A stretch of DNA of 64,000 nucleotides from Obrimoposthia wandeli (lineage: Eukaryota), in the NCBI GenBank assembly GCA_977020255.1, contig CDROCS010000253.1, positions 1,364,001 through 1,428,000 of the forward strand. The letters run 5' to 3'. Position 1 is the first letter of the stretch, and every line of letters begins with the position of its first letter. This document shows positions 1 to 64,000 of the stretch, in pieces. The notes under the pieces are model-generated. The model had not been told where the DNA came from. It saw nothing but the letters and a program-made list of their open reading frames with translations, and did no database searches. The translations under genes were made by a program, and so were the position numbers.

Positions 1-49
1 AGAAGTGAATAGACCCTCTTAATATTAAAGAAGCCTTAAAGTTGAGGCT

Positions 50-142
50 TTAGCTTTCAAAAACACCAACGACCATTGAGAGAAGAAACAGGGCTGAAGC
101 TGGAATCATTGTTAATATGAATAATGTGTTTAAATCTAACAT
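50..142 (-). CDS. 30-aa hydrophobic small membrane protein (not in ORF track), MLDLNTLFILTMIPASALFLLSMVVGVFES
   Basis: Hand translation; RBS AAGGA 7 nt before ATG; single hydrophobic segment; hairpin at 31-50 right after the stop. Confidence 0.6.
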   Translation of the reverse strand: MLDLNTLFILTMIPASALFLLSMVVGVFES

Positions 143-228
143 GGTTTTTCCTTGTGTATTTCGTATATATAATTAATCTAAAAATAATACGAAATGTGTG
201 TATTTATTACTAAGTTGCAATAAGTATT

Positions 229-243
229 ACAAAGGTTGTGCCA
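229..243 (-). promoter_or_regulatory. sigma54-like -24/-12 promoter upstream of the 30-aa ORF
   Basis: Minus strand TGGCACAACCTTTGT; matches TGGCAC-N5-TTGC except T for C at -12. Confidence 0.4.
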
Positions 244-403
244 AAGTTGATGTTAATTTTTAATATACTGATATATAAAGATATTTAATTTATGTCGTTA
301 TTGTAATGGATGATAGTGGATTAATATATTTTGAGAAGTGGTTATAAGGGCTATTTAGTGGTTAAAAATATCGATTAATAGTTGAAACAGTAGGTTAGCA
401 CTA

Positions 404-456
404 TTTCTCTAATCTCACTATTGGGACAATCATTCCCAATAGTGAGATTAGAGAAA
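404..456. repeat. Perfect 23-bp inverted repeat with 7-nt loop just downstream of dusA (terminator or element remnant)
   Basis: TTTCTCTAATCTCACTATTGGGA-caatcat-TCCCAATAGTGAGATTAGAGAAA. Confidence 0.85.
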
Positions 457-460
457 GCAA

Positions 461-1474
461 CTAGAGCAAAGTAACCTTATTAAATGCATCAAGAAGAACT
501 TGTCCACTGGCACCATCTTTACCTGCGCACTCACTCAGGTGTTGTCTGAATTTTCGTGCTCCTGATAAGCCATTACAAAGACCTAACATGTGACGTAATA
601 CATGCCACGCCCGACCTCCATCTTTAATCGTTTCATCGATGTAGGGGACCATTAAATCAATCACTTCCGATCTTGTTAATTTTGTACTATTGGAATGGTA
701 TATTTCATTATCTGCATCCGCTAGCATATACGGACTGTTATATACTTCCCGTCCAATCATTACACCATCAACATGTTGTAGATGAACATTCGCTTCAGTA
801 AAAGTTTTAATACCACCATTAATGGATATTTCTAAGCTATCAAAATCATTTTTTATTTGATAGACACGTCCATAGTCTAATGGGGGAACATCACGATTCT
901 GTTTAGGACTTAATCCGGTTAACCAAGCTTTTCTTGCATGGATTATGAAATGGCGGCAATCAGCTTTTGATACCTCTTCAATAAAATTATGTAAAAATTC
1001 GTAAGAGTCCAGGTCATCTATACCAATTCGTGATTTGACTGTAACAGGGATGTTGGTTGCTGCCTGCATCTGATTAACACATTCTGCAACGACGGCAGGT
1101 TCAGCCATCAAGCAAGCACCGAAACGACCATTCTGCACCCTATCAGAAGGACAACCAACATTAATGTTTATTTCATCATAACCATATTGTTCAGCAATTT
1201 TGGCACACTCAGTCATCGCTTTAACATCACTGCCGCCAAGTTGTAATACCAACGGGTGCTCGGCTTCGTTATATGATAAATAATCTCCTTTACCGCGTAA
1301 AACAGCTCCAGTAGTGACCATTTCAGTGTAAAGCACAGTGTGCTGAGTCATGAGTCGATAGAAAAATCGAGAATGTTTATCTGTCCAATCGAGCATGGGC
1401 GCAACGCTTAGCCTGTGATTGACTGTATTACTTGGTGTTAAAGGGGTTGAGTCTTGTTTTTGTTGGTTTGTCAT
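461..1474 (-). CDS. dusA: tRNA-dihydrouridine(20/20a) synthase DusA
   Basis: SVAPMLDWTD, NxGCPS, HARKAWLTGLSPKQNR motifs; ~20-aa polar N-terminal extension. Confidence 0.97.
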   Translation of the reverse strand: MTNQQKQDSTPLTPSNTVNHRLSVAPMLDWTDKHSRFFYRLMTQHTVLYTEMVTTGAVLRGKGDYLSYNEAEHPLVLQLGGSDVKAMTECAKIAEQYGYDEININVGCPSDRVQNGRFGACLMAEPAVVAECVNQMQAATNIPVTVKSRIGIDDLDSYEFLHNFIEEVSKADCRHFIIHARKAWLTGLSPKQNRDVPPLDYGRVYQIKNDFDSLEISINGGIKTFTEANVHLQHVDGVMIGREVYNSPYMLADADNEIYHSNSTKLTRSEVIDLMVPYIDETIKDGGRAWHVLRHMLGLCNGLSGARKFRQHLSECAGKDGASGQVLLDAFNKVTLL

Positions 1475-1515
1475 AGTTGCTAAACTGCCTTGAATTACCT
1501 TGAGTTTCGTTATAG

Positions 1516-1536
1516 AGTCACCCTATAGTCACCCTA
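1516..1536. repeat. Tandem 10-bp direct repeat, candidate integrase arm-type sites
   Basis: AGTCACCCTA-T-AGTCACCCTA between the dusA start and the integrase relic. Confidence 0.5.
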
Positions 1537-1571
1537 AATAAGTAGGATTGATTCTTTAATTAGGCTTAAAT

Positions 1572-1712
1572 ATGGCTTCTTTCAATATAGAAAAATGAAA
1601 ACTCGTAAGTGGTGATTATCGCTACAAATGTGTAGTGCGCGAGAAATCTAAGGGCAAGATTATACATAATGAAAGTAAAACTTTCAGTAAAAAATAATTA
1701 GCCAACACAGCA
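1572..1712 (+). pseudogene. N-terminal relic of a dusA-associated tyrosine integrase, two in-frame stops
   Basis: Translates MASFNIEK*KLVSGDYRYKCVVREKSKGKIIHNESKTFSKK*LANT; resembles the N-terminus of dusA-associated/Rci-like integrases; divergent from the dusA 5' end. Confidence 0.7.
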
Positions 1713-1933
1713 TATTGGCAGTAACAGCATTACCAAAATATATCAATTTAACTGATGATGCATTACAAGCAGATGTGACTGATATTATCCTTAGCTATCA
1801 GTCATACAGATAGCTAAATTAGTCTTATAAACTATAAAAGGCATGCTAGATGGCGATTACATTTGGAGCTCTTCTTAAACGTATCTTTTTATAATGGTTC
1901 CAATAGTGTTCCATGAGAACTTTAAGACAAGTA

Positions 1934-2044
1934 TATATCCAAACCACTTGAAGCTAGGTGTTTCAAGGGACAGCATTGGGCTGGTGTAGAAACACTTTAT
2001 GCTACGTTATTAATTTCGACAACAGAATAACTATTCTCTTCAAT
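1934..2044 (-). mobile_element. Partial ERIC-like MITE (one terminal inverted repeat)
   Basis: Reverse complement aligns with the 3' half of the copy at 48498-48718; TIR TATATCCAAACCACTTGAAG. Confidence 0.8.
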
Positions 2045-2189
2045 AATATTTAGATCAGTGAACAAAGCCACCACAACAATCCAGAAATTGAATATAAATA
2101 GTTATAATATATCATGAAGGGCTGCGTGATGATCATACACAATCCATAGTTATTTTGGTAGAATGAAATAATTTAAGGAGAGCACTTTT

Positions 2190-3113
2190 ATGCCAAATTA
2201 CGTTGTAGGTCACAAAATACCTGATTCAGACTCTATCTGTTCAGCTATCGCATTATCATACCTAAAAACCACTTTAGGTGAGGAAACTGTTCCGGCCCGT
2301 TTAGGTGAACTTACGCCAGAAACACTGTTTATCTTAGATAAGTTTGGCTTTGAACAACCAGAGCTGAAAACGAGTTATGCAGGTGAAGGTGTTTATATTG
2401 TTGATCACAGCGATATTGAACTTGCACCTGATGATATCGATAAAGCTACAATTCTAGGTATTATTGATCATCACAAACTTGGTGATCTAACGACGTCTAC
2501 ACCGCTTGAAATATGGGTCAGACCGGTAGGTTGTACTAATACAATTATCAAAATGATGTATGATTTTAATAACGTTGAGATCCCGAAAAATATTGCGGGT
2601 GCCATGTTATGCGCCATTTTAAGTGATACCGTTATTTTTAAATCGCCAACCTGTACAACTGCAGATATTAAATGTGTAGAAGCATTAGCTGAGATTGCTG
2701 GTATTGAAGATTTTAAAGAACTTGGCATGGACATGTTTAGAGTAAAATCTGCAGTTGCTGGCACGCCTATTAGAGATCTAGTAAAACGTGATTTTAAAGA
2801 CTTTAATATGAATGGTAAAAAGGTTGGCATTGGTCAGCTTGAAGTGATCGACTTAGCTGTTTTTGATGATATAAAAGATGAACTATATGCGGATATTGCC
2901 GAACTAAAAGCTGAGGGTGGACGTCACAGTGTTTTCCTACTATTAACTGATATCATGAAAGAAGGTTCAGAGTTATTGATAGCGAGTGATAGTGATACAT
3001 TAGCAGAACAAGCATTTGGTGTTACACCAAAAGAGGGTAAAGCTTGGTTAGATGGTGTATTAAGCCGTAAAAAACAAGTTGTTCCACCGCTACAAGAAAT
3101 TCTCCTTAAGTAG
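2190..3113 (+). CDS. ppaC: Manganese-dependent inorganic pyrophosphatase (family II, DHH)
   Basis: GHKIPDSDS, IIDHHKLG, SRKKQVVP motifs. Confidence 0.96.
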   Translation: MPNYVVGHKIPDSDSICSAIALSYLKTTLGEETVPARLGELTPETLFILDKFGFEQPELKTSYAGEGVYIVDHSDIELAPDDIDKATILGIIDHHKLGDLTTSTPLEIWVRPVGCTNTIIKMMYDFNNVEIPKNIAGAMLCAILSDTVIFKSPTCTTADIKCVEALAEIAGIEDFKELGMDMFRVKSAVAGTPIRDLVKRDFKDFNMNGKKVGIGQLEVIDLAVFDDIKDELYADIAELKAEGGRHSVFLLLTDIMKEGSELLIASDSDTLAEQAFGVTPKEGKAWLDGVLSRKKQVVPPLQEILLK

Positions 3114-3181
3114 CTATACCAAACGGTTCAATAAATTAGTGCTATTGCTAATTGATAACAATAAAAAACCCAGCAAAAGCT

Positions 3182-3766
3182 TAATGCCGATCAGTTAAGA
3201 AATTTTCAACTTTCTACCGGTTAATTTAAATCTTATACAAAAGAGCACGTATCTAAATGCCTATGGAAAATATGGTATGGGCAGTGATTGGTAAAATGCG
3301 ATAATCAACTCCCAGTGGTGATCAAGTGCGGTCACACAAGCGAGAAAAAACTCTGGAAGATGCCATCACAGAATGGTGTGGTTTGAACGGTGTTGTATGG
3401 CGGGCGCCAGATACACCGATAAAGTTACCTACCACTTTTTATTGACTAACAGTGTTTTCGATAGTGTTGAAGTTAACCTTGCGCATCACCTGATAATAGT
3501 TTAACGCTGTTCGAGTGGCGTTACATCGCTGTACGTGGTTAATGCGAACCATAGTTTTGGAAGACAAGATAAATTAATTCAATTAACTCACGAAAAGTTT
3601 AGAATTACAATACGATGCAAGCACGACTAATAACGAAAAAGTGAAAAGGAAAAGACAAATCCTCACGTCGATTCCCATGCGTTTTCCACCTGCTGATATT
3701 GTTGATTTATATGCACTAGGATTTAGGGAAATGAAACAGTCGCTATTGGACAATAGATTTACATTA
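3182..3766 (+). mobile_element. Highly deleted IS4-family (IS4 subgroup) element relic
   Basis: Left end TAATGCCGATCAGTTAAG matches the E. coli IS4 IR as recalled; collinear transposase fragments MPMENMVWAVIG, WCGL/GVVWRAPDTP, EVNLAHHLI, DNSLTLF, GRQDKLIQL, LTSIPMRFPPADIVDLY, LGFREMKQSLLDNRFTL. Confidence 0.85.
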
Positions 3767-3816
3767 CATTTAGATCCGTTATCAAATGGTATTAATATGG
3801 TATTCACCCAAATCAA

Positions 3817-4821
<1,005 letters not shown>

Positions 4822-6990
4822 TTAAGCTAATTTAACATCGGTAGTGAAGTAAGATTTACCTGATTTTGCCATTTCACGTAGGCCATCAGTCACATGATAA
4901 ATTTCACCTAAATCAGCATATTTATCAGCCATAGCGATGAAGTTATCTAAACCAAGCGTTTCTAAATAACGAATTGCACCACCTCTAAATGGAGGAAAAC
5001 CAACACCATAGATTAAGCCCATATCGGCTTCAGCTGCTGTATCTACTACGCCTTCTTCTAAACAACGAACAACTTCATTAACCATAGGGATCATCATACG
5101 AGCAATAATCTCTTCGCTGCTGAAATCTTTTTTGTCAGCGCAATGTTGGCCAAGTAATTCGTAAGCAACAGGAGCAGGAACTTTCATTGGACGACCACGT
5201 TTATCTTTGATGTGATCATAAAAGCCTTTGCCATTCTTTTGACCTAAACGATCATTAGCATACAAAGTACTGACCGGATCATTGTCAATTTTTGTCATAC
5301 GGGTAGGGAAGCCAGCGGACATAACACCTGTACAGTGATCAGCAGTATCAACACCAACAACATCAAGTAGATATGCAGGGCCCATTGGCCAACCAAATTG
5401 TTTTTCCATTACTTTATCGATAGCGGTAAAGTCAGCACCTTCAAGTACTAATTGACTAAAACCAGCGAAGTATGGAAACAAAACACGGTTTACATAAAAA
5501 CCAGGACAATCATTAACAACAATTGGAGACTTACCCATTTTAGCTGCATAAGCAACAACAGCAGCCACAGTTTCATCTGAAGTATCTTTACCGCGAATGA
5601 CTTCAACTAATGGCATTTTGTTAACAGGATTGAAAAAGTGCATTCCACAGAAATTTTGTGGACGTTTTATACTTTTAGCTAATAAATCAATTGAGATAGT
5701 CGAAGTATTTGAAGTAAGAATGGCATCCTCACTGATCACATCCTCAACTTCAGCTAAAACCATGCCTTTAATTTTAGGGTTTTCAACAACAGCTTCAACA
5801 ACAATATCTACATCTTTAACACTGTCATAACTTAAGCTTGGGGTGATGTTATTTAACACACCAGCCATTTTTTTGGCATTCATACGACCACGTTCAACTT
5901 GTTTAGTTAATATGCCCGTAGCGGTTGTTAAGCCTAAATCAAGTGCTTGATCATTAATATCTTTCATAATGATCGGCGTGCCTTTATAAGCTGATTGATA
6001 GGCAATACCACCACCCATAATACCAGCACCTAATACAGCCGCTTTATTGACAGCTTTTGTTGCGAGTTTACTTGCCTTTTTAGCTTTGCCTTTTATCACT
6101 TGGTCTGCCATAAACAAACCAATTTGTGCTGTTGCTGCATCAGTTTTTGCTAATTTAGCAAAACCAGCATTTTCGGCAGCCATTGCACCAGTGCGATCTA
6201 AGTTAGCACTCGCAATCAATGTATTTATCATAACCATTGGTGCTGGGTAATGCTTACCAGCTTTAGCTGCAATCATACCTTTACAGGTAGTTGATGACAT
6301 GACTAGTTCTGTTGGAGATAACTTTAATGGCTCTAATTTAGGCTGACGTTTTGCGCGCCAATCTAGCTTTCCATTAATTGCCAATTTAAGCATGCTAATA
6401 GCAGCAGCGTGTAAATTTTCTGGCTCAACAACAGCATCAAGAACACCTTGTGCAAGTGCAGCTGCTGGTTTAAATGCTTTACCTGTTGACATCCATGTTG
6501 CCGCATTATCAAAACCAATAAGTCGAGGTAGTCGTACAGTGCCACCAAAGCCAGGCATTAAACCTAGTTTAACTTCAGGTAATCCGATGCTGGCATTAGT
6601 AGCCGCAACTCGGTAGTCACATGCTAGCGTCATTTCACAACCACCGCCTAAAGCAATGCCATTAATAGCGGCTATAGTGGGTAATTGAATATCTTCAAAT
6701 GAGTCAAAAACGTCTGAGGCCTTTTTTGCCCAAGAGGCTAAGGTATCTTCTGGTTGACTAAATGAAACTAAAAACTCTGTAATATCAGCACCAACAATAA
6801 ATGTTGATTTGCCTGAGGTAACGATAACGCCTTTAGCTTCACTGCAGTTATTAATTGCGGCCACTACGGCTTTATATTCTTCAAAAGTTGCTTGATCAAA
6901 TTTATTTACTGATCCCTGAGCATCGAACTTAAATTCTACAATGCCGTCTTCGAGTAATTGGGCTGAAAGGCTCTTGCCTTGATATATCAT
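4822..6990 (-). CDS. fadB: Fatty acid oxidation complex alpha subunit FadB
   Basis: Enoyl-CoA hydratase N-domain (GLPEVKLG), [18 protein letters not shown]; adjacent to fadA. Confidence 0.98.
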
Positions 6991-7133
6991 GCTTTGTCTC
7001 CTTCACCTAAATGTGGTGTTGATGTTTTGATGATTAATCTAGATTTATTAGAGCCATTTATCACTCTAAAAAATGTAGATAACTAATGATAGCTTACTGA
7101 GTGTGCCTTGAAAAAAAGTGAAATGCAATAAAT

Positions 7134-7151
7134 TTAAAACAAGCGTTTTAA
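7134..7151. promoter_or_regulatory. PsrA-like (TetR family) operator upstream of fadBA
   Basis: Palindrome TTAAAAC-AAGC-GTTTTAA, similar to the PsrA motif TTCAAAC-N4-GTTTGAA. Confidence 0.55.
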
Positions 7152-7264
7152 TTATGTGTTTGTTTCTGTAAGCTGATTAATAAAAGACATACAAAAAAGC
7201 ACTCCACCTATAATTAGGGGGAGTGCTTTATAAAATTATGCAATGAATGAATTGAAGTTAAAGT

Positions 7265-9502
7265 TTATATTTTGGGAAGGTTACTTTGTTGATGTAAAAA
7301 ATTAATAAACTCGTCTGCGGGCATCGGCTTAGCATAATAAAAACCTTGAACTTCATCACAGCCCAATTCAATTAAACGCTCTTGCTGCTCAATTTCTTCA
7401 ATACCTTCAGCAATGACTTTCAGTTGCATCTTCTTACCTAAATTAATGATGGTTTCGGCAATAACTGATTGGCCTTCTTGAGTAATATCGGTGACAAATG
7501 CACGGTCCACTTTTAGTCGATCAAGGGGAAGTTTTTGCAAGTAACTTAATGAAGAAAATCCAGTACCAAAATCATCGAGTGCTATGCTTACTCCTTGAGC
7601 TTTTAACTTGGTTAACGCATCAATGATAACTTGTGGTTCATCCATTAGAATATTTTCAGTTATTTCTAATTCAAGTTTATTCGGTTTAATTTTATGCTGA
7701 GTCATTGTATTGATTATATTATCGACAAAATTATCCTGCCTAAACTGTGGAATAGAAACATTGACTGAAATACTAAGCTCGGCAAAGTTTTTTTCTAATA
7801 TTTTTAGTTGCTTACATGCCTGACTGATAACCCAGTCCCCGATTTCAATAATTAATCCTGAATATTCGGCTAAGGGAATAAAAACAGCAGGAGAAACAAA
7901 TTTTCCATCTGCCGTACGCCAGCGTAATAAAGCCTCAGCACCAATAACTTTGCCTGTAGTTAATGATAATTGTGGTTGATACCAAAGCTCAAGACAGTTA
8001 TTTGCAAAATCATTACGCAGTTGGCGAATCATGTTTAGACGCCATTGCATTTGATCTTCTATATCCGAGTGGTAATAGGCAAAGTGCTCTAAACGATTCT
8101 TTTTGGCTATATTCAACGCAATATTAATTTGATTTAATACTTGTACGCCACTGCTTTGGGCATGTTCTTTAGTACATAAGCCAAAACAAGCATTAATAGG
8201 AAGGTGTTGCTCACCTGCGGTAAAAGGTTGGTGAAATAGTGCAATTAAACTTTCAGGGGTTAAACAATCAGCAGGACCAATAATACCAAAAACGTCTGCA
8301 CCCACACGAGCAAACTGACAGTCACAATCTATGCTTTGCATTCGCTGACCGACCGCAGAGAGTAGCTTATTGCCAATATCTTGTCCTAAAGCATCATTGA
8401 TATCACTGAAATGATTTATATCAATTAAGGCTGCAACTTTGTTTGTACAATCATTTTGGGCAAAATCATCAAGTAAGCGAACAAATTCTAGGCGATTTGG
8501 TAAATTGGTTAATCCGTCTTTATAAGCAGCGTTAGTGAGTTTTTGAAATAAGTGAACATTTTCGTAACTGACAGCAATGCCGGTTAAAAATACATTCAAT
8601 AGCTGGATTTGGATTTCTGTTAGTGGACTCGTAAGCCTGACATGGATGACAGCACGGTAATCACCTTTGGCAACATAAAGATTAAGGCTGTCATCGAGAT
8701 ATTGATGCTTTTGTTGTAAGAAGCAAGCTTTGACTTGTTTATTTGCTTGGTGATCTTGTAACTTATCAAGTTTTTGATTGATTAAGTTATCATCAAAGCC
8801 TATTTGCGCTAAGACATAAAAACTCAAGTCATCAATATTATCAATGATTCCTTGACCTCTAGCGCAAAAAACGGCAGATAGGTCATCACTAATAAGGGGT
8901 CTTAATTGTGCTAAAACGCTCTGACTATAGGTAGAAAGAGAGTGCTGTGACGACAACTCGGTAGCACCTGAAACTATTTTCTCAAGACCTTGACGGTTCT
9001 CATTGACGGTCGCTATTTGTTGAAAAGAGCGAATGGCGGCAAAAACGGTAGTGACTAACTTACGGCGAGTTAGCTCAGTTTTTGTCTTATAATCATTAAT
9101 ATCATATTCTTTTATGACACTTTCTTCGGGAGCATAGCCAGGTTGCCCTGTACGTAAAACAATGCGGATATCTTTTCGCTGTAATGTTTCTCTTATGTAT
9201 TTGACAACATTTAAACCAGCATCATCAGTTTCCATAACAACATCGAGCAGTACCAGCACAATGTCGTCATTTTTTTCAATTATTTGGCAGGCATCTTTAC
9301 CTGAATAGGCATGTAAGTACTCAAGACGGCGTCCTAATACGACAAGATCCGATAAGGCTAATTGAGTTACTGAATGAATCTCTGGATCATCATCAACAAT
9401 TAGTACTTGCCAAGTTTCATTACTGCCAAATGCTAAAATATCGTCTTCAGCACTATCATCGATAAATAAAAAGTCATCGTGTGAATTTTCGGATGCTTGC
9501 AT
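7265..9502 (-). CDS. Response regulator c-di-GMP phosphodiesterase: REC + DUF3369-like + degenerate GGDEF + EAL
   Basis: LIVDDD/LLDVVM receiver; GGDEF replaced by GADVF; intact EAL and DDFGTG. Confidence 0.9.
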   Translation of the reverse strand: MQASENSHDDFLFIDDSAEDDILAFGSNETWQVLIVDDDPEIHSVTQLALSDLVVLGRRLEYLHAYSGKDACQIIEKNDDIVLVLLDVVMETDDAGLNVVKYIRETLQRKDIRIVLRTGQPGYAPEESVIKEYDINDYKTKTELTRRKLVTTVFAAIRSFQQIATVNENRQGLEKIVSGATELSSQHSLSTYSQSVLAQLRPLISDDLSAVFCARGQGIIDNIDDLSFYVLAQIGFDDNLINQKLDKLQDHQANKQVKACFLQQKHQYLDDSLNLYVAKGDYRAVIHVRLTSPLTEIQIQLLNVFLTGIAVSYENVHLFQKLTNAAYKDGLTNLPNRLEFVRLLDDFAQNDCTNKVAALIDINHFSDINDALGQDIGNKLLSAVGQRMQSIDCDCQFARVGADVFGIIGPADCLTPESLIALFHQPFTAGEQHLPINACFGLCTKEHAQSSGVQVLNQINIALNIAKKNRLEHFAYYHSDIEDQMQWRLNMIRQLRNDFANNCLELWYQPQLSLTTGKVIGAEALLRWRTADGKFVSPAVFIPLAEYSGLIIEIGDWVISQACKQLKILEKNFAELSISVNVSIPQFRQDNFVDNIINTMTQHKIKPNKLELEITENILMDEPQVIIDALTKLKAQGVSIALDDFGTGFSSLSYLQKLPLDRLKVDRAFVTDITQEGQSVIAETIINLGKKMQLKVIAEGIEEIEQQERLIELGCDEVQGFYYAKPMPADEFINFLHQQSNLPKI

Positions 9503-9652
9503 ACTGCCCTCATAACTAAGCGTATCTTCTGTAAATATACATAGTTAAAATTGAAATTTATTTTATTTAGCTTAACTATAACTCAATACTACTTTTTTAC
9601 ACTATTGAGCGAGATAATAATACCTGTTTGGTAATATTTATTTGTTTTATTT

Positions 9653-9691
9653 TACTGAGTTATATTAAATTGAATTTAATATAACTCAGTA
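9653..9691. repeat. Perfect 18-bp inverted repeat with 3-nt loop in a divergent promoter region
   Basis: TACTGAGTTATATTAAAT-tga-ATTTAATATAACTCAGTA. Confidence 0.85.
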
Positions 9692-9795
9692 TAGTTAGCT
9701 TACCTTTTGACATAGTGTGTTAAAAGGTTTAATCATAAGCATCAAGCGAAATATTTCTGCTTTATTTGAAGGATATTTAAAAGGGAGTTAATAAT

Positions 9796-10695
9796 GTGAG
9801 TAAAGAAAAACTAGATGTTGTGATACTTGAAAAAGAGGTTAAAAAAGACGGTGATGATACTGCCATAGTAAAGAGTAATAAATCAACTCAAAACTCAGCG
9901 GAGTCGGGGGTATCTCAACAGTTTTTGAGGCTTGCTAAAAGGTTTGTTATTGATGGTGCTTTGTTACCAGAAGAGAAACAAATGCTAATTGAAGATAGGA
10001 CCGTGAAGCGAGCCAGATTGAGCCAATTACGAAAACAGCAAAATATTGAAAATATTATGCAAAAAACACTAGGCTATTGTGCCGATTTTGAGCTAGAGCA
10101 AAGAACAGATCATGACTGGTTCAGCCGCTATATTGCGTTATCTGAAGAAGTAAGTAACCCGACCATGCAAGATTTATGGGCAAAAATATTGGCTGGAGAA
10201 CTTACTAAACCAGGTGCTTTTTCATTTAAGGCTCTACAAGTTTTTCGGGATATGAGTATTTATGATGCGAAACTATTAGCCAAAGCTTGCTCATTAGCGA
10301 TAAAAGATCCAAATAAAAAAAGTATTCGACTCATCACGGGGGCTTATCAACAACCAGGCTTATTCAATTTTTTCTCTAAGCAGCGACAACAGTATTGTAA
10401 TTTAAGCCACTATGGTTTGAATTATGCTGATTTATTAGCTTTATCAGAGAATCATCTTATATATTTGCAAGAAAGTGAGTCGAGCTTAATAAGTAAAGAA
10501 GAGACTCTACAATTTACCTATAATGGTTTAGCGTTAAAGTTAACTGCAAAAAAGCCGAATGTTTGTCTACAATTTTATAAATTTACCCCGCTAGGTGCCG
10601 AACTTGCCCATCTGATTAGTGATAAAAGTAATGATGATTTTTTTGAGTATTTAAAAAATATGTTAACGCATTACTTTGTCGTTAATAGTGATTAA
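9796..10695 (+). CDS. Conserved hypothetical protein, TIGR03899/DUF2806-like
   Basis: DHDWFSRY, MQDLWAKILAGE, PGAFSFKAL pattern; GTG start after GGGAG. Confidence 0.7.
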   Translation: MSKEKLDVVILEKEVKKDGDDTAIVKSNKSTQNSAESGVSQQFLRLAKRFVIDGALLPEEKQMLIEDRTVKRARLSQLRKQQNIENIMQKTLGYCADFELEQRTDHDWFSRYIALSEEVSNPTMQDLWAKILAGELTKPGAFSFKALQVFRDMSIYDAKLLAKACSLAIKDPNKKSIRLITGAYQQPGLFNFFSKQRQQYCNLSHYGLNYADLLALSENHLIYLQESESSLISKEETLQFTYNGLALKLTAKKPNVCLQFYKFTPLGAELAHLISDKSNDDFFEYLKNMLTHYFVVNSD

Positions 10696-10762
10696 TAACA
10701 GTACTATTTAATAGATCCACCTATCGTTTAAATATAGCTTGCATCCCTGGGGTTAATTTACT

Positions 10763-10798
10763 AATGTTATATTATATCAATTGTGATATTATCTCATT
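10763..10798. promoter_or_regulatory. Two tandem Zur-like boxes
   Basis: AATGTTATATTATATCAAT (17/19) and ATTGTGATATTATCTCATT (15/19) versus AATGTTATAWTATAACATT. Confidence 0.65.
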
Positions 10799-10854
10799 TT
10801 GAAGGTCAATACTGGCCAATTAACAGTAAATTAATCTAGATTCACGGAATAAAC

Positions 10855-11235
10855 ATGTTAGATAGAATAGGCATTACAGCAACTTCCTTATGTGCATTAC
10901 ATTGCATTTTATTACCTATTTTATTACCACTGTTACCTTTGCTTGGTTTAAGCTTTTTAGCGGATCACGCCTGGGAACATGTTTTTCTTCTCATGACCGC
11001 AGCGCTTGGTACTATCGCATTATTTTCTGGCTTTAAACGTTATCATAAACGTCTTTATCCTTTCTATTTACTTTATTTAGGCGTGACTTTATATTGGATA
11101 AAACATGACTTTTCTGAAGCATTAGAGCCGTATTTTATTATTGGTGGCGCTAGTCTTATTATTGCAGCCCATTTCATTAATATTAAATTATGTAATAGCT
11201 GCAAGCAATGTGATGATGAAACTTGTAGTAGCTAG
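10855..11235 (+). CDS. MerC-domain inner membrane protein (probable metal transporter)
   Basis: DRIGI..S.LCALHC motif, four hydrophobic segments, C-terminal Cys cluster. Confidence 0.8.
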   Translation: MLDRIGITATSLCALHCILLPILLPLLPLLGLSFLADHAWEHVFLLMTAALGTIALFSGFKRYHKRLYPFYLLYLGVTLYWIKHDFSEALEPYFIIGGASLIIAAHFINIKLCNSCKQCDDETCSS

Positions 11236-11240
11236 TTGCT

Positions 11241-11272
11241 TATAGCCGTTACCATTCAAAGTACAGGCTATA
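11241..11272. mobile_element. ERIC-like MITE terminal fragment between converging genes
   Basis: TATAGCCGTTACCATTCAAAGTACAGGCTATA resembles the TIR of the 42434 and 53501 copies. Confidence 0.55.
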
Positions 11273-11288
11273 AGTTAGTATCTTTTTC

Positions 11289-12689
11289 TTAGTTATCGAA
11301 CTCTTTCAATTTTCTCGTTAAGGTATTTCTACCCCAGCCTAGTTTTTTTGCTGCATCTTGTTTATGGCCTTGAGTAAATATTAACGCCCGTTCAAGCATA
11401 ATCTTTTCAAACTCTATTTGAGCGTAATCTAGAATTGCATCTTTTCCCTGTGCTAATTCTTGGTCCATCCAAGTACTAAGTACGTCTTGCCAAGCATTAG
11501 AATCATTCTTTAAAGGCGTTGATTTTTCGGTTAATTCATTAGGTAAATCTTCAATAAGAATTTCCTGTCCACTAGCCATAACCGTTAAAAAACGACAAAT
11601 ATTCTCCAACTGTCTAACATTTCCAGGCCAATGGCAGTTGTTCAGGAAGTTACTGGCCTTTTTACTTAATGTTTTAACTTCGACACTTAGCTCATTAGCT
11701 GCTTGTGTTAAAAAATGCTGACTCAGTTGTGGAATATCTTCTTTACGCTCTCTAAGGCTAGGTAAATGAATACGAATAACATTGAGACGATGAAATAAAT
11801 CTTCTCTAAATTCACCTTTGTTCACACGCTCTTCAAGGTGTTGATGAGTAGCTGCAATAATTCGTACATCCACCTGTACAGGTAGGTGTCCACCAACGCG
11901 ATAAACTTGACCATCAGAAAGTACACGTAATAAGCGAGTTTGAATATCCAATGGCATATCGCCAATTTCATCTAAAAATAAAGTTCCCCCATGTGCTTGT
12001 TCAAATCGTCCTTGTCGAACAGCATTAGCGCCAGTAAAGGCCCCTTTCTCATGACCAAATAATTCAGATTCAATTAAGTCTTTTGGAATAGCTGCCATAT
12101 TTAACGGAATAAAGGGTTCATTTACTCGAGGGCTATGGGAGTGTAGTGCTTGAGCAACGAGTTCTTTACCTGTGCCTGATTCACCATTAATGAGTACACT
12201 AATACTTGAGCGAGATAAACGTCCAATTGCGCGAAATACTTCTTGCATAGCGGGCGCTTCACCAATCAAGCCAACGGCTAAAGGTGTGTCTTTTTTATTT
12301 TTATTTTTCTCATTTTGCTCTCTAGCATGAGTGAGGGCACGTTTACTTAGGTTGACCGCTTCATCAATATCAAATGGCTTGGGCAGATATTCAAATGCAC
12401 CACCTTGATATGCATTAACCGCACTGTCTAAATCAGAATGAGCAGTCATAATAATCACAGGAATATGAGAGTGTTCTTTGCTTAACCGCTTTAATAGTTC
12501 CATGCCATCAATGTTTGGCATACGAATATCAGAAATAATGACTTCCGGCTGGCCATGATCTAATGCAACCAATAAATTTTCAGCACTTTCAAAAGCAGCA
12601 CAACTTATCTTTGCATTAGCAAAAGCTTTCTCAAGAACCCATCTAATCGAACTATCGTCGTCAACTATCCATACTTGTTCGGTGATCAT
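11289..12689 (-). CDS. glnG: Nitrogen regulation response regulator NtrC
   Basis: REC + AAA+ (GESGTGKE, GAFTGA) + HTH GWGRNTLTRK. Confidence 0.97.
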   Translation of the reverse strand: MITEQVWIVDDDSSIRWVLEKAFANAKISCAAFESAENLLVALDHGQPEVIISDIRMPNIDGMELLKRLSKEHSHIPVIIMTAHSDLDSAVNAYQGGAFEYLPKPFDIDEAVNLSKRALTHAREQNEKNKNKKDTPLAVGLIGEAPAMQEVFRAIGRLSRSSISVLINGESGTGKELVAQALHSHSPRVNEPFIPLNMAAIPKDLIESELFGHEKGAFTGANAVRQGRFEQAHGGTLFLDEIGDMPLDIQTRLLRVLSDGQVYRVGGHLPVQVDVRIIAATHQHLEERVNKGEFREDLFHRLNVIRIHLPSLRERKEDIPQLSQHFLTQAANELSVEVKTLSKKASNFLNNCHWPGNVRQLENICRFLTVMASGQEILIEDLPNELTEKSTPLKNDSNAWQDVLSTWMDQELAQGKDAILDYAQIEFEKIMLERALIFTQGHKQDAAKKLGWGRNTLTRKLKEFDN

Positions 12690-13804
12690 AATGTATTCTC
12701 TTGTGATAAAGGTTCTTGATTTAGGGGTTGTTGTTGTTTTAATGGTAGTAAAATTGTAAATTCAGTATGACCAGGACGGCTATGGCACGATAACTTACCT
12801 TGGTGTTGGTTTATTAATGTTTGTGAAATAGATAAACCTAAACCGGTACCATTAGAACGGCCAGAGACCATTGGATAAAAAAGAGTGTCTTGAATTTTGC
12901 TGGGAATACCTGGCCCGTTATCAATAATACTAATTTCAATGGCTAATTTTATTCGTTTGCCATGAATGGTTTTATTACTAGCAATTCGCGTTCTTAGTGT
13001 AATGTTGTGTATTTCATCAATGGCTTGAATAGCGTTATTAACAATATTAAGAACGGCTTGTTGTAGTTTTTCTTGATCACATTCAATCGGGGGTAAGGAG
13101 GGGTCATAATCGCGTAACAAATGGATTTTTTGGCTATTTGAATAACTGACCAACTGGCATACCTTCTCAAGTATGCCGTGGACATTTTGTGCTTGCATTT
13201 GGGGTAGTTGATTTGGACCTAATAGACGGTCAACTAAATTAGTTAACCGGTCAGCTTGCTCAATGATCATGCTGGTGTATTCTTGTTGCTCATTACTCAC
13301 TTCTTTACTGAGTAATTGCGCTGCGCCTCTTAGGCCACCAAGGGGGTTTTTAATTTCGTGTGCTAGTCCCTTAATAAGATCACGTGCAGCAAGCCATTGT
13401 TGATGCTGAAAAACTTCTAAACTAATTTGTTTTTGTTGATCTATTTGTTTGAACTCGAGTAATACATGCGGAGTTCTTTCAAACTCGACCGAAGAAGCGG
13501 TTACTTCTGCAGTAAATCGGTGACTTTCATTTAATTCTACAATAATATCGCAGTCAGTAAATTCTTGACCGGTGGCAAGCAGTTGCTTTAAACGTGAGCG
13601 ATTAATACTTGTATTAGCAAAAATCATTTCAGATTCTGTATTGAATAAACGGTATAGGCTTTTATTTAATAGTGCTTCAGCTGCAGGGTTTACATAAACG
13701 ATGGTGAGTTTATCATTGAGAATAATAACAGCAGTCACCAACTGGTTAGCGAGTGATTGCTGGTAAGATAACTTGTGATCTTGTATATAACTACGGCTAT
13801 GCAT
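12686..13804 (-). CDS. glnL: Nitrogen regulation sensor kinase NtrB (start moved to ATG at 13804)
   Basis: PAS + LAHEIKNPLGGLRGAAQLL H-box, DNGPG, GTGLGL; the upstream ATG at 13837 lies inside the NtrC site. Confidence 0.95.
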   Translation of the reverse strand: MHSRSYIQDHKLSYQQSLANQLVTAVIILNDKLTIVYVNPAAEALLNKSLYRLFNTESEMIFANTSINRSRLKQLLATGQEFTDCDIIVELNESHRFTAEVTASSVEFERTPHVLLEFKQIDQQKQISLEVFQHQQWLAARDLIKGLAHEIKNPLGGLRGAAQLLSKEVSNEQQEYTSMIIEQADRLTNLVDRLLGPNQLPQMQAQNVHGILEKVCQLVSYSNSQKIHLLRDYDPSLPPIECDQEKLQQAVLNIVNNAIQAIDEIHNITLRTRIASNKTIHGKRIKLAIEISIIDNGPGIPSKIQDTLFYPMVSGRSNGTGLGLSISQTLINQHQGKLSCHSRPGHTEFTILLPLKQQQPLNQEPLSQENTL

Positions 13805-13829
13805 AAAAACCCTTAGGAAGATAATTTCA

Positions 13830-13846
13830 TGCACCACTTTGGTGCG
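13830..13846. promoter_or_regulatory. NtrC binding site at the glnL promoter
   Basis: TGCACCACTTTGGTGCG versus TGCACCA-N3-TGGTGCA. Confidence 0.8.
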
Positions 13847-13964
13847 TGTAATTTAAGTTTACTAAAGAAAGGTTCTATTTGCAGTGTTAATTTATCTTGG
13901 AAACAAAGTGTTAACTCTATTTAATCTCTTTAATAATAAGGGCTTAAAAGTAATGAGTGCTAAC

Positions 13965-14483
13965 TTAGTTCTTTGATGCTCTATGCATATAAAACGTTAC
14001 TGATACTGATGATGCAATAATCTTGCCTTTTTCATCAAGTAGTAACATTTTTATTTTATGCTCGCCTCTATCAATATCCCTTAGAGAAAACATCGAGTGT
14101 TTTTGTGGCTTTTGATGGGGTTTACCGTCAAGGACTAATTGCACTTCTAATCCGGGCTTAAATCTTGGTTTGATACCCCCACCAATATATATGGAGCCTG
14201 TATTATCACGTATAGTGGCATTATTTTTAGGTGTATCAATAACTATTTCGTATTCTTCTACCATCTTTTGTGGAGTAATATCGAGTACTGCGGTATCAAT
14301 AGAGGTGCTTGATTGAATGATATTACCAGGTTTAGTTTTTACTTCTTCAGCGCCAGGCATGGGAGAGTCAGAAAAAACCAATACGCCTTCTTCATTACGC
14401 CATACATAAATTTTGGCTGTTTTTGGGTGCACAGGAGCAGCTAACGTGATGCCTAATAGTGTAAATAGTAATAACTTGATCAT
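13965..14483 (-). CDS. Secreted DUF4124-domain protein
   Basis: Signal peptide, KIYVWRNEEGVLVFSDSP motif, position between glnA and glnL. Confidence 0.8.
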   Translation of the reverse strand: MIKLLLFTLLGITLAAPVHPKTAKIYVWRNEEGVLVFSDSPMPGAEEVKTKPGNIIQSSTSIDTAVLDITPQKMVEEYEIVIDTPKNNATIRDNTGSIYIGGGIKPRFKPGLEVQLVLDGKPHQKPQKHSMFSLRDIDRGEHKIKMLLLDEKGKIIASSVSVTFYMHRASKN

Positions 14484-14642
14484 AGTTCCTTATATTTCCC
14501 TGTGCTTGTGGTACTTAATATTCGAATCATTCCATAATGTAGGATAATTTAAGTATACATTTATAATTTATACAAAAAATTTTTTTCTATCAATAAGTGA
14601 TTTTTGTGGATGAGATGTGATTTTTCTTTTGGCTGCGAGCAT

Positions 14643-14669
14643 AAAAAAGCTCACCTAAGTGAGCTTTTT
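14643..14669 (-). terminator. Rho-independent terminator of glnA
   Basis: GCTCAC/GTGAGC stem with A6 and T5 flanks. Confidence 0.85.
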
Positions 14670-14707
14670 ACTGAGTGTGAACTACTTCAAAGAGAAGTTA
14701 AGCGATA

Positions 14708-16114
14708 TTAAACGCTGTAGTAAAGTTCAAACTCTAATGGGTGAGTTGTCATGTTTACACGTTGACATTCTTCACGCTTAATAGCGATATATGCATCAAT
14801 CATGTCTTTATCCATAACACCACCAGCGATTAAGAATTCATAATCTGCTTCTAAATTATCAAGTGCGTTATCAAGTGATGTTGCTACTTGTGGAATTGAT
14901 GCCGCTTCTTCTGCTGGTAAGTCATATAAATCTTTATCCATAGCATCGCCAGGATGAATTTTGTTTTTAATGCCGTCAAGACCCGCCATTAATAATGCAG
15001 AGAACGCTAAGTATGGGTTACATGCAGGATCAGGGAAACGCGCTTCAATACGCATTGCTTTTGGCGATGGTACAAGTGGAATACGAATTGATGCAGAGCG
15101 GTTACGTGCAGAGTATGCAAGCATAACAGGTGCTTCAAAATGTGGTACTAAACGTTTGTATGAGTTAGTCGCAGGGTTAGTAAACGCGTTTAATGCTTTA
15201 GCGTGTTTGATGATACCACCAATGTAGTAAAGCGCTGTTTCAGATAGGCCGCCGTACTTATCACCAGCGAATATGTTAACACCATCTTTAGCAAGAGACA
15301 TATGTACGTGCATACCGGTACCGTTATCACCAACTAAAGGCTTAGGCATAAAAGTAGCCGTTTTACCGTAAGCATGTGCTACGTTATGAACAACATACTT
15401 ATAAATTTGAACTTCATCAGCTTTTTTAACTAAGGTATTAAAACGACAAGCAATTTCGTTTTGACCAGCCGTTGCTACTTCATGGTGATGCGCTTCAACA
15501 ACTAAGCCCATATCTTCCATAACTAAACACATAGCTGAACGTAAATCTTGTGATGAATCAACTGGAGATGTTGGGAAATAACCGCCTTTAACACCAGGAC
15601 GATGACCCATATTGCCTTCTTCGTATTCAGTACCTGAGTTCCAAGCAGCTTCTTTATCATCAATTTTATAAAAAGAACCACTCATATCAGTATGGTAACG
15701 TACATCGTCAAAGACGAAGAACTCTGGCTCTGGACCAACTAGTACATCATCGGCAATACCAGTACTACGTAGATATTCTTCTGCGCGGTTAGCAACAGAG
15801 CGAGGATCACGGCTATAACCTTGCATAGTGCTAGGCTCTAAAATATCACAGCGGATATTTAACGTAACAGCATCAGTAAAAGGGTCTAGGACAGCTGTTG
15901 ATGCGTCAGGCATCATCACCATGTCAGATTCGTCAATGCCTTTCCAGCCTTCAATAGATGAACCATCAAACATTTTGCCATCTTCAAAAAAATCGTCAGT
16001 TACTTGATGATGAGGAATAGAGATGTGTTGTTCTTTACCTTTTGAATCAGTAAAGCGAAGGTCAATAAATTTGACGTCGTGTTCTTTAATTAAGTCGAAT
16101 ACTGCTTGTGACAT
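14708..16114 (-). CDS. glnA: Glutamine synthetase type I
   Basis: [23 protein letters not shown], adenylylation region DKDLYDLP. Confidence 0.99.
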
Positions 16115-16234
16115 TGTGTCTCTCCACTGGGGTTAATTTTATAAAATTTTGTAAATAATCGAGTAAATCGTAAAATGAATGAAGTTATAACGGTTGGTTA
16201 TTACCATTATTCATCTATTATTGTTCGTTTAGTA

Positions 16235-16249
16235 GCTAAAATCGTGCCA
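16235..16249 (-). promoter_or_regulatory. sigma54 promoter of glnA
   Basis: Minus strand TGGCACGATTTTAGC (GG-N10-GC). Confidence 0.85.
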
Positions 16250-16300
16250 ACAGAAAGGTCATTGATTAATAGGCATTTTTATTATATTTACAATCATCAT

Positions 16301-16339
16301 TGCACTTATTTAGTGCTTATTGTGCATCATTGTGGTGCG
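16301..16339. promoter_or_regulatory. Two NtrC enhancer sites upstream of the glnA promoter
   Basis: TGCACTTATTTAGTGCT (16301-16317) and TGCATCATTGTGGTGCG (16323-16339). Confidence 0.8.
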
Positions 16340-16535
16340 TTTTGGTTATTGTAAGAATCCTACTATAGAATATATTTAACTGCTTGCCCTTAACAATTTA
16401 TATTTATTTTTGTCTTGTTGTGTTTAATATACGCAACTAAGCACACACTTTAGAGCGTTATTGTGTCTTAATCTTCGCTATGTTTATAATTTATGGTCTT
16501 TAATCTAAGAAATACCATAAAGGTATGAGGTTTTT

Positions 16536-17660
16536 ATGAATAACTTGATAACGACCCTACGGGCTATAACTTTTATTATTCTCTTTTCGATAATGCTTCC
16601 GACTATTGCTTTTGCTGAGGACGATAAAAGTAAGTGGCAGAAACCAACACCTGTTTTTAAGCAGGATTATGATTGGATCAAGCTGACATCTGATGAATGG
16701 CTCAAAGGTGAGATTGTTTCTATGTATGACGAGAAACTAGAGTTCGATAGTGATGAACTTGATATGCAGACAATCGACTTGGAAGATGTTGCTGAATTAC
16801 GAAGTAAACAATGGCAAAGTATTCGAATGTTTGATGGGACCATTGCTGAAGGTTATTTAGTGTTAAAAGATGGGCAGTTATCTTTAGTCAAACATGGTGT
16901 GACCACCCATTACGACTTTAGTAATCTTTTATCTATTGCATCCTCAGGTAAAAATGAACGAGATTTATGGGATGGCTATGTTAATTTGGGTATTAATTTA
17001 CGTGAAGGTAATACCGCACAATTCGATTATACCTTTTCTGCCGGAACACAGCGACGAAGCTCGAGCAGCCGTTTTAAAGTTGATTATACGAGTGATTATA
17101 GTAGTTATGAAGATCAAGACAGCGATGTGTCGACAGTTACCGCTGATAGCGAACGATTAACGTCATCTTATGATTGGTTCTTCAATCCTAAAATTTATTT
17201 CCGCGCTGCTGATTTTGAATATATGGCCGATGACTTTTTGAATATCGATTATCGAGTCCATTATGGTATCGCATTGGGTTATCATATTATCGATACTAGT
17301 CGTACTAGCTGGGATATCAATCTTGGCCCAAGTTACCAAAAAACTAAATTTATTGATGTTGGATTAGATGATAGTGACAGTGAGGATTCTTTAGGGATAA
17401 CACTCGGCACCAACTTTACCTTTGAAGTTACAAGTGATATTGATTACGATGCGTCCTATAGTGTACAGGTGATTGATGAGGCATCAGGTGGCAACATCCA
17501 TCACTTTCAAACAGGTCTAGAAATTGACCTTACCAATGACTTTGATCTTGAGTTGACCTTTTATGCCGATCGCACTGAAAACCCTAAAGAAGACAGTGCA
17601 GGTAATACCCCCGACAAGAATGATTACCGCTTAGTTGTGAGTTTTGGTTATGATTTTTAG
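16536..17660 (+). CDS. DUF481 (YdiY-like) outer-membrane beta-barrel protein, paralogue 1
   Basis: Signal peptide, amphipathic strands, C-terminal YDF. Confidence 0.75.
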   Translation: MNNLITTLRAITFIILFSIMLPTIAFAEDDKSKWQKPTPVFKQDYDWIKLTSDEWLKGEIVSMYDEKLEFDSDELDMQTIDLEDVAELRSKQWQSIRMFDGTIAEGYLVLKDGQLSLVKHGVTTHYDFSNLLSIASSGKNERDLWDGYVNLGINLREGNTAQFDYTFSAGTQRRSSSSRFKVDYTSDYSSYEDQDSDVSTVTADSERLTSSYDWFFNPKIYFRAADFEYMADDFLNIDYRVHYGIALGYHIIDTSRTSWDINLGPSYQKTKFIDVGLDDSDSEDSLGITLGTNFTFEVTSDIDYDASYSVQVIDEASGGNIHHFQTGLEIDLTNDFDLELTFYADRTENPKEDSAGNTPDKNDYRLVVSFGYDF

Positions 17661-17683
17661 TTAATTCAACAACCTAATTTTTT

Positions 17684-17717
17684 AAGGCTTGTATTTCAGC
17701 TAGTACAAGCCTTTTTT
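17684..17717 (+). terminator. Rho-independent terminator after DUF481 paralogue 1
   Basis: AAGGCTTGTA/TACAAGCCTT stem followed by T run. Confidence 0.8.
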
Positions 17718-17753
17718 ATTGTACATATATAAAAAAGTAACCACGGTAATTTT

Positions 17754-18848
17754 GTGAATAAGTATTTATTAATAGCGCTAGCCCTACTTAGCTTTATCAG
17801 TCAGGGGGCAGTAAAATCGGCACATACAGAAGTATGGAGTCCACCAACGCCTGTTTTTTCACAACAATTTGACTGGCTTAAATTACGTTCAGGAGAGTGG
17901 CTCAAAGGCGATATTATTTCCATGTATGATGATGAATTGGAATTTGAAAGTGATGAGTTTGATACCATCACTTTTGATTGGGATAAGGTAACAGAACTTC
18001 GCAGCCGATTTGACCAACAAATACGTTTTGCTAATGGGGAAGTAAAGCAAGGCTTTCTAATCGTTAAAGATAAGCATCTTGTTATAATCAGTGGTGGTAG
18101 TGAGCAGCATTACCCTTTATCGGAACTCTTATCAATAACGTCCTCTTCTGATGACAGAAAGGAGTTATGGGATGGTAAAGTGAGCTTAGGTATTGATGTT
18201 AATACAGGAAATGTTAATCAGTTAGATTATTTAGTCAGTGCGAGAGTGCAACGAAGAACACCTTTTACTCGTTTTAAAGTCGACTTTACCTATAACTATA
18301 GTAAATCTACTGCTGATGAAAATGAGTTAGTTATTACTAATACTAGTCGGTTAACTTCACATCTTGATTGGTTCTACAGTAGTAAAGCCTTCTTTCGAGT
18401 GTTTGACTATGAACACTTTACTGATTTTCAACAGAATATTAAGTCTAGAGATACGCTAGGACTCAGTTTAGGCTATCACATCTTTCAAAATAAACGTCTA
18501 CAGTGGGATGTAACACTCGGGCCTAGTTATCAACAAACGGTGTATTACAATACGACTGATGAAAGTGACCAACAAAGTGGCGTTATAGCCTTAGGTACTT
18601 TATTTGAGTACAGTATTTCAAGCCGACTAGACTATTTATTTGATTACCAACTACAATTTGTTGAAGAAAAATCAGGTAAGCGGAATTCACATTTACAAAC
18701 TGGTTTTGAATTTGAATTTCAGGAGCACTTTGAGTTAAATGTAATGTTTTATTTGGACCGTGTTGCTAACCCAGTTGCCCCTATGGGAACTCCGCCTCCG
18801 CAGTCAAATGATTATAGGTTAGTCATTAGTCTTGGTTATGACTTCTAG
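17754..18848 (+). CDS. DUF481 (YdiY-like) outer-membrane beta-barrel protein, paralogue 2
   Basis: Shares PTPVF.Q..DW.KL.S.EWLKG.I.SMYD and the C-terminal NDYRLV.S.GYDF with paralogue 1. Confidence 0.75.
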   Translation: MNKYLLIALALLSFISQGAVKSAHTEVWSPPTPVFSQQFDWLKLRSGEWLKGDIISMYDDELEFESDEFDTITFDWDKVTELRSRFDQQIRFANGEVKQGFLIVKDKHLVIISGGSEQHYPLSELLSITSSSDDRKELWDGKVSLGIDVNTGNVNQLDYLVSARVQRRTPFTRFKVDFTYNYSKSTADENELVITNTSRLTSHLDWFYSSKAFFRVFDYEHFTDFQQNIKSRDTLGLSLGYHIFQNKRLQWDVTLGPSYQQTVYYNTTDESDQQSGVIALGTLFEYSISSRLDYLFDYQLQFVEEKSGKRNSHLQTGFEFEFQEHFELNVMFYLDRVANPVAPMGTPPPQSNDYRLVISLGYDF

Positions 18849-18922
18849 CATAAGCATTACTCCGCTATACCAATGTTACTGATGGCTCACCTCAACATCA
18901 GTTAATGCACTACAACTGTTAA

Positions 18923-18941
18923 TATACCCAAGCCACATGAA
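18923..18941. mobile_element. Solitary ERIC-like MITE terminus
   Basis: TATACCCAAGCCACATGAA versus TIR TATACCCAAACCACTTGAA. Confidence 0.65.
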
Positions 18942-19169
18942 TGGGGTAAAATTAGTCCCGCTTCCTCTCCTTGATTCAGTAAATAATCTTGTTTATTACC
19001 TTGGTATCGTTTTCCATCGACTAAAGCGAATCGTTATTGTCGTTTTACTGTTTTGGGGTCTTAAGTTTTGAGTTGTCACTTCTGTGCTTTTTGATACCTG
19101 AGCAGATATGGGATTATTTTCTTCAACTTGGAATAGTTCCTTTGTGGAAGTCTTGCTAGAACGAGTCAT
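18934..19169 (-). pseudogene. Frameshifted remnant of a C-terminal 2Fe-2S ferredoxin domain (YcbX/FNR-hybrid oxidoreductase type)
   Basis: TITIRFSRW then, after a frameshift, KRYQGNKQDYLLNQGEEAGLILPHSC; ends at the MITE terminus just after the first cluster Cys. Confidence 0.6.
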
Positions 19170-19279
19170 TTATTACTTTACTCAACTAAGTTTAAAGAAC
19201 CTGATTACAGATAAAGCTTAGTTATTAAGGTATGATATCGTCAATTATAGCGCTTCTGTATGTTTTGATTATTATATTT

Positions 19280-20704
19280 ATGACTAATAAAATTCAACAC
19301 CTTCATATATTAGGTATTTGTGGCACTTTCATGGGAGGGCTTGCTGCTATAGCTAAACAACTTGGCTTTAAAGTTAGTGGCTCTGATGCGAATATCTACC
19401 CGCCAATGAGCACTCAGTTAGAGCAGTTAGGCATTGAATTGGTGTCTGGCTATCAAACAGATAACTTCACTGATGATATTGATTTGGTTATTGTTGGCAA
19501 TGCCATGTCTCGGGGCAACCCTATGGTGGAATATATGCTAGATCGTAATATTCCTTATACATCAGGTCCACAATGGTTGCTTGATAATGTATTAAAAGAT
19601 CGTTGGGTTCTCGCCGTTTCGGGTACACATGGTAAAACAACAACCAGTAGTATGCTGGCGTGGATTTTAGAATATGCCCATATGTCACCTGGTTTTCTTA
19701 TAGGTGGGGTACCGCAAAACTTCCCTAGCTCTGCTCGCCTAGGAGATGCGCCTTTCTTTGTTATCGAAGCGGATGAATATGACAGTGCTTTTTTTGATAA
19801 ACGTTCTAAGTTTGTACATTACCGACCTCGTACTTTAGTGATTAATAACTTAGAATTTGATCATGGTGATATTTTTAATGATCTCAGTGACATTCAAAAA
19901 CAATTTCATCATCTCATCCGAATGGTACCCAGTAATGGTTTGATTTTATCTCCTGCTAATGAAAAAGCGATTAGTGAAACATTAGCTATGGGCTGTTGGA
20001 CACCGACCGAATTCTCTAATAGAGAACCTCAACAAGATAGTCAGCTCGATACAGGTTGGCAAGTTGAAAAACTAAATGCTCATGGCAGTGAATTTATCGT
20101 TAAGTTTAACGGTAAAGAGCAAGGTGTAGTCAAGTGGGATCTCATCGGTGACTTTAATATTGATAATGGCGTGATGGCAATAGCGGCAGCTCGCCATGCA
20201 GGCGTGCCAAGTTCCGTCTCTATTGAAGCGTTAGCCGAATTTATCAATACTAAGCGTCGTTTTGAACTACGCGGTGTAGTTAATAATATTAGTGTCTATG
20301 ATGACTTTGCCCATCACCCTACAGCCATAGCAAAAACGTTAGCAGGGGTACGTGCTAAACTCTCACAAAAAGAAAATGAACAAGCACAGGCAGGGCGTAT
20401 CTTTGCGGTAGTAGAGTTTAGATCGAATACCATGAAGTCAGGCATACATAAAGAATCACTACCACAGTCGTTGATTGATGCGGATCAGGTCTTTATTTAT
20501 CAAGATGAGCAAATAACGTGGTCTGTAAGTGACTTAATTGACCAGTGCAAACCGCCTTGCCAAGTTAAAGAGAATATTGACAGATTAGTTGAAGATATTA
20601 CCGAACAAGCGCAAGCTGGCGATATCATTGTCGTTATGAGTAACGGTAGTTTTGCCGGTATACATGATAAATTATTGAACCGTTTGGCGAATATAGCCGT
20701 ATAA
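19280..20704 (+). CDS. mpl: Murein peptide ligase Mpl (start moved to ATG at 19280)
   Basis: IHILGICGTFMGGLA, GTHGKTTT, DDFAHHPTAI. Confidence 0.96.
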   Translation: MTNKIQHLHILGICGTFMGGLAAIAKQLGFKVSGSDANIYPPMSTQLEQLGIELVSGYQTDNFTDDIDLVIVGNAMSRGNPMVEYMLDRNIPYTSGPQWLLDNVLKDRWVLAVSGTHGKTTTSSMLAWILEYAHMSPGFLIGGVPQNFPSSARLGDAPFFVIEADEYDSAFFDKRSKFVHYRPRTLVINNLEFDHGDIFNDLSDIQKQFHHLIRMVPSNGLILSPANEKAISETLAMGCWTPTEFSNREPQQDSQLDTGWQVEKLNAHGSEFIVKFNGKEQGVVKWDLIGDFNIDNGVMAIAAARHAGVPSSVSIEALAEFINTKRRFELRGVVNNISVYDDFAHHPTAIAKTLAGVRAKLSQKENEQAQAGRIFAVVEFRSNTMKSGIHKESLPQSLIDADQVFIYQDEQITWSVSDLIDQCKPPCQVKENIDRLVEDITEQAQAGDIIVVMSNGSFAGIHDKLLNRLANIAV

Positions 20705-20746
20705 ACATGAAAGTTTTTAAATAAAATAGTAAAGAGAATTAGCACA

Positions 20747-21247
20747 ATGACAGTATTAACTATACTTACCGCACCGAATGATAAACTTATAGACCAAGCA
20801 ATACCAGTATCTGATGTAAGCAAAATTCAGGTGTTAATCGATGACTTATTCGAAACCTTGTATGATACCGAAGATGGTATTGGTTTAGCGGCAACACAAG
20901 TTGGCCGTAGTGAAGCCGTAGTGGTTATTGATATTTCAGATAATAGAGATGAGCCACTGGTGCTGGTAAACCCAGTAATAACTTATGGTGAAGAAAAAGC
21001 CAAAGGTCAAGAGGGCTGTTTATCGGTGCCCGGCTACTATGCTGATGTGGAACGTTTCACTCAGGTAACTGTTGAAGCATTAGACCGCAATGGAAAAGAG
21101 CTTACCATTACCAGTGATGAGTTTCTTGCGGTGGTGATGCAGCATGAAATAGACCATTTAAAAGGTACGTTATTTATTGACTATTTATCGCCCCTGAAAC
21201 AACAAATGGCACTCAAAAAAGTAAAGAAAACAATGAAAAATGGTTAG
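20747..21247 (+). CDS. def: Peptide deformylase
   Basis: GIGLAATQ, EGCLS, QHEIDHL motifs. Confidence 0.96.
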   Translation: MTVLTILTAPNDKLIDQAIPVSDVSKIQVLIDDLFETLYDTEDGIGLAATQVGRSEAVVVIDISDNRDEPLVLVNPVITYGEEKAKGQEGCLSVPGYYADVERFTQVTVEALDRNGKELTITSDEFLAVVMQHEIDHLKGTLFIDYLSPLKQQMALKKVKKTMKNG

Positions 21248-21268
21248 GCCAAAGACTAAAGCACAGGT

Positions 21269-21928
21269 TTGTTAATAATGATACGAGATTCGAACAAGGT
21301 GGGTAAGTTGAAAAATGAATTTAATGGCAAAATAACCCTTGCCATCACAGGTGCCTCAGGTGCTTCTTATGCTTTACGTCTTATTGAATGTTTAATCGCA
21401 GCAAACTATCAACTTTATATTTTGTGCTCAAGTGCTGGTCGTATTGTCTTAGATACTGAAACTGGAGTTAAAATTCCTGGCTCTCCTGATGCCGCTAGTA
21501 AATTTCTCACCGAAAAATATCAAGCCAAAGACCAACAAATAACGGTTTTTGGTAAAGAACAATGGTTCTCTCCCGTGGCTTCGGGTTCTTCAGCACCGAA
21601 AAAAATGGTTGTTTGTCCGTGTTCTACCGGAACACTGGCAGCTATTTGTCATGGTATGAGTGATAACTTAGTTGAACGTGCTGCGGATGTGGTGATCAAA
21701 GAGCGTGGGCAATTAATTTTAATGGTAAGGGAAACACCTTTTTCAACGTTACATTTACAGAATATGCTTAGCTTATCCCAGCAAGGAGTCACCATTATGC
21801 CAGCTTCACCAGGGTTTTATCATAAGGCTGAGACAATTGAAGACCTTATTGATTTTATGGTTGGTAGAGTATTAGATCATCTTGGTATTGAGCAAGATAT
21901 TATGCCGCGTTGGGGTTATAACATTTAA
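21269..21928 (+). CDS. ubiX: Flavin prenyltransferase UbiX (likely TTG start at 21308)
   Basis: [36 protein letters not shown]. Confidence 0.95.
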
Positions 21929-21958
21929 ACGTTAATCGTGAATTAATCTTTGGAATAC

Positions 21959-21984
21959 AAAAAAAGCGACAACTGTCGCTTTTT
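21959..21984. terminator. Bidirectional terminator between ubiX and cheX
   Basis: A7-GCGACA-ac-TGTCGC-T5. Confidence 0.85.
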
Positions 21985-22028
21985 GATGAATAAATTACAT
22001 ATGTTAAAGACATAAAGATTTATTTGCT

Positions 22029-22493
22029 TTACTCATCAAAACTGAATTCAATATAAGCTCTACCTAATTCATTTTTGAGTGGAATAATGACGATAGGGCC
22101 TTTAGCTTTATGATGAATAGAATGGTTTGGTCCCGAAACAACAATAGGGGTTGCCATATCAAACTCAAAGCCCTTTTCACTCAGCATACGTTTTGCGCCG
22201 CCGGTAACCATATTTGTTATTTCACCGACTAAATCAATAATTTCATCATTGACTTCATCAGGTGATTCACCGACCATATTTTTCATTGTCGCTAATGCTA
22301 AGCCTCCCTCAAAGGTAATGGATAATGAACCCTTTGCTTGATCACTAACCATACCAATTAAACCTGAAACATCACCCATGGCGACTTCATTTTTCTTAAG
22401 ACGTGGCTTTTCTGGAATTAATTCCATTTGAGCCATCGTTGACATCACATTAAGCATTGAGGATAAAAATGGATTGATAAACTCTACATTCAT
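22029..22493 (-). CDS. cheX: Chemotaxis phosphatase CheX
   Basis: MNVEFINPFL, DVSGLIGM, GEITNMVTGGAK. Confidence 0.93.
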   Translation of the reverse strand: MNVEFINPFLSSMLNVMSTMAQMELIPEKPRLKKNEVAMGDVSGLIGMVSDQAKGSLSITFEGGLALATMKNMVGESPDEVNDEIIDLVGEITNMVTGGAKRMLSEKGFEFDMATPIVVSGPNHSIHHKAKGPIVIIPLKNELGRAYIEFSFDE

Positions 22494-22618
22494 GAAAATT
22501 CCGAATCGTAACTGTTTAGATAAAGTGCATTATTTGATTTTGCATGCTTATTTTACAAATGTAAATCAAATAGCGTGATAGTTTTATAATTTATAGTATT
22601 AAGTGCTTGGTAGTTTCA

Positions 22619-23143
22619 TTATTGGCTAATGTTTGGAGTGATAACTGCTTCTTTAGTTCTGTAGTCAAAAGTTAAGCTGCCAAAAAGCGCTTTACCTTGA
22701 AGATCTATACCTTGAAAGTTAACCGTATTCACTTGCTTAGGATAAGTATTGGTGAGTATTGTATTTTTTACCACTATTTGCGTTAATAAACTCCGCTGTT
22801 TACTTTCTTGGTAAACGATTATTTTTCCTGAAGTTACTTCAAAGCCTAACCACATTAGTGGGATTTTCACTTGATTTTTTTCTAATGAAAAGTGTTGTTC
22901 AAAATATTGCTGGATATATAAACCGTATTTTTTATGTTCAACTGAAAAGTGCACCTGTTTACTTTCAGCGATAGCATTTTCTATATCATGGCTAGTAAAT
23001 TGATGTACTATTTCAAGATGGTTAGTTTTAGGGTTAATAGTTAAGTCACTAATCCCAAAAAAATAGGTGTGACCTGTAGCCGTAGCTACAAGTCCCATGT
23101 AAAAGCTGGTAGCAATGAAATATTTGCTAAACACTTTACTCAT
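22619..23143 (-). CDS. Secreted DUF6702-like protein coupled to the M1 peptidase
   Basis: Signal peptide then HTYFFGISD, HQFTSHDIE; start abuts the peptidase stop. Confidence 0.65.
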   Translation of the reverse strand: MSKVFSKYFIATSFYMGLVATATGHTYFFGISDLTINPKTNHLEIVHQFTSHDIENAIAESKQVHFSVEHKKYGLYIQQYFEQHFSLEKNQVKIPLMWLGFEVTSGKIIVYQESKQRSLLTQIVVKNTILTNTYPKQVNTVNFQGIDLQGKALFGSLTFDYRTKEAVITPNISQ

Positions 23144-25521
23144 TATTGGCCTTCTTCTTTGTGCTCTTTTTCGCCGTTTATTTGCTTAGCAGAGATATCT
23201 TTAAGCGCTTCCTTATAATCACGCATCATATCTTTTTTCTTTGCTTTATAAAGATCAAAACGAGATTGAATCGGTCGTGCTGGCCAGTAGTTATTATTAA
23301 TGTTTACGTCAGCTGTTTGCCAATTGGCATCTAGCGCAATTTCAGTTATTTCTTTATTACGAATTAATAATTTAGAGACGTTTTTACTGTTTTTTCGCCA
23401 AATTTCAGCGGGAATATAAATATGCTCAGTTGTGCTATCAGCATAAGCAATATCGAGTAAAATTGGCATAATTAAACCACCATGATTAGAAAAATCGATT
23501 ACATAGAATTTGCTATCATTAGTTAATAAGTCTTTTTGCCATGGTTTTAGCTCTTCGTGCTCTTCATTATATTTATTGCGATCGGCATTGGTGGTAGTAA
23601 ATTTATCATGTTCATTATAAAAATCTAATAACTCAGGCTTGTCTTGAGTACGGGTCCATTGACCCTTATTACGCAAATCACTGATAAAGTCAGGTTGTTC
23701 ATTATCTAGTGCACGTTCCCAGGCTTCTTCCACATCAGGGTTTTGGCTATTTGGGCGATATAAATAGACATTATCAATAGCTAAATCAACGTGATCAGTG
23801 GTGTAGAACCAACCACGCCAGAACCAATCTAAATCTACGGCCGAAGCATCTTCCATAGTACGGAAAAAATCAGCTGGCGTAGGACGTTTGAACTTCCAAC
23901 GTTGAGCATATTCTTTAAAAGCAAAGTCAAACAATTCACGGCCCATGATCGTTTCACGTAAAATATTTAATGCTGTTGCTGGCTTTCCGTAAGCGTTATT
24001 ACCAAACTGCAAAATAGACTCTGAGTTAGTCATAATGGGTACTTGATTGTTACTTTTCATATAACTGGTAATCTTCGTGGCATGACCACGGCGAGAGGGG
24101 TAACCTTCTTCCCAAGCCTGCTCTGCAAGGAATTGTAAAAAGGTATTCAATCCCTCGTCCATCCAAGTCCACTGACGCTCATCAGAGTTGACTATCATAG
24201 GAAAATAATTGTGACCTACTTCATGAATAATAACACCAACTAAACCGTATTTAGTACTACGTGAGTAGGTTTTTTCGCCAGTCTTTTTATTAAGTGTTGG
24301 TCGAGGACCATTGAAAGTAATCATCGGATATTCCATACCACCGACCGGACCGTTAACTGAAATAGAAACAGGATAAGGATAATCAAAAGTATATTTACTG
24401 TATTGTTCCATCGTATGGATTATAGCTTCTGTTGAGTATTTCTCCCAAAGCGGATTACCTTCATTAGGGTAAAATGACATGGCCATAGTATCGCTATCAC
24501 CTTGCTGATAACCTTGCGCGTCCCAGATGAACTTTCGACTTGAAGCAAAGGCAAAGTCACGAATTTTTTTAGCTTTAAAGTGCCATGTTTTTGTCTTACT
24601 GCTACGTGACTTTTCATTATCTAATGCTTCTGCAGGCGTAATGATTAATACAGGTTTCTTAGCTTTTCGTGCTTGTTTTAAACGTTTTCGTTGCACGCTA
24701 GTGAGTACTTTACTTTCATTTTGTAAAACACCAGTAGCAGCCACAACGTGATCAGCAGGTACGGTAATTTTTACATCGTAGTCACCAAACTCTAAGGTGA
24801 ACTCTCCATTACCCAAAAATTGTTTGTTTTGCCACCCCATGACATCGTAATAAGCCGCAGCTCTTGGAAACCAACTCGCAATCTCATAAAGGTAGTTATC
24901 ATCTTCTTTAAAGTATTCATAACCAGAACGACCACCAAGCACTTTTTGCTCGTGTAGTTGATAATGCCAATTAATATTTATTTCAACACTGCTACCCGAT
25001 TTTAATGGCTTAGGTAGGTCAACACGCATCATAGTGCCATTGATAACATAATGTAGTGGCTTACCATTACTTGCCGTTACTTTGGTGATTCCATAACCAC
25101 CATCGAATACAGGTGATTCAACCAAAGAACGAAAACTATCAAAAGTGACTTTCTCTTTGCTTGGTGCAGTACTTGTCATCTTGTAAGCAGAATCACGCTT
25201 CATGCGGTTTTGGTCTAGCTGTAGCCATAAATAGCGCAAGGTGTCGGGAGAATTGTTTTGATAGTCCATTACTTGTGCGCCAGTTAAACGCTGAGTTTTG
25301 TCATCAATGGCAATGGAAATGTCATAATCAACTTGTTGCTGCCAATACTTATGACCTGGCGCGCCAGAGGCGGTACGATAAATATTTGGCGTAGGTAAAA
25401 CTTCTTCTAATTGACGAAATTTATCATCAAAGGCTGCTTTACTTGCCTGGCTATCGGCTGATAGTAAGCTAGAAAAAGCCAGTGCTAGGCCAATTAAGGC
25501 TGTAGAGGTTGAATATTTCAT
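23143..25521 (-). CDS. Secreted M1-family zinc aminopeptidase
   Basis: GGMEYPM exopeptidase motif, HEVGH-N18-E zinc motif, signal peptide. Confidence 0.92.
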   Translation of the reverse strand: MKYSTSTALIGLALAFSSLLSADSQASKAAFDDKFRQLEEVLPTPNIYRTASGAPGHKYWQQQVDYDISIAIDDKTQRLTGAQVMDYQNNSPDTLRYLWLQLDQNRMKRDSAYKMTSTAPSKEKVTFDSFRSLVESPVFDGGYGITKVTASNGKPLHYVINGTMMRVDLPKPLKSGSSVEININWHYQLHEQKVLGGRSGYEYFKEDDNYLYEIASWFPRAAAYYDVMGWQNKQFLGNGEFTLEFGDYDVKITVPADHVVAATGVLQNESKVLTSVQRKRLKQARKAKKPVLIITPAEALDNEKSRSSKTKTWHFKAKKIRDFAFASSRKFIWDAQGYQQGDSDTMAMSFYPNEGNPLWEKYSTEAIIHTMEQYSKYTFDYPYPVSISVNGPVGGMEYPMITFNGPRPTLNKKTGEKTYSRSTKYGLVGVIIHEVGHNYFPMIVNSDERQWTWMDEGLNTFLQFLAEQAWEEGYPSRRGHATKITSYMKSNNQVPIMTNSESILQFGNNAYGKPATALNILRETIMGRELFDFAFKEYAQRWKFKRPTPADFFRTMEDASAVDLDWFWRGWFYTTDHVDLAIDNVYLYRPNSQNPDVEEAWERALDNEQPDFISDLRNKGQWTRTQDKPELLDFYNEHDKFTTTNADRNKYNEEHEELKPWQKDLLTNDSKFYVIDFSNHGGLIMPILLDIAYADSTTEHIYIPAEIWRKNSKNVSKLLIRNKEITEIALDANWQTADVNINNNYWPARPIQSRFDLYKAKKKDMMRDYKEALKDISAKQINGEKEHKEEGQ

Positions 25522-25662
25522 AATTTTCCAAGGTAGGGGAGGGATACGTTTTTATAGAAGGTATACAATATTTAATACTGATCTGGGATTTATACCACAA
25601 TCAGAAACGCCTTGTTATTTACAAGACGAAAATTTGCGGTAGAAAGCAGTATTAATAAGATT

Positions 25663-25688
25663 AACGGGTATATACCAATCTGTATAAG
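25663..25688. repeat. Back-to-back ends of two MITE families sharing a TATA
   Basis: AACGGGTATA (ERIC-like end) overlapping TATACCAATCTGTATAAG (IS4-IR-like end). Confidence 0.45.
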
Positions 25689-25728
25689 AAGGTATTCACT
25701 TCTTTATTCAGAACGGAATTAAATGAAA

Positions 25729-26169
25729 TTAAACTTTATTGCAGTTTTTACAGCGGCCATGGGCTTCAACTATTTGATGACTAATGGTAAAACCATTAGC
25801 ATCGGCCATTGTACGTAAAGCTAAATCAAAGTTATTTGATTGTATTTCTTCAACATGACCACACTCATCGCAAATCAATAATTGCACAGGATGATTACAT
25901 TCACCAAAATGGTGACACATGATAAAGGCATTAATTGATTCTATTTTATGAACAAAACCCTGCTTAGATAAAAAATCTAACGCACGATAAATGGTAGCAG
26001 GCTTAGCAGCAGCATCTAACTCTTTTAGTTCAGCTAATAAATCATAAGCGCCAACGGCCCCTTGACGGTTAGCTAACAATAAAAAAACTTGTTCTCTAAC
26101 TTTAGTAAAACGCGCGCCTTTTTTTTGGCAAACGAGTTGTGCTTGTTGTAATAAAGATTCTGCCGTCAT
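25729..26169 (-). CDS. zur: Zinc uptake regulator Zur (Fur family)
   Basis: YRALDFL, HKIESINAF.MC, CDECG and CKNC motifs. Confidence 0.9.
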   Translation of the reverse strand: MTAESLLQQAQLVCQKKGARFTKVREQVFLLLANRQGAVGAYDLLAELKELDAAAKPATIYRALDFLSKQGFVHKIESINAFIMCHHFGECNHPVQLLICDECGHVEEIQSNNFDLALRTMADANGFTISHQIVEAHGRCKNCNKV

Positions 26170-26412
26170 GGTCTATTCGTTTTTTGGTCTAAGAACGTAT
26201 AATTTTCCCAGTGTAACATAGCTCTTTATCCGCGCGTAAATATTTTTAACGTAGCCGAATCATATAGCTAGTATGGCTTGTCGGTGAGTGTCTAAATGCG
26301 GAATTATAAACCATTCGCCATTTATTTAACCTTACCTTACAATGACGTTTAACCGTAAAAAGACAGCGCTGTTTTTTAATTATCTGACTATAAATGTTGC
26401 TAGGAAATTCAC

Positions 26413-27489
26413 ATGACTCGTTATCTTGCGCTCGATGCTTTTAGAGGCGTTACTATCGCTTTAATGATTTTAGTGAATACGCCGGGAGCCTGGTCGCATG
26501 TGTATGCCCCCTTATTACATGCAGAGTGGCATGGTGCAACGCCGACAGATTTAGTTTTTCCATTTTTCTTATTCATCATTGGCTCAGCCATGTTTTTCTC
26601 TTTCAAGAAAAGTAATTTCGCTGCCAACCCTGAGCAATTTAAGAAAATAATTAAACGTGGTTTTATCCTATTTTTAATTGGCTTTATGCTCAATGTTATT
26701 CCATTTACTACCAATATTGAAGATTGGCGCATTATGGGCGTGTTACAGCGAATTGGTCTTGCTTACGCGATAGCGGCTTGTTTGGTACTCACTCTTAATC
26801 GAACTGGTGTTTTCATTGCCTCAGCTGTTATTTTATTAGCTTATTGGGCATTACTGCTTAGTGTGGGAGAAGGGGCTTTAACCATTGAGGGTAATGTTAT
26901 TCGTCAGCTTGATTTAGCTGTCTTTGGTGCTAACCACATGTATAGCATGCACGGTGTTGCTTTTGAGCCTGAGGGGCTTTTAAGTACTATTCCAGCAACG
27001 GTGAATATGTTACTTGGTTTTGAATTAACGCGCTATTTAACCAGCATTGAAGATAAAAAAAATAGTGTTATTAAGCTAATACTTATTGGCGGATTAGCCA
27101 TAGCTTTCGGTGCACTATGGGGGTTAGTCTTACCTATTAATAAATCGTTATGGACACCCTCTTATGTTATTTATACCACAGGTTTTGCTTGTCTATTACT
27201 GGCGGCATTCATCTGGTTAATTGATATAATGAAACAAGTGAAATTGGCAGAGCCTTTACTGGTTTATGGCACTAACCCACTATTTGTTTATGTGTTGTCA
27301 TTTTTAGTGGTAACCGTGTACTTAACTATTAATATTGGTGATGCCTCCATATATGCTTTTTTATATAAACAGCTTATTGCAGTATTTACACCGAAATTAG
27401 CCTCTTTTATTTTTGCTTGTTCACATGTAGCTTTTTTCTGGTATGTTTCGTTAAAGCTATATCAACGTAAAATATTTATTAAAATATAA
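26413..27489 (+). CDS. NagX/HGSNAT-like (DUF5009) membrane acyltransferase or transporter
   Basis: LDAFRG.TI..MILVNTPG, HAEWHG.TPTDLVFPFFLF, MGVLQRI, PEGLLST, INKSLWT. Confidence 0.85.
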   Translation: MTRYLALDAFRGVTIALMILVNTPGAWSHVYAPLLHAEWHGATPTDLVFPFFLFIIGSAMFFSFKKSNFAANPEQFKKIIKRGFILFLIGFMLNVIPFTTNIEDWRIMGVLQRIGLAYAIAACLVLTLNRTGVFIASAVILLAYWALLLSVGEGALTIEGNVIRQLDLAVFGANHMYSMHGVAFEPEGLLSTIPATVNMLLGFELTRYLTSIEDKKNSVIKLILIGGLAIAFGALWGLVLPINKSLWTPSYVIYTTGFACLLLAAFIWLIDIMKQVKLAEPLLVYGTNPLFVYVLSFLVVTVYLTINIGDASIYAFLYKQLIAVFTPKLASFIFACSHVAFFWYVSLKLYQRKIFIKI

Positions 27490-27628
27490 GCAGCGTTTTT
27501 CCGTACTGAAATTTAATATCATGTGTAAATTAAGGCTTGAAAAGACTATCAAAAATCCTTTTTTTTGTTATGCTTATCTTATGATTGTTAATTAGAATTC
27601 ATCATGAACACAGGAGCATTTTTTACGA

Positions 27629-28984
27629 GTGAATAAAGCTAAATTAAGCCAAGATGAAAACTTGTCTTTTAAAGTCAGTCACAAGTTATCACCGCAAGAC
27701 TATCACCGTATCGACCTGTACTTCTCACTGCCAGTTGAAATGGGTATAAACCCTAGTACCTTAAACGAAGAAGAGTTTTTCCACTCGAATATTAAAAACC
27801 ATAGCGCATATCACGCTGACCAATTACATCTGCCATTAGTGAGAAGTCGTTTTATTAGCCAAAATAAAGGTGAACAAAGTGATTATCGATTAAACCTTAA
27901 TTTGTATTCCTATCAAGTTAAAAAGGCACTCGATGCGGATATCAAACAAACGTTAAAGCTAAAAGCGGCCGAAGATTTTTATCCTGCGGCGGTTGAATTG
28001 GCTGAGCAAACGTTCTCACTGACCAAAAAATTAAGACGTTATACGCCTTCTGATAAAAAGCTGAACTCATTTTTTGAAAATGCGGATAACTATTTAAGCT
28101 GGCATATAGAACAATCCTTCTTAAAATTACTGACAAAGGGCCCAAAAAGTGCTGAATTTACGGCTGAAAGAGAGCTACTGTTAAGTTTATGTCGAAGTGA
28201 AAACAATTATCGTATTGACAATAAATATAACTCACAAGTTACACTCGATGATGCTAACCGTATCACTAATAAAATGCGCCTGTTACAACGATTGATAGAA
28301 TATGGTGTGGTCTTTCAGCGGCAAACTCGCTACTTAAATGTTAACTTAAAGCGCTTTGTTCGCGGTGTTGTTACTGCCGTTATTATGGCTTTTGTTATGT
28401 TATTAGTACTTAATGCACGTACTAATTTTACCGAAGTAACGGTTGCTTTGGTGGCTTTCTTAGGACTTATTTACGGGTTACGAGAAACCTTTAAAGAAGA
28501 TTTAACTAGCTTGATATGGCGAAAAATACAAAAAGGTCGACCTAAGTGGCAAAACCTATTTACTCATAGTGTCACTAAAAAACGTGTTTTGAGCCAAATT
28601 CTATGGCTTGAATATATAAATAGCAAAGATTTACCTAAAACAGTCAACGCTATGTTTCAAAAACGCCGACAGCAAAATAAGCAGGATGCCCAATTATTAC
28701 ACTTTCGTTGCGATAATAAGGTCATGGCCAAAGCATTTTTACCTGGCTATGAGGAAATTCAGCAGCAGACATTTTTCAACTTAACACCTTTTGTTCGCTT
28801 TCTGAAGAAAGGGGCAGGGCGATTATATAGCTTGGAAGGGCAAAAAATCTCAAGCCAAGGGGTAGAACGACGTTATCAAATTAATCTAATTTTACGTCAT
28901 ATATTTCAAGGTGAAGAATCTTTACAGCGTTTTAAAATCACTTTAAATCGTTCAGAAATAGTCAATATTGAACCGATAAAATAG
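27629..28984 (+). CDS. Conserved hypothetical protein with a two-TM hairpin
   Basis: 451-aa ORF with RBS; IDLYFSLP.EMGI N-terminal motif; hydrophobic segments near residues 245-285. Confidence 0.75.
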   Translation: MNKAKLSQDENLSFKVSHKLSPQDYHRIDLYFSLPVEMGINPSTLNEEEFFHSNIKNHSAYHADQLHLPLVRSRFISQNKGEQSDYRLNLNLYSYQVKKALDADIKQTLKLKAAEDFYPAAVELAEQTFSLTKKLRRYTPSDKKLNSFFENADNYLSWHIEQSFLKLLTKGPKSAEFTAERELLLSLCRSENNYRIDNKYNSQVTLDDANRITNKMRLLQRLIEYGVVFQRQTRYLNVNLKRFVRGVVTAVIMAFVMLLVLNARTNFTEVTVALVAFLGLIYGLRETFKEDLTSLIWRKIQKGRPKWQNLFTHSVTKKRVLSQILWLEYINSKDLPKTVNAMFQKRRQQNKQDAQLLHFRCDNKVMAKAFLPGYEEIQQQTFFNLTPFVRFLKKGAGRLYSLEGQKISSQGVERRYQINLILRHIFQGEESLQRFKITLNRSEIVNIEPIK

Positions 28985-29112
28985 CTACATCGCTAAGGTA
29001 AAAGGTAAGTGCAGCCATTTGTTCCCTAAGTCAGAGGACATGACTCCATTATTGCTTGCTTTTACTGACCGTTGTCCCTACAATACGCCTCCTTAATTCA
29101 GCCTAAATTTTT

Positions 29113-29172
29113 GTTCCTTGTCTCAACTGGTGTTGGCTGTGCCAGATTATGAGACTACAACCGTAAGGAGCT
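29113..29172 (+). promoter_or_regulatory. S6:S18-binding leader RNA of the rpsF operon
   Basis: TTCCTTG pairs with TAAGGAG (SD), inner GTCTCA/TGAGAC stem, CCG just before the SD. Confidence 0.7.
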
Positions 29173-29176
29173 CGTA

Positions 29177-29608
29177 ATGCGTCATTACGAAATCGTATTT
29201 ATGGTTCACCCTGATCAGAGTGAACAAGTGTCTGGTATGATCCAGCGCTACACAGACTTGATCAATGCTGCTGAAGGCAAAATCCACCGTCTAGAAGACT
29301 GGGGCCGTCGTCAATTAGCATACCCAATCAATAAACTACATAAAGCACACTATGTTCTTATGAACATTGAAGCGCCACAAGTAGTTATTGATGAGCTTGA
29401 AACTGCTTTCCGTTATAACGATGTTGTTATTCGTAACATGATTATGCGTACTAAAGACGCGGTAACTGAAGCATCGCCAATGGCTGCTGCTAAAGAAGAG
29501 CGTCGTGACGATCGCCGTGAAGTTAAGAAAGATGTTGCTGCTGCGCCAGTTGAAGCTAAAGAAGACTCTGTTGAAGAGAAATCTGAAGAAGCTGCTAGCG
29601 AAGAATAA
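29177..29608 (+). CDS. rpsF: 30S ribosomal protein S6
   Basis: [32 protein letters not shown]. Confidence 0.99.
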
Positions 29609-29615
29609 GTAATCT

Positions 29616-29930
29616 GTGATTGTCTCGCAAGAGAATTGCCTAGTGTTGGTCGGTGAGGTGGTGAGAACCCCCAAACAGTCAACCAGCCCTGCAGGTATTA
29701 GTCATAGTCAGTTTTCAATAGACCATAAGTCTATACAAAATGAAGCTGGCATGAATCGACAAGCATTTGTCCGAATACAAGTAGTTGCTACAGGTGATTT
29801 ATCACACTTAACTCGTGAATTAATTGCGGGGAATGTAATAAAAGTGACAGGTTTTATAAATCGTCATGAATCTAGAAACGGTAATCCGCTTTTAGCATTA
29901 CATGCTCAGCAAATTGAAATGATTAATTAG
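29616..29930 (+). CDS. priB: Primosomal replication protein N
   Basis: NCLVLVG, SPAGISH, V.GFI..H; position between rpsF and rpsR. Confidence 0.9.
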   Translation: MIVSQENCLVLVGEVVRTPKQSTSPAGISHSQFSIDHKSIQNEAGMNRQAFVRIQVVATGDLSHLTRELIAGNVIKVTGFINRHESRNGNPLLALHAQQIEMIN

Positions 29931-29983
29931 GCTTTATTTACTAACAAAATAGTTAATTAAATAAAACCATATTGGAGAACTCC

Positions 29984-30211
29984 ATGTCTCGTTTTTTTAG
30001 ACGTCGTAAGTTTTGCCGCTTCACAGCGGAAGGCGCAACATCTATCGATTATAAAGATATTGCAACGTTAAAAAATTATATCACTGAAAGTGGTAAAATT
30101 GTTCCTAGCCGTATCACTGGTACTGCTGCTAAATATCAACGTCAATTAACTCGTGCTATTAAACGCGCTCGTTACTTGTCATTGTTACCATACACCGACT
30201 TACATAAGTAA
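29984..30211 (+). CDS. rpsR: 30S ribosomal protein S18
   Basis: [24 protein letters not shown]. Confidence 0.99.
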
Positions 30212-30228
30212 GCTAATAGGGGTTTAAA

Positions 30229-30681
30229 ATGGAAGTAATACTTCTTGATAAAATCGCCAAATTAGGCGGCCTTGGTGACAAGGTATCTGTTAAATCAGGT
30301 TATGCACGTAACTACTTATTACCACAAGGTAAAGCAGTATTTGCATCAGAAGCTAACGTTGAGCACTTTGAAGCTCGTCGTGCTGATATCGAAGCTAAAT
30401 TAGCTGACGTATTAGCAGCAGCTCAAACTCGTGCAGCGAAAGTTGTTGAATTAGCTGAAGTTACTATCGCATCAAAAGCTGGTGACGAAGGTAAATTATT
30501 CGGTTCTATTGGTACTCGTGATATCGCTGATGCGATCACTGAAGCTGGCGTTGAAGTAACGAAAGCTGAAGTACGTTTACCATTAGGTGCTATCCGTGAA
30601 ACAGGTGAATTCGAAATCGCTATTCACTTACATCACGATGTTGATACTAGCATCAAAGTTGTAGTTATCACTGAAGCATAA
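30229..30681 (+). CDS. rplI: 50S ribosomal protein L9
   Basis: [24 protein letters not shown]. Confidence 0.99.
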
Positions 30682-30726
30682 TTTATAACTGAGCATTTTC
30701 TTAGGTTAATGCTTAGATTATAAAAC

Positions 30727-30764
30727 AAAATACCGCATTCTCATTGAGGCTGCGGTATTTTTTT
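30727..30764 (+). terminator. Terminator of the rpsF-rplI operon
   Basis: AAAATACCGCA/TGCGGTATTTT stem plus T run. Confidence 0.85.
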
Positions 30765-30872
30765 GTCTGCGTATTGAAGTAGAAAAGCTGTAAAAATTAC
30801 TGAATGACTGAGAGTAATGAGTAATAGCACTTTTTTGCTGAGGCTTTCGTTTTCAGTTAATCAGTTAATCAG

Positions 30873-31562
30873 TTAATTTATTGGGCACTTAATAAGCTGT
30901 GCTGTTAATGGATCAAAGTTGCTAATAGCGGGGAAATTGGTAATGACACTCGCTACTTTTTTACTATCAGGGTTGGCAACCGCCAGTAAATGTTTAATAC
31001 CGTATTGTTGAGCAGATTTTAGGATCTCTATACTGTCATCAATAAATAGTGTTGAATCACAATCAAAGCCATGCTTTTCTTGAAGGCGTTGCCACAATAA
31101 CTGTGACTCTTTGGTAACACCAAAGTCATGGGTTGAGTAAAGCGTATCAAAATATTGATCTAATTGAGTTCGTTCAATTTTCAAAGATAATGATTCAGGG
31201 TGTGCATTGGTCACTAAGACTATATCTCTGCCACTTGCTCTTAACGCTAATAAAAAATCTTTCGCATCACTGCGCAATTGAATTAAATGCTGTATTTCTC
31301 GTTTGAGTTCCTTAATCGGCATTTGTGTTTGCTCAGCCCAGTAATCGAGACAATACCATTTGATAGTACCAACAACAGATAAATAATCAGCTTTGAGTTT
31401 TGCTTTGGCTGCGTCGAGTGATATCGACATTTTTTCACTATAACGTGTAGGGAGATGCTCTAGCCAAAAGTGGTTATCAAAGTGTAAATCTAAAATGGTG
31501 CCGTCCATATCAATTAAAACGGTAGAAATTTCTGACCAATTAATACTCGCCATTTTAGTCAA
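30873..31562 (-). CDS. yrfG: HAD-family GMP/IMP nucleotidase YrfG
   Basis: DMDGTILDLHFDNHFW, LVTNAHP, FIDDS. Confidence 0.92.
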   Translation of the reverse strand: MTKMASINWSEISTVLIDMDGTILDLHFDNHFWLEHLPTRYSEKMSISLDAAKAKLKADYLSVVGTIKWYCLDYWAEQTQMPIKELKREIQHLIQLRSDAKDFLLALRASGRDIVLVTNAHPESLSLKIERTQLDQYFDTLYSTHDFGVTKESQLLWQRLQEKHGFDCDSTLFIDDSIEILKSAQQYGIKHLLAVANPDSKKVASVITNFPAISNFDPLTAQLIKCPIN

Positions 31563-31679
31563 TCCTCAAAAAAACATTCAGTGTAATAAATATTAGCATT
31601 TTGCTATTCCAAAAGTATTGTTTATCGTGTCATTATAGCCATATCTAAGGAAAAATAATGAACCAATGTGGCTATAACT

Positions 31680-32225
31680 ATGGCAGATAAAAATCAATTA
31701 CCACTCATTACTCATCGCAAACAAGTGGCTAAAAGTGCACTATTTGGCATTGAACAAATCGATCTTACTTTCAGTAACGGTGAACAAAGGCAATATGAGC
31801 GCATGATGGGCTCAGGGCGTGGCGCTGTGATGATAGTACCAATGATTGATGATGAGACATTATTACTGGTACGTGAATATTGTGCAGGTACACACAGTTA
31901 TTTATTAGGTTTCCCTAAAGGGCTTATTGATGAAGGTGAACTTGCAGCACAGGCGGCCAACAGAGAGCTCAAAGAAGAAATTGGTTATGGTAGCGAGCAG
32001 CTGCATCAGATATCAGAAATGATGATGGCTCCCGCATTTTTTAATGCAAAAATGACCATTTTTTTAGCTAAAAATCTTTACAGTGCCGAACTTGAAGGGG
32101 ATGAACCCGAGCCATTAGAAGTGGTATCTTGGCCAATTAAAGACTATAAAGAACTATTACAGCAAACAGATTTTACCGAAGCACGCAGTATTGCAGCATT
32201 AATGTTAGTACGTGACCTGCTTTAA
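31680..32225 (+). CDS. nudE: ADP compounds hydrolase NudE
   Basis: VAKSALF.IEQ.DL.FSNG..R.YER, Nudix box GLIDEGE....AANRELKEEIG. Confidence 0.95.
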   Translation: MADKNQLPLITHRKQVAKSALFGIEQIDLTFSNGEQRQYERMMGSGRGAVMIVPMIDDETLLLVREYCAGTHSYLLGFPKGLIDEGELAAQAANRELKEEIGYGSEQLHQISEMMMAPAFFNAKMTIFLAKNLYSAELEGDEPEPLEVVSWPIKDYKELLQQTDFTEARSIAALMLVRDLL

Positions 32226-32278
32226 ATTTAACATTCGATAAATTGAAAGTAGTAAAGCACGAAGAAAGAGGTATAACG

Positions 32279-33100
32279 ATGAGCCAAGATAAATTACTGA
32301 ATATTGCTTTAGAAAGCGCAAAGAAAGCTGGCGTCGAAGTAATGAAATATTATCGTCAAGGAAACTATACTGCAGAAACCAAAGCCGATGAAAGCCCGGT
32401 AACCAGTGCTGATATCGCAGCAAATGATATCTTAATGGACCAGCTTAGAACCCTAACACCTGATATCCCTATTATTTCTGAAGAAGTGGGTACTGTACAG
32501 TTAAGTGAGAGAAAAGATTGGTCTCGTTACTGGTTACTCGACCCTATTGATGGCACGGGTGAATTCATCATTGGTAGTGGTGATTTTGCCGTAAATATTG
32601 CACTAGTTGAAAATGGTTGGCCAACACTGGGTGTTATTCATGCACCGGATCACTGTCTAACTTATTATGGTCAAAAAAACCTTGGTGCTTTTAAAGATAA
32701 TTACCAAGCTAGTCATGCAATTCGTGTGGCAGAATATCAAGAAAACCGACGTATTAAAGTCGCCATAAGCCGCCGTCAACAACTTGAACTCATGGGAAAA
32801 TATCTAAACAAAGACTACGATTATGATTATGTCGCCTTGGGGAGTTGCTCCTTAAAAAATTGTCTTATTGCTGAAGGTGGAGCTGATTGTTATCTTCGTA
32901 TCGGTGTAACGGGTGAGTGGGATACCGGCGCTAGCCAATGTATTTTAGAGCAAGCGGGCGGTGATATTATCGACAGTGAGTTTAACCCCTTAAGTTACAA
33001 TAAGCGAGAAAGCTTACTTAACCCTGATTTTGTTAGTTTAGGCGCGAGAGATTTTCCATGGAAAAAAATAATTAAGTCACATAGAAAAGTTTATGAATAA
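32279..33100 (+). CDS. cysQ: 3'(2'),5'-bisphosphate nucleotidase CysQ
   Basis: K.DESPVTSAD, DPIDGTGEF, GEWDTGA. Confidence 0.93.
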   Translation: MSQDKLLNIALESAKKAGVEVMKYYRQGNYTAETKADESPVTSADIAANDILMDQLRTLTPDIPIISEEVGTVQLSERKDWSRYWLLDPIDGTGEFIIGSGDFAVNIALVENGWPTLGVIHAPDHCLTYYGQKNLGAFKDNYQASHAIRVAEYQENRRIKVAISRRQQLELMGKYLNKDYDYDYVALGSCSLKNCLIAEGGADCYLRIGVTGEWDTGASQCILEQAGGDIIDSEFNPLSYNKRESLLNPDFVSLGARDFPWKKIIKSHRKVYE

Positions 33101-33484
33101 CAGGCTACTACAGCTAGTATTTTGATCTGTATTCATACTTAGTCACTTATTGTCGACTTTAGTTAAAGCGAAGTAGTTCGTTTTGCATAAGATTTATGCT
33201 AAATTAGCGTTATCAATCTAAGTGAACAGACTGTTTTCTTTAATTACCGTTTTTTAGGTCATTTGTTTTAGTTATGTTATCAAACGTATTAAAAACACAT
33301 ATATCTCACCATCAAGCAGGGCATCGTCCTTGCTTCTTTAAAAGTATCGATCAAATCTAAATTTTTGGTAGATGGCTCATGCTGTCAGCCAAAATATCAC
33401 TTTGCTATTTTTACGACCATTTTGCTATCTGCTGCTTTCAGCTATTAACTTTACCTGTACCCGTAACGTTAATTTCCTGAGTAA

Positions 33485-33752
33485 TATACCCGTTCCACTT
33501 GAAGATGCATGATTCAGCTGGAATTAGAAACGCCTTTAGGCAAGGCATTGATTGAAGAGAATGGTTATTCCCTTGTCGAAATCAATAAAGCAGCATAAAG
33601 CGTTTATAAACCAGCCCCTTGGGGGAAGGCTGAGCACATCATACTCTGCGTTACATTTCTTTTTAAGGGAATGAGCCTTAATAAAAAAATGCGCCTTGAT
33701 TATGAATCGCTCAGACTTCCTGAAACGAGCATCTTCAAGTGGAGCGGGTATA
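33485..33752 (+). mobile_element. Complete ERIC-like MITE, subfamily A (268 bp, no nested module)
   Basis: TIRs TATACCCGTTCCACTTGAAGATGC and GCATCTTCAAGTGGAGCGGGTATA; core shared with 48498-48718. Confidence 0.88.
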
Positions 33753-33814
33753 CACCATAAATATTCAATAATTACTATTTTATTAAAACTACTCAATAAG
33801 TAAGAGGAAAAAAC

Positions 33815-34615
33815 ATGGCAGCGCAAGTAACCGCACTTTTCAATGAGATCTGGCAACAATATCTTAGTGTGACTCCGTCAGCAAAAAAAATTCATCAATT
33901 ACTAGGCAATGGTAATGATGTCATTAATGATCATGTGGCATACCGTACCTTTAATCACCCTAAAATTAATTTAGCGCAATTAGCTAAAGGGCTGTTGGCT
34001 TTGGGTTACACCGAATGTGGTCAATATGATTTCTCGGCAAAAAAACTTGATGCGAAACATTTTGAACATACCGATAGCACTATGCCTAAGGTGTTTATTA
34101 GTGAGCTGCGCGTTGAAGAGTTCTCTAATGAAGTGCAAGAGATTATCGCGGGTCTAATCGCTCAGTTACCAGAAGATGTTAGTGACCGTGCGGATTTTCT
34201 TTACTCAGGACGTCTTTGGGAAATTAGTTCAAAAGACTATGACACTCTGTTAAATGTTAGTGAGTATGCCGCATGGTTAGCCGCATGGGGTTACCGTGCA
34301 AACCACTTTACCGTGAGCATTAATCACTTAGCTAATTACGAAGATATCGAAGTAGTAAATGCTACGCTTAAAGAAGCAGGCTATGCACTTAATACCAATG
34401 GCGGTGAAATCAAAGGTGATGAAGCCGTTAAATTAGAGCAATCGTCGACCCTTGCCGATAAAGCGCCAGTAGATTTTTCTGATAGAACAATGGAAATACC
34501 AAGTTGTTTCTATGAGTTTGCTAAACGCTATCCATTGGCTAATGGTGAACTTTACACGGGTTTTGTTGCAGCATCAGCTGATAAAATTTTCGATAGTACC
34601 AATGCTAAAGGGTAG
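33815..34615 (+). CDS. DUF1338 family protein (HglS/YdcJ-like 2-oxoadipate dioxygenase fold)
   Basis: NDHVAYRTF, PKVFISEL, ANHFTV, LEQSST, FYEFAKRY. Confidence 0.85.
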   Translation: MAAQVTALFNEIWQQYLSVTPSAKKIHQLLGNGNDVINDHVAYRTFNHPKINLAQLAKGLLALGYTECGQYDFSAKKLDAKHFEHTDSTMPKVFISELRVEEFSNEVQEIIAGLIAQLPEDVSDRADFLYSGRLWEISSKDYDTLLNVSEYAAWLAAWGYRANHFTVSINHLANYEDIEVVNATLKEAGYALNTNGGEIKGDEAVKLEQSSTLADKAPVDFSDRTMEIPSCFYEFAKRYPLANGELYTGFVAASADKIFDSTNAKG

Positions 34616-34665
34616 ATAGCGCTACTAAGCTTTTAATAGCAGCGTGGAAAACGTCTTAAGTTATT

Positions 34666-34693
34666 AAGTCAGTGTTAAGTCACTGGCTTTTTT
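34666..34693. terminator. Terminator between DUF1338 and yheU
   Basis: AAGTCAGTG/CACTGGCTT stem plus T run. Confidence 0.7.
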
Positions 34694-34787
34694 AATTACT
34701 GTTATTCGTTGATACTATTTTACAGGAACGAGACGTTTTATGCTGTATAGGTAAATGAGGGTAAGTCGTCGCTCTTGATTGGATAAA

Positions 34788-35024
34788 TTAAAGTTGCTCT
34801 TCCATTCCCGCTTTAAATTGATCACTGGGCAATATATTGATGCTTTCATGAAGCTCCGAATAAACTAATACCGCGCTACCTTGTTCAAGTTGTTTTTTCA
34901 CTTGAGCGATTTTAGCCTCTTTACTCACATCTTCAGCACCATACTCAGTCCCTTCACGTAAAATAAAGTTTTCAATAATTGCAGTTAAGGTTTCATGTGA
35001 TAGTTGATCTAAGGGGATAATCAT
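34788..35024 (-). CDS. yheU: UPF0270 protein YheU
   Basis: MIIP, IIENFILREGTEYG, AVLVYSELHESINI. Confidence 0.93.
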   Translation of the reverse strand: MIIPLDQLSHETLTAIIENFILREGTEYGAEDVSKEAKIAQVKKQLEQGSAVLVYSELHESINILPSDQFKAGMEEQL

Positions 35025-35285
35025 AAAGGGAACTTCAGGCTTTTAAATAATGAACAGCCATTGTACCTGTAAACTACTTTATTAAAGAGTAAACCTTTAG
35101 GGTCTTGGTCATTATTTTGAGTGATGATAGCGTTTTGTAACAGCACTAACAGTGATTTGGCTGCTGACGGATTTACCGACAACTTTAACAGGCTAAATTA
35201 GAGCATTACTACTTAGTAATATAGCAGAAGATATCTATTTAGCCTGTGTAAGCAGGTCGTGTTTAGTCGATATTAGATAGCTAAT

Positions 35286-35423
35286 TTAATGGTCTTTACT
35301 ATCGTCTTGAATATGTTTAATAAAGTAATATACATAAAAGGCGCAAATACCGAGCATAATGGCTATACCGCCAAAAGAAAACATCACTACAGGGTCATTG
35401 GTTAACATTGATAATAAATTCAT
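35286..35423 (-). CDS. 45-aa single-TM protein, DUF3149-like (not in ORF track)
   Basis: MNLLSMLTNDPVVMFSFGGIAIMLGICAFYVYYFIKHIQDDSKDH; RBS GGAG 6 nt before ATG. Confidence 0.75.
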   Translation of the reverse strand: MNLLSMLTNDPVVMFSFGGIAIMLGICAFYVYYFIKHIQDDSKDH

Positions 35424-35500
35424 ATTGAGCTCCATAATTTTCTAAGTCATTTTGATATACCTAGTGTAATTAAGTCGCTCAATGATTAAGCTGATTTAGA

Positions 35501-36241
35501 TCAATAGAAAGGCTGCTTTTCTGCCATCTTTGCTTTGATTTTCTGCTGTTCTCTTATTTTTTGATAGATATCATTAGCTTTTTCGATACCATTTTCAATT
35601 TTAAGCTTAGATAAATCTCTTTCATCCATTAAACGACTTTTTTCTGCATTAGGGTAGCCGTTCCATGATGCGATGGTATTCCATACATAAGACAGCTCAG
35701 TACTCTTTTCTACGCCTTTACCTTCGCTATAAAGTAAGGCCAAATTGTATTGAGCAAGTGCATAGTTTTGATTAGCGGCACTTTTGTACCAACGCGATGC
35801 TTTAAAGTCGTCTTGGGTAACGCCCGTGCCATTAGCGTACATAACACCTAAATTAAATTGTGCACTCGATAAACCTTTTTTAGCCGCTTTATGACTCAGT
35901 TCAAAAGATTTTTTTAAGTCTTGCTTTACCAATTTACCCTCAGAGTAAATTAAGGCCAGTTCAAATTGTGCATCAGGGTAGTTTTGTGCCGCAGAAAGTT
36001 TAAATAACTCCAGTGCTTTCATACCATCTTTATTAACAGAGTAACCGTGAAGGTAAACTAAGGCCATTTGATATTGGGCTGGTGCGTAACCTTCATTAAC
36101 CAGCGGACGAAACTGTTCGATAGCTGCTTTAAATTCCCCTCGATTTAATTCATAAATGCCTTGCTCAAGATCATTGCCTTGGCTCAATACGGAGAAACTG
36201 CTTAGCAGTGTTAAAGTAAACAGTAATATTTTAATACGCAT
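35501..36241 (-). CDS. Secreted Sel1-like repeat protein
   Basis: Signal peptide; repeated AQY/F.L...Y..G.GV..D units. Confidence 0.9.
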   Translation of the reverse strand: MRIKILLFTLTLLSSFSVLSQGNDLEQGIYELNRGEFKAAIEQFRPLVNEGYAPAQYQMALVYLHGYSVNKDGMKALELFKLSAAQNYPDAQFELALIYSEGKLVKQDLKKSFELSHKAAKKGLSSAQFNLGVMYANGTGVTQDDFKASRWYKSAANQNYALAQYNLALLYSEGKGVEKSTELSYVWNTIASWNGYPNAEKSRLMDERDLSKLKIENGIEKANDIYQKIREQQKIKAKMAEKQPFY

Positions 36242-36296
36242 AATATTTCCTCTTTTAGACGTAATTATCGATTATTAAGTTAAGTGTAGATGAAAA

Positions 36297-38222
36297 TTAC
36301 TCGGTGATAGCCATCATCTCTTCAATCTGCTCTGCTAGTTCAAGCCAAAGCATTTCGTTTTCTTCAATATCATTTTTCAAATTACCTTGTTTTTTTAGTA
36401 AGTCAGTTAATTCATTTTTGCGCTCTGCTTGATAAATATCACTGTCACTTAATAAAGCTTCAACTTTAGTTAACGCTTCTTGCCACTGATGTACCTTTTT
36501 CTCTAATTTATCAGCTTCTTTACGCAAAGGGGCTGATTTTTTTCTTAGCTCCGCTTGCTGCTGACGAAGTTGTTTTTTGTCTAAACCTTTATCACCGCTT
36601 TGTTGATCGGTTTTGATTGATTTTATTGCTTGTTTTTTATCATCATTTAACCACTGCTGGTAATCATCGATATCGCCACTAAAATCACTCACTCTGCCGT
36701 TAGCAACAAGATAAAATTCATCAACACATGACTCTAATAAGAACCTATCATGAGCAATCAAAATAATCGCGCCGCCAAAGTCTTGTAATGCCATCACCAA
36801 TGCTTGGCGCATTTCTAAATCTAAATGGTTGGTTGGTTCATCAAGTAGTAATAACTGTGGCTTTTCTAAAACAATCAAAGCCAGTACTAAACGCGCTTTT
36901 TCACCACCCGACATGGTCGAAACTTGTGATAACGCTTGGTCGCCACTAAAGCCGAACTTTCCTAAAAAGGTACGGGCTTGTGGTTCACCTAAAGCAGGTT
37001 TAGCACGCAAAATATGATCAACAGGGCTTGACGGTGCATGCAATTGCTCTAATTGATGCTGAGAAAAATAACCGACAGTTAAATCTTGTGCGCAGTAACG
37101 TTTACCACCAAGTAGGGCAAGTTCACCAGCAAGGGATTTAATTAGGGTTGATTTACCTGCGCCATTTCTCCCTAATAAACCAATGCGACTACCAGGTATT
37201 AACGTTAAACCAACGTCATCTAGAATAATCGCCTGCTCACCATGATCAGATTTAGGATAACCACACTGACTTTCATCAAGTGATAAAAGTGGATAAGGCA
37301 AACTTTCAGGCTCTGCAAAGCTGAAGGTAAATTGGCTATCCACATGCGCAGGTGCTAAATCAGGTAACTTCTCTAAACGTTTTAATCGACTTTGCGCTTG
37401 TTTTGCTTTACTTGCTTTCGCGCGAAAACGATCAACAAAAGCGGTTAAATGTGCTGCTTCTTTTTGCTGCTTTTGATATTGTGCGTCTTGTTGCGCTAAA
37501 TGTTCGCGGCGTTGGCGTTCAAAAGCAGTATAGTTGCCGCTGTATAATTTAGCGCGCTGGTGCTCAATATGCAGTATTTGACCAATAACCGTATCGAGAA
37601 AGTCACGGTCATGTGAAATGAGGACTAAGGTGCCAGTAAAGCGCTTTAACCATCGTTGTAGCCAGATAACTGCATCTAAATCTAAATGGTTGGTCGGTTC
37701 ATCGAGTAATAACAAGTCAGCTCGAGATATTAGCGCCTGGGCTAAGTTTAATCGCATGCGCCAACCACCAGAAAAGTCTTTCACTGGGTTATCAAGTTGT
37801 GATTGTAAAAAGCCTAAACCATGTAATAATTCACCAGCGCGGGCAGGTAAACTGTATCCGCTGATGGTATCTATTTTATTGATAATGGTGGCTTCAAGGT
37901 TACCGTTATCAGCAATGCGTGCTTGCTCAAGCTGTTGCTCTAACTGACGAAACTCTTTATCGCCATCCATTACGTAATCAAGGGCAGTTTGTTCTAACGA
38001 AGGGGTCTCTTGCCTTACTGTGGCAATATCCCAACCTGTCGGTAGAGCTAAATCGCCAGAGTCAGGAGATAAATCACCTAATAGGGCGGCGAAAAGAGAC
38101 GATTTTCCACAGCCATTACTGCCTACTAAGCCAACCTTGTGGTTAGGGTGTATGGTAAAGCTAGATGATTTAATTAGGTTTTTAGCCCCTCTATCTAAAC
38201 TTAAGTCTGTGGCGATAATCAA
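36297..38222 (-). CDS. yheS: ABC-F family ATPase YheS (TTG start at 38222)
   Basis: Two NBDs (GSNGCGKS, FSGGWRMR; GRNGAGKS, MSGGEKAR), no TM; GAGGA RBS before TTG. Confidence 0.88.
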   Translation of the reverse strand: MIIATDLSLDRGAKNLIKSSSFTIHPNHKVGLVGSNGCGKSSLFAALLGDLSPDSGDLALPTGWDIATVRQETPSLEQTALDYVMDGDKEFRQLEQQLEQARIADNGNLEATIINKIDTISGYSLPARAGELLHGLGFLQSQLDNPVKDFSGGWRMRLNLAQALISRADLLLLDEPTNHLDLDAVIWLQRWLKRFTGTLVLISHDRDFLDTVIGQILHIEHQRAKLYSGNYTAFERQRREHLAQQDAQYQKQQKEAAHLTAFVDRFRAKASKAKQAQSRLKRLEKLPDLAPAHVDSQFTFSFAEPESLPYPLLSLDESQCGYPKSDHGEQAIILDDVGLTLIPGSRIGLLGRNGAGKSTLIKSLAGELALLGGKRYCAQDLTVGYFSQHQLEQLHAPSSPVDHILRAKPALGEPQARTFLGKFGFSGDQALSQVSTMSGGEKARLVLALIVLEKPQLLLLDEPTNHLDLEMRQALVMALQDFGGAIILIAHDRFLLESCVDEFYLVANGRVSDFSGDIDDYQQWLNDDKKQAIKSIKTDQQSGDKGLDKKQLRQQQAELRKKSAPLRKEADKLEKKVHQWQEALTKVEALLSDSDIYQAERKNELTDLLKKQGNLKNDIEENEMLWLELAEQIEEMMAITE

Positions 38223-38424
38223 TGGTATTTCCTCGGGAAAATGGCATAGTGGGGCAGAGATAATACCCACTAAAAAAATGCTGATGCATTGTCGCTTTTC
38301 CTATGACCACTATTCAAGGTAAAATAGCGATAATTCTGGATTTAATGTCGAGCCTGTTGAACTTACCAATTGAAAAAACAATTAGTAAAGAACCACAGAG
38401 CCTAATAATAAGTAGTAGATACCT

Positions 38425-38628
38425 ATGAGCAAAGCCCTAAAAAAGAGATTTATCGCCGGCGCTGTCTGTCCTAAATGTAAAGCAATGGACACTATGGCAC
38501 TGACCAAAGAAAATGGTGTTGAAAAAGTGACCTGTGTCAGTTGTGGTGAGCAAATGGTGCAAACGGAAGAGCATGTTGAGAAAGTTGTTCGTGAAAATGA
38601 ACAGGTTATAGGTATTTTTAAGCCTTAA
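38425..38628 (+). CDS. yheV: YheV family zinc-ribbon protein
   Basis: KKRFIAGAVCPKC, CVSCG, VIGIFKP. Confidence 0.9.
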   Translation: MSKALKKRFIAGAVCPKCKAMDTMALTKENGVEKVTCVSCGEQMVQTEEHVEKVVRENEQVIGIFKP

Positions 38629-38699
38629 GATTCAAAGTGTTTAGCGCTATCTCTGAGATAAAATAGCGCTTTGAATCTTTTGATTGTTCTAGCACATAC

Positions 38700-38963
38700 T
38701 TAGTAATGCGGTGGTGGTGGCTCAATATCATCATTGTCACCTGATAAACTACCGGCATCCTTTAAGCGATTAGCGACTAATTGAATTTGATGTTTCAGCT
38801 CTGAAATTTCATGCTGATGGGCAGCTAGCTCTTCACTTAACTGGTCAATGACATCATCTTGAAAAACATTGCGCGATTCTAAAGAATCAACACGTTCTTC
38901 AAGTTGCTGAATGTAGTTGGCGTTTGTGCTGTGCGCACTTAAAATTATTTCGTGATTGGCCAT
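38700..38963 (-). CDS. slyX: SlyX protein
   Basis: LESRNVFQDDVIDQL, C-terminal EPPPPHY. Confidence 0.93.
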   Translation of the reverse strand: MANHEIILSAHSTNANYIQQLEERVDSLESRNVFQDDVIDQLSEELAAHQHEISELKHQIQLVANRLKDAGSLSGDNDDIEPPPPHY

Positions 38964-39928
38964 GATTCAACATATCCTGATGAGCTTATCGTTAATAGAT
39001 TGTTATTATCGCCAAATGCGACACTATACACAACCGCTCCTGTAGGTCTTTTTGCGTCTTTAGGGGTAACAAACCAATGTGTAAGGCGTTTACCGGTAGC
39101 AATATCCCAAACACTGACCTTTTTGGTGGCTGCTCCGGTGATTAGTGTTTTACCGTCAGGCGAAAAGCGCACTGTGCTAAATACTTCGTGGCGCTTTGTT
39201 CCTTGCAAACTACTAATACGTTTACCTGTTTTCAAATCCCAAATATAAGCACCTTTCATACTATCAGCAGAAAAGGCATAACGTCCTTTAGCATCTAGTG
39301 CGACTTTTGATACGCGGGAGCTATGGTTAAATTGATAAACCACTTGCCCTGATTGGGTATCCCAGACATAGGCGGTGAAATCATTACCACCGGATATAGC
39401 TACGCGACCATTGGGTAGCATATCTACCGAGTTTATCTTCTCTTTGTGGCCTAAAAACTCTAACCGTCTTCCGGTATCAACTGCTACATGCACCACGGTA
39501 CCGTTACTTTTACCAATAAGTAAGTAATTACCACCATTACTTATAGCTATATCTCTAATATGAGATTCGCGCACTTGCCAATAACCTTCAGATTTACCAG
39601 ACTTTAAGTTCCACAGGGCAAAGTTTTTTCTATTTGCGGTCAGTACATGGCTAGCGTTATCACTTATATCAATAGAGAGTACTAAATTGTCACTGGTGTT
39701 TTGTTCTTGCGACCAATTATAAAGTCGCTGGTTTTTTGTTAAATCCCAAACACTCAAACCATGATGAATAGACGAGACTACTGAGAACTTAGCATCACTA
39801 GAAATTTCGCCGGCATAGGCACCTTCAACAGACTGTTGCCAGCGCTGCAATGGTTCTTGCGTCAGGGGCTTACAAGCCGTGAGTGTTATCCATAAGATGA
39901 TTGGAAAAATTCTATTACAATTTAACAA
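38945..39928 (-). CDS. WD40-repeat lipoprotein
   Basis: Lipobox LTAC; repeated GH/WD units. Confidence 0.88.
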   Translation of the reverse strand: MLNCNRIFPIILWITLTACKPLTQEPLQRWQQSVEGAYAGEISSDAKFSVVSSIHHGLSVWDLTKNQRLYNWSQEQNTSDNLVLSIDISDNASHVLTANRKNFALWNLKSGKSEGYWQVRESHIRDIAISNGGNYLLIGKSNGTVVHVAVDTGRRLEFLGHKEKINSVDMLPNGRVAISGGNDFTAYVWDTQSGQVVYQFNHSSRVSKVALDAKGRYAFSADSMKGAYIWDLKTGKRISSLQGTKRHEVFSTVRFSPDGKTLITGAATKKVSVWDIATGKRLTHWFVTPKDAKRPTGAVVYSVAFGDNNNLLTISSSGYVESWPITK

Positions 39929-40114
39929 GATATTAATACTTTTTTATTTGCGCATTTATCGTTAGTATAAGTTCTTTTTTGAAATTGTTTAGTGTTATCT
40001 TTACTTACTTAAATGAGAAGTTTAATTTAAAGTTAAATTTTATCAGCTAACATCGCAATTTTAAGTTTTTAATTGGAGGAATTCTCCAATTGTATTGTAT
40101 AAATGGAGATATGA

Positions 40115-40882
40115 ATGAAATTGTTTAAGCCTACCCTAGTAGCCCTTGCGTTATTTGCCGTTGTTGGTTGTAACGAAAAAGCTGTTGAAGAAGTAAAAGC
40201 ACCGGTATTAGATACTGAAGTGCAAAAACAAGCCTACGGCTTAGGTGCCTCAATTGGTATGTACATGCAACGTAACTTAGAAGAGCATGACAAACTAGGT
40301 TTAACGTTAGATAAAGAGCTTATCATACGCGGTTTTGTCGACAGTATTGATGGTAAAGCTGTTATCGAAAAAGAAGAAATTCAAGCATTATTGACGAATC
40401 TTGATACTAGCATGAAAGAAAAACAGCAAGCAGCTGCAATCGCTGCTTCTGAGTCTAGCCTAGCTGACGGCGCTAAATTCCTTGCAGACAACGCTAAAAA
40501 AGAAGGCGTACAAGTAACTGAATCTGGTATTCAATATGTCGTATTAACCGCTGGCGAAGGTGATAAGCCTGTAGCAACCGATACTGTGAAAGTACATTAC
40601 AAAGGTACTTTCTTAAATGGCGAAACGTTTGACAGTTCATATGAACGTAACGAACCAGCAGTATTTCCACTTAACCGTGTAATTAAAGGTTGGACTGAAG
40701 GCGTACAATTAATGGCTGTAGGCGCTAAGTACAAATTCACTATCCCTTCAGATTTAGCGTACGGTCCTAACGGTAACCCACCACGTATTCCAGGTAACTC
40801 AGTACTAGAATTTGAAATTGAATTATTAGAAATTCAAAAAGAAGAAGCAGCGCCAAAAGCTGATGAACACGCTGCTCACTAG
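40115..40882 (+). CDS. fkpA: FKBP-type peptidyl-prolyl isomerase FkpA
   Basis: FKBP_N helices, VKVHYKGT, FDSSY, VIKGWTEG. Confidence 0.95.
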   Translation: MKLFKPTLVALALFAVVGCNEKAVEEVKAPVLDTEVQKQAYGLGASIGMYMQRNLEEHDKLGLTLDKELIIRGFVDSIDGKAVIEKEEIQALLTNLDTSMKEKQQAAAIAASESSLADGAKFLADNAKKEGVQVTESGIQYVVLTAGEGDKPVATDTVKVHYKGTFLNGETFDSSYERNEPAVFPLNRVIKGWTEGVQLMAVGAKYKFTIPSDLAYGPNGNPPRIPGNSVLEFEIELLEIQKEEAAPKADEHAAH

Positions 40883-40966
40883 TCATGTTTGTCTTGGCGC
40901 TCGTGTTAGTTATTGTATTAGCTAATATTTTTTAGATAATACAAGGTACATATTAGAACAAAACAT

Positions 40967-41003
40967 AAAACCACCAGTGATTTATTACTGGTGGTTTTTT
41001 TTT
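40967..41003 (+). terminator. fkpA terminator
   Basis: AAAACCACCAGT/ACTGGTGGTTTT stem plus T run. Confidence 0.85.
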
Positions 41004-41100
41004 AGCTCACCTTCAAGGTCAAGGCGCTTGATTGAGTAATCGTTGGCTATGGGGATTGAAAATGATCACTTAGTTAGTGTAATTGGTATAAAATACCCTA

Positions 41101-42363
41101 ATGAAAAAACTCCTTATCATTGGCTATGTATGGCCCGAACCTAACTCTTCTGCGGCAGGTAGCCGTATGATGCAGTTAATCCACTTTTTCCAAACGCAAA
41201 GCTACCAGGTTACTTTTGCCAGCCCAGCGCAACAAACTGAGCATATGGTTGATTTACGCGCCTTAAATATTAGGGTTGAAAACATCAGCCTTAATTGTAC
41301 TAGCTTTGACGACTTCATCAAAAACCTCGGTCCTACTACGGTAATGTTTGATCGTTTTATGATGGAAGAGCAGTTTGGCTGGCGTGTTAATGAGCAATGC
41401 CCACAAGCAATACGTATTTTAGATACCGAAGATTTGTTTTGTTTACGTAACGCACGCCACCAAGGTTATAAAAAAAAACGTGATATCACCGATGAAGACT
41501 TACTCACCAGTGATATGGCGAAACGTGAAGTCGCCTCTATATTTCGTTCTGATATCAGCTTAATGATTTCAAGTATTGAAGTGGAGCTATTGCAGCGCTT
41601 ATTTAAGGTGGATGCTAACTTAATTCACTACTGCCCTTTTATGTTAAGCGAAACACAGTTAAGCCAAACAAATCCAAGTTATCAACAGCGCGAAGATTTT
41701 ATGGCGATAGGTAATTTTCGTCATGCGCCTAACTGGGACGCAGTATTATGGCTCAAACAGCAGATATGGCCACTAATACGCAAACAACTACCTAATGCCA
41801 AATTGAACATCTATGGCGCTTACCCGCCACCCAAAGCCACCGACTTACACGATGAAAAATCAGGGTTCTTGGTGAAAGGCTGGGTTGATGATGCCGTACT
41901 TGCCATGCAAAGCGCAAAAGTGTGTTTAGCACCACTACGCTTTGGCGCAGGTATTAAAGGAAAATTAGCCGAAGCCATGTATTGTGCTACGCCCTCAGTT
42001 ACTACGGATATTGGTGCTGAAAGTATGCAAACAGATTTACCTTGGGCGGGCGCAATAGCCAATGAGCCACAAGCTATTGCAGATGCTGCAGTAAAACTGT
42101 ATCAAGATGATTTAGCTTGGCAAACTGCTAGTGATTTAGGGCAACAAAATGCCCAGCTAATGTATCAGCAAGCCTTTATTTTAGCTGAATTAGCCGATTG
42201 TTTATCACAGTTATCAACTAACCTTGAACAGCATAGACAAGCTAATTTTATTGGTAGCATGCTCAATCATCACCACCATAAAAGTACGCAATATATGTCA
42301 CAGTGGATTGATGTTAAAACGCAGTTGAAAGTTTTAGTAGAAGATAACGTAGACAAAGACTAG
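41101..42363 (+). CDS. GT-B glycosyltransferase (GT4-like)
   Basis: VWPEPNSSAAG, GNFRHAPN, APLRFGAGIKGK. Confidence 0.85.
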   Translation: MKKLLIIGYVWPEPNSSAAGSRMMQLIHFFQTQSYQVTFASPAQQTEHMVDLRALNIRVENISLNCTSFDDFIKNLGPTTVMFDRFMMEEQFGWRVNEQCPQAIRILDTEDLFCLRNARHQGYKKKRDITDEDLLTSDMAKREVASIFRSDISLMISSIEVELLQRLFKVDANLIHYCPFMLSETQLSQTNPSYQQREDFMAIGNFRHAPNWDAVLWLKQQIWPLIRKQLPNAKLNIYGAYPPPKATDLHDEKSGFLVKGWVDDAVLAMQSAKVCLAPLRFGAGIKGKLAEAMYCATPSVTTDIGAESMQTDLPWAGAIANEPQAIADAAVKLYQDDLAWQTASDLGQQNAQLMYQQAFILAELADCLSQLSTNLEQHRQANFIGSMLNHHHHKSTQYMSQWIDVKTQLKVLVEDNVDKD

Positions 42364-42376
42364 AAAAAGTAATGCT

Positions 42377-42416
42377 GTCATTCCGGTTTATTACTTATAC
42401 CTTAGGCCGGAATCCA
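42377..42416. repeat. Degenerate CGTC-type REP-like palindrome
   Basis: GTCATTCCGG...GGCCGGAATCCA ends. Confidence 0.5.
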
Positions 42417-42433
42417 TTTTGGACAGTGATAGA

Positions 42434-42743
42434 TATACCCGTTACCATTCAAGATGCAGGTTTCAGAGTACTTGAGCAATTTCATTTCAAGGCGCTATGA
42501 TGAAATAATGGTTGTTCAGGAGAATATGCTCCTGCATTCTCTAATAAGCTACATCCATGTAGCGTCATTTAAGTCATAGCAACGATGAAGTGATGTTGCT
42601 CAAGCGCTTCTTTGATGGGTTTAAAATCACTTTATACTGCGTTAAATAATCAAACCATAGAATGACTATGCTTAAATTATTTACCTTGCCTAAAGTGGTT
42701 TTAATTCCCACTGAAATCCTGCACTTTGATTGGTAACGGGTAT
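42434..42743 (+). mobile_element. Complete ERIC-like MITE, subfamily B, carrying the nested 51-bp module (42515-42565)
   Basis: TIRs TATACCCGTTACCATTCAAGATGCAGG and CCTGCACTTTGATTGGTAACGGGTAT. Confidence 0.85.
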
Positions 42744-42821
42744 GAATACAATGAATTGCCAGTTAGTTTACTCAAGAAAGGTCTTGGTATGGCGGTGAGA
42801 TACATGACAAGTGCGAAGCTC

Positions 42822-43709
42822 TTATAACGACTGCTCAAGTAGTCGTGTAAGACGTTGCGCGGCTTTTAATAGCTGTTGTTCCATTACCGGTAAATAATGT
42901 AGGGCATAATCATTGCTCAGTTTTATTTTCCCTTCAGGTCGCAAGCACACGTTTTGACTCGTTAGCTGACAATATTGAAAACTTGGCTGGCGTACTAGTT
43001 GATAAGATTCATTAGCCCATTGCCACACTTGCTTGGTCTGATAAGGCGGCGTATAGCTTTTATGCCATTGCTGATTTAACTGTGTCAACCACTGCTTTTT
43101 AGAGCGCTTTGCTGCTTTGATCAAACAGGTATCCCAATACCAATGCAGATTGTTGCAACGACCTTGCTTGTTAGTAAATTTAATGTGATTACCGCCTAAG
43201 TCGCTGGCGTAACTTACATGTAGAGGTTGATGCAGATCGCCCAACCAGTGACCTAAAAATAATAATGCTTGTGCTGATTGCCATGACCTTGGTGAGGACT
43301 TTAGTTGTTGTTGATGCGTGATAATAGCTTGAGGCAAGCAGTTTTGGGTACATGTTGGTTTAGTTATTCGTGCTAAATCACGCGGCACATTGAGGTAATG
43401 CCAATTTTTATATGGTGTAAATTCAGGATGTTTTTTCTGATGTTTCTTAATGGCATCAGCCCAGGTACAAGCGGTAGCAAAAGTTAGCGGGGAATTTTTT
43501 TTAAGGCGATTATAATGATTAATAATCGTTTTTTGCTCTCTAGGAACAGCGTTCAATAGTTGTGTAATACGTTGTTGTTTTGCTAAAGGTAGATGATTAA
43601 AAGCAAGCTGACAAACAATTTTATGACCGAACTTTGCCAGGGCAAAGCTCGGTTGGCTAAAGAGTATAATGCCGCCAACGAATAACGACCAGAGCAGTTG
43701 TTTCAACAT
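42822..43709 (-). CDS. Secreted S1/P1 family nuclease
   Basis: Signal peptide; GH, WADAIK, WHY, GDLHQPLH, LHWYWD zinc motifs. Confidence 0.92.
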   Translation of the reverse strand: MLKQLLWSLFVGGIILFSQPSFALAKFGHKIVCQLAFNHLPLAKQQRITQLLNAVPREQKTIINHYNRLKKNSPLTFATACTWADAIKKHQKKHPEFTPYKNWHYLNVPRDLARITKPTCTQNCLPQAIITHQQQLKSSPRSWQSAQALLFLGHWLGDLHQPLHVSYASDLGGNHIKFTNKQGRCNNLHWYWDTCLIKAAKRSKKQWLTQLNQQWHKSYTPPYQTKQVWQWANESYQLVRQPSFQYCQLTSQNVCLRPEGKIKLSNDYALHYLPVMEQQLLKAAQRLTRLLEQSL

Positions 43710-43722
43710 GGCGATTTAAATA

Positions 43723-44199
43723 CTAATCGACAAAAATCTGCATTTCTTCACCAATTTGTTTACGCATCTCCATCAGTTTTACTGCACAAGCATGTTGCTT
43801 CTTATCCGCTTCTGTTTCTGGTTTCCATTGTGGAACACGTTCAGATTGACCATTTTGATCAACAGCGACCATGATAACAATACAGTGCGTAGTTAAACGT
43901 CGGTTTAATGATTTAGGATCGCAGGCGTTAACCTCTAGGGCAATATGTATTGAAGAATTTCCGGTATAAATAACTTTGGCTTCTACCTCAACTAAGCTGC
44001 CTACATGAATAGGCGCAACAAAACGAATTCCACCGGCATAGGCGGTAACACAGTAACGACCACTCCAACCTGCAGCGCAGGCGTAAGCTGCTAAATCTAT
44101 CCATTTCATCACAGCACCACCATGCACTTTACCGCCAAAATTTACATCTTGTGGTTCGGCTAAAAATCGTAAAGTAATGTCGCGTTGTGGTGCATTCAT
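43723..44199 (-). CDS. Hotdog-fold acyl-CoA thioesterase
   Basis: DVNFGGKVHGGAVMKWID. Confidence 0.92.
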   Translation of the reverse strand: MNAPQRDITLRFLAEPQDVNFGGKVHGGAVMKWIDLAAYACAAGWSGRYCVTAYAGGIRFVAPIHVGSLVEVEAKVIYTGNSSIHIALEVNACDPKSLNRRLTTHCIVIMVAVDQNGQSERVPQWKPETEADKKQHACAVKLMEMRKQIGEEMQIFVD

Positions 44200-44583
44200 G
44201 AGTGTGCTCTTTATCGTTAATGAGTTTAATTTTGGGGGATCTTAGGAAGATTGCTCAAAATATAGTGTTAACTGTTAATTAGCAAATAATATCTATTAGT
44301 AATTTTGACAAGGTGGATATATCTATATGTTTTTACTTTTTAAGTTCTTGATAATGTTTAGTATTTAATATTGATTATATTTGTACATTAGTTCAGTTTT
44401 TATGGGTTTTTTATTCACTATCTCAAGAACGTATTGCACCGCTATATAAGTGCCTTACCCTAGATGCTTTATCATCAAACACGACCTTTGCTGGTTTTAT
44501 AATGCTTGCTCATCAGGGTTTGTTCGTGAAAACGATAACTTATTTACAAATAACTACTTTACAGAATACAATAAAACAAATAG

Positions 44584-44602
44584 AATGAGAATCATTATCA
44601 TT
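44584..44602. promoter_or_regulatory. Fur box
   Basis: AATGAGAATCATTATCATT, one mismatch to AATGATAATNATTATCATT, 14 nt before the ATG at 44617. Confidence 0.85.
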
Positions 44603-44616
44603 TAAAGTGGTGGTTT

Positions 44617-45045
44617 ATGGAAGTTTGGCAATTGCTGTTATTAAAAGGTAACGATAGTTTTAACAAACTAGCGTTGCCATTAGCTGAAGAATATTATCAT
44701 CAAGCCATTGAGTGCCTAGAGCAAGAGTGGCATGCCGATATTGAAAATAATAATTTACTCATGGCATGGATCAGTGCTTTTCATAACTTAGCAGTTTTGT
44801 ATGAAGAACAAGGTAACCCAAAAATGGCTTTTCGGTATTTACAAATACCACATCAACGTATGGCTGAATTATCAAAGCAGTCTCAATACAGTGATGATCT
44901 AAAGTTTGTTGCGTTACGTACATTAAAAATAACGTTAATGCCCTTACTTGCTTTTAGTAAAAAATACCCCGCGTGTGATGGCTGTTTGTCATCGTTAAAA
45001 AAAATGGAAATAGCCGTTAATGCGAGTCAACCGGTAATGCATTAG
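44617..45045 (+). CDS. TPR-like helical hypothetical protein (DUF2753-like)
   Basis: W..LL.KGN, YY.QAI, HNLA.LY..QG pattern. Confidence 0.65.
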   Translation: MEVWQLLLLKGNDSFNKLALPLAEEYYHQAIECLEQEWHADIENNNLLMAWISAFHNLAVLYEEQGNPKMAFRYLQIPHQRMAELSKQSQYSDDLKFVALRTLKITLMPLLAFSKKYPACDGCLSSLKKMEIAVNASQPVMH

Positions 45046-45068
45046 GTTACTTATTTTAGGATATTATA

Positions 45069-45251
45069 ATGAAAAAAATTATTGTTATTTTTGCTGGCTT
45101 GGCATTATTACTAAGTAACCCATTGTTTGCACACCCAGGACATGATCATAGTGCTACTGACTCAGGTTTGGTGCACTTACTTTGGTTAGTGCCTGTTATT
45201 GTTGCCGCTGTTGTTGTGGTTTTTAAAGAAATTACTGCCCCAAAAAGGTGA
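45069..45251 (+). CDS. 60-aa membrane microprotein with an HPGHDH mature N-terminus
   Basis: Signal peptide ending PLFA, then HPGHDH, then one TM helix; AGGA RBS. Confidence 0.75.
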   Translation: MKKIIVIFAGLALLLSNPLFAHPGHDHSATDSGLVHLLWLVPVIVAAVVVVFKEITAPKR

Positions 45252-45274
45252 GCAGGTAAAGTAGAAAGGAGATC

Positions 45275-45781
45275 ATGATGCTGTACAGTATTCTTGCTAA
45301 ATTAGACAAAACACTTCACTTTCCAGTAGTTATGGCGCATTGCGACATTCCTTGCAAAATTTATGATCCTATTAGTGCACAAATTTCCGCACTGACCATC
45401 ATTCGTATGGTGGATTTACTCAATGAATTAAAAGCTAAAGCATCACTTACTTTAGATGAACAAGCGCAGTTTTTACGACTGGTAAATCAAAAAGAGATTC
45501 ATGGCATAAAAGTTAAAGAAGAAATAAGCATAATCTGGGGTGATTACATTAAAGCGCCACAATTAACACAATACCCAGAATTGCATGAACTAGTGCACAA
45601 TATCATGTTAGCTAGTTCACAAACAAAGCAGCATATTAGTAGGGATGCTGCGCTGACATTACTACAGCAAGTAAATCGTTTTGCGGAAATATTTTGGTCA
45701 ACTAAGCAAGTCACTACGTTTACTGCTATTTGTCCTTATCCGCCGGCAGAAACCTTGGTTTATCCTAAGCTGCAGGCTTAG
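45275..45781 (+). CDS. sodN: Nickel superoxide dismutase precursor
   Basis: Ni-hook HCDIPCKIYDP after a 21-aa leader. Confidence 0.96.
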   Translation: MMLYSILAKLDKTLHFPVVMAHCDIPCKIYDPISAQISALTIIRMVDLLNELKAKASLTLDEQAQFLRLVNQKEIHGIKVKEEISIIWGDYIKAPQLTQYPELHELVHNIMLASSQTKQHISRDAALTLLQQVNRFAEIFWSTKQVTTFTAICPYPPAETLVYPKLQA

Positions 45782-45807
45782 CTATATATAAATTTTGAGA
45801 GTAAATT

Positions 45808-46104
45808 ATGTTTGGTTTTCATTTTTGTAAAGTGATGGGGGTGAGTATGTCACCTCGTATACCTGAAAATAGCTATGTTTTTGTTGTGCCTTGGCTGAAG
45901 ATATTTAACTTAAAAGAGGGTTGTTTACTTAAGGTATTTCACCCTCGCTATGGCTATATTGTTAAGTCATTAGCGCAAGTGGATAGAAATGGCTTGTTTT
46001 GGCTTAAAGGCCATCATAAAACCAGTTTGCCTATTGAGAAGCTAGGCCCTGTGGGCAAATCACAGATACAAGGAAAGGTGTTGTGGGTATTTCCACCTAA
46101 ATAG
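45808..46104 (+). CDS. sodX: Ni-SOD maturation protease (S26-like)
   Basis: V.G.SM.P, IVKS, W..G motifs; immediately downstream of sodN. Confidence 0.9.
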   Translation: MFGFHFCKVMGVSMSPRIPENSYVFVVPWLKIFNLKEGCLLKVFHPRYGYIVKSLAQVDRNGLFWLKGHHKTSLPIEKLGPVGKSQIQGKVLWVFPPK

Positions 46105-46182
46105 GTGATAGACTTCGTTAGGATAAGTTTAGGGAATATAGCAAGCAACTTCGCTGCTAAGACTATAAACCCTATAGCGTCA

Positions 46183-46740
46183 TTATAGGAAGCTTAAACC
46201 CTGTTTTAACAATGAAGATGCTTCTTTATAACCACTTTTGTCTAAATAACCGCTGAAGCTATTGATTAGACCGGGCACTTGTTCACTAGAAACACCCAAT
46301 TTTTCAAAGGCTGAATTTAAGTAATCCATACTCTCTGCTTTTTTACCCGCTTCGCCGGCACTTGAAAATAAAGAACTCATTGACGATTTTGTTACTTTTG
46401 GCGCTTTATCTAAATAGCTTTGTAAATCAGGTACCGCTGTGCTGATGAGAGAAAAGTTTTCTGGGGATAAATTATCTTGCGCTACTTTAAGGAGTGAGCC
46501 AAAACTGGCTGCAACAGTCCCTTCCGATAAATTTAACTGTTTCGCGGCATATTCGATCATAGCGCTTGTTTCTAATGGTACACCTATATCTTTAGCGGCC
46601 GTTTTAAGCTGCTCAGATGAAGATTTAGTAATGGTGTCTAAGTCGATGGCACTGGCTGTGAATGAGGTTAAGCCAGCTAAACTAATAAGTGCAACTGAGG
46701 CTGATAGGCATATAATTGATAATTTCACGATTAACTCCAT
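46183..46740 (-). CDS. DUF2780-like secreted protein
   Basis: Signal peptide; L...L......G.LL..AQ..LSPENFS.I..AVP pattern. Confidence 0.7.
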   Translation of the reverse strand: MELIVKLSIICLSASVALISLAGLTSFTASAIDLDTITKSSSEQLKTAAKDIGVPLETSAMIEYAAKQLNLSEGTVAASFGSLLKVAQDNLSPENFSLISTAVPDLQSYLDKAPKVTKSSMSSLFSSAGEAGKKAESMDYLNSAFEKLGVSSEQVPGLINSFSGYLDKSGYKEASSLLKQGLSFL

Positions 46741-46828
46741 GTTAAAATTTTGTAATAGATTACTTTAACATGCTTACTGAAAAAATTTACAGGAATTGTT
46801 TATTGAAAGTATATAGCGTTGCACAAAT

Positions 46829-47005
46829 AAAAAGGCCCTTCTCGAAGAGAAAGGCCTGAAATGCTCGCATATTGGTCTTGTTACCAAGCTTCTTATTATT
46901 AATTTTTTGTAGCTACTGTTTTTATTATTTTTAGTTTGAGCTACTTTTGTTTTCTTTCTGTCTTTGTTTTTATTTTTTGTTTTTATTATTGTTTTTCTTT
47001 AGCGC
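46829..47005 (-). ncRNA. Candidate A-rich sRNA (~177 nt) with AAnAAnAA repeats
   Basis: TTGCGA-17-TATAAA promoter, no ORF, A-rich body, GGCCTTTCTC/GAGAAGGGCC-T5 terminator. Confidence 0.7.
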
Positions 47006-47011
47006 AGGCAT

Positions 47012-47040
47012 TTTATACCAAAGCCTTTTTACCATCGCAA
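47012..47040 (-). promoter_or_regulatory. sigma70 promoter of the candidate sRNA
   Basis: -35 TTGCGA (47040-47035), 17-nt spacer, extended -10 TG-n-TATAAA (47017-47012). Confidence 0.7.
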
Positions 47041-47419
47041 CAACTTTAGTAGAGCATAAACTCGACGACATCTTTCGTAGTAGGCTTGTTTAACAAGCAT
47101 AAACGGCTAACCTATTGATTCAAAGTTCATTGGTAAAAATCAAGTATAAATTAGCGTCTTAAAAAAAAAGTTATATAAATTGAATTTTTATATTTTGGTG
47201 ACGTTTTATTGTTGATTCAACGACATTTTATTTTTCAGGAGTGTTGATTTAGCGCATAGATCAAAAGGCTGGTCGATGCTAAACTGCGCAGCATAAAAAC
47301 CATTGGCGAGATGCTTTTAAACAACCGCCGCTCAAGAACTAAATTAAATGAGTCATGGGGCGTTATTACGAACAAGTAATTTTGCAAACTGACTACAAAG
47401 TAAAAAACAAGAGGAACTA

Positions 47420-48490
47420 TTGGTGACAGAATTAAAAAATGATACCTATTTACGTGCGCTATTAAAGCAACCAGTAGATTACACGCCGGTATGGATGATG
47501 CGCCAAGCGGGTCGTTATTTACCTGAGTATCGTGCGGTACGTAAAGAAGCCGGTGACTTTATGTCGGTATGTAAAAATGCTGAACTGGCTTGTGAAGTAA
47601 CAATTCAACCACTACGTCGTTTCCCATTAGATGCTGCCATTTTGTTTAGTGATATTTTAACTATTCCCGATGCAATGGGCTTAGGTTTATATTTTGAAAC
47701 AGGTGAGGGACCAAAATTTGAACGTCCTATTACCTGTAAAGCTGATGTTGATAAAATTGCCGTACCTGATCCAGAAGATGAATTAGGTTATGTAATGAAT
47801 GCCGTGCGTACTATTCGCAAAGAACTCAAAGGCGAAGTACCGCTTATTGGTTTTTCAGGTAGCCCATGGACATTAGCAACCTACATGATTGAAGGTGGTA
47901 GCTCTAAAGCTTTCACTAAAATCAAAAAAATGATGTTTGCTGAACCACAAACCTTACATTTATTACTTGATAAGTTAGCTGACTCAGTAATTAGTTATTT
48001 AAATGCCCAAATTGCTGCAGGCGCACAATCAGTGATGGTATTTGATACTTGGGGCGGCGTATTATCACCACGTGATTACAATGAATTCTCACTACAATAT
48101 ATGGCGAAAATTGTTGATGGTTTAACGCGTCATAATGAAGGCCGTAAAGTACCAGTGACATTATTCACTAAAAATGCGGGTATGTGGTTAGAGTCTATCG
48201 CGGCAACAGGTTGTGATGCAGTTGGTTTAGATTGGACCATTGATATTGAAAACGCCAAAGCACGCATTGGTGATAAAGTTGCGTTACAAGGTAATATGGA
48301 CCCATCCATGTTATATGCACCATTGCCACGTATTGAACAAGAAGTTTCAAAAATACTAGCAGGTTTTGGTGAAGGCGGTACAGGTCATGTATTCAACTTA
48401 GGTCATGGTATTCACCCAGATGTGAACCCTGATCATGCAGGTCATTTCATTGAATCAGTACACCGTTTAAGCAAGCCTTATCATAAATAA
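47420..48490 (+). CDS. hemE: Uroporphyrinogen decarboxylase
   Basis: [29 protein letters not shown]. Confidence 0.99.
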
Positions 48491-48497
48491 GATGCTT

Positions 48498-48718
48498 TAC
48501 ACCCAAACCACATGAAGATGCAGGTTTCAGCTGGCATTAGAAACGCCTTTAGGCAAGGCATTGATTGAAGAGAATAGTTATTCAGGAGAATATGCTCCTG
48601 CATTCTCTAATAAGCTACATCCATGTAGCGTTATTGTCGAAATCAATAACGTAGCATAAAGCGTTTCTAAACCAGCCCTATGCCCGTGAAACACACAGCT
48701 TCAAGTGGTTTGGGTATA
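48498..48718 (+). mobile_element. Complete ERIC-like MITE, subfamily A, carrying the nested 51-bp module (48581-48631)
   Basis: TIRs TACACCCAAACCACATGAAG and CTTCAAGTGGTTTGGGTATA; core matches the 33485 copy. Confidence 0.88.
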
Positions 48719-48761
48719 GTTATCGCTGTAATATAAACCTAGCGATAGTTTAAGACTCAAG

Positions 48762-48808
48762 CCGCTGTTAACTTGCTTTATCCTAAGTAAGTTAACAGCG
48801 GATTTTTT
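48762..48808 (+). terminator. Terminator downstream of hemE and the MITE
   Basis: CCGCTGTTAACTT/AAGTTAACAGCGG stem plus T6. Confidence 0.8.
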
Positions 48809-49108
48809 ATTAACCCCATTTATCTAAATTTAGCCAATACTTTTACAAAACCGCTTTGTGTTTATGAGCTTTTACCTCCCAAGCCAGTTTTTTCTAAATT
48901 TATATTGATAGACATACTCTGTTACATTGTTATAACTATTAATATGTAAAAATAGTTATTTAATTATCAGTAGTTTATCTACTTTTCTTAATTAGTAATA
49001 CATTGTGGTTCGTCAGTTATCTAAAATTAATGACACGCCGTACTTGTGTTTTGGTGTGCTGGTGATGTATAACACTATTATCTTTTGGTATTATTCAAGG
49101 AATAGGGC

Positions 49109-49468
49109 ATGACACCTCAATGGGATCCAGAAAAACCAATTTACCTACAACTGTATCAGCAAGTTATCACTCGTATATTAGATGGTTATATAAAAGAAGG
49201 CGAAGCTTTACCTTCTGTTAGAAAAGTAGCCGCTGAGTATCAGCTTAACCCCATTACTATTTCAAAGGCATATCAGATGTTACAGGACGAAAAAGTTGTA
49301 GAGAAACAACGTGGTAAAGGTTTATTTGTTATGCCAGGTGCACAAGTTTTGATGTTAGACAGAGAGCGTGAAAATTTTTTGTCGCACCAGTGGCCTGCAG
49401 TATTAAAGCAGATTAGCCGACTTAAACTTTCGCCAGAACAATTATTAACTAGCCGTGTGGAGGGTTAA
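49109..49468 (+). CDS. GntR family regulator, YtrA subfamily
   Basis: PIYLQL, LPSVRKVA, NPITISKAYQ, RGKGLFV; short C-terminus; precedes ABC genes. Confidence 0.92.
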   Translation: MTPQWDPEKPIYLQLYQQVITRILDGYIKEGEALPSVRKVAAEYQLNPITISKAYQMLQDEKVVEKQRGKGLFVMPGAQVLMLDRERENFLSHQWPAVLKQISRLKLSPEQLLTSRVEG

Positions 49469-49470
49469 TT

Positions 49471-50328
49471 ATGAGCGCATTAATTTCAGTAAATAATGTC
49501 AGTAAATCATTTGGTAAAAAGCAGGTGCTTTCGTCGGTGAACTTCACGGTTAACGCAGGACAAATTGTTGGCTTAGTTGGCCCTAACGGCGCAGGTAAAA
49601 CGACCTGTTTGCAAGCTATATTAGGCTTGACTGATTTTGAAGGTGATATCAGCGTACTCGGGCATCACCCAAGAAAAGATCGCGTTAATATGTTAAATGA
49701 TGTCGCTTATATTGCTGATGTGGCGATTTTGCCTCGATGGCTAAAAGTTTCGCAAGCATTAAGCTATATGCAAGATATTCATAAGAATTTTAAGCTAGAA
49801 AAAGCTGAAGCTTTTTTAGCAAAAACCAATATTGCCTTAACCGATAAAGTTAAAGCGTTATCTAAAGGTATGGTTGCTCAACTGCATTTAGCACTTATTC
49901 TAGCCATTGATGCCAAGGTATTGATTTTAGATGAACCCACTTTAGGTTTAGATATTCTGACCCGTCGCCAGTTTTATAATCATTTATTGGAAGACTTCTA
50001 TAACGAAGAGAAATGTATTGTTGTTACCACGCATCAAATTGAAGAGATTGAACACATATTAACTGACGTTGCTTTTATTCAGCAAGGTCAAATTGTATTG
50101 GCACAAAGTACCGATGAGATAAAGAAACGCTTTAATTTAGTCGCGGTAGCCAATGAACAATTACCACAAGCGGATGAACTGAAGCCGTTATTTAAAAATA
50201 GCATGATGGGATTAACAACCATGTTATTTGATAATCAAGATAAAGAGATATTACAAAGTTTAGGTCAAGTATCAGTGCCGAGTTTAGCTGATGTTTTTGT
50301 TGGTGTGATGAATAAGGAGACTTGCTAA
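49471..50328 (+). CDS. ABC transporter ATP-binding protein
   Basis: GPNGAGKTT, LSKGM, LILDEPT. Confidence 0.95.
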   Translation: MSALISVNNVSKSFGKKQVLSSVNFTVNAGQIVGLVGPNGAGKTTCLQAILGLTDFEGDISVLGHHPRKDRVNMLNDVAYIADVAILPRWLKVSQALSYMQDIHKNFKLEKAEAFLAKTNIALTDKVKALSKGMVAQLHLALILAIDAKVLILDEPTLGLDILTRRQFYNHLLEDFYNEEKCIVVTTHQIEEIEHILTDVAFIQQGQIVLAQSTDEIKKRFNLVAVANEQLPQADELKPLFKNSMMGLTTMLFDNQDKEILQSLGQVSVPSLADVFVGVMNKETC

Positions 50329-51233
50329 TGAATACAACAATAATGAAAGCCTCAATTAAAAAAGAGTTATGGGAATTTAATGGCATGTTGACTTGGGTGC
50401 CAGTGACCTTAGCCAGTGTTTTTATACTAATTCCATTACTTATTTTTATTTTAAATGGCGTTGATATGCAAGCGTTGATGGTAGGGCTTGAGAATTTAAC
50501 TCAATTTCAATCATCTGATCGTTTAAGTGAAGTGTTCTTTGTTTCTGCCATTGCACTGTTTAGCCCTTTTATTGCGATAGGTTTTATTGTGCAAGTCTAT
50601 TATTTTGTCACGTGTTTGTTTGATGAACGACGTGACCAATCGGTAATGTTTTGGCGCTCGTTGCCCGTGTCGGATAAAATGACGATTGCCAGTAAAGTGT
50701 TAACAGGTGCTATTGTCATTCCAGTGATATTTTTTACAGTGGCGACACTGCTAATGTTACTTATACTGGTATTGGCCGTTGTTGCTTGTGCCATTTTATC
50801 TATTGGTTTTGATATCTCGTTATGGGGCATGCTTGCCGGTGCTAACATAATAAGTGGTGTAGGTTATATTTGGCTAACACTCGTGCCTATCGCTATTTGG
50901 TTATTACCTTTGTATAGCTGGTTAATGTTGGCATCCATTTATGCGAATAAAGCACCCTTTTTATGGGCGGTGTTACCTATAGTTGCGTTACTAGTTATTG
51001 AGACTATTGTGGTTCACTATTTACACTTGTCACAACCCTTCTTTGGGTATTTCCTGATGGATTATTTCTCTATGACTCCAGAACATCTTGTTGAAGTTTC
51101 AGTAGAGCAAGAGAAATCACGTTCAGCGGCATTACTGATGTTAATTTCTCAAATTGACTATCGAACCGTATTGGTTTCTGCGGGATTATTATTGACCACT
51201 TATTGGTTTAGAGTGAATAAGCAAGAGTCATAA
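50328..51233 (+). CDS. ABC-2-type permease
   Basis: About six TM segments, DERRDQSVMFWRSLPVSD motif; TAATG stop/start coupling. Confidence 0.88.
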   Translation: MNTTIMKASIKKELWEFNGMLTWVPVTLASVFILIPLLIFILNGVDMQALMVGLENLTQFQSSDRLSEVFFVSAIALFSPFIAIGFIVQVYYFVTCLFDERRDQSVMFWRSLPVSDKMTIASKVLTGAIVIPVIFFTVATLLMLLILVLAVVACAILSIGFDISLWGMLAGANIISGVGYIWLTLVPIAIWLLPLYSWLMLASIYANKAPFLWAVLPIVALLVIETIVVHYLHLSQPFFGYFLMDYFSMTPEHLVEVSVEQEKSRSAALLMLISQIDYRTVLVSAGLLLTTYWFRVNKQES

Positions 51234-51277
51234 CTATCAAATACCAATATACTCGTTACCCTGTATATTGGCATTTT

Positions 51278-52558
51278 TTATAAGTAACAAACGTTATTTC
51301 TACCGGCACTTTTAGCTTGATATAAGGCTTTGTCTGCGCGAGAAAATAAGGCATCAAATGCCTTGTCGCTGCAGATAAAGCTTGAAACACCTATGCTTAC
51401 AGAAAGATTTATCTCTCCCTGCCAATCACCAGTAATTTGTAACTTGCTTTGTTCTTCTCTAATACGCTCTGCAAAGGCCATGGCTGATATTGCAGAGGTT
51501 TCAGGTAAAAGAATAGAAAACTCTTCACCACCGATACGCGCTAGAATATCAGTTTGTCTTAAGCTAGCTTTAAGCTGTTTGGCAATCTCTATTAATACTT
51601 GATCACCAGCAGGATGACCAAATTGGTCATTGATACTTTTAAAATAGTCAATATCAATGGAGATAAGTGTCATCGACAATGAGTAGCGTTTGGCGCGTTG
51701 ATACTCTTTTTCAGCCTGCTCAGTGAAGAAGCGTCGATTATATAAATTGGTTAAGGGGTCTGTATTGGCAAGTTGCTTAAATTCTTCTTTAAGTTTGAAC
51801 AATTCGGTCACGTCAGTTGAAAAGCCAATTAACGCGGGCAATTTATCAGGCTGATTAAAAGGGACCTTAGTGCTGATGTAATGATAGGTATCACCATTTT
51901 CACAATGAGTAGTTTCTTCGATGACTTGTTTTTGATTTGTTTCAAAAACCTGCTTATCTGATTGATAAAAATGCTCGGCAATTTTTTTTGGTAAAATATC
52001 GGTATCTTTTTTACCAATGATATTCTCGGCCTTATCGCCAAATAACTCGGCAACGCGATTATTTACGTATAAAAAGGTACGTTCACAGTCTTTGACATAA
52101 ATATGTGCATCTATGTTGTTAAGCATGGTCTCAAGTAAATAACTTTGCTCATTCACTTGTTCTTGTAATTTTTTTTCTATCGTAATATCTGTTGATATAC
52201 CGCACATACCATCAACGATACCATCACTGTTATAAAGTGGCTTTTTGACCACTTTAAAAGTGCGAGTTTCACTTTTGGCTTTGATAAAGTTTTTTTCTTC
52301 ACTTTCAATTCTGATAGCTTGGTCCATCACTATGCGATCATTTATTTGCAATTGCTTAGAAAGGGCTAAATCAAAAAAATGGCTATCATCAAAGCCAACA
52401 ACTTCAGCCAAGTTTCTTTCAAATAAGTCCAAAACTGCTTGATTTGCATAAGTATATTTACCCAATAAGTTTTTGGTATAAATAAAGGAATCTATACTAT
52501 CCAATACTTGATGTTTTATACTATCAAAGGCGGCAACTGTCTTTTTTTCTTTGCTCAA
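51278..52558 (-). CDS. PAS-PAS-GGDEF diguanylate cyclase
   Basis: Two PAS/PAC units; RQTD I-site and GGEEF A-site. Confidence 0.93.
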   Translation of the reverse strand: MSKEKKTVAAFDSIKHQVLDSIDSFIYTKNLLGKYTYANQAVLDLFERNLAEVVGFDDSHFFDLALSKQLQINDRIVMDQAIRIESEEKNFIKAKSETRTFKVVKKPLYNSDGIVDGMCGISTDITIEKKLQEQVNEQSYLLETMLNNIDAHIYVKDCERTFLYVNNRVAELFGDKAENIIGKKDTDILPKKIAEHFYQSDKQVFETNQKQVIEETTHCENGDTYHYISTKVPFNQPDKLPALIGFSTDVTELFKLKEEFKQLANTDPLTNLYNRRFFTEQAEKEYQRAKRYSLSMTLISIDIDYFKSINDQFGHPAGDQVLIEIAKQLKASLRQTDILARIGGEEFSILLPETSAISAMAFAERIREEQSKLQITGDWQGEINLSVSIGVSSFICSDKAFDALFSRADKALYQAKSAGRNNVCYL

Positions 52559-52893
52559 AATATTCGCCTTAGATGAGAGTTGGAATTAAATCACTATCAA
52601 AATAACTACATTGTTAACTTACATATTAGCACATTGTGATAAGTAGCAAATGATCTATCATTGTATAAAATAAGAAAAATACAAAGAAAAAAGAGAAATT
52701 TATGATCTTTGAAAAGGGTAGTACAGTTATAATATATTGGAGATCGTCTTATAACATAGCCTTTTCGTAAGACAATTTTCGTGTACAAAAAAGGACAAGT
52801 TAATTATTCACAAACATTGTTGTTTTCAATCCCAAAAGCTAGCGATTGTTCAATAGAGCCCCTCTTTTGATTCAAAGCGTAGATTGAAATAAT

Positions 52894-52923
52894 AAAAAAG
52901 GCACTTATTAAAGTACCTTTTTT
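52894..52923 (-). terminator. metJ terminator
   Basis: Stem with one G-U pair and a T6 tail on the minus strand. Confidence 0.7.
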
Positions 52924-52948
52924 GGCGTGCTTAAGTCAATGTTGAACG

Positions 52949-53278
52949 TTATTCATCTTCAATTTCGTAAGCACTAAAATCAGTAATCCCTTTTGCTTCG
53001 AGCAAGCGTCTGACACTGGCAGGTAACTTTTCATTATTATCTTTTGCTAAATCTTCATCGTCAGGCAAAGGCTGTCCGGTAAAGGCATGTAAGAACGCTT
53101 CACATAACAATTCACTATTGGTAGCATGGCGAAGGTTATTTACTTGGCGTCTGGTGCGTTCATCGGTCAAAACTTTTAAGACGCGCAAAGGAATAGAAAC
53201 GGTAATTTTCTTTACTTGCTCGCTCTTTTTACCGTGTTCGGCATAGGGATTTATATACTCGTCATTCCACTGAGCCAT
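52949..53278 (-). CDS. metJ: Met repressor MetJ
   Basis: [48 protein letters not shown]. Confidence 0.99.
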
Positions 53279-53357
53279 CGATATTCCTCTGTTTTGTTAT
53301 AACGTATTCTATATTGTAATAATGTAGATTTTACCTGTTGCAAAAAACCAGTCAAGT

Positions 53358-53437
53358 AGAAGTTTAGAAGTCTAAAATTACTTGACCCAATTAATGAAAG
53401 TGTTTAGAGTTATAGACGTCCAAACATCTAAACGCTA
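53358..53437. promoter_or_regulatory. Met boxes and the metB sigma70 promoter
   Basis: AGAAGTTT-AGAAGTCT (53358-53373), AGACGTCC-AAACATCT-AAACGCTA (53414-53437); TTGACC-17-TAGAGT (53382-53410). Confidence 0.85.
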
Positions 53438-53500
53438 ATGTTGCTATATATCGGCGCTATTACTGATAAAACATGCGAACAAACACTGCGTTTGAGTATC

Positions 53501-53560
53501 GATACCCATAACCATTCAAAGTGCACTCTGAAACATGTATCTTGATTGGTAACGGGTATA
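53501..53560. mobile_element. Minimal 60-bp ERIC-like MITE (TIRs only) in the metB leader
   Basis: GATACCCATAACCATTCAAAGTGCA ... TCTTGATTGGTAACGGGTATA. Confidence 0.75.
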
Positions 53561-53583
53561 ACTTAATTAATGGAGAGAACTAA

Positions 53584-54753
53584 ATGTCGATTACTAACAA
53601 AGGTAATATTACCACTTTGGCAGTAAGAGCCGGTATTAATGCCGACCAGCAGCATGGCGCTGTGGTTGCTCCTATCTACTTATCCAGTACGTATTCGTTG
53701 AAGAGTTTTAATAATAAACGTCAATTTGATTATTCTCGCACGGGTAATCCAACGCGAGCCACTTTTGCTGAAGTTATTGCAAATTTAGAGCAAGGCAGTG
53801 TTGGTATTGTGACGAGTACAGGCATGGCAGCGGTACATTTAATTTGTCAGCTATTATCAACTGAAGATACGGTCGTTATTCCACATGATTGTTATGGTGG
53901 TAGTTTTAGATTATTTACCCATTTAGCTAAGCGTGGTTTATTCAAACTTATTGTTGTTGATCAAAATGATCAACAAGCGCTGGATAATGCGTTAGCACAT
54001 AAGCCAAAATTAGTGTTACTTGAGAGCCCAAGTAATCCCTTATTACGTTTGGTTGATATTGAAGAAGTAACCAAAGCATGTCACGCCGTTGGTGCATTAG
54101 TCGCAGTCGATAACACTTTCTTATCGCCAGCGCTGCAACAACCTTTAACGCTAGGTGCTGATATTGTTTTTCACTCCACCACTAAATACATTAATGGTCA
54201 TAGTGATGTTGTCGGCGGTGTTGTCGTTGCTAAAACGGCAGAATTAGGTGAAACGTTAGCATGGTGGGCAAATTGTATTGGTATTACCGGTAGTGCTTTT
54301 GATAGTTTCTTAGCGCTACGTGGTTTAAAGACTTTACCTGTACGAATGAAGCAACATCAAGAGAATGCATTACAAGTCGCCGATTATTTGAAAGATCACG
54401 ATGCTATTGATGCCGTATATTTCCCAGGTTTCCCTGAACACAAGGGTCATCACATTGCTAAAAAACAACAGTTTGGCTTTGGTGCTATGTTAAGTTTTGA
54501 AGTTAAAGGTGGCGTTGAAGCAGTTAAAAAGTTATTTGATAACCTTGAATTGTTTACCTTGGCACAATCATTAGGTGGTGTTGAGAGTCTTATCAGTCAC
54601 CCTTCAACGATGACGCATGCAGGTATGAGCATAGCGGATCAATTAGAGGCCGGAATTACTCAGTCTTTAGTGCGGATATCTGTCGGCATTGAAGATATTG
54701 ATGATATATTAGCCGATTTGGCGCATGGTTTAACGCAAAGCCAACAGCAATAA
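53584..54753 (+). CDS. metB: Cystathionine gamma-synthase
   Basis: YSRTGNPTR, ESPSNP, HSTTKYINGHSD (PLP lysine). Confidence 0.96.
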   Translation: MSITNKGNITTLAVRAGINADQQHGAVVAPIYLSSTYSLKSFNNKRQFDYSRTGNPTRATFAEVIANLEQGSVGIVTSTGMAAVHLICQLLSTEDTVVIPHDCYGGSFRLFTHLAKRGLFKLIVVDQNDQQALDNALAHKPKLVLLESPSNPLLRLVDIEEVTKACHAVGALVAVDNTFLSPALQQPLTLGADIVFHSTTKYINGHSDVVGGVVVAKTAELGETLAWWANCIGITGSAFDSFLALRGLKTLPVRMKQHQENALQVADYLKDHDAIDAVYFPGFPEHKGHHIAKKQQFGFGAMLSFEVKGGVEAVKKLFDNLELFTLAQSLGGVESLISHPSTMTHAGMSIADQLEAGITQSLVRISVGIEDIDDILADLAHGLTQSQQQ

Positions 54754-54852
54754 CCAAATGAATTAAGTCTCACTAGGCGATCAGTAAATTAGTCCGATTG
54801 GTATTAAAACAAACAATTGTCAAAATGATTTTGCAATTGAGCAGGCAGATAG

Positions 54853-57399
54853 ATGAAACAAGAAGATATTATTTTAAAGAAGGTTAATAAAAATAAAGCC
54901 GTGCGCAGCAACGAGATTGTAGAGCATGATTTTGTTACTGAAGTAACTGCAGAAAATAAATTAGCTAAACATGCTATTCAAGTACACAAATTTGGTGGTA
55001 GTTCATTAGCAACGCCCAAATGCATTAAACGTGCGCTTGAAATAATCCGTGAGAATTGTCAGCTAAACGATATTGTTGTGGTCTCAGCCAATGGTAAAAC
55101 TACTGACAGTTTATTCGCACTCTATTCTTTGGTCGAGCGTACCATCGCTGAACAAGCATCACAAACAAGTGGTGAATTAACGCAAGCGGTTGATGATTTA
55201 GCACAAGCGCAAGCGCAACTGATTACTGAATTATTAAATACAAATAATACTAAGCAATTATTACTGCTACTGAATAAAGACATTGAGCAATTAACTACTT
55301 GGTTAACCGCTGATATTGTTCAGCATCATAATGATATTTTAGCCTTCGGTGAAGTATGGTCAGCAAGATTGTTGTCAGCGTTACTTAATGAGCAAGTTTG
55401 TCCAAGTAATAGTATTGATTCTCGTGATTTTCTTGTTATTGATAATGAACAAAGTTGCGTGGTTGATACCGCGATAAGTGCTGTGCAATTAAGACAACGA
55501 CGTCAGTTTGGTAAATTGGCGGTAATTACCGGTTATATTAGTAAAGATACTCGTGGTAAAAGCTGCACTTTAGGCCGCAACGGTAGTGATTACTCGGCCA
55601 CTATCATCGCTTCTTTAGTTGCTGCAGGTAATGTTACTTTATGGACAGATGTTGATGGTATTTATAGTGCCGACCCTCGTGTTGTACCTAGTGCTAGAAA
55701 ACTACACCGTTTACCCAATGGTGTCGCAAAAGAGTTAGGTCGTTTAGGTAATCCTGTTTTACATGCTAAAACCTTATTGCCATTGATCAACCCATTAAGT
55801 GAACATCACACCCATTTACATGTTGCTAGTAGTTTTGATGCACAAGTCATCGGCACTGAAATTGGTAAATTTGGCCAGATTGCCAAGCAAGAGTTATCAG
55901 TAACTTACCTTAATGATTTATTGTTAGCGCAATCGGTGAGCTTTATAGGAGAAGCTGCGGCTAAGGCGAAAGCTGAGTTTTCGCCTATTTGTATGGATGA
56001 CCAAAAAGGCTTTATGGTTATCACTCAAGGGAAACAAAAAGCCTTGAGTCATTGGCTGGCGAGTCATGATGTTGAAATTAGCTTTAAGCCAGTGGCAATT
56101 ATCGCAACGGTTGGTCATCGCGTCGCTGAACGTGGTGATATTAGAGCACGCTTTAAGCGCTCATTAAAAACGGCTAAGCCATTGAATTTAGTTGGTAGTG
56201 ATAATAACCATAGCGTTATCGCTATTTTACCAGATGCTTGTTCAATTGAACTATTAAATACAGTGCATCATGAGATGACTAAGGATGCCCGTCATATTGG
56301 TTTAGTTGTTGCGGGTATGGGCAATATAGGTGAGCGTTTTTTAGAATTATTACCAGCGCAACTTAATAAAATCTACGCCTTAGAGAACTTGCACTTAGTT
56401 GGTTTGCTTTCATCGAAAAAGGCATTAATTAACAATGATGGTATCGATGTTAATCAAGCATCATCATTGTTTGCCCAAGAAGCTCAAAGCTATGATAGTG
56501 AAAAGCTCATTTCTTGGCTGACGCAAAATCCATACGATGAGCTTATTGTTGTAGATATCACACCGAGTGAAGATTTTAGCTTGTTATATGAACAGATTTT
56601 TGCTTTAGGTATTCATGTAATAGGCGCTAATAAATGGGCTGCTTCAAGCAGCACTGCTCATTATAATAATTTAGTAAATACCGCGGATAGTAATAACTGT
56701 TTATGGTTAGGAAATACCACTGTTGGTGCTGGCTTACCGATCAACTATGCTATTGATGACTTACGCCAAAGTGGTGATAGCATTAGCGAGTTATCAGGTG
56801 TTTTTTCAGGTACGCTTTCTTGGTTATTTGAAACCTATGATGGCAGTTCAAAATTTTCAGCGCTGTTATTAAATGCCCTAGCACAAGGTATTACAGAGCC
56901 AGATCCTCGCGAAGATTTATCTGGTCGAGATGTTCAGCGTAAATTATTAATTTTAGCGCGCAAAGCGGGTTTTGAATTAGCGTTAGAAGACATTGACTGT
57001 CAAAATTTAGTACCAGAAGCATTGCAATCTATATCAACCAATGACTTTTTAGCCAGAGCTAGTGAGTTAGATGAATACTTTGCCACCGCGTTATCTGACG
57101 CAAATGTTAAAGGTGCTTGTATCCGTTATGTTGCACGTTTTCAGCATAATGAAGCAACGGGCATTAGTGCAAAAGTTAGTTTAGAGGTCTTGCCTAAAAG
57201 TGATGCTTTTGCCAATTTAACCCCCTGTGACAATATTTTTCAAATCAGTAGTCATTGGTACCAAGATAACCCATTAATTATTCGTGGGCCTGGTGCTGGA
57301 CGAGACGTAACGGCTGGCGGTTTACATTCTGATCTCGTTAAAATTTGCCAGCAACTTGCTCACAAACAAAATCAAGTGAAAATAAAGGGCATCAACTAG
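54853..57399 (+). CDS. metL: Bifunctional aspartokinase II / homoserine dehydrogenase II
   Basis: VHKFGGSSLA, LGRNGSDYSA, DVDGIYSADPR, EPDPREDLSG.DV.RKLLILAR; follows metB. Confidence 0.93.
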   Translation: MKQEDIILKKVNKNKAVRSNEIVEHDFVTEVTAENKLAKHAIQVHKFGGSSLATPKCIKRALEIIRENCQLNDIVVVSANGKTTDSLFALYSLVERTIAEQASQTSGELTQAVDDLAQAQAQLITELLNTNNTKQLLLLLNKDIEQLTTWLTADIVQHHNDILAFGEVWSARLLSALLNEQVCPSNSIDSRDFLVIDNEQSCVVDTAISAVQLRQRRQFGKLAVITGYISKDTRGKSCTLGRNGSDYSATIIASLVAAGNVTLWTDVDGIYSADPRVVPSARKLHRLPNGVAKELGRLGNPVLHAKTLLPLINPLSEHHTHLHVASSFDAQVIGTEIGKFGQIAKQELSVTYLNDLLLAQSVSFIGEAAAKAKAEFSPICMDDQKGFMVITQGKQKALSHWLASHDVEISFKPVAIIATVGHRVAERGDIRARFKRSLKTAKPLNLVGSDNNHSVIAILPDACSIELLNTVHHEMTKDARHIGLVVAGMGNIGERFLELLPAQLNKIYALENLHLVGLLSSKKALINNDGIDVNQASSLFAQEAQSYDSEKLISWLTQNPYDELIVVDITPSEDFSLLYEQIFALGIHVIGANKWAASSSTAHYNNLVNTADSNNCLWLGNTTVGAGLPINYAIDDLRQSGDSISELSGVFSGTLSWLFETYDGSSKFSALLLNALAQGITEPDPREDLSGRDVQRKLLILARKAGFELALEDIDCQNLVPEALQSISTNDFLARASELDEYFATALSDANVKGACIRYVARFQHNEATGISAKVSLEVLPKSDAFANLTPCDNIFQISSHWYQDNPLIIRGPGAGRDVTAGGLHSDLVKICQQLAHKQNQVKIKGIN

Positions 57400-57602
57400 G
57401 GACTGCGAGTGCTAAGCATGCAAGATTTAACCGCAAAAGATCAACAGACCCTAGCTATTTTCCCTCAAAAGTAAATTGTTATTGCCTTGATGGACAATGT
57501 TAATGAAATCATTGTGTATCAAGGTGATAGTCCCTGCTCTAACTATTGCTTTTAGTAATAATTCCTAGCATGATAGATATTATTTTTCATTCTAGCGGTG
57601 CA

Positions 57603-58979
57603 ATGGCTAAAGATACCCCTCATCAAACACATTACACACGACAAATCCATCACTTGTTAGCCAAAGTTTACGGACGAAGTGCGGTTAAAGACTCTTTGTT
57701 AGACCGTGCTATCGGGTATTTTGAACAAGAAGAATTTCGTCCTTCAGATGAGCAAACATCCGCGGATGAGTCTCAACTAAAGTTAATGGAACGTACTGCA
57801 CGTTATTCTAGTTTATTGTCTATTTCGCTAACCATTATTGAGCTTGCGGAAGGAGATAATTATGCTGAAAACAACCGGAAATCAGCACAGTTTCTAGGTA
57901 CTATTCAATTATTAAGTCCCACTGAGGGTAAGCGCGTAGCCTCGAGCAACGAGCAAAGTAAATCGATTTATAAAGCAGTATTATGTTTACGATTGCTTGA
58001 CCGTTTAATTATTGATGGTCAGATGCTTGAACCTTACATAAATCAATTTCTAACCGATATATCAGCAGAACAGTATATTGATCTTGCCAAGCATGATGCT
58101 CAAAGGTCTCAACGCTTTGTTGAGCAAGTTAAAATTCCACTTGTTATGGCAGCGTTATTACAAGATATCGGTAATTATCATCCAAAAGCGCAAACGATAC
58201 TTCTTGGTGTTGGTGGTGAATTAGATCCTTTTCGCACCTTAGAAATTAAGCAAAGAAAAGAACTGCTACAAATTAATTATCGTGAAACCATCAAATACTT
58301 AAGTGAGGGTATTGGCATGCCTGCTTTTGTTGGTAACACTAAGGCAAAGCGAGAGCAGTTTATAGTCGATGAACGAGATAAGTTATATTTTATTAAACAG
58401 TTACTTAAAAGTGCAGTTAACCCGAAAAAAACTATTGGTAATGTACTAAAAGTTCCACAAATTTATACCTCGATAATCTTATCTACCAAAGCTAGTTACA
58501 ACTACAAATTATTACCGAAAGTTTTTCAGGTATTAAATAAAAATGCAGAGCTTGGTGCTTGTGCACAAGCTGTCGTTGATGCTTTATATACAATCACTGG
58601 CATGTTCCCCCAAGGTTTTGGTGTAGTTTATATGCCACTAGGCGAATTTGGGGAGCAAGGGGACTGTTATGAATATGCCATTGTAAATAACCTTTATCCC
58701 AAAAAGCTTGAACAGCCTAATTGTCGAATGGCTACCCGACAACTAACGTTCATTGGTTATGGCCAAAATAATATTGTTACAAACGCTAGTAATTTATATT
58801 TCATTCAAACGGCAAAGAAACTAGCAACTTTGAGTAAAGAGCGTTTGAATGAAATATTAGAGTTATTAAGTTCCAACTCTCAAGAAAGAAAACAACTCGA
58901 TTTATTACCCCGTTGTTGGCATGCCAATGAGTTTTTCTCAATCAAGGCCAATCAGAATCTTTGGAATAGAATTGAGTAA
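57603..58979 (+). CDS. Hypothetical protein with a degenerate HD-like domain (start moved to ATG at 57603)
   Basis: MAALLQDIG in place of A.LLHDIG; otherwise helical, no recognised family. Confidence 0.65.
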   Translation: MAKDTPHQTHYTRQIHHLLAKVYGRSAVKDSLLDRAIGYFEQEEFRPSDEQTSADESQLKLMERTARYSSLLSISLTIIELAEGDNYAENNRKSAQFLGTIQLLSPTEGKRVASSNEQSKSIYKAVLCLRLLDRLIIDGQMLEPYINQFLTDISAEQYIDLAKHDAQRSQRFVEQVKIPLVMAALLQDIGNYHPKAQTILLGVGGELDPFRTLEIKQRKELLQINYRETIKYLSEGIGMPAFVGNTKAKREQFIVDERDKLYFIKQLLKSAVNPKKTIGNVLKVPQIYTSIILSTKASYNYKLLPKVFQVLNKNAELGACAQAVVDALYTITGMFPQGFGVVYMPLGEFGEQGDCYEYAIVNNLYPKKLEQPNCRMATRQLTFIGYGQNNIVTNASNLYFIQTAKKLATLSKERLNEILELLSSNSQERKQLDLLPRCWHANEFFSIKANQNLWNRIE

Positions 58980-58988
58980 TAGCATGTC

Positions 58989-59115
58989 TATGCCCGTTCC
59001 ACTTGAAGATGCTTGTTTTAGGGAACCGGAGCGAATCATAATAAAGGCACATTTTTTGTTAATAGTTATTCAGGAGCGTATTCTCCTGAATAACTATTCT
59101 CTTTAATCAATACCT
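58989..59115 (-). mobile_element. Rearranged partial ERIC-like MITE, subfamily A, with part of the nested module
   Basis: Reverse complement of the 33700-33752 end, then palindrome AATAGTTATTCAGGAG-cgtatt-CTCCTGAATAACTATT. Confidence 0.8.
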
Positions 59116-59226
59116 GCATTATTCATGGCGTATTACTACTTATGCTGTATTCATTTTGTTTATGGTATCGGCCGTTAAAGTTAATCACCCCGACTTTATT
59201 TGGTTGAAATACTTTAGTAGAGTTCA

Positions 59227-60375
59227 CTATAAACAATAATGCTGGATCATTTTTGTTAGTAATTTCTCGGTTTTATCAATTTCGCTATGCGCTAAAAACT
59301 CATTAGGCTGATGCGCTTGATCGATAGAACCAGGGCCAAGCACTATGGTTTGACAGCCTAGTTGTTGAATATAAGGTGCTTCCGTGGCGTAATTAACGGC
59401 ACAACAACTATGACCACTAATTTCTTCTGCAATATCTATCAGTGTGCTGGGTTTTTTTTGTTCAAAGCTTGGTGAGCTTGGATGCATTTCTGCAAAGCTA
59501 ATTCTACCAGGGTAAAGTCCAGCCAAAGGTTTTAAGGCTTCACTTAGCCAATTAATTAATTCATCATCACTCATGCCTGGCAGAGAACGTAAATCAATAT
59601 CTAAATGACAATGACCACAAATCCTATTAGCATTATCCCCACCAGAAATAGCCCCTAAGTTTAAAGTAGGCGCAGGAACATCAAACGCTTGGTTTTTGTA
59701 ATTGAGATAAAATTTTTCTTTTAGCTCTATTAGCTGACCAATAACTTTATGCATAATCTCTATGGCATTAACACCAAGATTTGGTTTACTTGAATGGCCC
59801 GATTTACCTTCGACACTAATACGGTGTGACATATGCCCTTTATGCATCACCACAGGCACTAAATTGGTTGGTTCACCAATAATGGCTACATCAGGTTTTA
59901 TCGTTTGGCTTTTAGCAAAAAAACGTGCGCCAGCCATAGTAGTTTCTTCATCAGCGGTGGCAAGAATATACAACGGCTTTTTTAGCTGAGTAGCAGGTAA
60001 ATTTTTACAAACTTGTAAAATAAAAGCGAAGAACCCTTTCATATCACACGTGCCTAAACCAAAAAATTTATTGTCTTGATTAACAACTTTATGAGGGTCC
60101 GATTGCCAGCGATTTTCATCAAAGGGAACCGTGTCACTGTGGCCTGCTAATAACAAACCACCTTCACCAGAGCCTAATTTGGCAAGTAGATTAAACTTAT
60201 TACTCGTATCAGGGACTGCTTGAATTTCAATGCTAAAGCCAAGCTGTTCAAACCAAGTTGCCAATAACTGGATCACTGCTTTATTGCCTTGATCCCAGTT
60301 CGGCTGTGTAGAGCTGATCGAAGGGCAAGCAATTAACTGGCTTAAACTTTGACTAAAATTAGGTAGTAGTGTCAT
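59227..60375 (-). CDS. argE: Acetylornithine deacetylase (start moved to ATG at 60375)
   Basis: GHSDTVPFD, GTCDMKG, ADEE, GEPT, NYATEA, AHQPNE; divergent from argC. Confidence 0.95.
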   Translation of the reverse strand: MTLLPNFSQSLSQLIACPSISSTQPNWDQGNKAVIQLLATWFEQLGFSIEIQAVPDTSNKFNLLAKLGSGEGGLLLAGHSDTVPFDENRWQSDPHKVVNQDNKFFGLGTCDMKGFFAFILQVCKNLPATQLKKPLYILATADEETTMAGARFFAKSQTIKPDVAIIGEPTNLVPVVMHKGHMSHRISVEGKSGHSSKPNLGVNAIEIMHKVIGQLIELKEKFYLNYKNQAFDVPAPTLNLGAISGGDNANRICGHCHLDIDLRSLPGMSDDELINWLSEALKPLAGLYPGRISFAEMHPSSPSFEQKKPSTLIDIAEEISGHSCCAVNYATEAPYIQQLGCQTIVLGPGSIDQAHQPNEFLAHSEIDKTEKLLTKMIQHYCL

Positions 60376-60400
60376 ATAGAACCTATAAGTTGAATATTTA

Positions 60401-60439
60401 CTTAAATAGTTATGCTGTTTAGTTGCATAACTATCCACG
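60401..60439. promoter_or_regulatory. Tandem ARG boxes (ArgR operator) between argE and argC
   Basis: CTTAAATAGTTATGCTGT-3nt-GTTGCATAACTATCCACG. Confidence 0.7.
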
Positions 60440-60496
60440 CAATGTTATTTTATATTACTAGTGTAAATAACATGCTTTCATAAGGCTACTTCAAAA

Positions 60497-61552
60497 ATGA
60501 CAAAGGCTATATCAGATTCGAATAACAGTGTGCAAAAAGTGGCAATTATAGGCGCTAGTGGTTATGCAGGCGCAGAGCTTGTCGGCTTATTATGCAAGCA
60601 CAGCCAAGCACAAATTTGTCATTTAGTTGTCTCTGAAAATAGTAGTTCAGAAGGCAAACTTTTTAGTGAATTACATGGCCGATATCAAGGTGTTTGTGAT
60701 CTACCTTTAGAAGCATTTTCTGCCGCTTGGTTTGATCAATATTCAGCGGAATTAGATGTAGTGTTTTTTGCCACACCTCATGATTTCAGTGCAGATTGGG
60801 CGCAAGCGTTTGTTGACGCAGGCGTTAAAGTTTTTGACCTCTCAGGCGGTTTTAGATTAAAAAATGCTAATGATTACCCGAAATATTATGGTTTTGAACA
60901 CGCTAATATCGATGCGCTAGCTTCAGCTAAGTATGGCTTAGCTGAATGGCAAGAAGATGATATTGCCAGTACAAATTTAGTTGCGGTACCAGGTTGCTAC
61001 CCAACGGCAAGTTTGCTTTGTTTAAAGCCACTTACCAGTAACAATTTAGTGGTAGAAAACTCATTGGTTGTTGTTAATGGTATAAGCGGAGTGAGTGGTG
61101 CAGGAAGAAATGCATCGTTAGCGACTAACTTTAATGAAGTGAGCTTAAAAGCTTATAACGTATTGCAGCACAGGCACCAGCCAGAAATATCACAAGAAGC
61201 AGCAATAGATGTTATATTTAATCCGCATTTAGCGCCTTATACAAGGGGTCTTTTAGCAACGGTAACTTTACAACTTAATGCAGGAGTTACTGATGCTCAA
61301 GTACAGCAGGCTTTTCAACAGGCATATAATGATAAGCCTTTAGTAAGACTGGTAGCGAGTTGGCCAGAAATTGGCAATGTTGCTTATACTCCCTTTGCCG
61401 ACGTGCACTGGAAATTTGATGAAGAAAAGCAAGTTGTGGTGGTGAGTTGTGCCATAGATAACTTACTAAAAGGCGCCGCTTCGCAAGCAGTGCAATGTTT
61501 TAATATTTCACTTGGTTTGGCTAGTGAGTATTCATTAATAAATACTCACTAA
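60497..61552 (+). CDS. argC: N-acetyl-gamma-glutamyl-phosphate reductase
   Basis: IIGASGYAGAEL, VPGCYPTA, IDNLLKGAA. Confidence 0.97.
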   Translation: MTKAISDSNNSVQKVAIIGASGYAGAELVGLLCKHSQAQICHLVVSENSSSEGKLFSELHGRYQGVCDLPLEAFSAAWFDQYSAELDVVFFATPHDFSADWAQAFVDAGVKVFDLSGGFRLKNANDYPKYYGFEHANIDALASAKYGLAEWQEDDIASTNLVAVPGCYPTASLLCLKPLTSNNLVVENSLVVVNGISGVSGAGRNASLATNFNEVSLKAYNVLQHRHQPEISQEAAIDVIFNPHLAPYTRGLLATVTLQLNAGVTDAQVQQAFQQAYNDKPLVRLVASWPEIGNVAYTPFADVHWKFDEEKQVVVVSCAIDNLLKGAASQAVQCFNISLGLASEYSLINTH

Positions 61553-61610
61553 TAAACGTCCATTAATCAGCACATAAAAATTAGCGACAAGACAAAGTTA
61601 AGGAATAGTA

Positions 61611-62393
61611 ATGAATAGCCCAGTATTGAAGCCATTAGTCATTAAAATTGGTGGCGCCATTCTTGAAAAAGAATCAGCGCTTAATGCCTTACTAAACGTA
61701 ATTTCACAGCTGAAAAACAAGCAAGTGGTTTTGGTTCATGGTGGAGGCTGTGTAGTTGATGAAATGTTGGCTCAAGCGGGTTTTACTACCGAGAAAAAAC
61801 ACGGTTTACGCGTTACGCCTAAAGCGCAAATAGCGTTGATAAGCGGTGCGCTTGCCGGCACAGTTAATAAAGCCATTGTAGCCACGGCTAATAGTATGGG
61901 ATTAGCAGCGGTTGGTTTGTCGTTAAATGATGGTGATATGATCAGTTGTACGCTATCCACTCAAGACTTAGGTCAAGTGGGAGTACCACAAAGCAACAAC
62001 AGTAAATTATTAGACTGTTTATTAAAAGCTAAATTTCTACCGGTAATTTCTTCAATTGGTGCTTTAGATAATGGTGACTTAGTCAATGTTAATGCTGATG
62101 ATGCCGCCGTTGCTATTTGTCAGCTACTCAATGCAGAACTTTTACTACTAACTGATGTGAATGGCGTTAAAGGCGCTGATGGTGAGTATTTATCATCACT
62201 TAATGCTGAACAAGCGGAAAAGCTAATTAATCAGGGTGTAATTGCTGGCGGTATGACAGCCAAAGTAAATGCTGCCTTGCACGCTGCACAGCAATTACGA
62301 CGAAGTATCGCGGTTGCCAGTTGGCAGTCGCCAGAGCAAATTACCCAATTACTTGATGGTTACGGTGTTGGCACGCAAATCCAGCCAAACTAG
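61611..62393 (+). CDS. argB: Acetylglutamate kinase
   Basis: VIKIGGA, VHGGG, GLRVT, NVNADDAA, GGM.AKV. Confidence 0.97.
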   Translation: MNSPVLKPLVIKIGGAILEKESALNALLNVISQLKNKQVVLVHGGGCVVDEMLAQAGFTTEKKHGLRVTPKAQIALISGALAGTVNKAIVATANSMGLAAVGLSLNDGDMISCTLSTQDLGQVGVPQSNNSKLLDCLLKAKFLPVISSIGALDNGDLVNVNADDAAVAICQLLNAELLLLTDVNGVKGADGEYLSSLNAEQAEKLINQGVIAGGMTAKVNAALHAAQQLRRSIAVASWQSPEQITQLLDGYGVGTQIQPN

Positions 62394-62448
62394 CTTACAT
62401 GCAAAGCGATCATCAGAAGCTTTAAAGAAATATTGAGAGAAAATACTT

Positions 62449-63390
62449 ATGTCGACAAAGATAGCATTACAACAATTAAACAATTTTTTGGCTGATGATC
62501 AGTTAAATAAAAACGAATTATTAGCATTAATCGAATTAGCGATTAAGATAAAACAAAACCCTGAGGACTATAGCCAAGTATTGGCAGGTAAGTCAGTGGC
62601 GATGATCTTTGAAAAACCGTCTTTAAGAACACATGTTAGTTTTGACATGGGTATCAATAAGCTCGGTGGTCATGCATTATATTTAGGCCAACAAAATGGC
62701 AAGTTAGGTGAGCGTGAACGAGTCAGTGATTACGCAAAAAACTTATCATGTTTTGCTGATGTTATTGTTGCCCGCGTATTTAGTCATGATTCAATTCAAG
62801 GTTTAGCTGAACATGCTAGCATTCCGGTAATTAATGCGTTGTGTGACGTTTATCATCCGTGTCAGGCGCTTGCTGATTTTGTTACTTTATCAGAAACATA
62901 TCCAGATTTGAGCCAAGTAAAATTAGCCTATGTAGGCGATGGTAATAATGTTTCTAATTCATTAATGATCATGGCGGCAACGTTAGGTGTAGATTTTACT
63001 TTGATAAGCCCTGAAGGCCATGAAGCACAAACAGAGATTATTGAAAAAACAAAAAAACTTGCGCAAGAGTCAGGTAGTAAGTTAACACTTACTAATGATA
63101 TTGATGCGATTGGTAAACAAGATGTCATTTATACTGATACTTGGATTTCTATGGGTGATGAGGATGGCAGTAAAAAAGCTGAAATATTAGCTAAGTTTGC
63201 TCCTTATCAAGTAAATCACGAGCTAATGGCGAAAGCGGAAGCAAGCATGGTATTACACTGCCAACCGGCGCATTTGGAAGAAGAGATAACGACGGAACTC
63301 TTTGATAGTGAATTATCAAAAGTATTCCAACAAGCTGAAAATAGAATGTGGGCACAAAACGCCGTACTTGTTGCATTATTTACTAATTAA
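62449..63390 (+). CDS. argF: Ornithine carbamoyltransferase
   Basis: FEKPSLRT, HPCQALAD, YTDTWISMG, HCQPA. Confidence 0.96.
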   Translation: MSTKIALQQLNNFLADDQLNKNELLALIELAIKIKQNPEDYSQVLAGKSVAMIFEKPSLRTHVSFDMGINKLGGHALYLGQQNGKLGERERVSDYAKNLSCFADVIVARVFSHDSIQGLAEHASIPVINALCDVYHPCQALADFVTLSETYPDLSQVKLAYVGDGNNVSNSLMIMAATLGVDFTLISPEGHEAQTEIIEKTKKLAQESGSKLTLTNDIDAIGKQDVIYTDTWISMGDEDGSKKAEILAKFAPYQVNHELMAKAEASMVLHCQPAHLEEEITTELFDSELSKVFQQAENRMWAQNAVLVALFTN

Positions 63391-63610
63391 CCACTGTTCT
63401 AACTATTTGATGTAATAGCGATGTCAAAAGTACTCACATACAGCAGTATGTTCCGTGCTTTTTTCTTGCTATAGCATAATGAAAATTGATAAGTTAGAGG
63501 TAATGTGAACAAATTAGCTAAGAAATTTATTAGCAGTAAAAACAAAATAATTTTGGCTAAGTTGGTAATGATACTAACTAGCCACACCTAAAAATTTAAG
63601 AGAGAAGAAC

Positions 63611-64000
63611 ATGGCTTTAGCAAAGAAAAATATTAAAAAAGTAGTATTAGCATACTCTGGTGGATTAGATACTTCAGCTATCATTCCATGGTTAAAAGAG
63701 AACTATGACGGCTGTGAAGTTATTGCATTTTGTGCCGATGTTGGTCAAGGCGAAGAAGAGCTTGTTGGTATTCAAGAAAAAGCTATCGCTTCTGGTGCTT
63801 CTGAATGTCACGTAGTTGACTTAAAAGAAGAGTACATCAAGGAATACGTTTACCCTATCTTGAAAACAGGTGCGGTATATGAAGGTCAATACCTACTAGG
63901 TACGTCAATGGCGCGTCCAGTAATTGCTAAAGCACATGTTGAAATTGCTCTTAAAGTTGGTGCTGATGCACTTTGTCATGGTTGTACCGGTAAAGGTAAC
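63611..64000 (+). CDS. argG: Argininosuccinate synthase, partial (runs off the window)
   Basis: [35 protein letters not shown]. Confidence 0.97.

What the first reader, a model, noticed from the sequence alone, without database searches (positions are those of the whole stretch)
46829..47040. Unannotated A-rich sRNA candidate with its own promoter and terminator: possible Hfq/Crc sponge
Seen: on the minus strand, divergent from hemE, a sigma70 promoter (TTGCGA-17-TATAAA, extended -10) precedes ~177 nt with no ORF, ending in a 10-bp hairpin plus U5. The body (46891-47000) is mostly A with overlapping AAnAAnAA triplet runs, a 13-nt direct repeat AATAATAAAAACA (46917-46929, 46978-46990) and AGTAGCT twice. 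Known: Pseudomonas CrcZ/CrcY use AAnAAnAA motifs to titrate Hfq-Crc and relieve catabolite repression; CsrB-type RNAs use GGA repeats, which are lacking here. Inference: a CrcZ-like decoy RNA in a lineage where I know of none, driven by sigma70 rather than CbrB/sigma54. It could alternatively act as an attenuating leader for the DUF2780 gene about 90 nt downstream.
Basis: partly seen in the sequence, partly recalled or inferred. Interest (0 to 1): 0.75.

Follow-up and report, generated by a model that had tools for sequence, protein, structure and literature searches.

The report
Small RNA gene with expandable A-rich tract
This is a real, strongly conserved small-RNA gene that sits back-to-back with hemE in Colwellia-family marine bacteria; its A-rich stretch looks like a docking site for the RNA chaperone Hfq that has been enlarged by duplication, but nothing shows it is a CrcZ-type decoy.

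Summary
On the minus strand, TTGCGA-17-TGgTATAAA (47040-47012) precedes about 181 nt (47005-46825). This stretch is 69% A in its body and ends in an 11-bp hairpin plus U-run.

It is a conserved gene. I found 17 genomic and 119 metagenomic Colwelliaceae copies. They share the promoter, an upstream dyad TACGA-N6-TCGT, a 5' GCGCUA, a small covarying hairpin, an invariant single-stranded GCGAGCAUUUC and the terminator.

The gene is tied to hemE: hemE lies divergently upstream in 90 of 92 loci. DUF2780 lies downstream in only 21 of 104, so it is not that gene's leader.

Copies range from about 88 to 190 nt. Only the A-rich (A-R-N, AAYAAYAA) tract varies, growing by duplication. The window copy is an expanded form.

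Best reading: an Hfq-type base-pairing sRNA. It occupies the same position as Vibrio VcrX/Vcr017, which is also divergent from hemE, about 95 nt and Hfq- and CRP-dependent. Sequence homology to VcrX is not statistically demonstrable.

CrcZ membership fails: there is no sigma-54 promoter, no Rfam match and a different locus. Some Hfq titration by the expanded tract remains possible.

The scan found this RNA before on other DNA (s1-198695).

The parts
47064..47079 (-). Upstream dyad TACGA-N6-TCGTC, centred about -66 from the predicted start; probably the site of an unidentified dimeric regulator
   Evidence: ACGA-N6-TCGT sits at a fixed distance (-38 from the -35 hexamer) in 87 of 93 distinct promoter regions. 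Its half-sites are conserved and its spacer is free. It is also present in the Thalassotalea genomes L015 and L023.
47012..47040 (-). Promoter: -35 TTGCGA (47040-47035), 17-nt spacer, extended -10 TGgTATAAA (47020-47012)
   Evidence: Read. Identity across 13 Colwellia loci is 95-98%. TTGC..TTTGnTATAAA is present in all metagenomic copies with enough flank.
46825..47005 (-). Predicted sRNA transcript, about 181 nt. The start is inferred from the -10; the end is the terminator U-run.
   Evidence: Homologues run 157-183 nt in Colwellia genomes and 88-96 nt in Thalassotalea and relatives.
46946..47000 (-). A-rich module 1. It holds an A-R-N run of 9 triplets and AACAAUAAUAA. Its 5' half is conserved; its 3' half is indel-prone.
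   Evidence: Identity is 0.97 at 47000-46981 and drops to 0.54-0.60 at 46980-46941 because of indels.
46909..46944 (-). Stem GUAGCU/AGCUAC closing a 24-nt A-rich loop that contains AAUAAUAAAAAC (module 2)
   Evidence: Predicted in the MFE fold and in RNAalifold (AGCU/AGCU invariant). Analogous short stems close A-rich loops in other lineages.
46889..46908 (-). A-rich module 3 (AAAAAAUUAAUAAUAAGAAG). This is the ancestral block, present in all family members.
   Evidence: AAUAAGAA is invariant or nearly so across 17 genomic copies.
46877..46888 (-). Small hairpin CUUG-GUAA-CAAG
   Evidence: The third pair is U-A in Colwellia and A-U in Thalassotalea and relatives (4 compensatory cells). All pairs are replaced in Alteromonas (CCCU/AGGG, CUC/GAG).
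46858..46876 (-). Single-stranded seed-like segment ACCAAUAUGCGAGCAUUUC, with GCGAGCAUUUC (46868-46858) invariant
   Evidence: Invariant in 17 copies that were collected through neighbouring proteins, not through this sequence. It is unpaired in the consensus fold.
46825..46857 (-). Intrinsic terminator: 11-bp stem, 3-nt loop, U5AU3
   Evidence: Four stem pairs show compensatory changes and 99.3% of cells are paired.

Best explanation
The stretch is an independently transcribed, trans-acting small RNA of a family that is fixed divergently upstream of hemE in Colwelliaceae.

Its constant chassis has five parts: a 5' GCGCUA, an A-R-N block, a 4-bp hairpin, an invariant single-stranded segment (GCGAGCAUUUC) and a Rho-independent terminator with a U-tail. 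This is the build of an Hfq-dependent, 'class II-like' base-pairing sRNA. The U-tail would bind the proximal face of Hfq and the A-R-N / AAYAAYAA tract the distal face. The invariant segment would pair with mRNA targets that are still unknown.

In Colwellia proper, including this window, the A-R-N block has been multiplied by tandem duplication from about 20 nt to about 110 nt. Part of it is displayed in a loop closed by a short stem. I infer that this raises avidity for Hfq and so affects stability and competition with other sRNAs. It may add a titrating side-effect.

Transcription comes from a sigma-70 extended -10 promoter, probably under an activator bound at the conserved dyad TACGA-N6-TCGT.

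The family is most likely the counterpart, and possibly the orthologue, of Vibrio VcrX/Vcr017.

Shown here: gene-like conservation, structure covariation, linkage to hemE, length polymorphism confined to the A-tract, and motif content. Inferred, not shown: transcription, Hfq binding, base-pairing, the regulator, and orthology to VcrX.
For: Conservation. The promoter, 5' end, 3' part and terminator are 92-98% identical across 13 Colwellia species. That is above the adjacent DUF2780 coding sequence at 75-94%.

Family size. Model R1 finds all 17 genomic copies at 92-109 bits. A pattern scan adds 119 metagenomic loci with 88 distinct sequences.

Structure. 99.5% of cells are paired, 5 pairs have double changes, and 0 of 500 shuffles reach the covariation score.

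Linkage. hemE is divergently upstream in 90 of 92 loci.

Length. Copies run from 88 to 190 nt, with variation confined to the A-rich tract. Tandem units are visible, such as the 13-nt repeat in the window and (AAUAACAACAAAA)n in L103 and L132.

A-R-N content. Across the family there are 750 triplets in runs of 4 or more, against 417 +/- 28 in shuffles. Non-A positions recur at 3-nt spacing (observed/expected 1.4-1.5 at distances 3 and 6).

Hfq motif. Four AAYAAYAA motifs lie in the window RNA. This is the genomic-SELEX consensus for Hfq aptamers (PMC2887942).

VcrX parallel. Vcr017 lies at NC_002505 350273-350369 (-), between VC0331 and VC0332 (PMC9732341 supplement). L014 shows this interval is nudC-hemE. 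VcrX is 95 nt, Hfq-dependent, CRP-dependent and represses chitin genes by base-pairing (bioRxiv 10.64898/2026.08.28.747715).

Shared details with VcrX: a TGnTA(T/A)AAA -10 lacking T-7, a 5' CGCUAGC, an A-rich stretch, then a hairpin, a single strand and a terminator. Alteromonas copies bridge the two families. They have AAGAAGC-hairpin-ACC as in Colwelliaceae and AUCUCAU after the hairpin as in Vibrio.
Against: There is no expression data.

Hfq binding and targets are untested. No convincing target turned up among 69 translation-initiation regions of the window (best -20.1 against a mean of -14.1 +/- 3.4 kcal/mol).

Sequence and structure searches do not link the Colwelliaceae family to VcrX. 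R1 gives no Vibrio hit at E<=10, and nhmmer finds nothing in either direction. The Vibrio upstream motif CTTTGCnnnCnnGATCA is absent here, so orthology rests on position and architecture.

In the window sequence alone, the A-R-N runs are no more than its A-richness predicts.

The invariance of GCGAGCAUUUC in the 119 metagenomic copies is circular, because it was part of the search pattern.
Confidence: 0.6

Rival explanations
1. A pure protein decoy. The RNA would act mainly by soaking up Hfq, or an Hfq-Crc-like complex, on its many AAnAAnAA motifs and so relieve repression of other mRNAs, as CrcZ does in Pseudomonas.
For: There are about 20-28 A-R-N triplets and 4 AAYAAYAA motifs in the window copy. 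That is enough for several Hfq distal faces. The tract has expanded repeatedly and independently in several lineages and is often displayed in loops closed by short stems, which suggests selection on the tract itself.
Against: The minimal family members (88-96 nt) carry a single short A-R-N block yet keep the hairpin, the invariant single-stranded segment and the terminator. A decoy does not need these. There is no CrcZ/CrcY match in Rfam, no sigma-54 promoter (sequence), and the locus is not next to cbrB. Whether Colwellia has a Crc partner was not testable here.
Confidence: 0.2
2. The A-rich RNA binds a different protein that prefers unstructured A-rich RNA, for example ribosomal protein S1, a cold-shock protein or ProQ. 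That could be relevant for cold-adapted Colwellia.
For: The largest expansions are in Colwellia proper, which includes psychrophiles. The tract is predicted to be unstructured.
Against: The 3-nt periodicity and the AAYAAYAA motifs point specifically to the Hfq distal face. The Vibrio RNA at the same position is Hfq-dependent. No direct evidence exists for any other partner.
Confidence: 0.1
3. A cis-acting leader or attenuator of the downstream DUF2780 gene. Transcription would start at 47005 and the terminator would gate read-through.
For: It is on the same strand, about 85 nt upstream of the DUF2780 start in the window and in 13 Colwellia genomes.
Against: DUF2780 follows the RNA in only 21 of 104 loci. 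In Thalassotalea and relatives the downstream gene differs or is convergent. The sequence just after the terminator is the least conserved (0.60-0.68). The DUF2780 gene has its own conserved extended -10, TGtTAAAGT (46770-46762).
Confidence: 0.03
4. Not a functional RNA: an A-rich spacer with a stray promoter-like site and a terminator that merely insulates hemE from neighbours.
For: No expression data were obtainable. The middle of the A-tract is indel-prone.
Against: The promoter, 5' end, hairpin, single-stranded segment and terminator are near-invariant across genera, with compensatory changes in both helices. The terminator points away from hemE, so it cannot terminate hemE.
Confidence: 0.05

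Closest known systems
VcrX / Vcr017 (Vcr17) of Vibrio (bioRxiv 10.64898/2026.08.28.747715; Hfq RIL-seq PMC9732341)
   Same: It is transcribed divergently from hemE, in the intergenic region just upstream of it.

It is about 95 nt, against 88-96 nt for the minimal Colwelliaceae forms.

Both have an extended -10 of the form TGnTA(T/A)AAA lacking T-7, preceded by TTGCG.

Both transcripts begin with (C)GCUAGC followed by an A-rich stretch, a short hairpin, a single-stranded segment and a Rho-independent terminator.

Neither is in Rfam 15.
   Different: There is no significant sequence or structure match in either direction.

The Vibrio upstream motif CTTTGCnnnCnnGATCA is replaced here by the dyad TACGA-N6-TCGT.

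The seed segment differs: CAUCUCAUAACGACAUCUUAC in Vibrio against ACC-N5-GCGAGCAUUUC here.

The window copy is twice as long because of the expanded A-R-N tract.

In Vibrio the RNA converges on nudC. In this window it is followed by the DUF2780 gene.

Hfq and CRP dependence and chitin-gene targets are shown only for Vibrio.
CrcZ / CrcY / CrcX of Pseudomonas (Hfq-Crc-titrating RNAs)
   Same: It has multiple AAnAAnAA / A-R-N motifs on an otherwise unstructured RNA that ends in an intrinsic terminator. A titrating effect on Hfq is conceivable.
   Different: It has a sigma-70 promoter rather than a CbrB/sigma-54 one, and its locus is hemE rather than cbrB. It is about 180 nt, with ancestral forms of about 90 nt, against about 400 nt for CrcZ (from my knowledge of the field). 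There is no Rfam match. It also has an invariant seed-like segment and a small conserved hairpin.
Class II Hfq-dependent sRNAs of enterobacteria (ChiX, MgrR, CyaR, McaS; classification recalled from my knowledge of the field)
   Same: A-R-N motifs upstream plus a terminator U-tail on a short intergenic sRNA. This predicts binding to the distal and proximal faces of Hfq and strong competition for Hfq.
   Different: There is no sequence relation. The best Rfam near-miss is CyaR at 19 bits against a gathering score of 47. I know of no enterobacterial example with a length-polymorphic A-R-N tract expanded by duplication.

Membership tests
CrcZ/CrcY-type Hfq-Crc sponge RNA | Match to the Rfam covariance models for CrcZ/CrcY/CrcX | tested here: not met
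   cmscan of 46000-48000 at E<=10 lists only chance hits (L10_leader, CyaR and others at 15-19 bits) and no Crc family. The whole window has no gathering-level hit.
CrcZ/CrcY-type Hfq-Crc sponge RNA | RpoN (sigma-54) promoter activated by CbrB; gene next to cbrB | tested here: not met
   No GG-N10-GC element lies upstream of 47005. A TTGCGA-17-TGgTATAAA sigma-70 promoter is there instead. The neighbours are hemE and DUF2780.
CrcZ/CrcY-type Hfq-Crc sponge RNA | Several A-rich AAnAAnAA motifs in unpaired regions | tested here: met
   Four AAYAAYAA motifs and A-R-N runs of 9, 7, 5, 4 and 4 triplets. The tract is unpaired or in loops in the folds.
CrcZ/CrcY-type Hfq-Crc sponge RNA | A Crc partner protein encoded in the genome; binding of Hfq-Crc | not testable with these tools
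   Only 64 kb of this genome was available, and I had no Crc sequence by reference. Binding needs an experiment.
VcrX/Vcr017 family (Vibrio) | Position: intergenic, divergent from hemE | tested here: met
   Vcr017 coordinates fall between VC0331 and VC0332. The V. cholerae locus L014 shows nudC, a 241-bp gap, then hemE, with the sRNA on the opposite strand. The arrangement relative to hemE is the same in the window and in 90 of 92 metagenomic loci.
VcrX/Vcr017 family (Vibrio) | Detectable sequence or structure homology | tested here: inconclusive
   The covariance model of the Colwelliaceae core gives no Vibrio hit at E<=10. The Alteromonas syntenic copy scores 20.8 bits, E=0.33. nhmmer finds nothing in either direction. 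Short shared strings are suggestive but were noticed post hoc: 5' CGCUAGC, the -10 type, and AUCUCAU via Alteromonas.
VcrX/Vcr017 family (Vibrio) | Conserved promoter motif CTTTGCnnnCnnGATCA upstream of -35 | tested here: not met
   The motif is present in V. cholerae, Vibrio sp. YMD68 and Salinivibrio. It is absent in Colwelliaceae, which instead have TACGA-N6-TCGT at a fixed position.
VcrX/Vcr017 family (Vibrio) | Hfq-dependent accumulation, CRP dependence, repression of chitin-utilisation mRNAs | not testable with these tools
   These are reported for Vibrio only. No Colwellia expression data or whole genome were available.
Hfq-dependent class II-like base-pairing sRNA | A-R-N motif plus Rho-independent terminator with U-tail on a short intergenic transcript with a conserved unpaired seed | tested here: met
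   The U-tail is U5AU3 in the window and U6AU3 in many relatives.
Hfq-dependent class II-like base-pairing sRNA | Physical binding to Hfq and pairing with targets | not testable with these tools
   This needs co-IP, RIL-seq or EMSA. The in-window target scan was negative.

The most novel reading that the evidence does not exclude
The A-R-N tract is an evolvable 'avidity dial'. On a constant seed-and-terminator chassis, tandem duplication has repeatedly lengthened the Hfq distal-face platform from about 20 to about 110 nt, often looped out by a short closing stem. In Colwellia this would have turned an ordinary base-pairing sRNA into a dual regulator that also titrates Hfq and so globally shifts the sRNA network. 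That would be a CrcZ-like function arising independently from a VcrX-like ancestor.
Probability: 0.25. Interest if true: 0.75.

Novelty: new variant of a known kind. Interest (0 to 1): 0.55.

Why it matters
Colwelliaceae, which include model psychrophiles, have no characterised trans-acting sRNA that I could find. This RNA is one of the best-conserved non-coding elements in the region.

Its link to hemE, shared with Vibrio VcrX and with candidates in Alteromonas, points to an old sRNA locus across the Vibrionales and Alteromonadales whose sequence has turned over while its position and build stayed the same.

The natural series of 88- to 190-nt variants differs only in the number of A-R-N modules. 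That is a ready-made experiment on how distal-face avidity sets sRNA stability and competition for Hfq, and on how a sponge-like RNA might evolve from a base-pairing one.

Tried and rejected
Rfam. At permissive and at gathering thresholds there was no family for the window. The Vibrio, Thalassotalea and Alteromonas loci also gave none, so Rfam cannot speak to the VcrX relation.

Cross-family homology. The covariance model R1 and nhmmer profiles in both directions gave no significant Colwelliaceae-Vibrio link.

Paralogues. The weak R1 hits at window 29924-30012 and L006 5792-5873 are just an A-rich ribosome-binding region or a terminator.

Targets. RNAduplex of the 3' half against 69 start regions in the window gave no outlier. 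hemE and DUF2780 rank 64th and 56th.

Sigma-54 promoter. I checked by eye for GG-N10-GC upstream of 47005 and found none.

Coding potential. The small mechanical ORFs are not conserved, and the ATG at 46870 is absent in the short forms.

Literature. Papenfort et al. 2015 (PMC4343088) is not held, and the supplements of the VcrX preprint are not held. The VcrX seed positions therefore could not be compared.

Identity of the regulator at TACGA-N6-TCGT. It resembles a CRP-S half-site (TGCGA) but differs at a key position, so I left it open.

Presence of hfq or crc in this genome. This could not be checked with the sequence available.

Full report
OBSERVATION

On the minus strand the hexamers TTGCGA (47040-47035) and TATAAA (47017-47012) are 17 nt apart, with TG at 47020-47019. 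The predicted start is about G47005.

The consensus scan missed this promoter only because it requires T at the last -10 position. It did find the terminator: stem 46857-46833, 11 pairs, loop 3, then a U-run to 46825.

The body is 69% A over 110 nt. No other stretch of the window, on either strand, exceeds 0.56 A.

The 13-nt direct repeat is exact and unique: 2 copies against 0.03 expected. AGTAGCT occurs twice here, although that 7-mer is common in the window. Four AAYAAYAA motifs lie inside the RNA.

In this one sequence the A-R-N runs are not significantly more than its composition predicts (p about 0.07-0.1).

ORGANISM AND NEIGHBOURS

The window comes from a Colwellia. The DUF2780 protein is 91% identical to that of C. 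demingiae.

The neighbours are hemE (47420-48490, +), which is divergent, and a DUF2780/VcgC gene (46740-46183, -) downstream. A Ni-SOD operon lies beyond that.

CONSERVATION

In 13 Colwellia genomes the promoter, the first 27 nt or so, the last 95 nt or so and the terminator are 92-98% identical. That is higher than the adjacent coding sequence. The middle of the A-tract is full of indels, and the 60 nt after the terminator are poorly conserved.

I used HemE homologues to fetch hemE loci from other genera. Three Thalassotalea species and a Colwelliaceae isolate have an obvious homologue of only 88-92 nt. It has the same promoter type, a similar 5' end (GCGCUA in two of the four, GCUUUA in the other two), one A-R-N block ending in AAGAAG, a hairpin, ACC-N5-GCGAGCAUUUC and a terminator.

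A covariance model of this core recovers all 17 copies at 92-109 bits.

Both helices covary. The hairpin is CUUG/CAAG in Colwellia and CUAG/CUAG in the short forms. Four terminator pairs show double changes. Overall 99.5% of cells are paired, and 0 of 500 shuffles reach the covariation score.

METAGENOMIC SURVEY

A degenerate pattern spanning the hairpin and seed found 119 loci, with 88 distinct RNAs.

Lengths form a continuum from about 88 to 190 nt. All of the variation sits in the A-rich tract, which shows:
- single long A-R-N runs;
- microsatellite-like tandem units, such as (AAUAACAACAAAA)n in L103 and L132;
- in several lineages, an extra short stem that closes an A-rich loop. Examples are GAAG/CUUC, CUAGCAA/UUGCUAG against CUAGCAG/CUGCUAG, UAGCU/AGCUA in the window's clade, and UCCAAU/AUUGGA.

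Across the family there are 750 A-R-N triplets in runs of 4 or more, against 417 +/- 28 in shuffles. Non-A bases recur at 3-nt spacing. The copies are related, so this is not a strict probability.

hemE is divergently upstream in 90 of 92 loci with enough flank. DUF2780 is downstream in only 21 of 104. That removes the 'leader of DUF2780' reading. The DUF2780 gene also has its own conserved TGtTAAAGT element.

A dyad TACGA-N6-TCGT sits at a fixed distance from the -35 hexamer in 87 of 93 promoters, with a free spacer. This is the signature of a dimeric regulator.

RELATION TO VcrX

I tested that.

The VcrX preprint describes a 95-nt RNA that is Hfq- and CRP-dependent, accumulates in stationary phase, represses chitin genes by pairing and binds Spot 42.

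The RIL-seq supplement places Vcr017 at 350273-350369 (-), between VC0331 (+) and VC0332 (+). A V. cholerae contig shows the order rpoC, rsd, nudC, a 241-bp gap, hemE. The published upstream motif, a TTGCGT-17-TGtTAAAAA promoter, the RNA and its terminator all lie on the strand opposite hemE. Position and orientation relative to hemE are therefore the same as here.

Other shared features are the odd -10 without T-7, a 5' (C)GCUAGC, and the order A-rich stretch, hairpin, single strand, terminator.

Alteromonas has candidates at the same place. They share AAGAAGC-hairpin-ACC with Colwelliaceae, with fully covarying stems. One shares AUCUCAU with Vibrio.

Motilimonas, Glaciecola and Oceanimonas have no room for such a gene or no terminator there.

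However, neither the covariance model nor nhmmer in either direction links Colwelliaceae to Vibrio. The upstream regulatory motifs also differ. I therefore call VcrX the counterpart at the same position and rate orthology at roughly 0.6, not proven.

MECHANISM

The constant chassis is that of an Hfq-dependent base-pairing sRNA. The A-R-N / AAYAAYAA tract (Hfq aptamer consensus, PMC2887942) together with the U-tail predicts binding to the distal and proximal faces of Hfq.

The expansions in Colwellia plausibly raise avidity and could titrate Hfq. Membership in the CrcZ family fails on the Rfam match, the promoter type and the locus.

No target was found in the window.

LIMITS

I had no whole genome, so hfq, crc and targets could not be examined.

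Noticed in passing
window 47232-47296 (between hemE and the sRNA promoter): A 65-bp block is 90-97% conserved across Colwellia. It contains TTGAT-N11-ATCAA and TGCTGCGCAGTTTAGCA-type repeats and lies upstream of the likely hemE promoter. It is probably a regulator site for hemE.
   Followed up: no
window 47084-47098 (-): The perfect palindrome GCTTGTTAAACAAGC lies just upstream of the dyad. Sister Colwellia have CTTGTTCGACCAG there, which resembles a FadR-type box (recalled, not tested). It is present only in the long-form clade.
   Followed up: no
window 46750-46770 (-): The DUF2780 gene has its own conserved extended -10 (TGtTAAAGT), followed by the palindrome GTAATctATTAC. GTG 46728 with a GGAG ribosome-binding site may be the true start rather than ATG 46740.
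   Followed up: partly
L081 7360-7470 (-): A divergent full-length copy of the sRNA is not next to hemE. It lies directly downstream of a phage-integrase gene (7562-8809) and converges on rpsT. It may belong to an island or serve as an attachment site.
   Followed up: partly
L045 5140-5250 (-): Only the 3' half of the sRNA is present. The upstream part is replaced by unrelated AT-rich DNA near a TumE toxin gene and a GGDEF gene. This is either a disrupted copy or an assembly chimera.
   Followed up: partly
L017 2250-2323 (-) and L144 about 1250-1330 (-): Alteromonas pelagimontana and A. australica have an unannotated candidate sRNA of about 75-80 nt, with a terminator, in the nudC-hemE gap. 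It is divergent from hemE.
   Followed up: partly
L103 and L132 (metagenomic copies): These copies have microsatellite-like tandem repeats of a 13-nt unit (AAUAACAACAAAA) inside the sRNA, giving A-R-N runs of 16-21 triplets.
   Followed up: no
L016, L018, L020: Motilimonas, Oceanimonas and Glaciecola have hemE upstream gaps of 63-180 bp with no terminator on the opposite strand. The hemE-linked sRNA is therefore patchy among relatives.
   Followed up: partly
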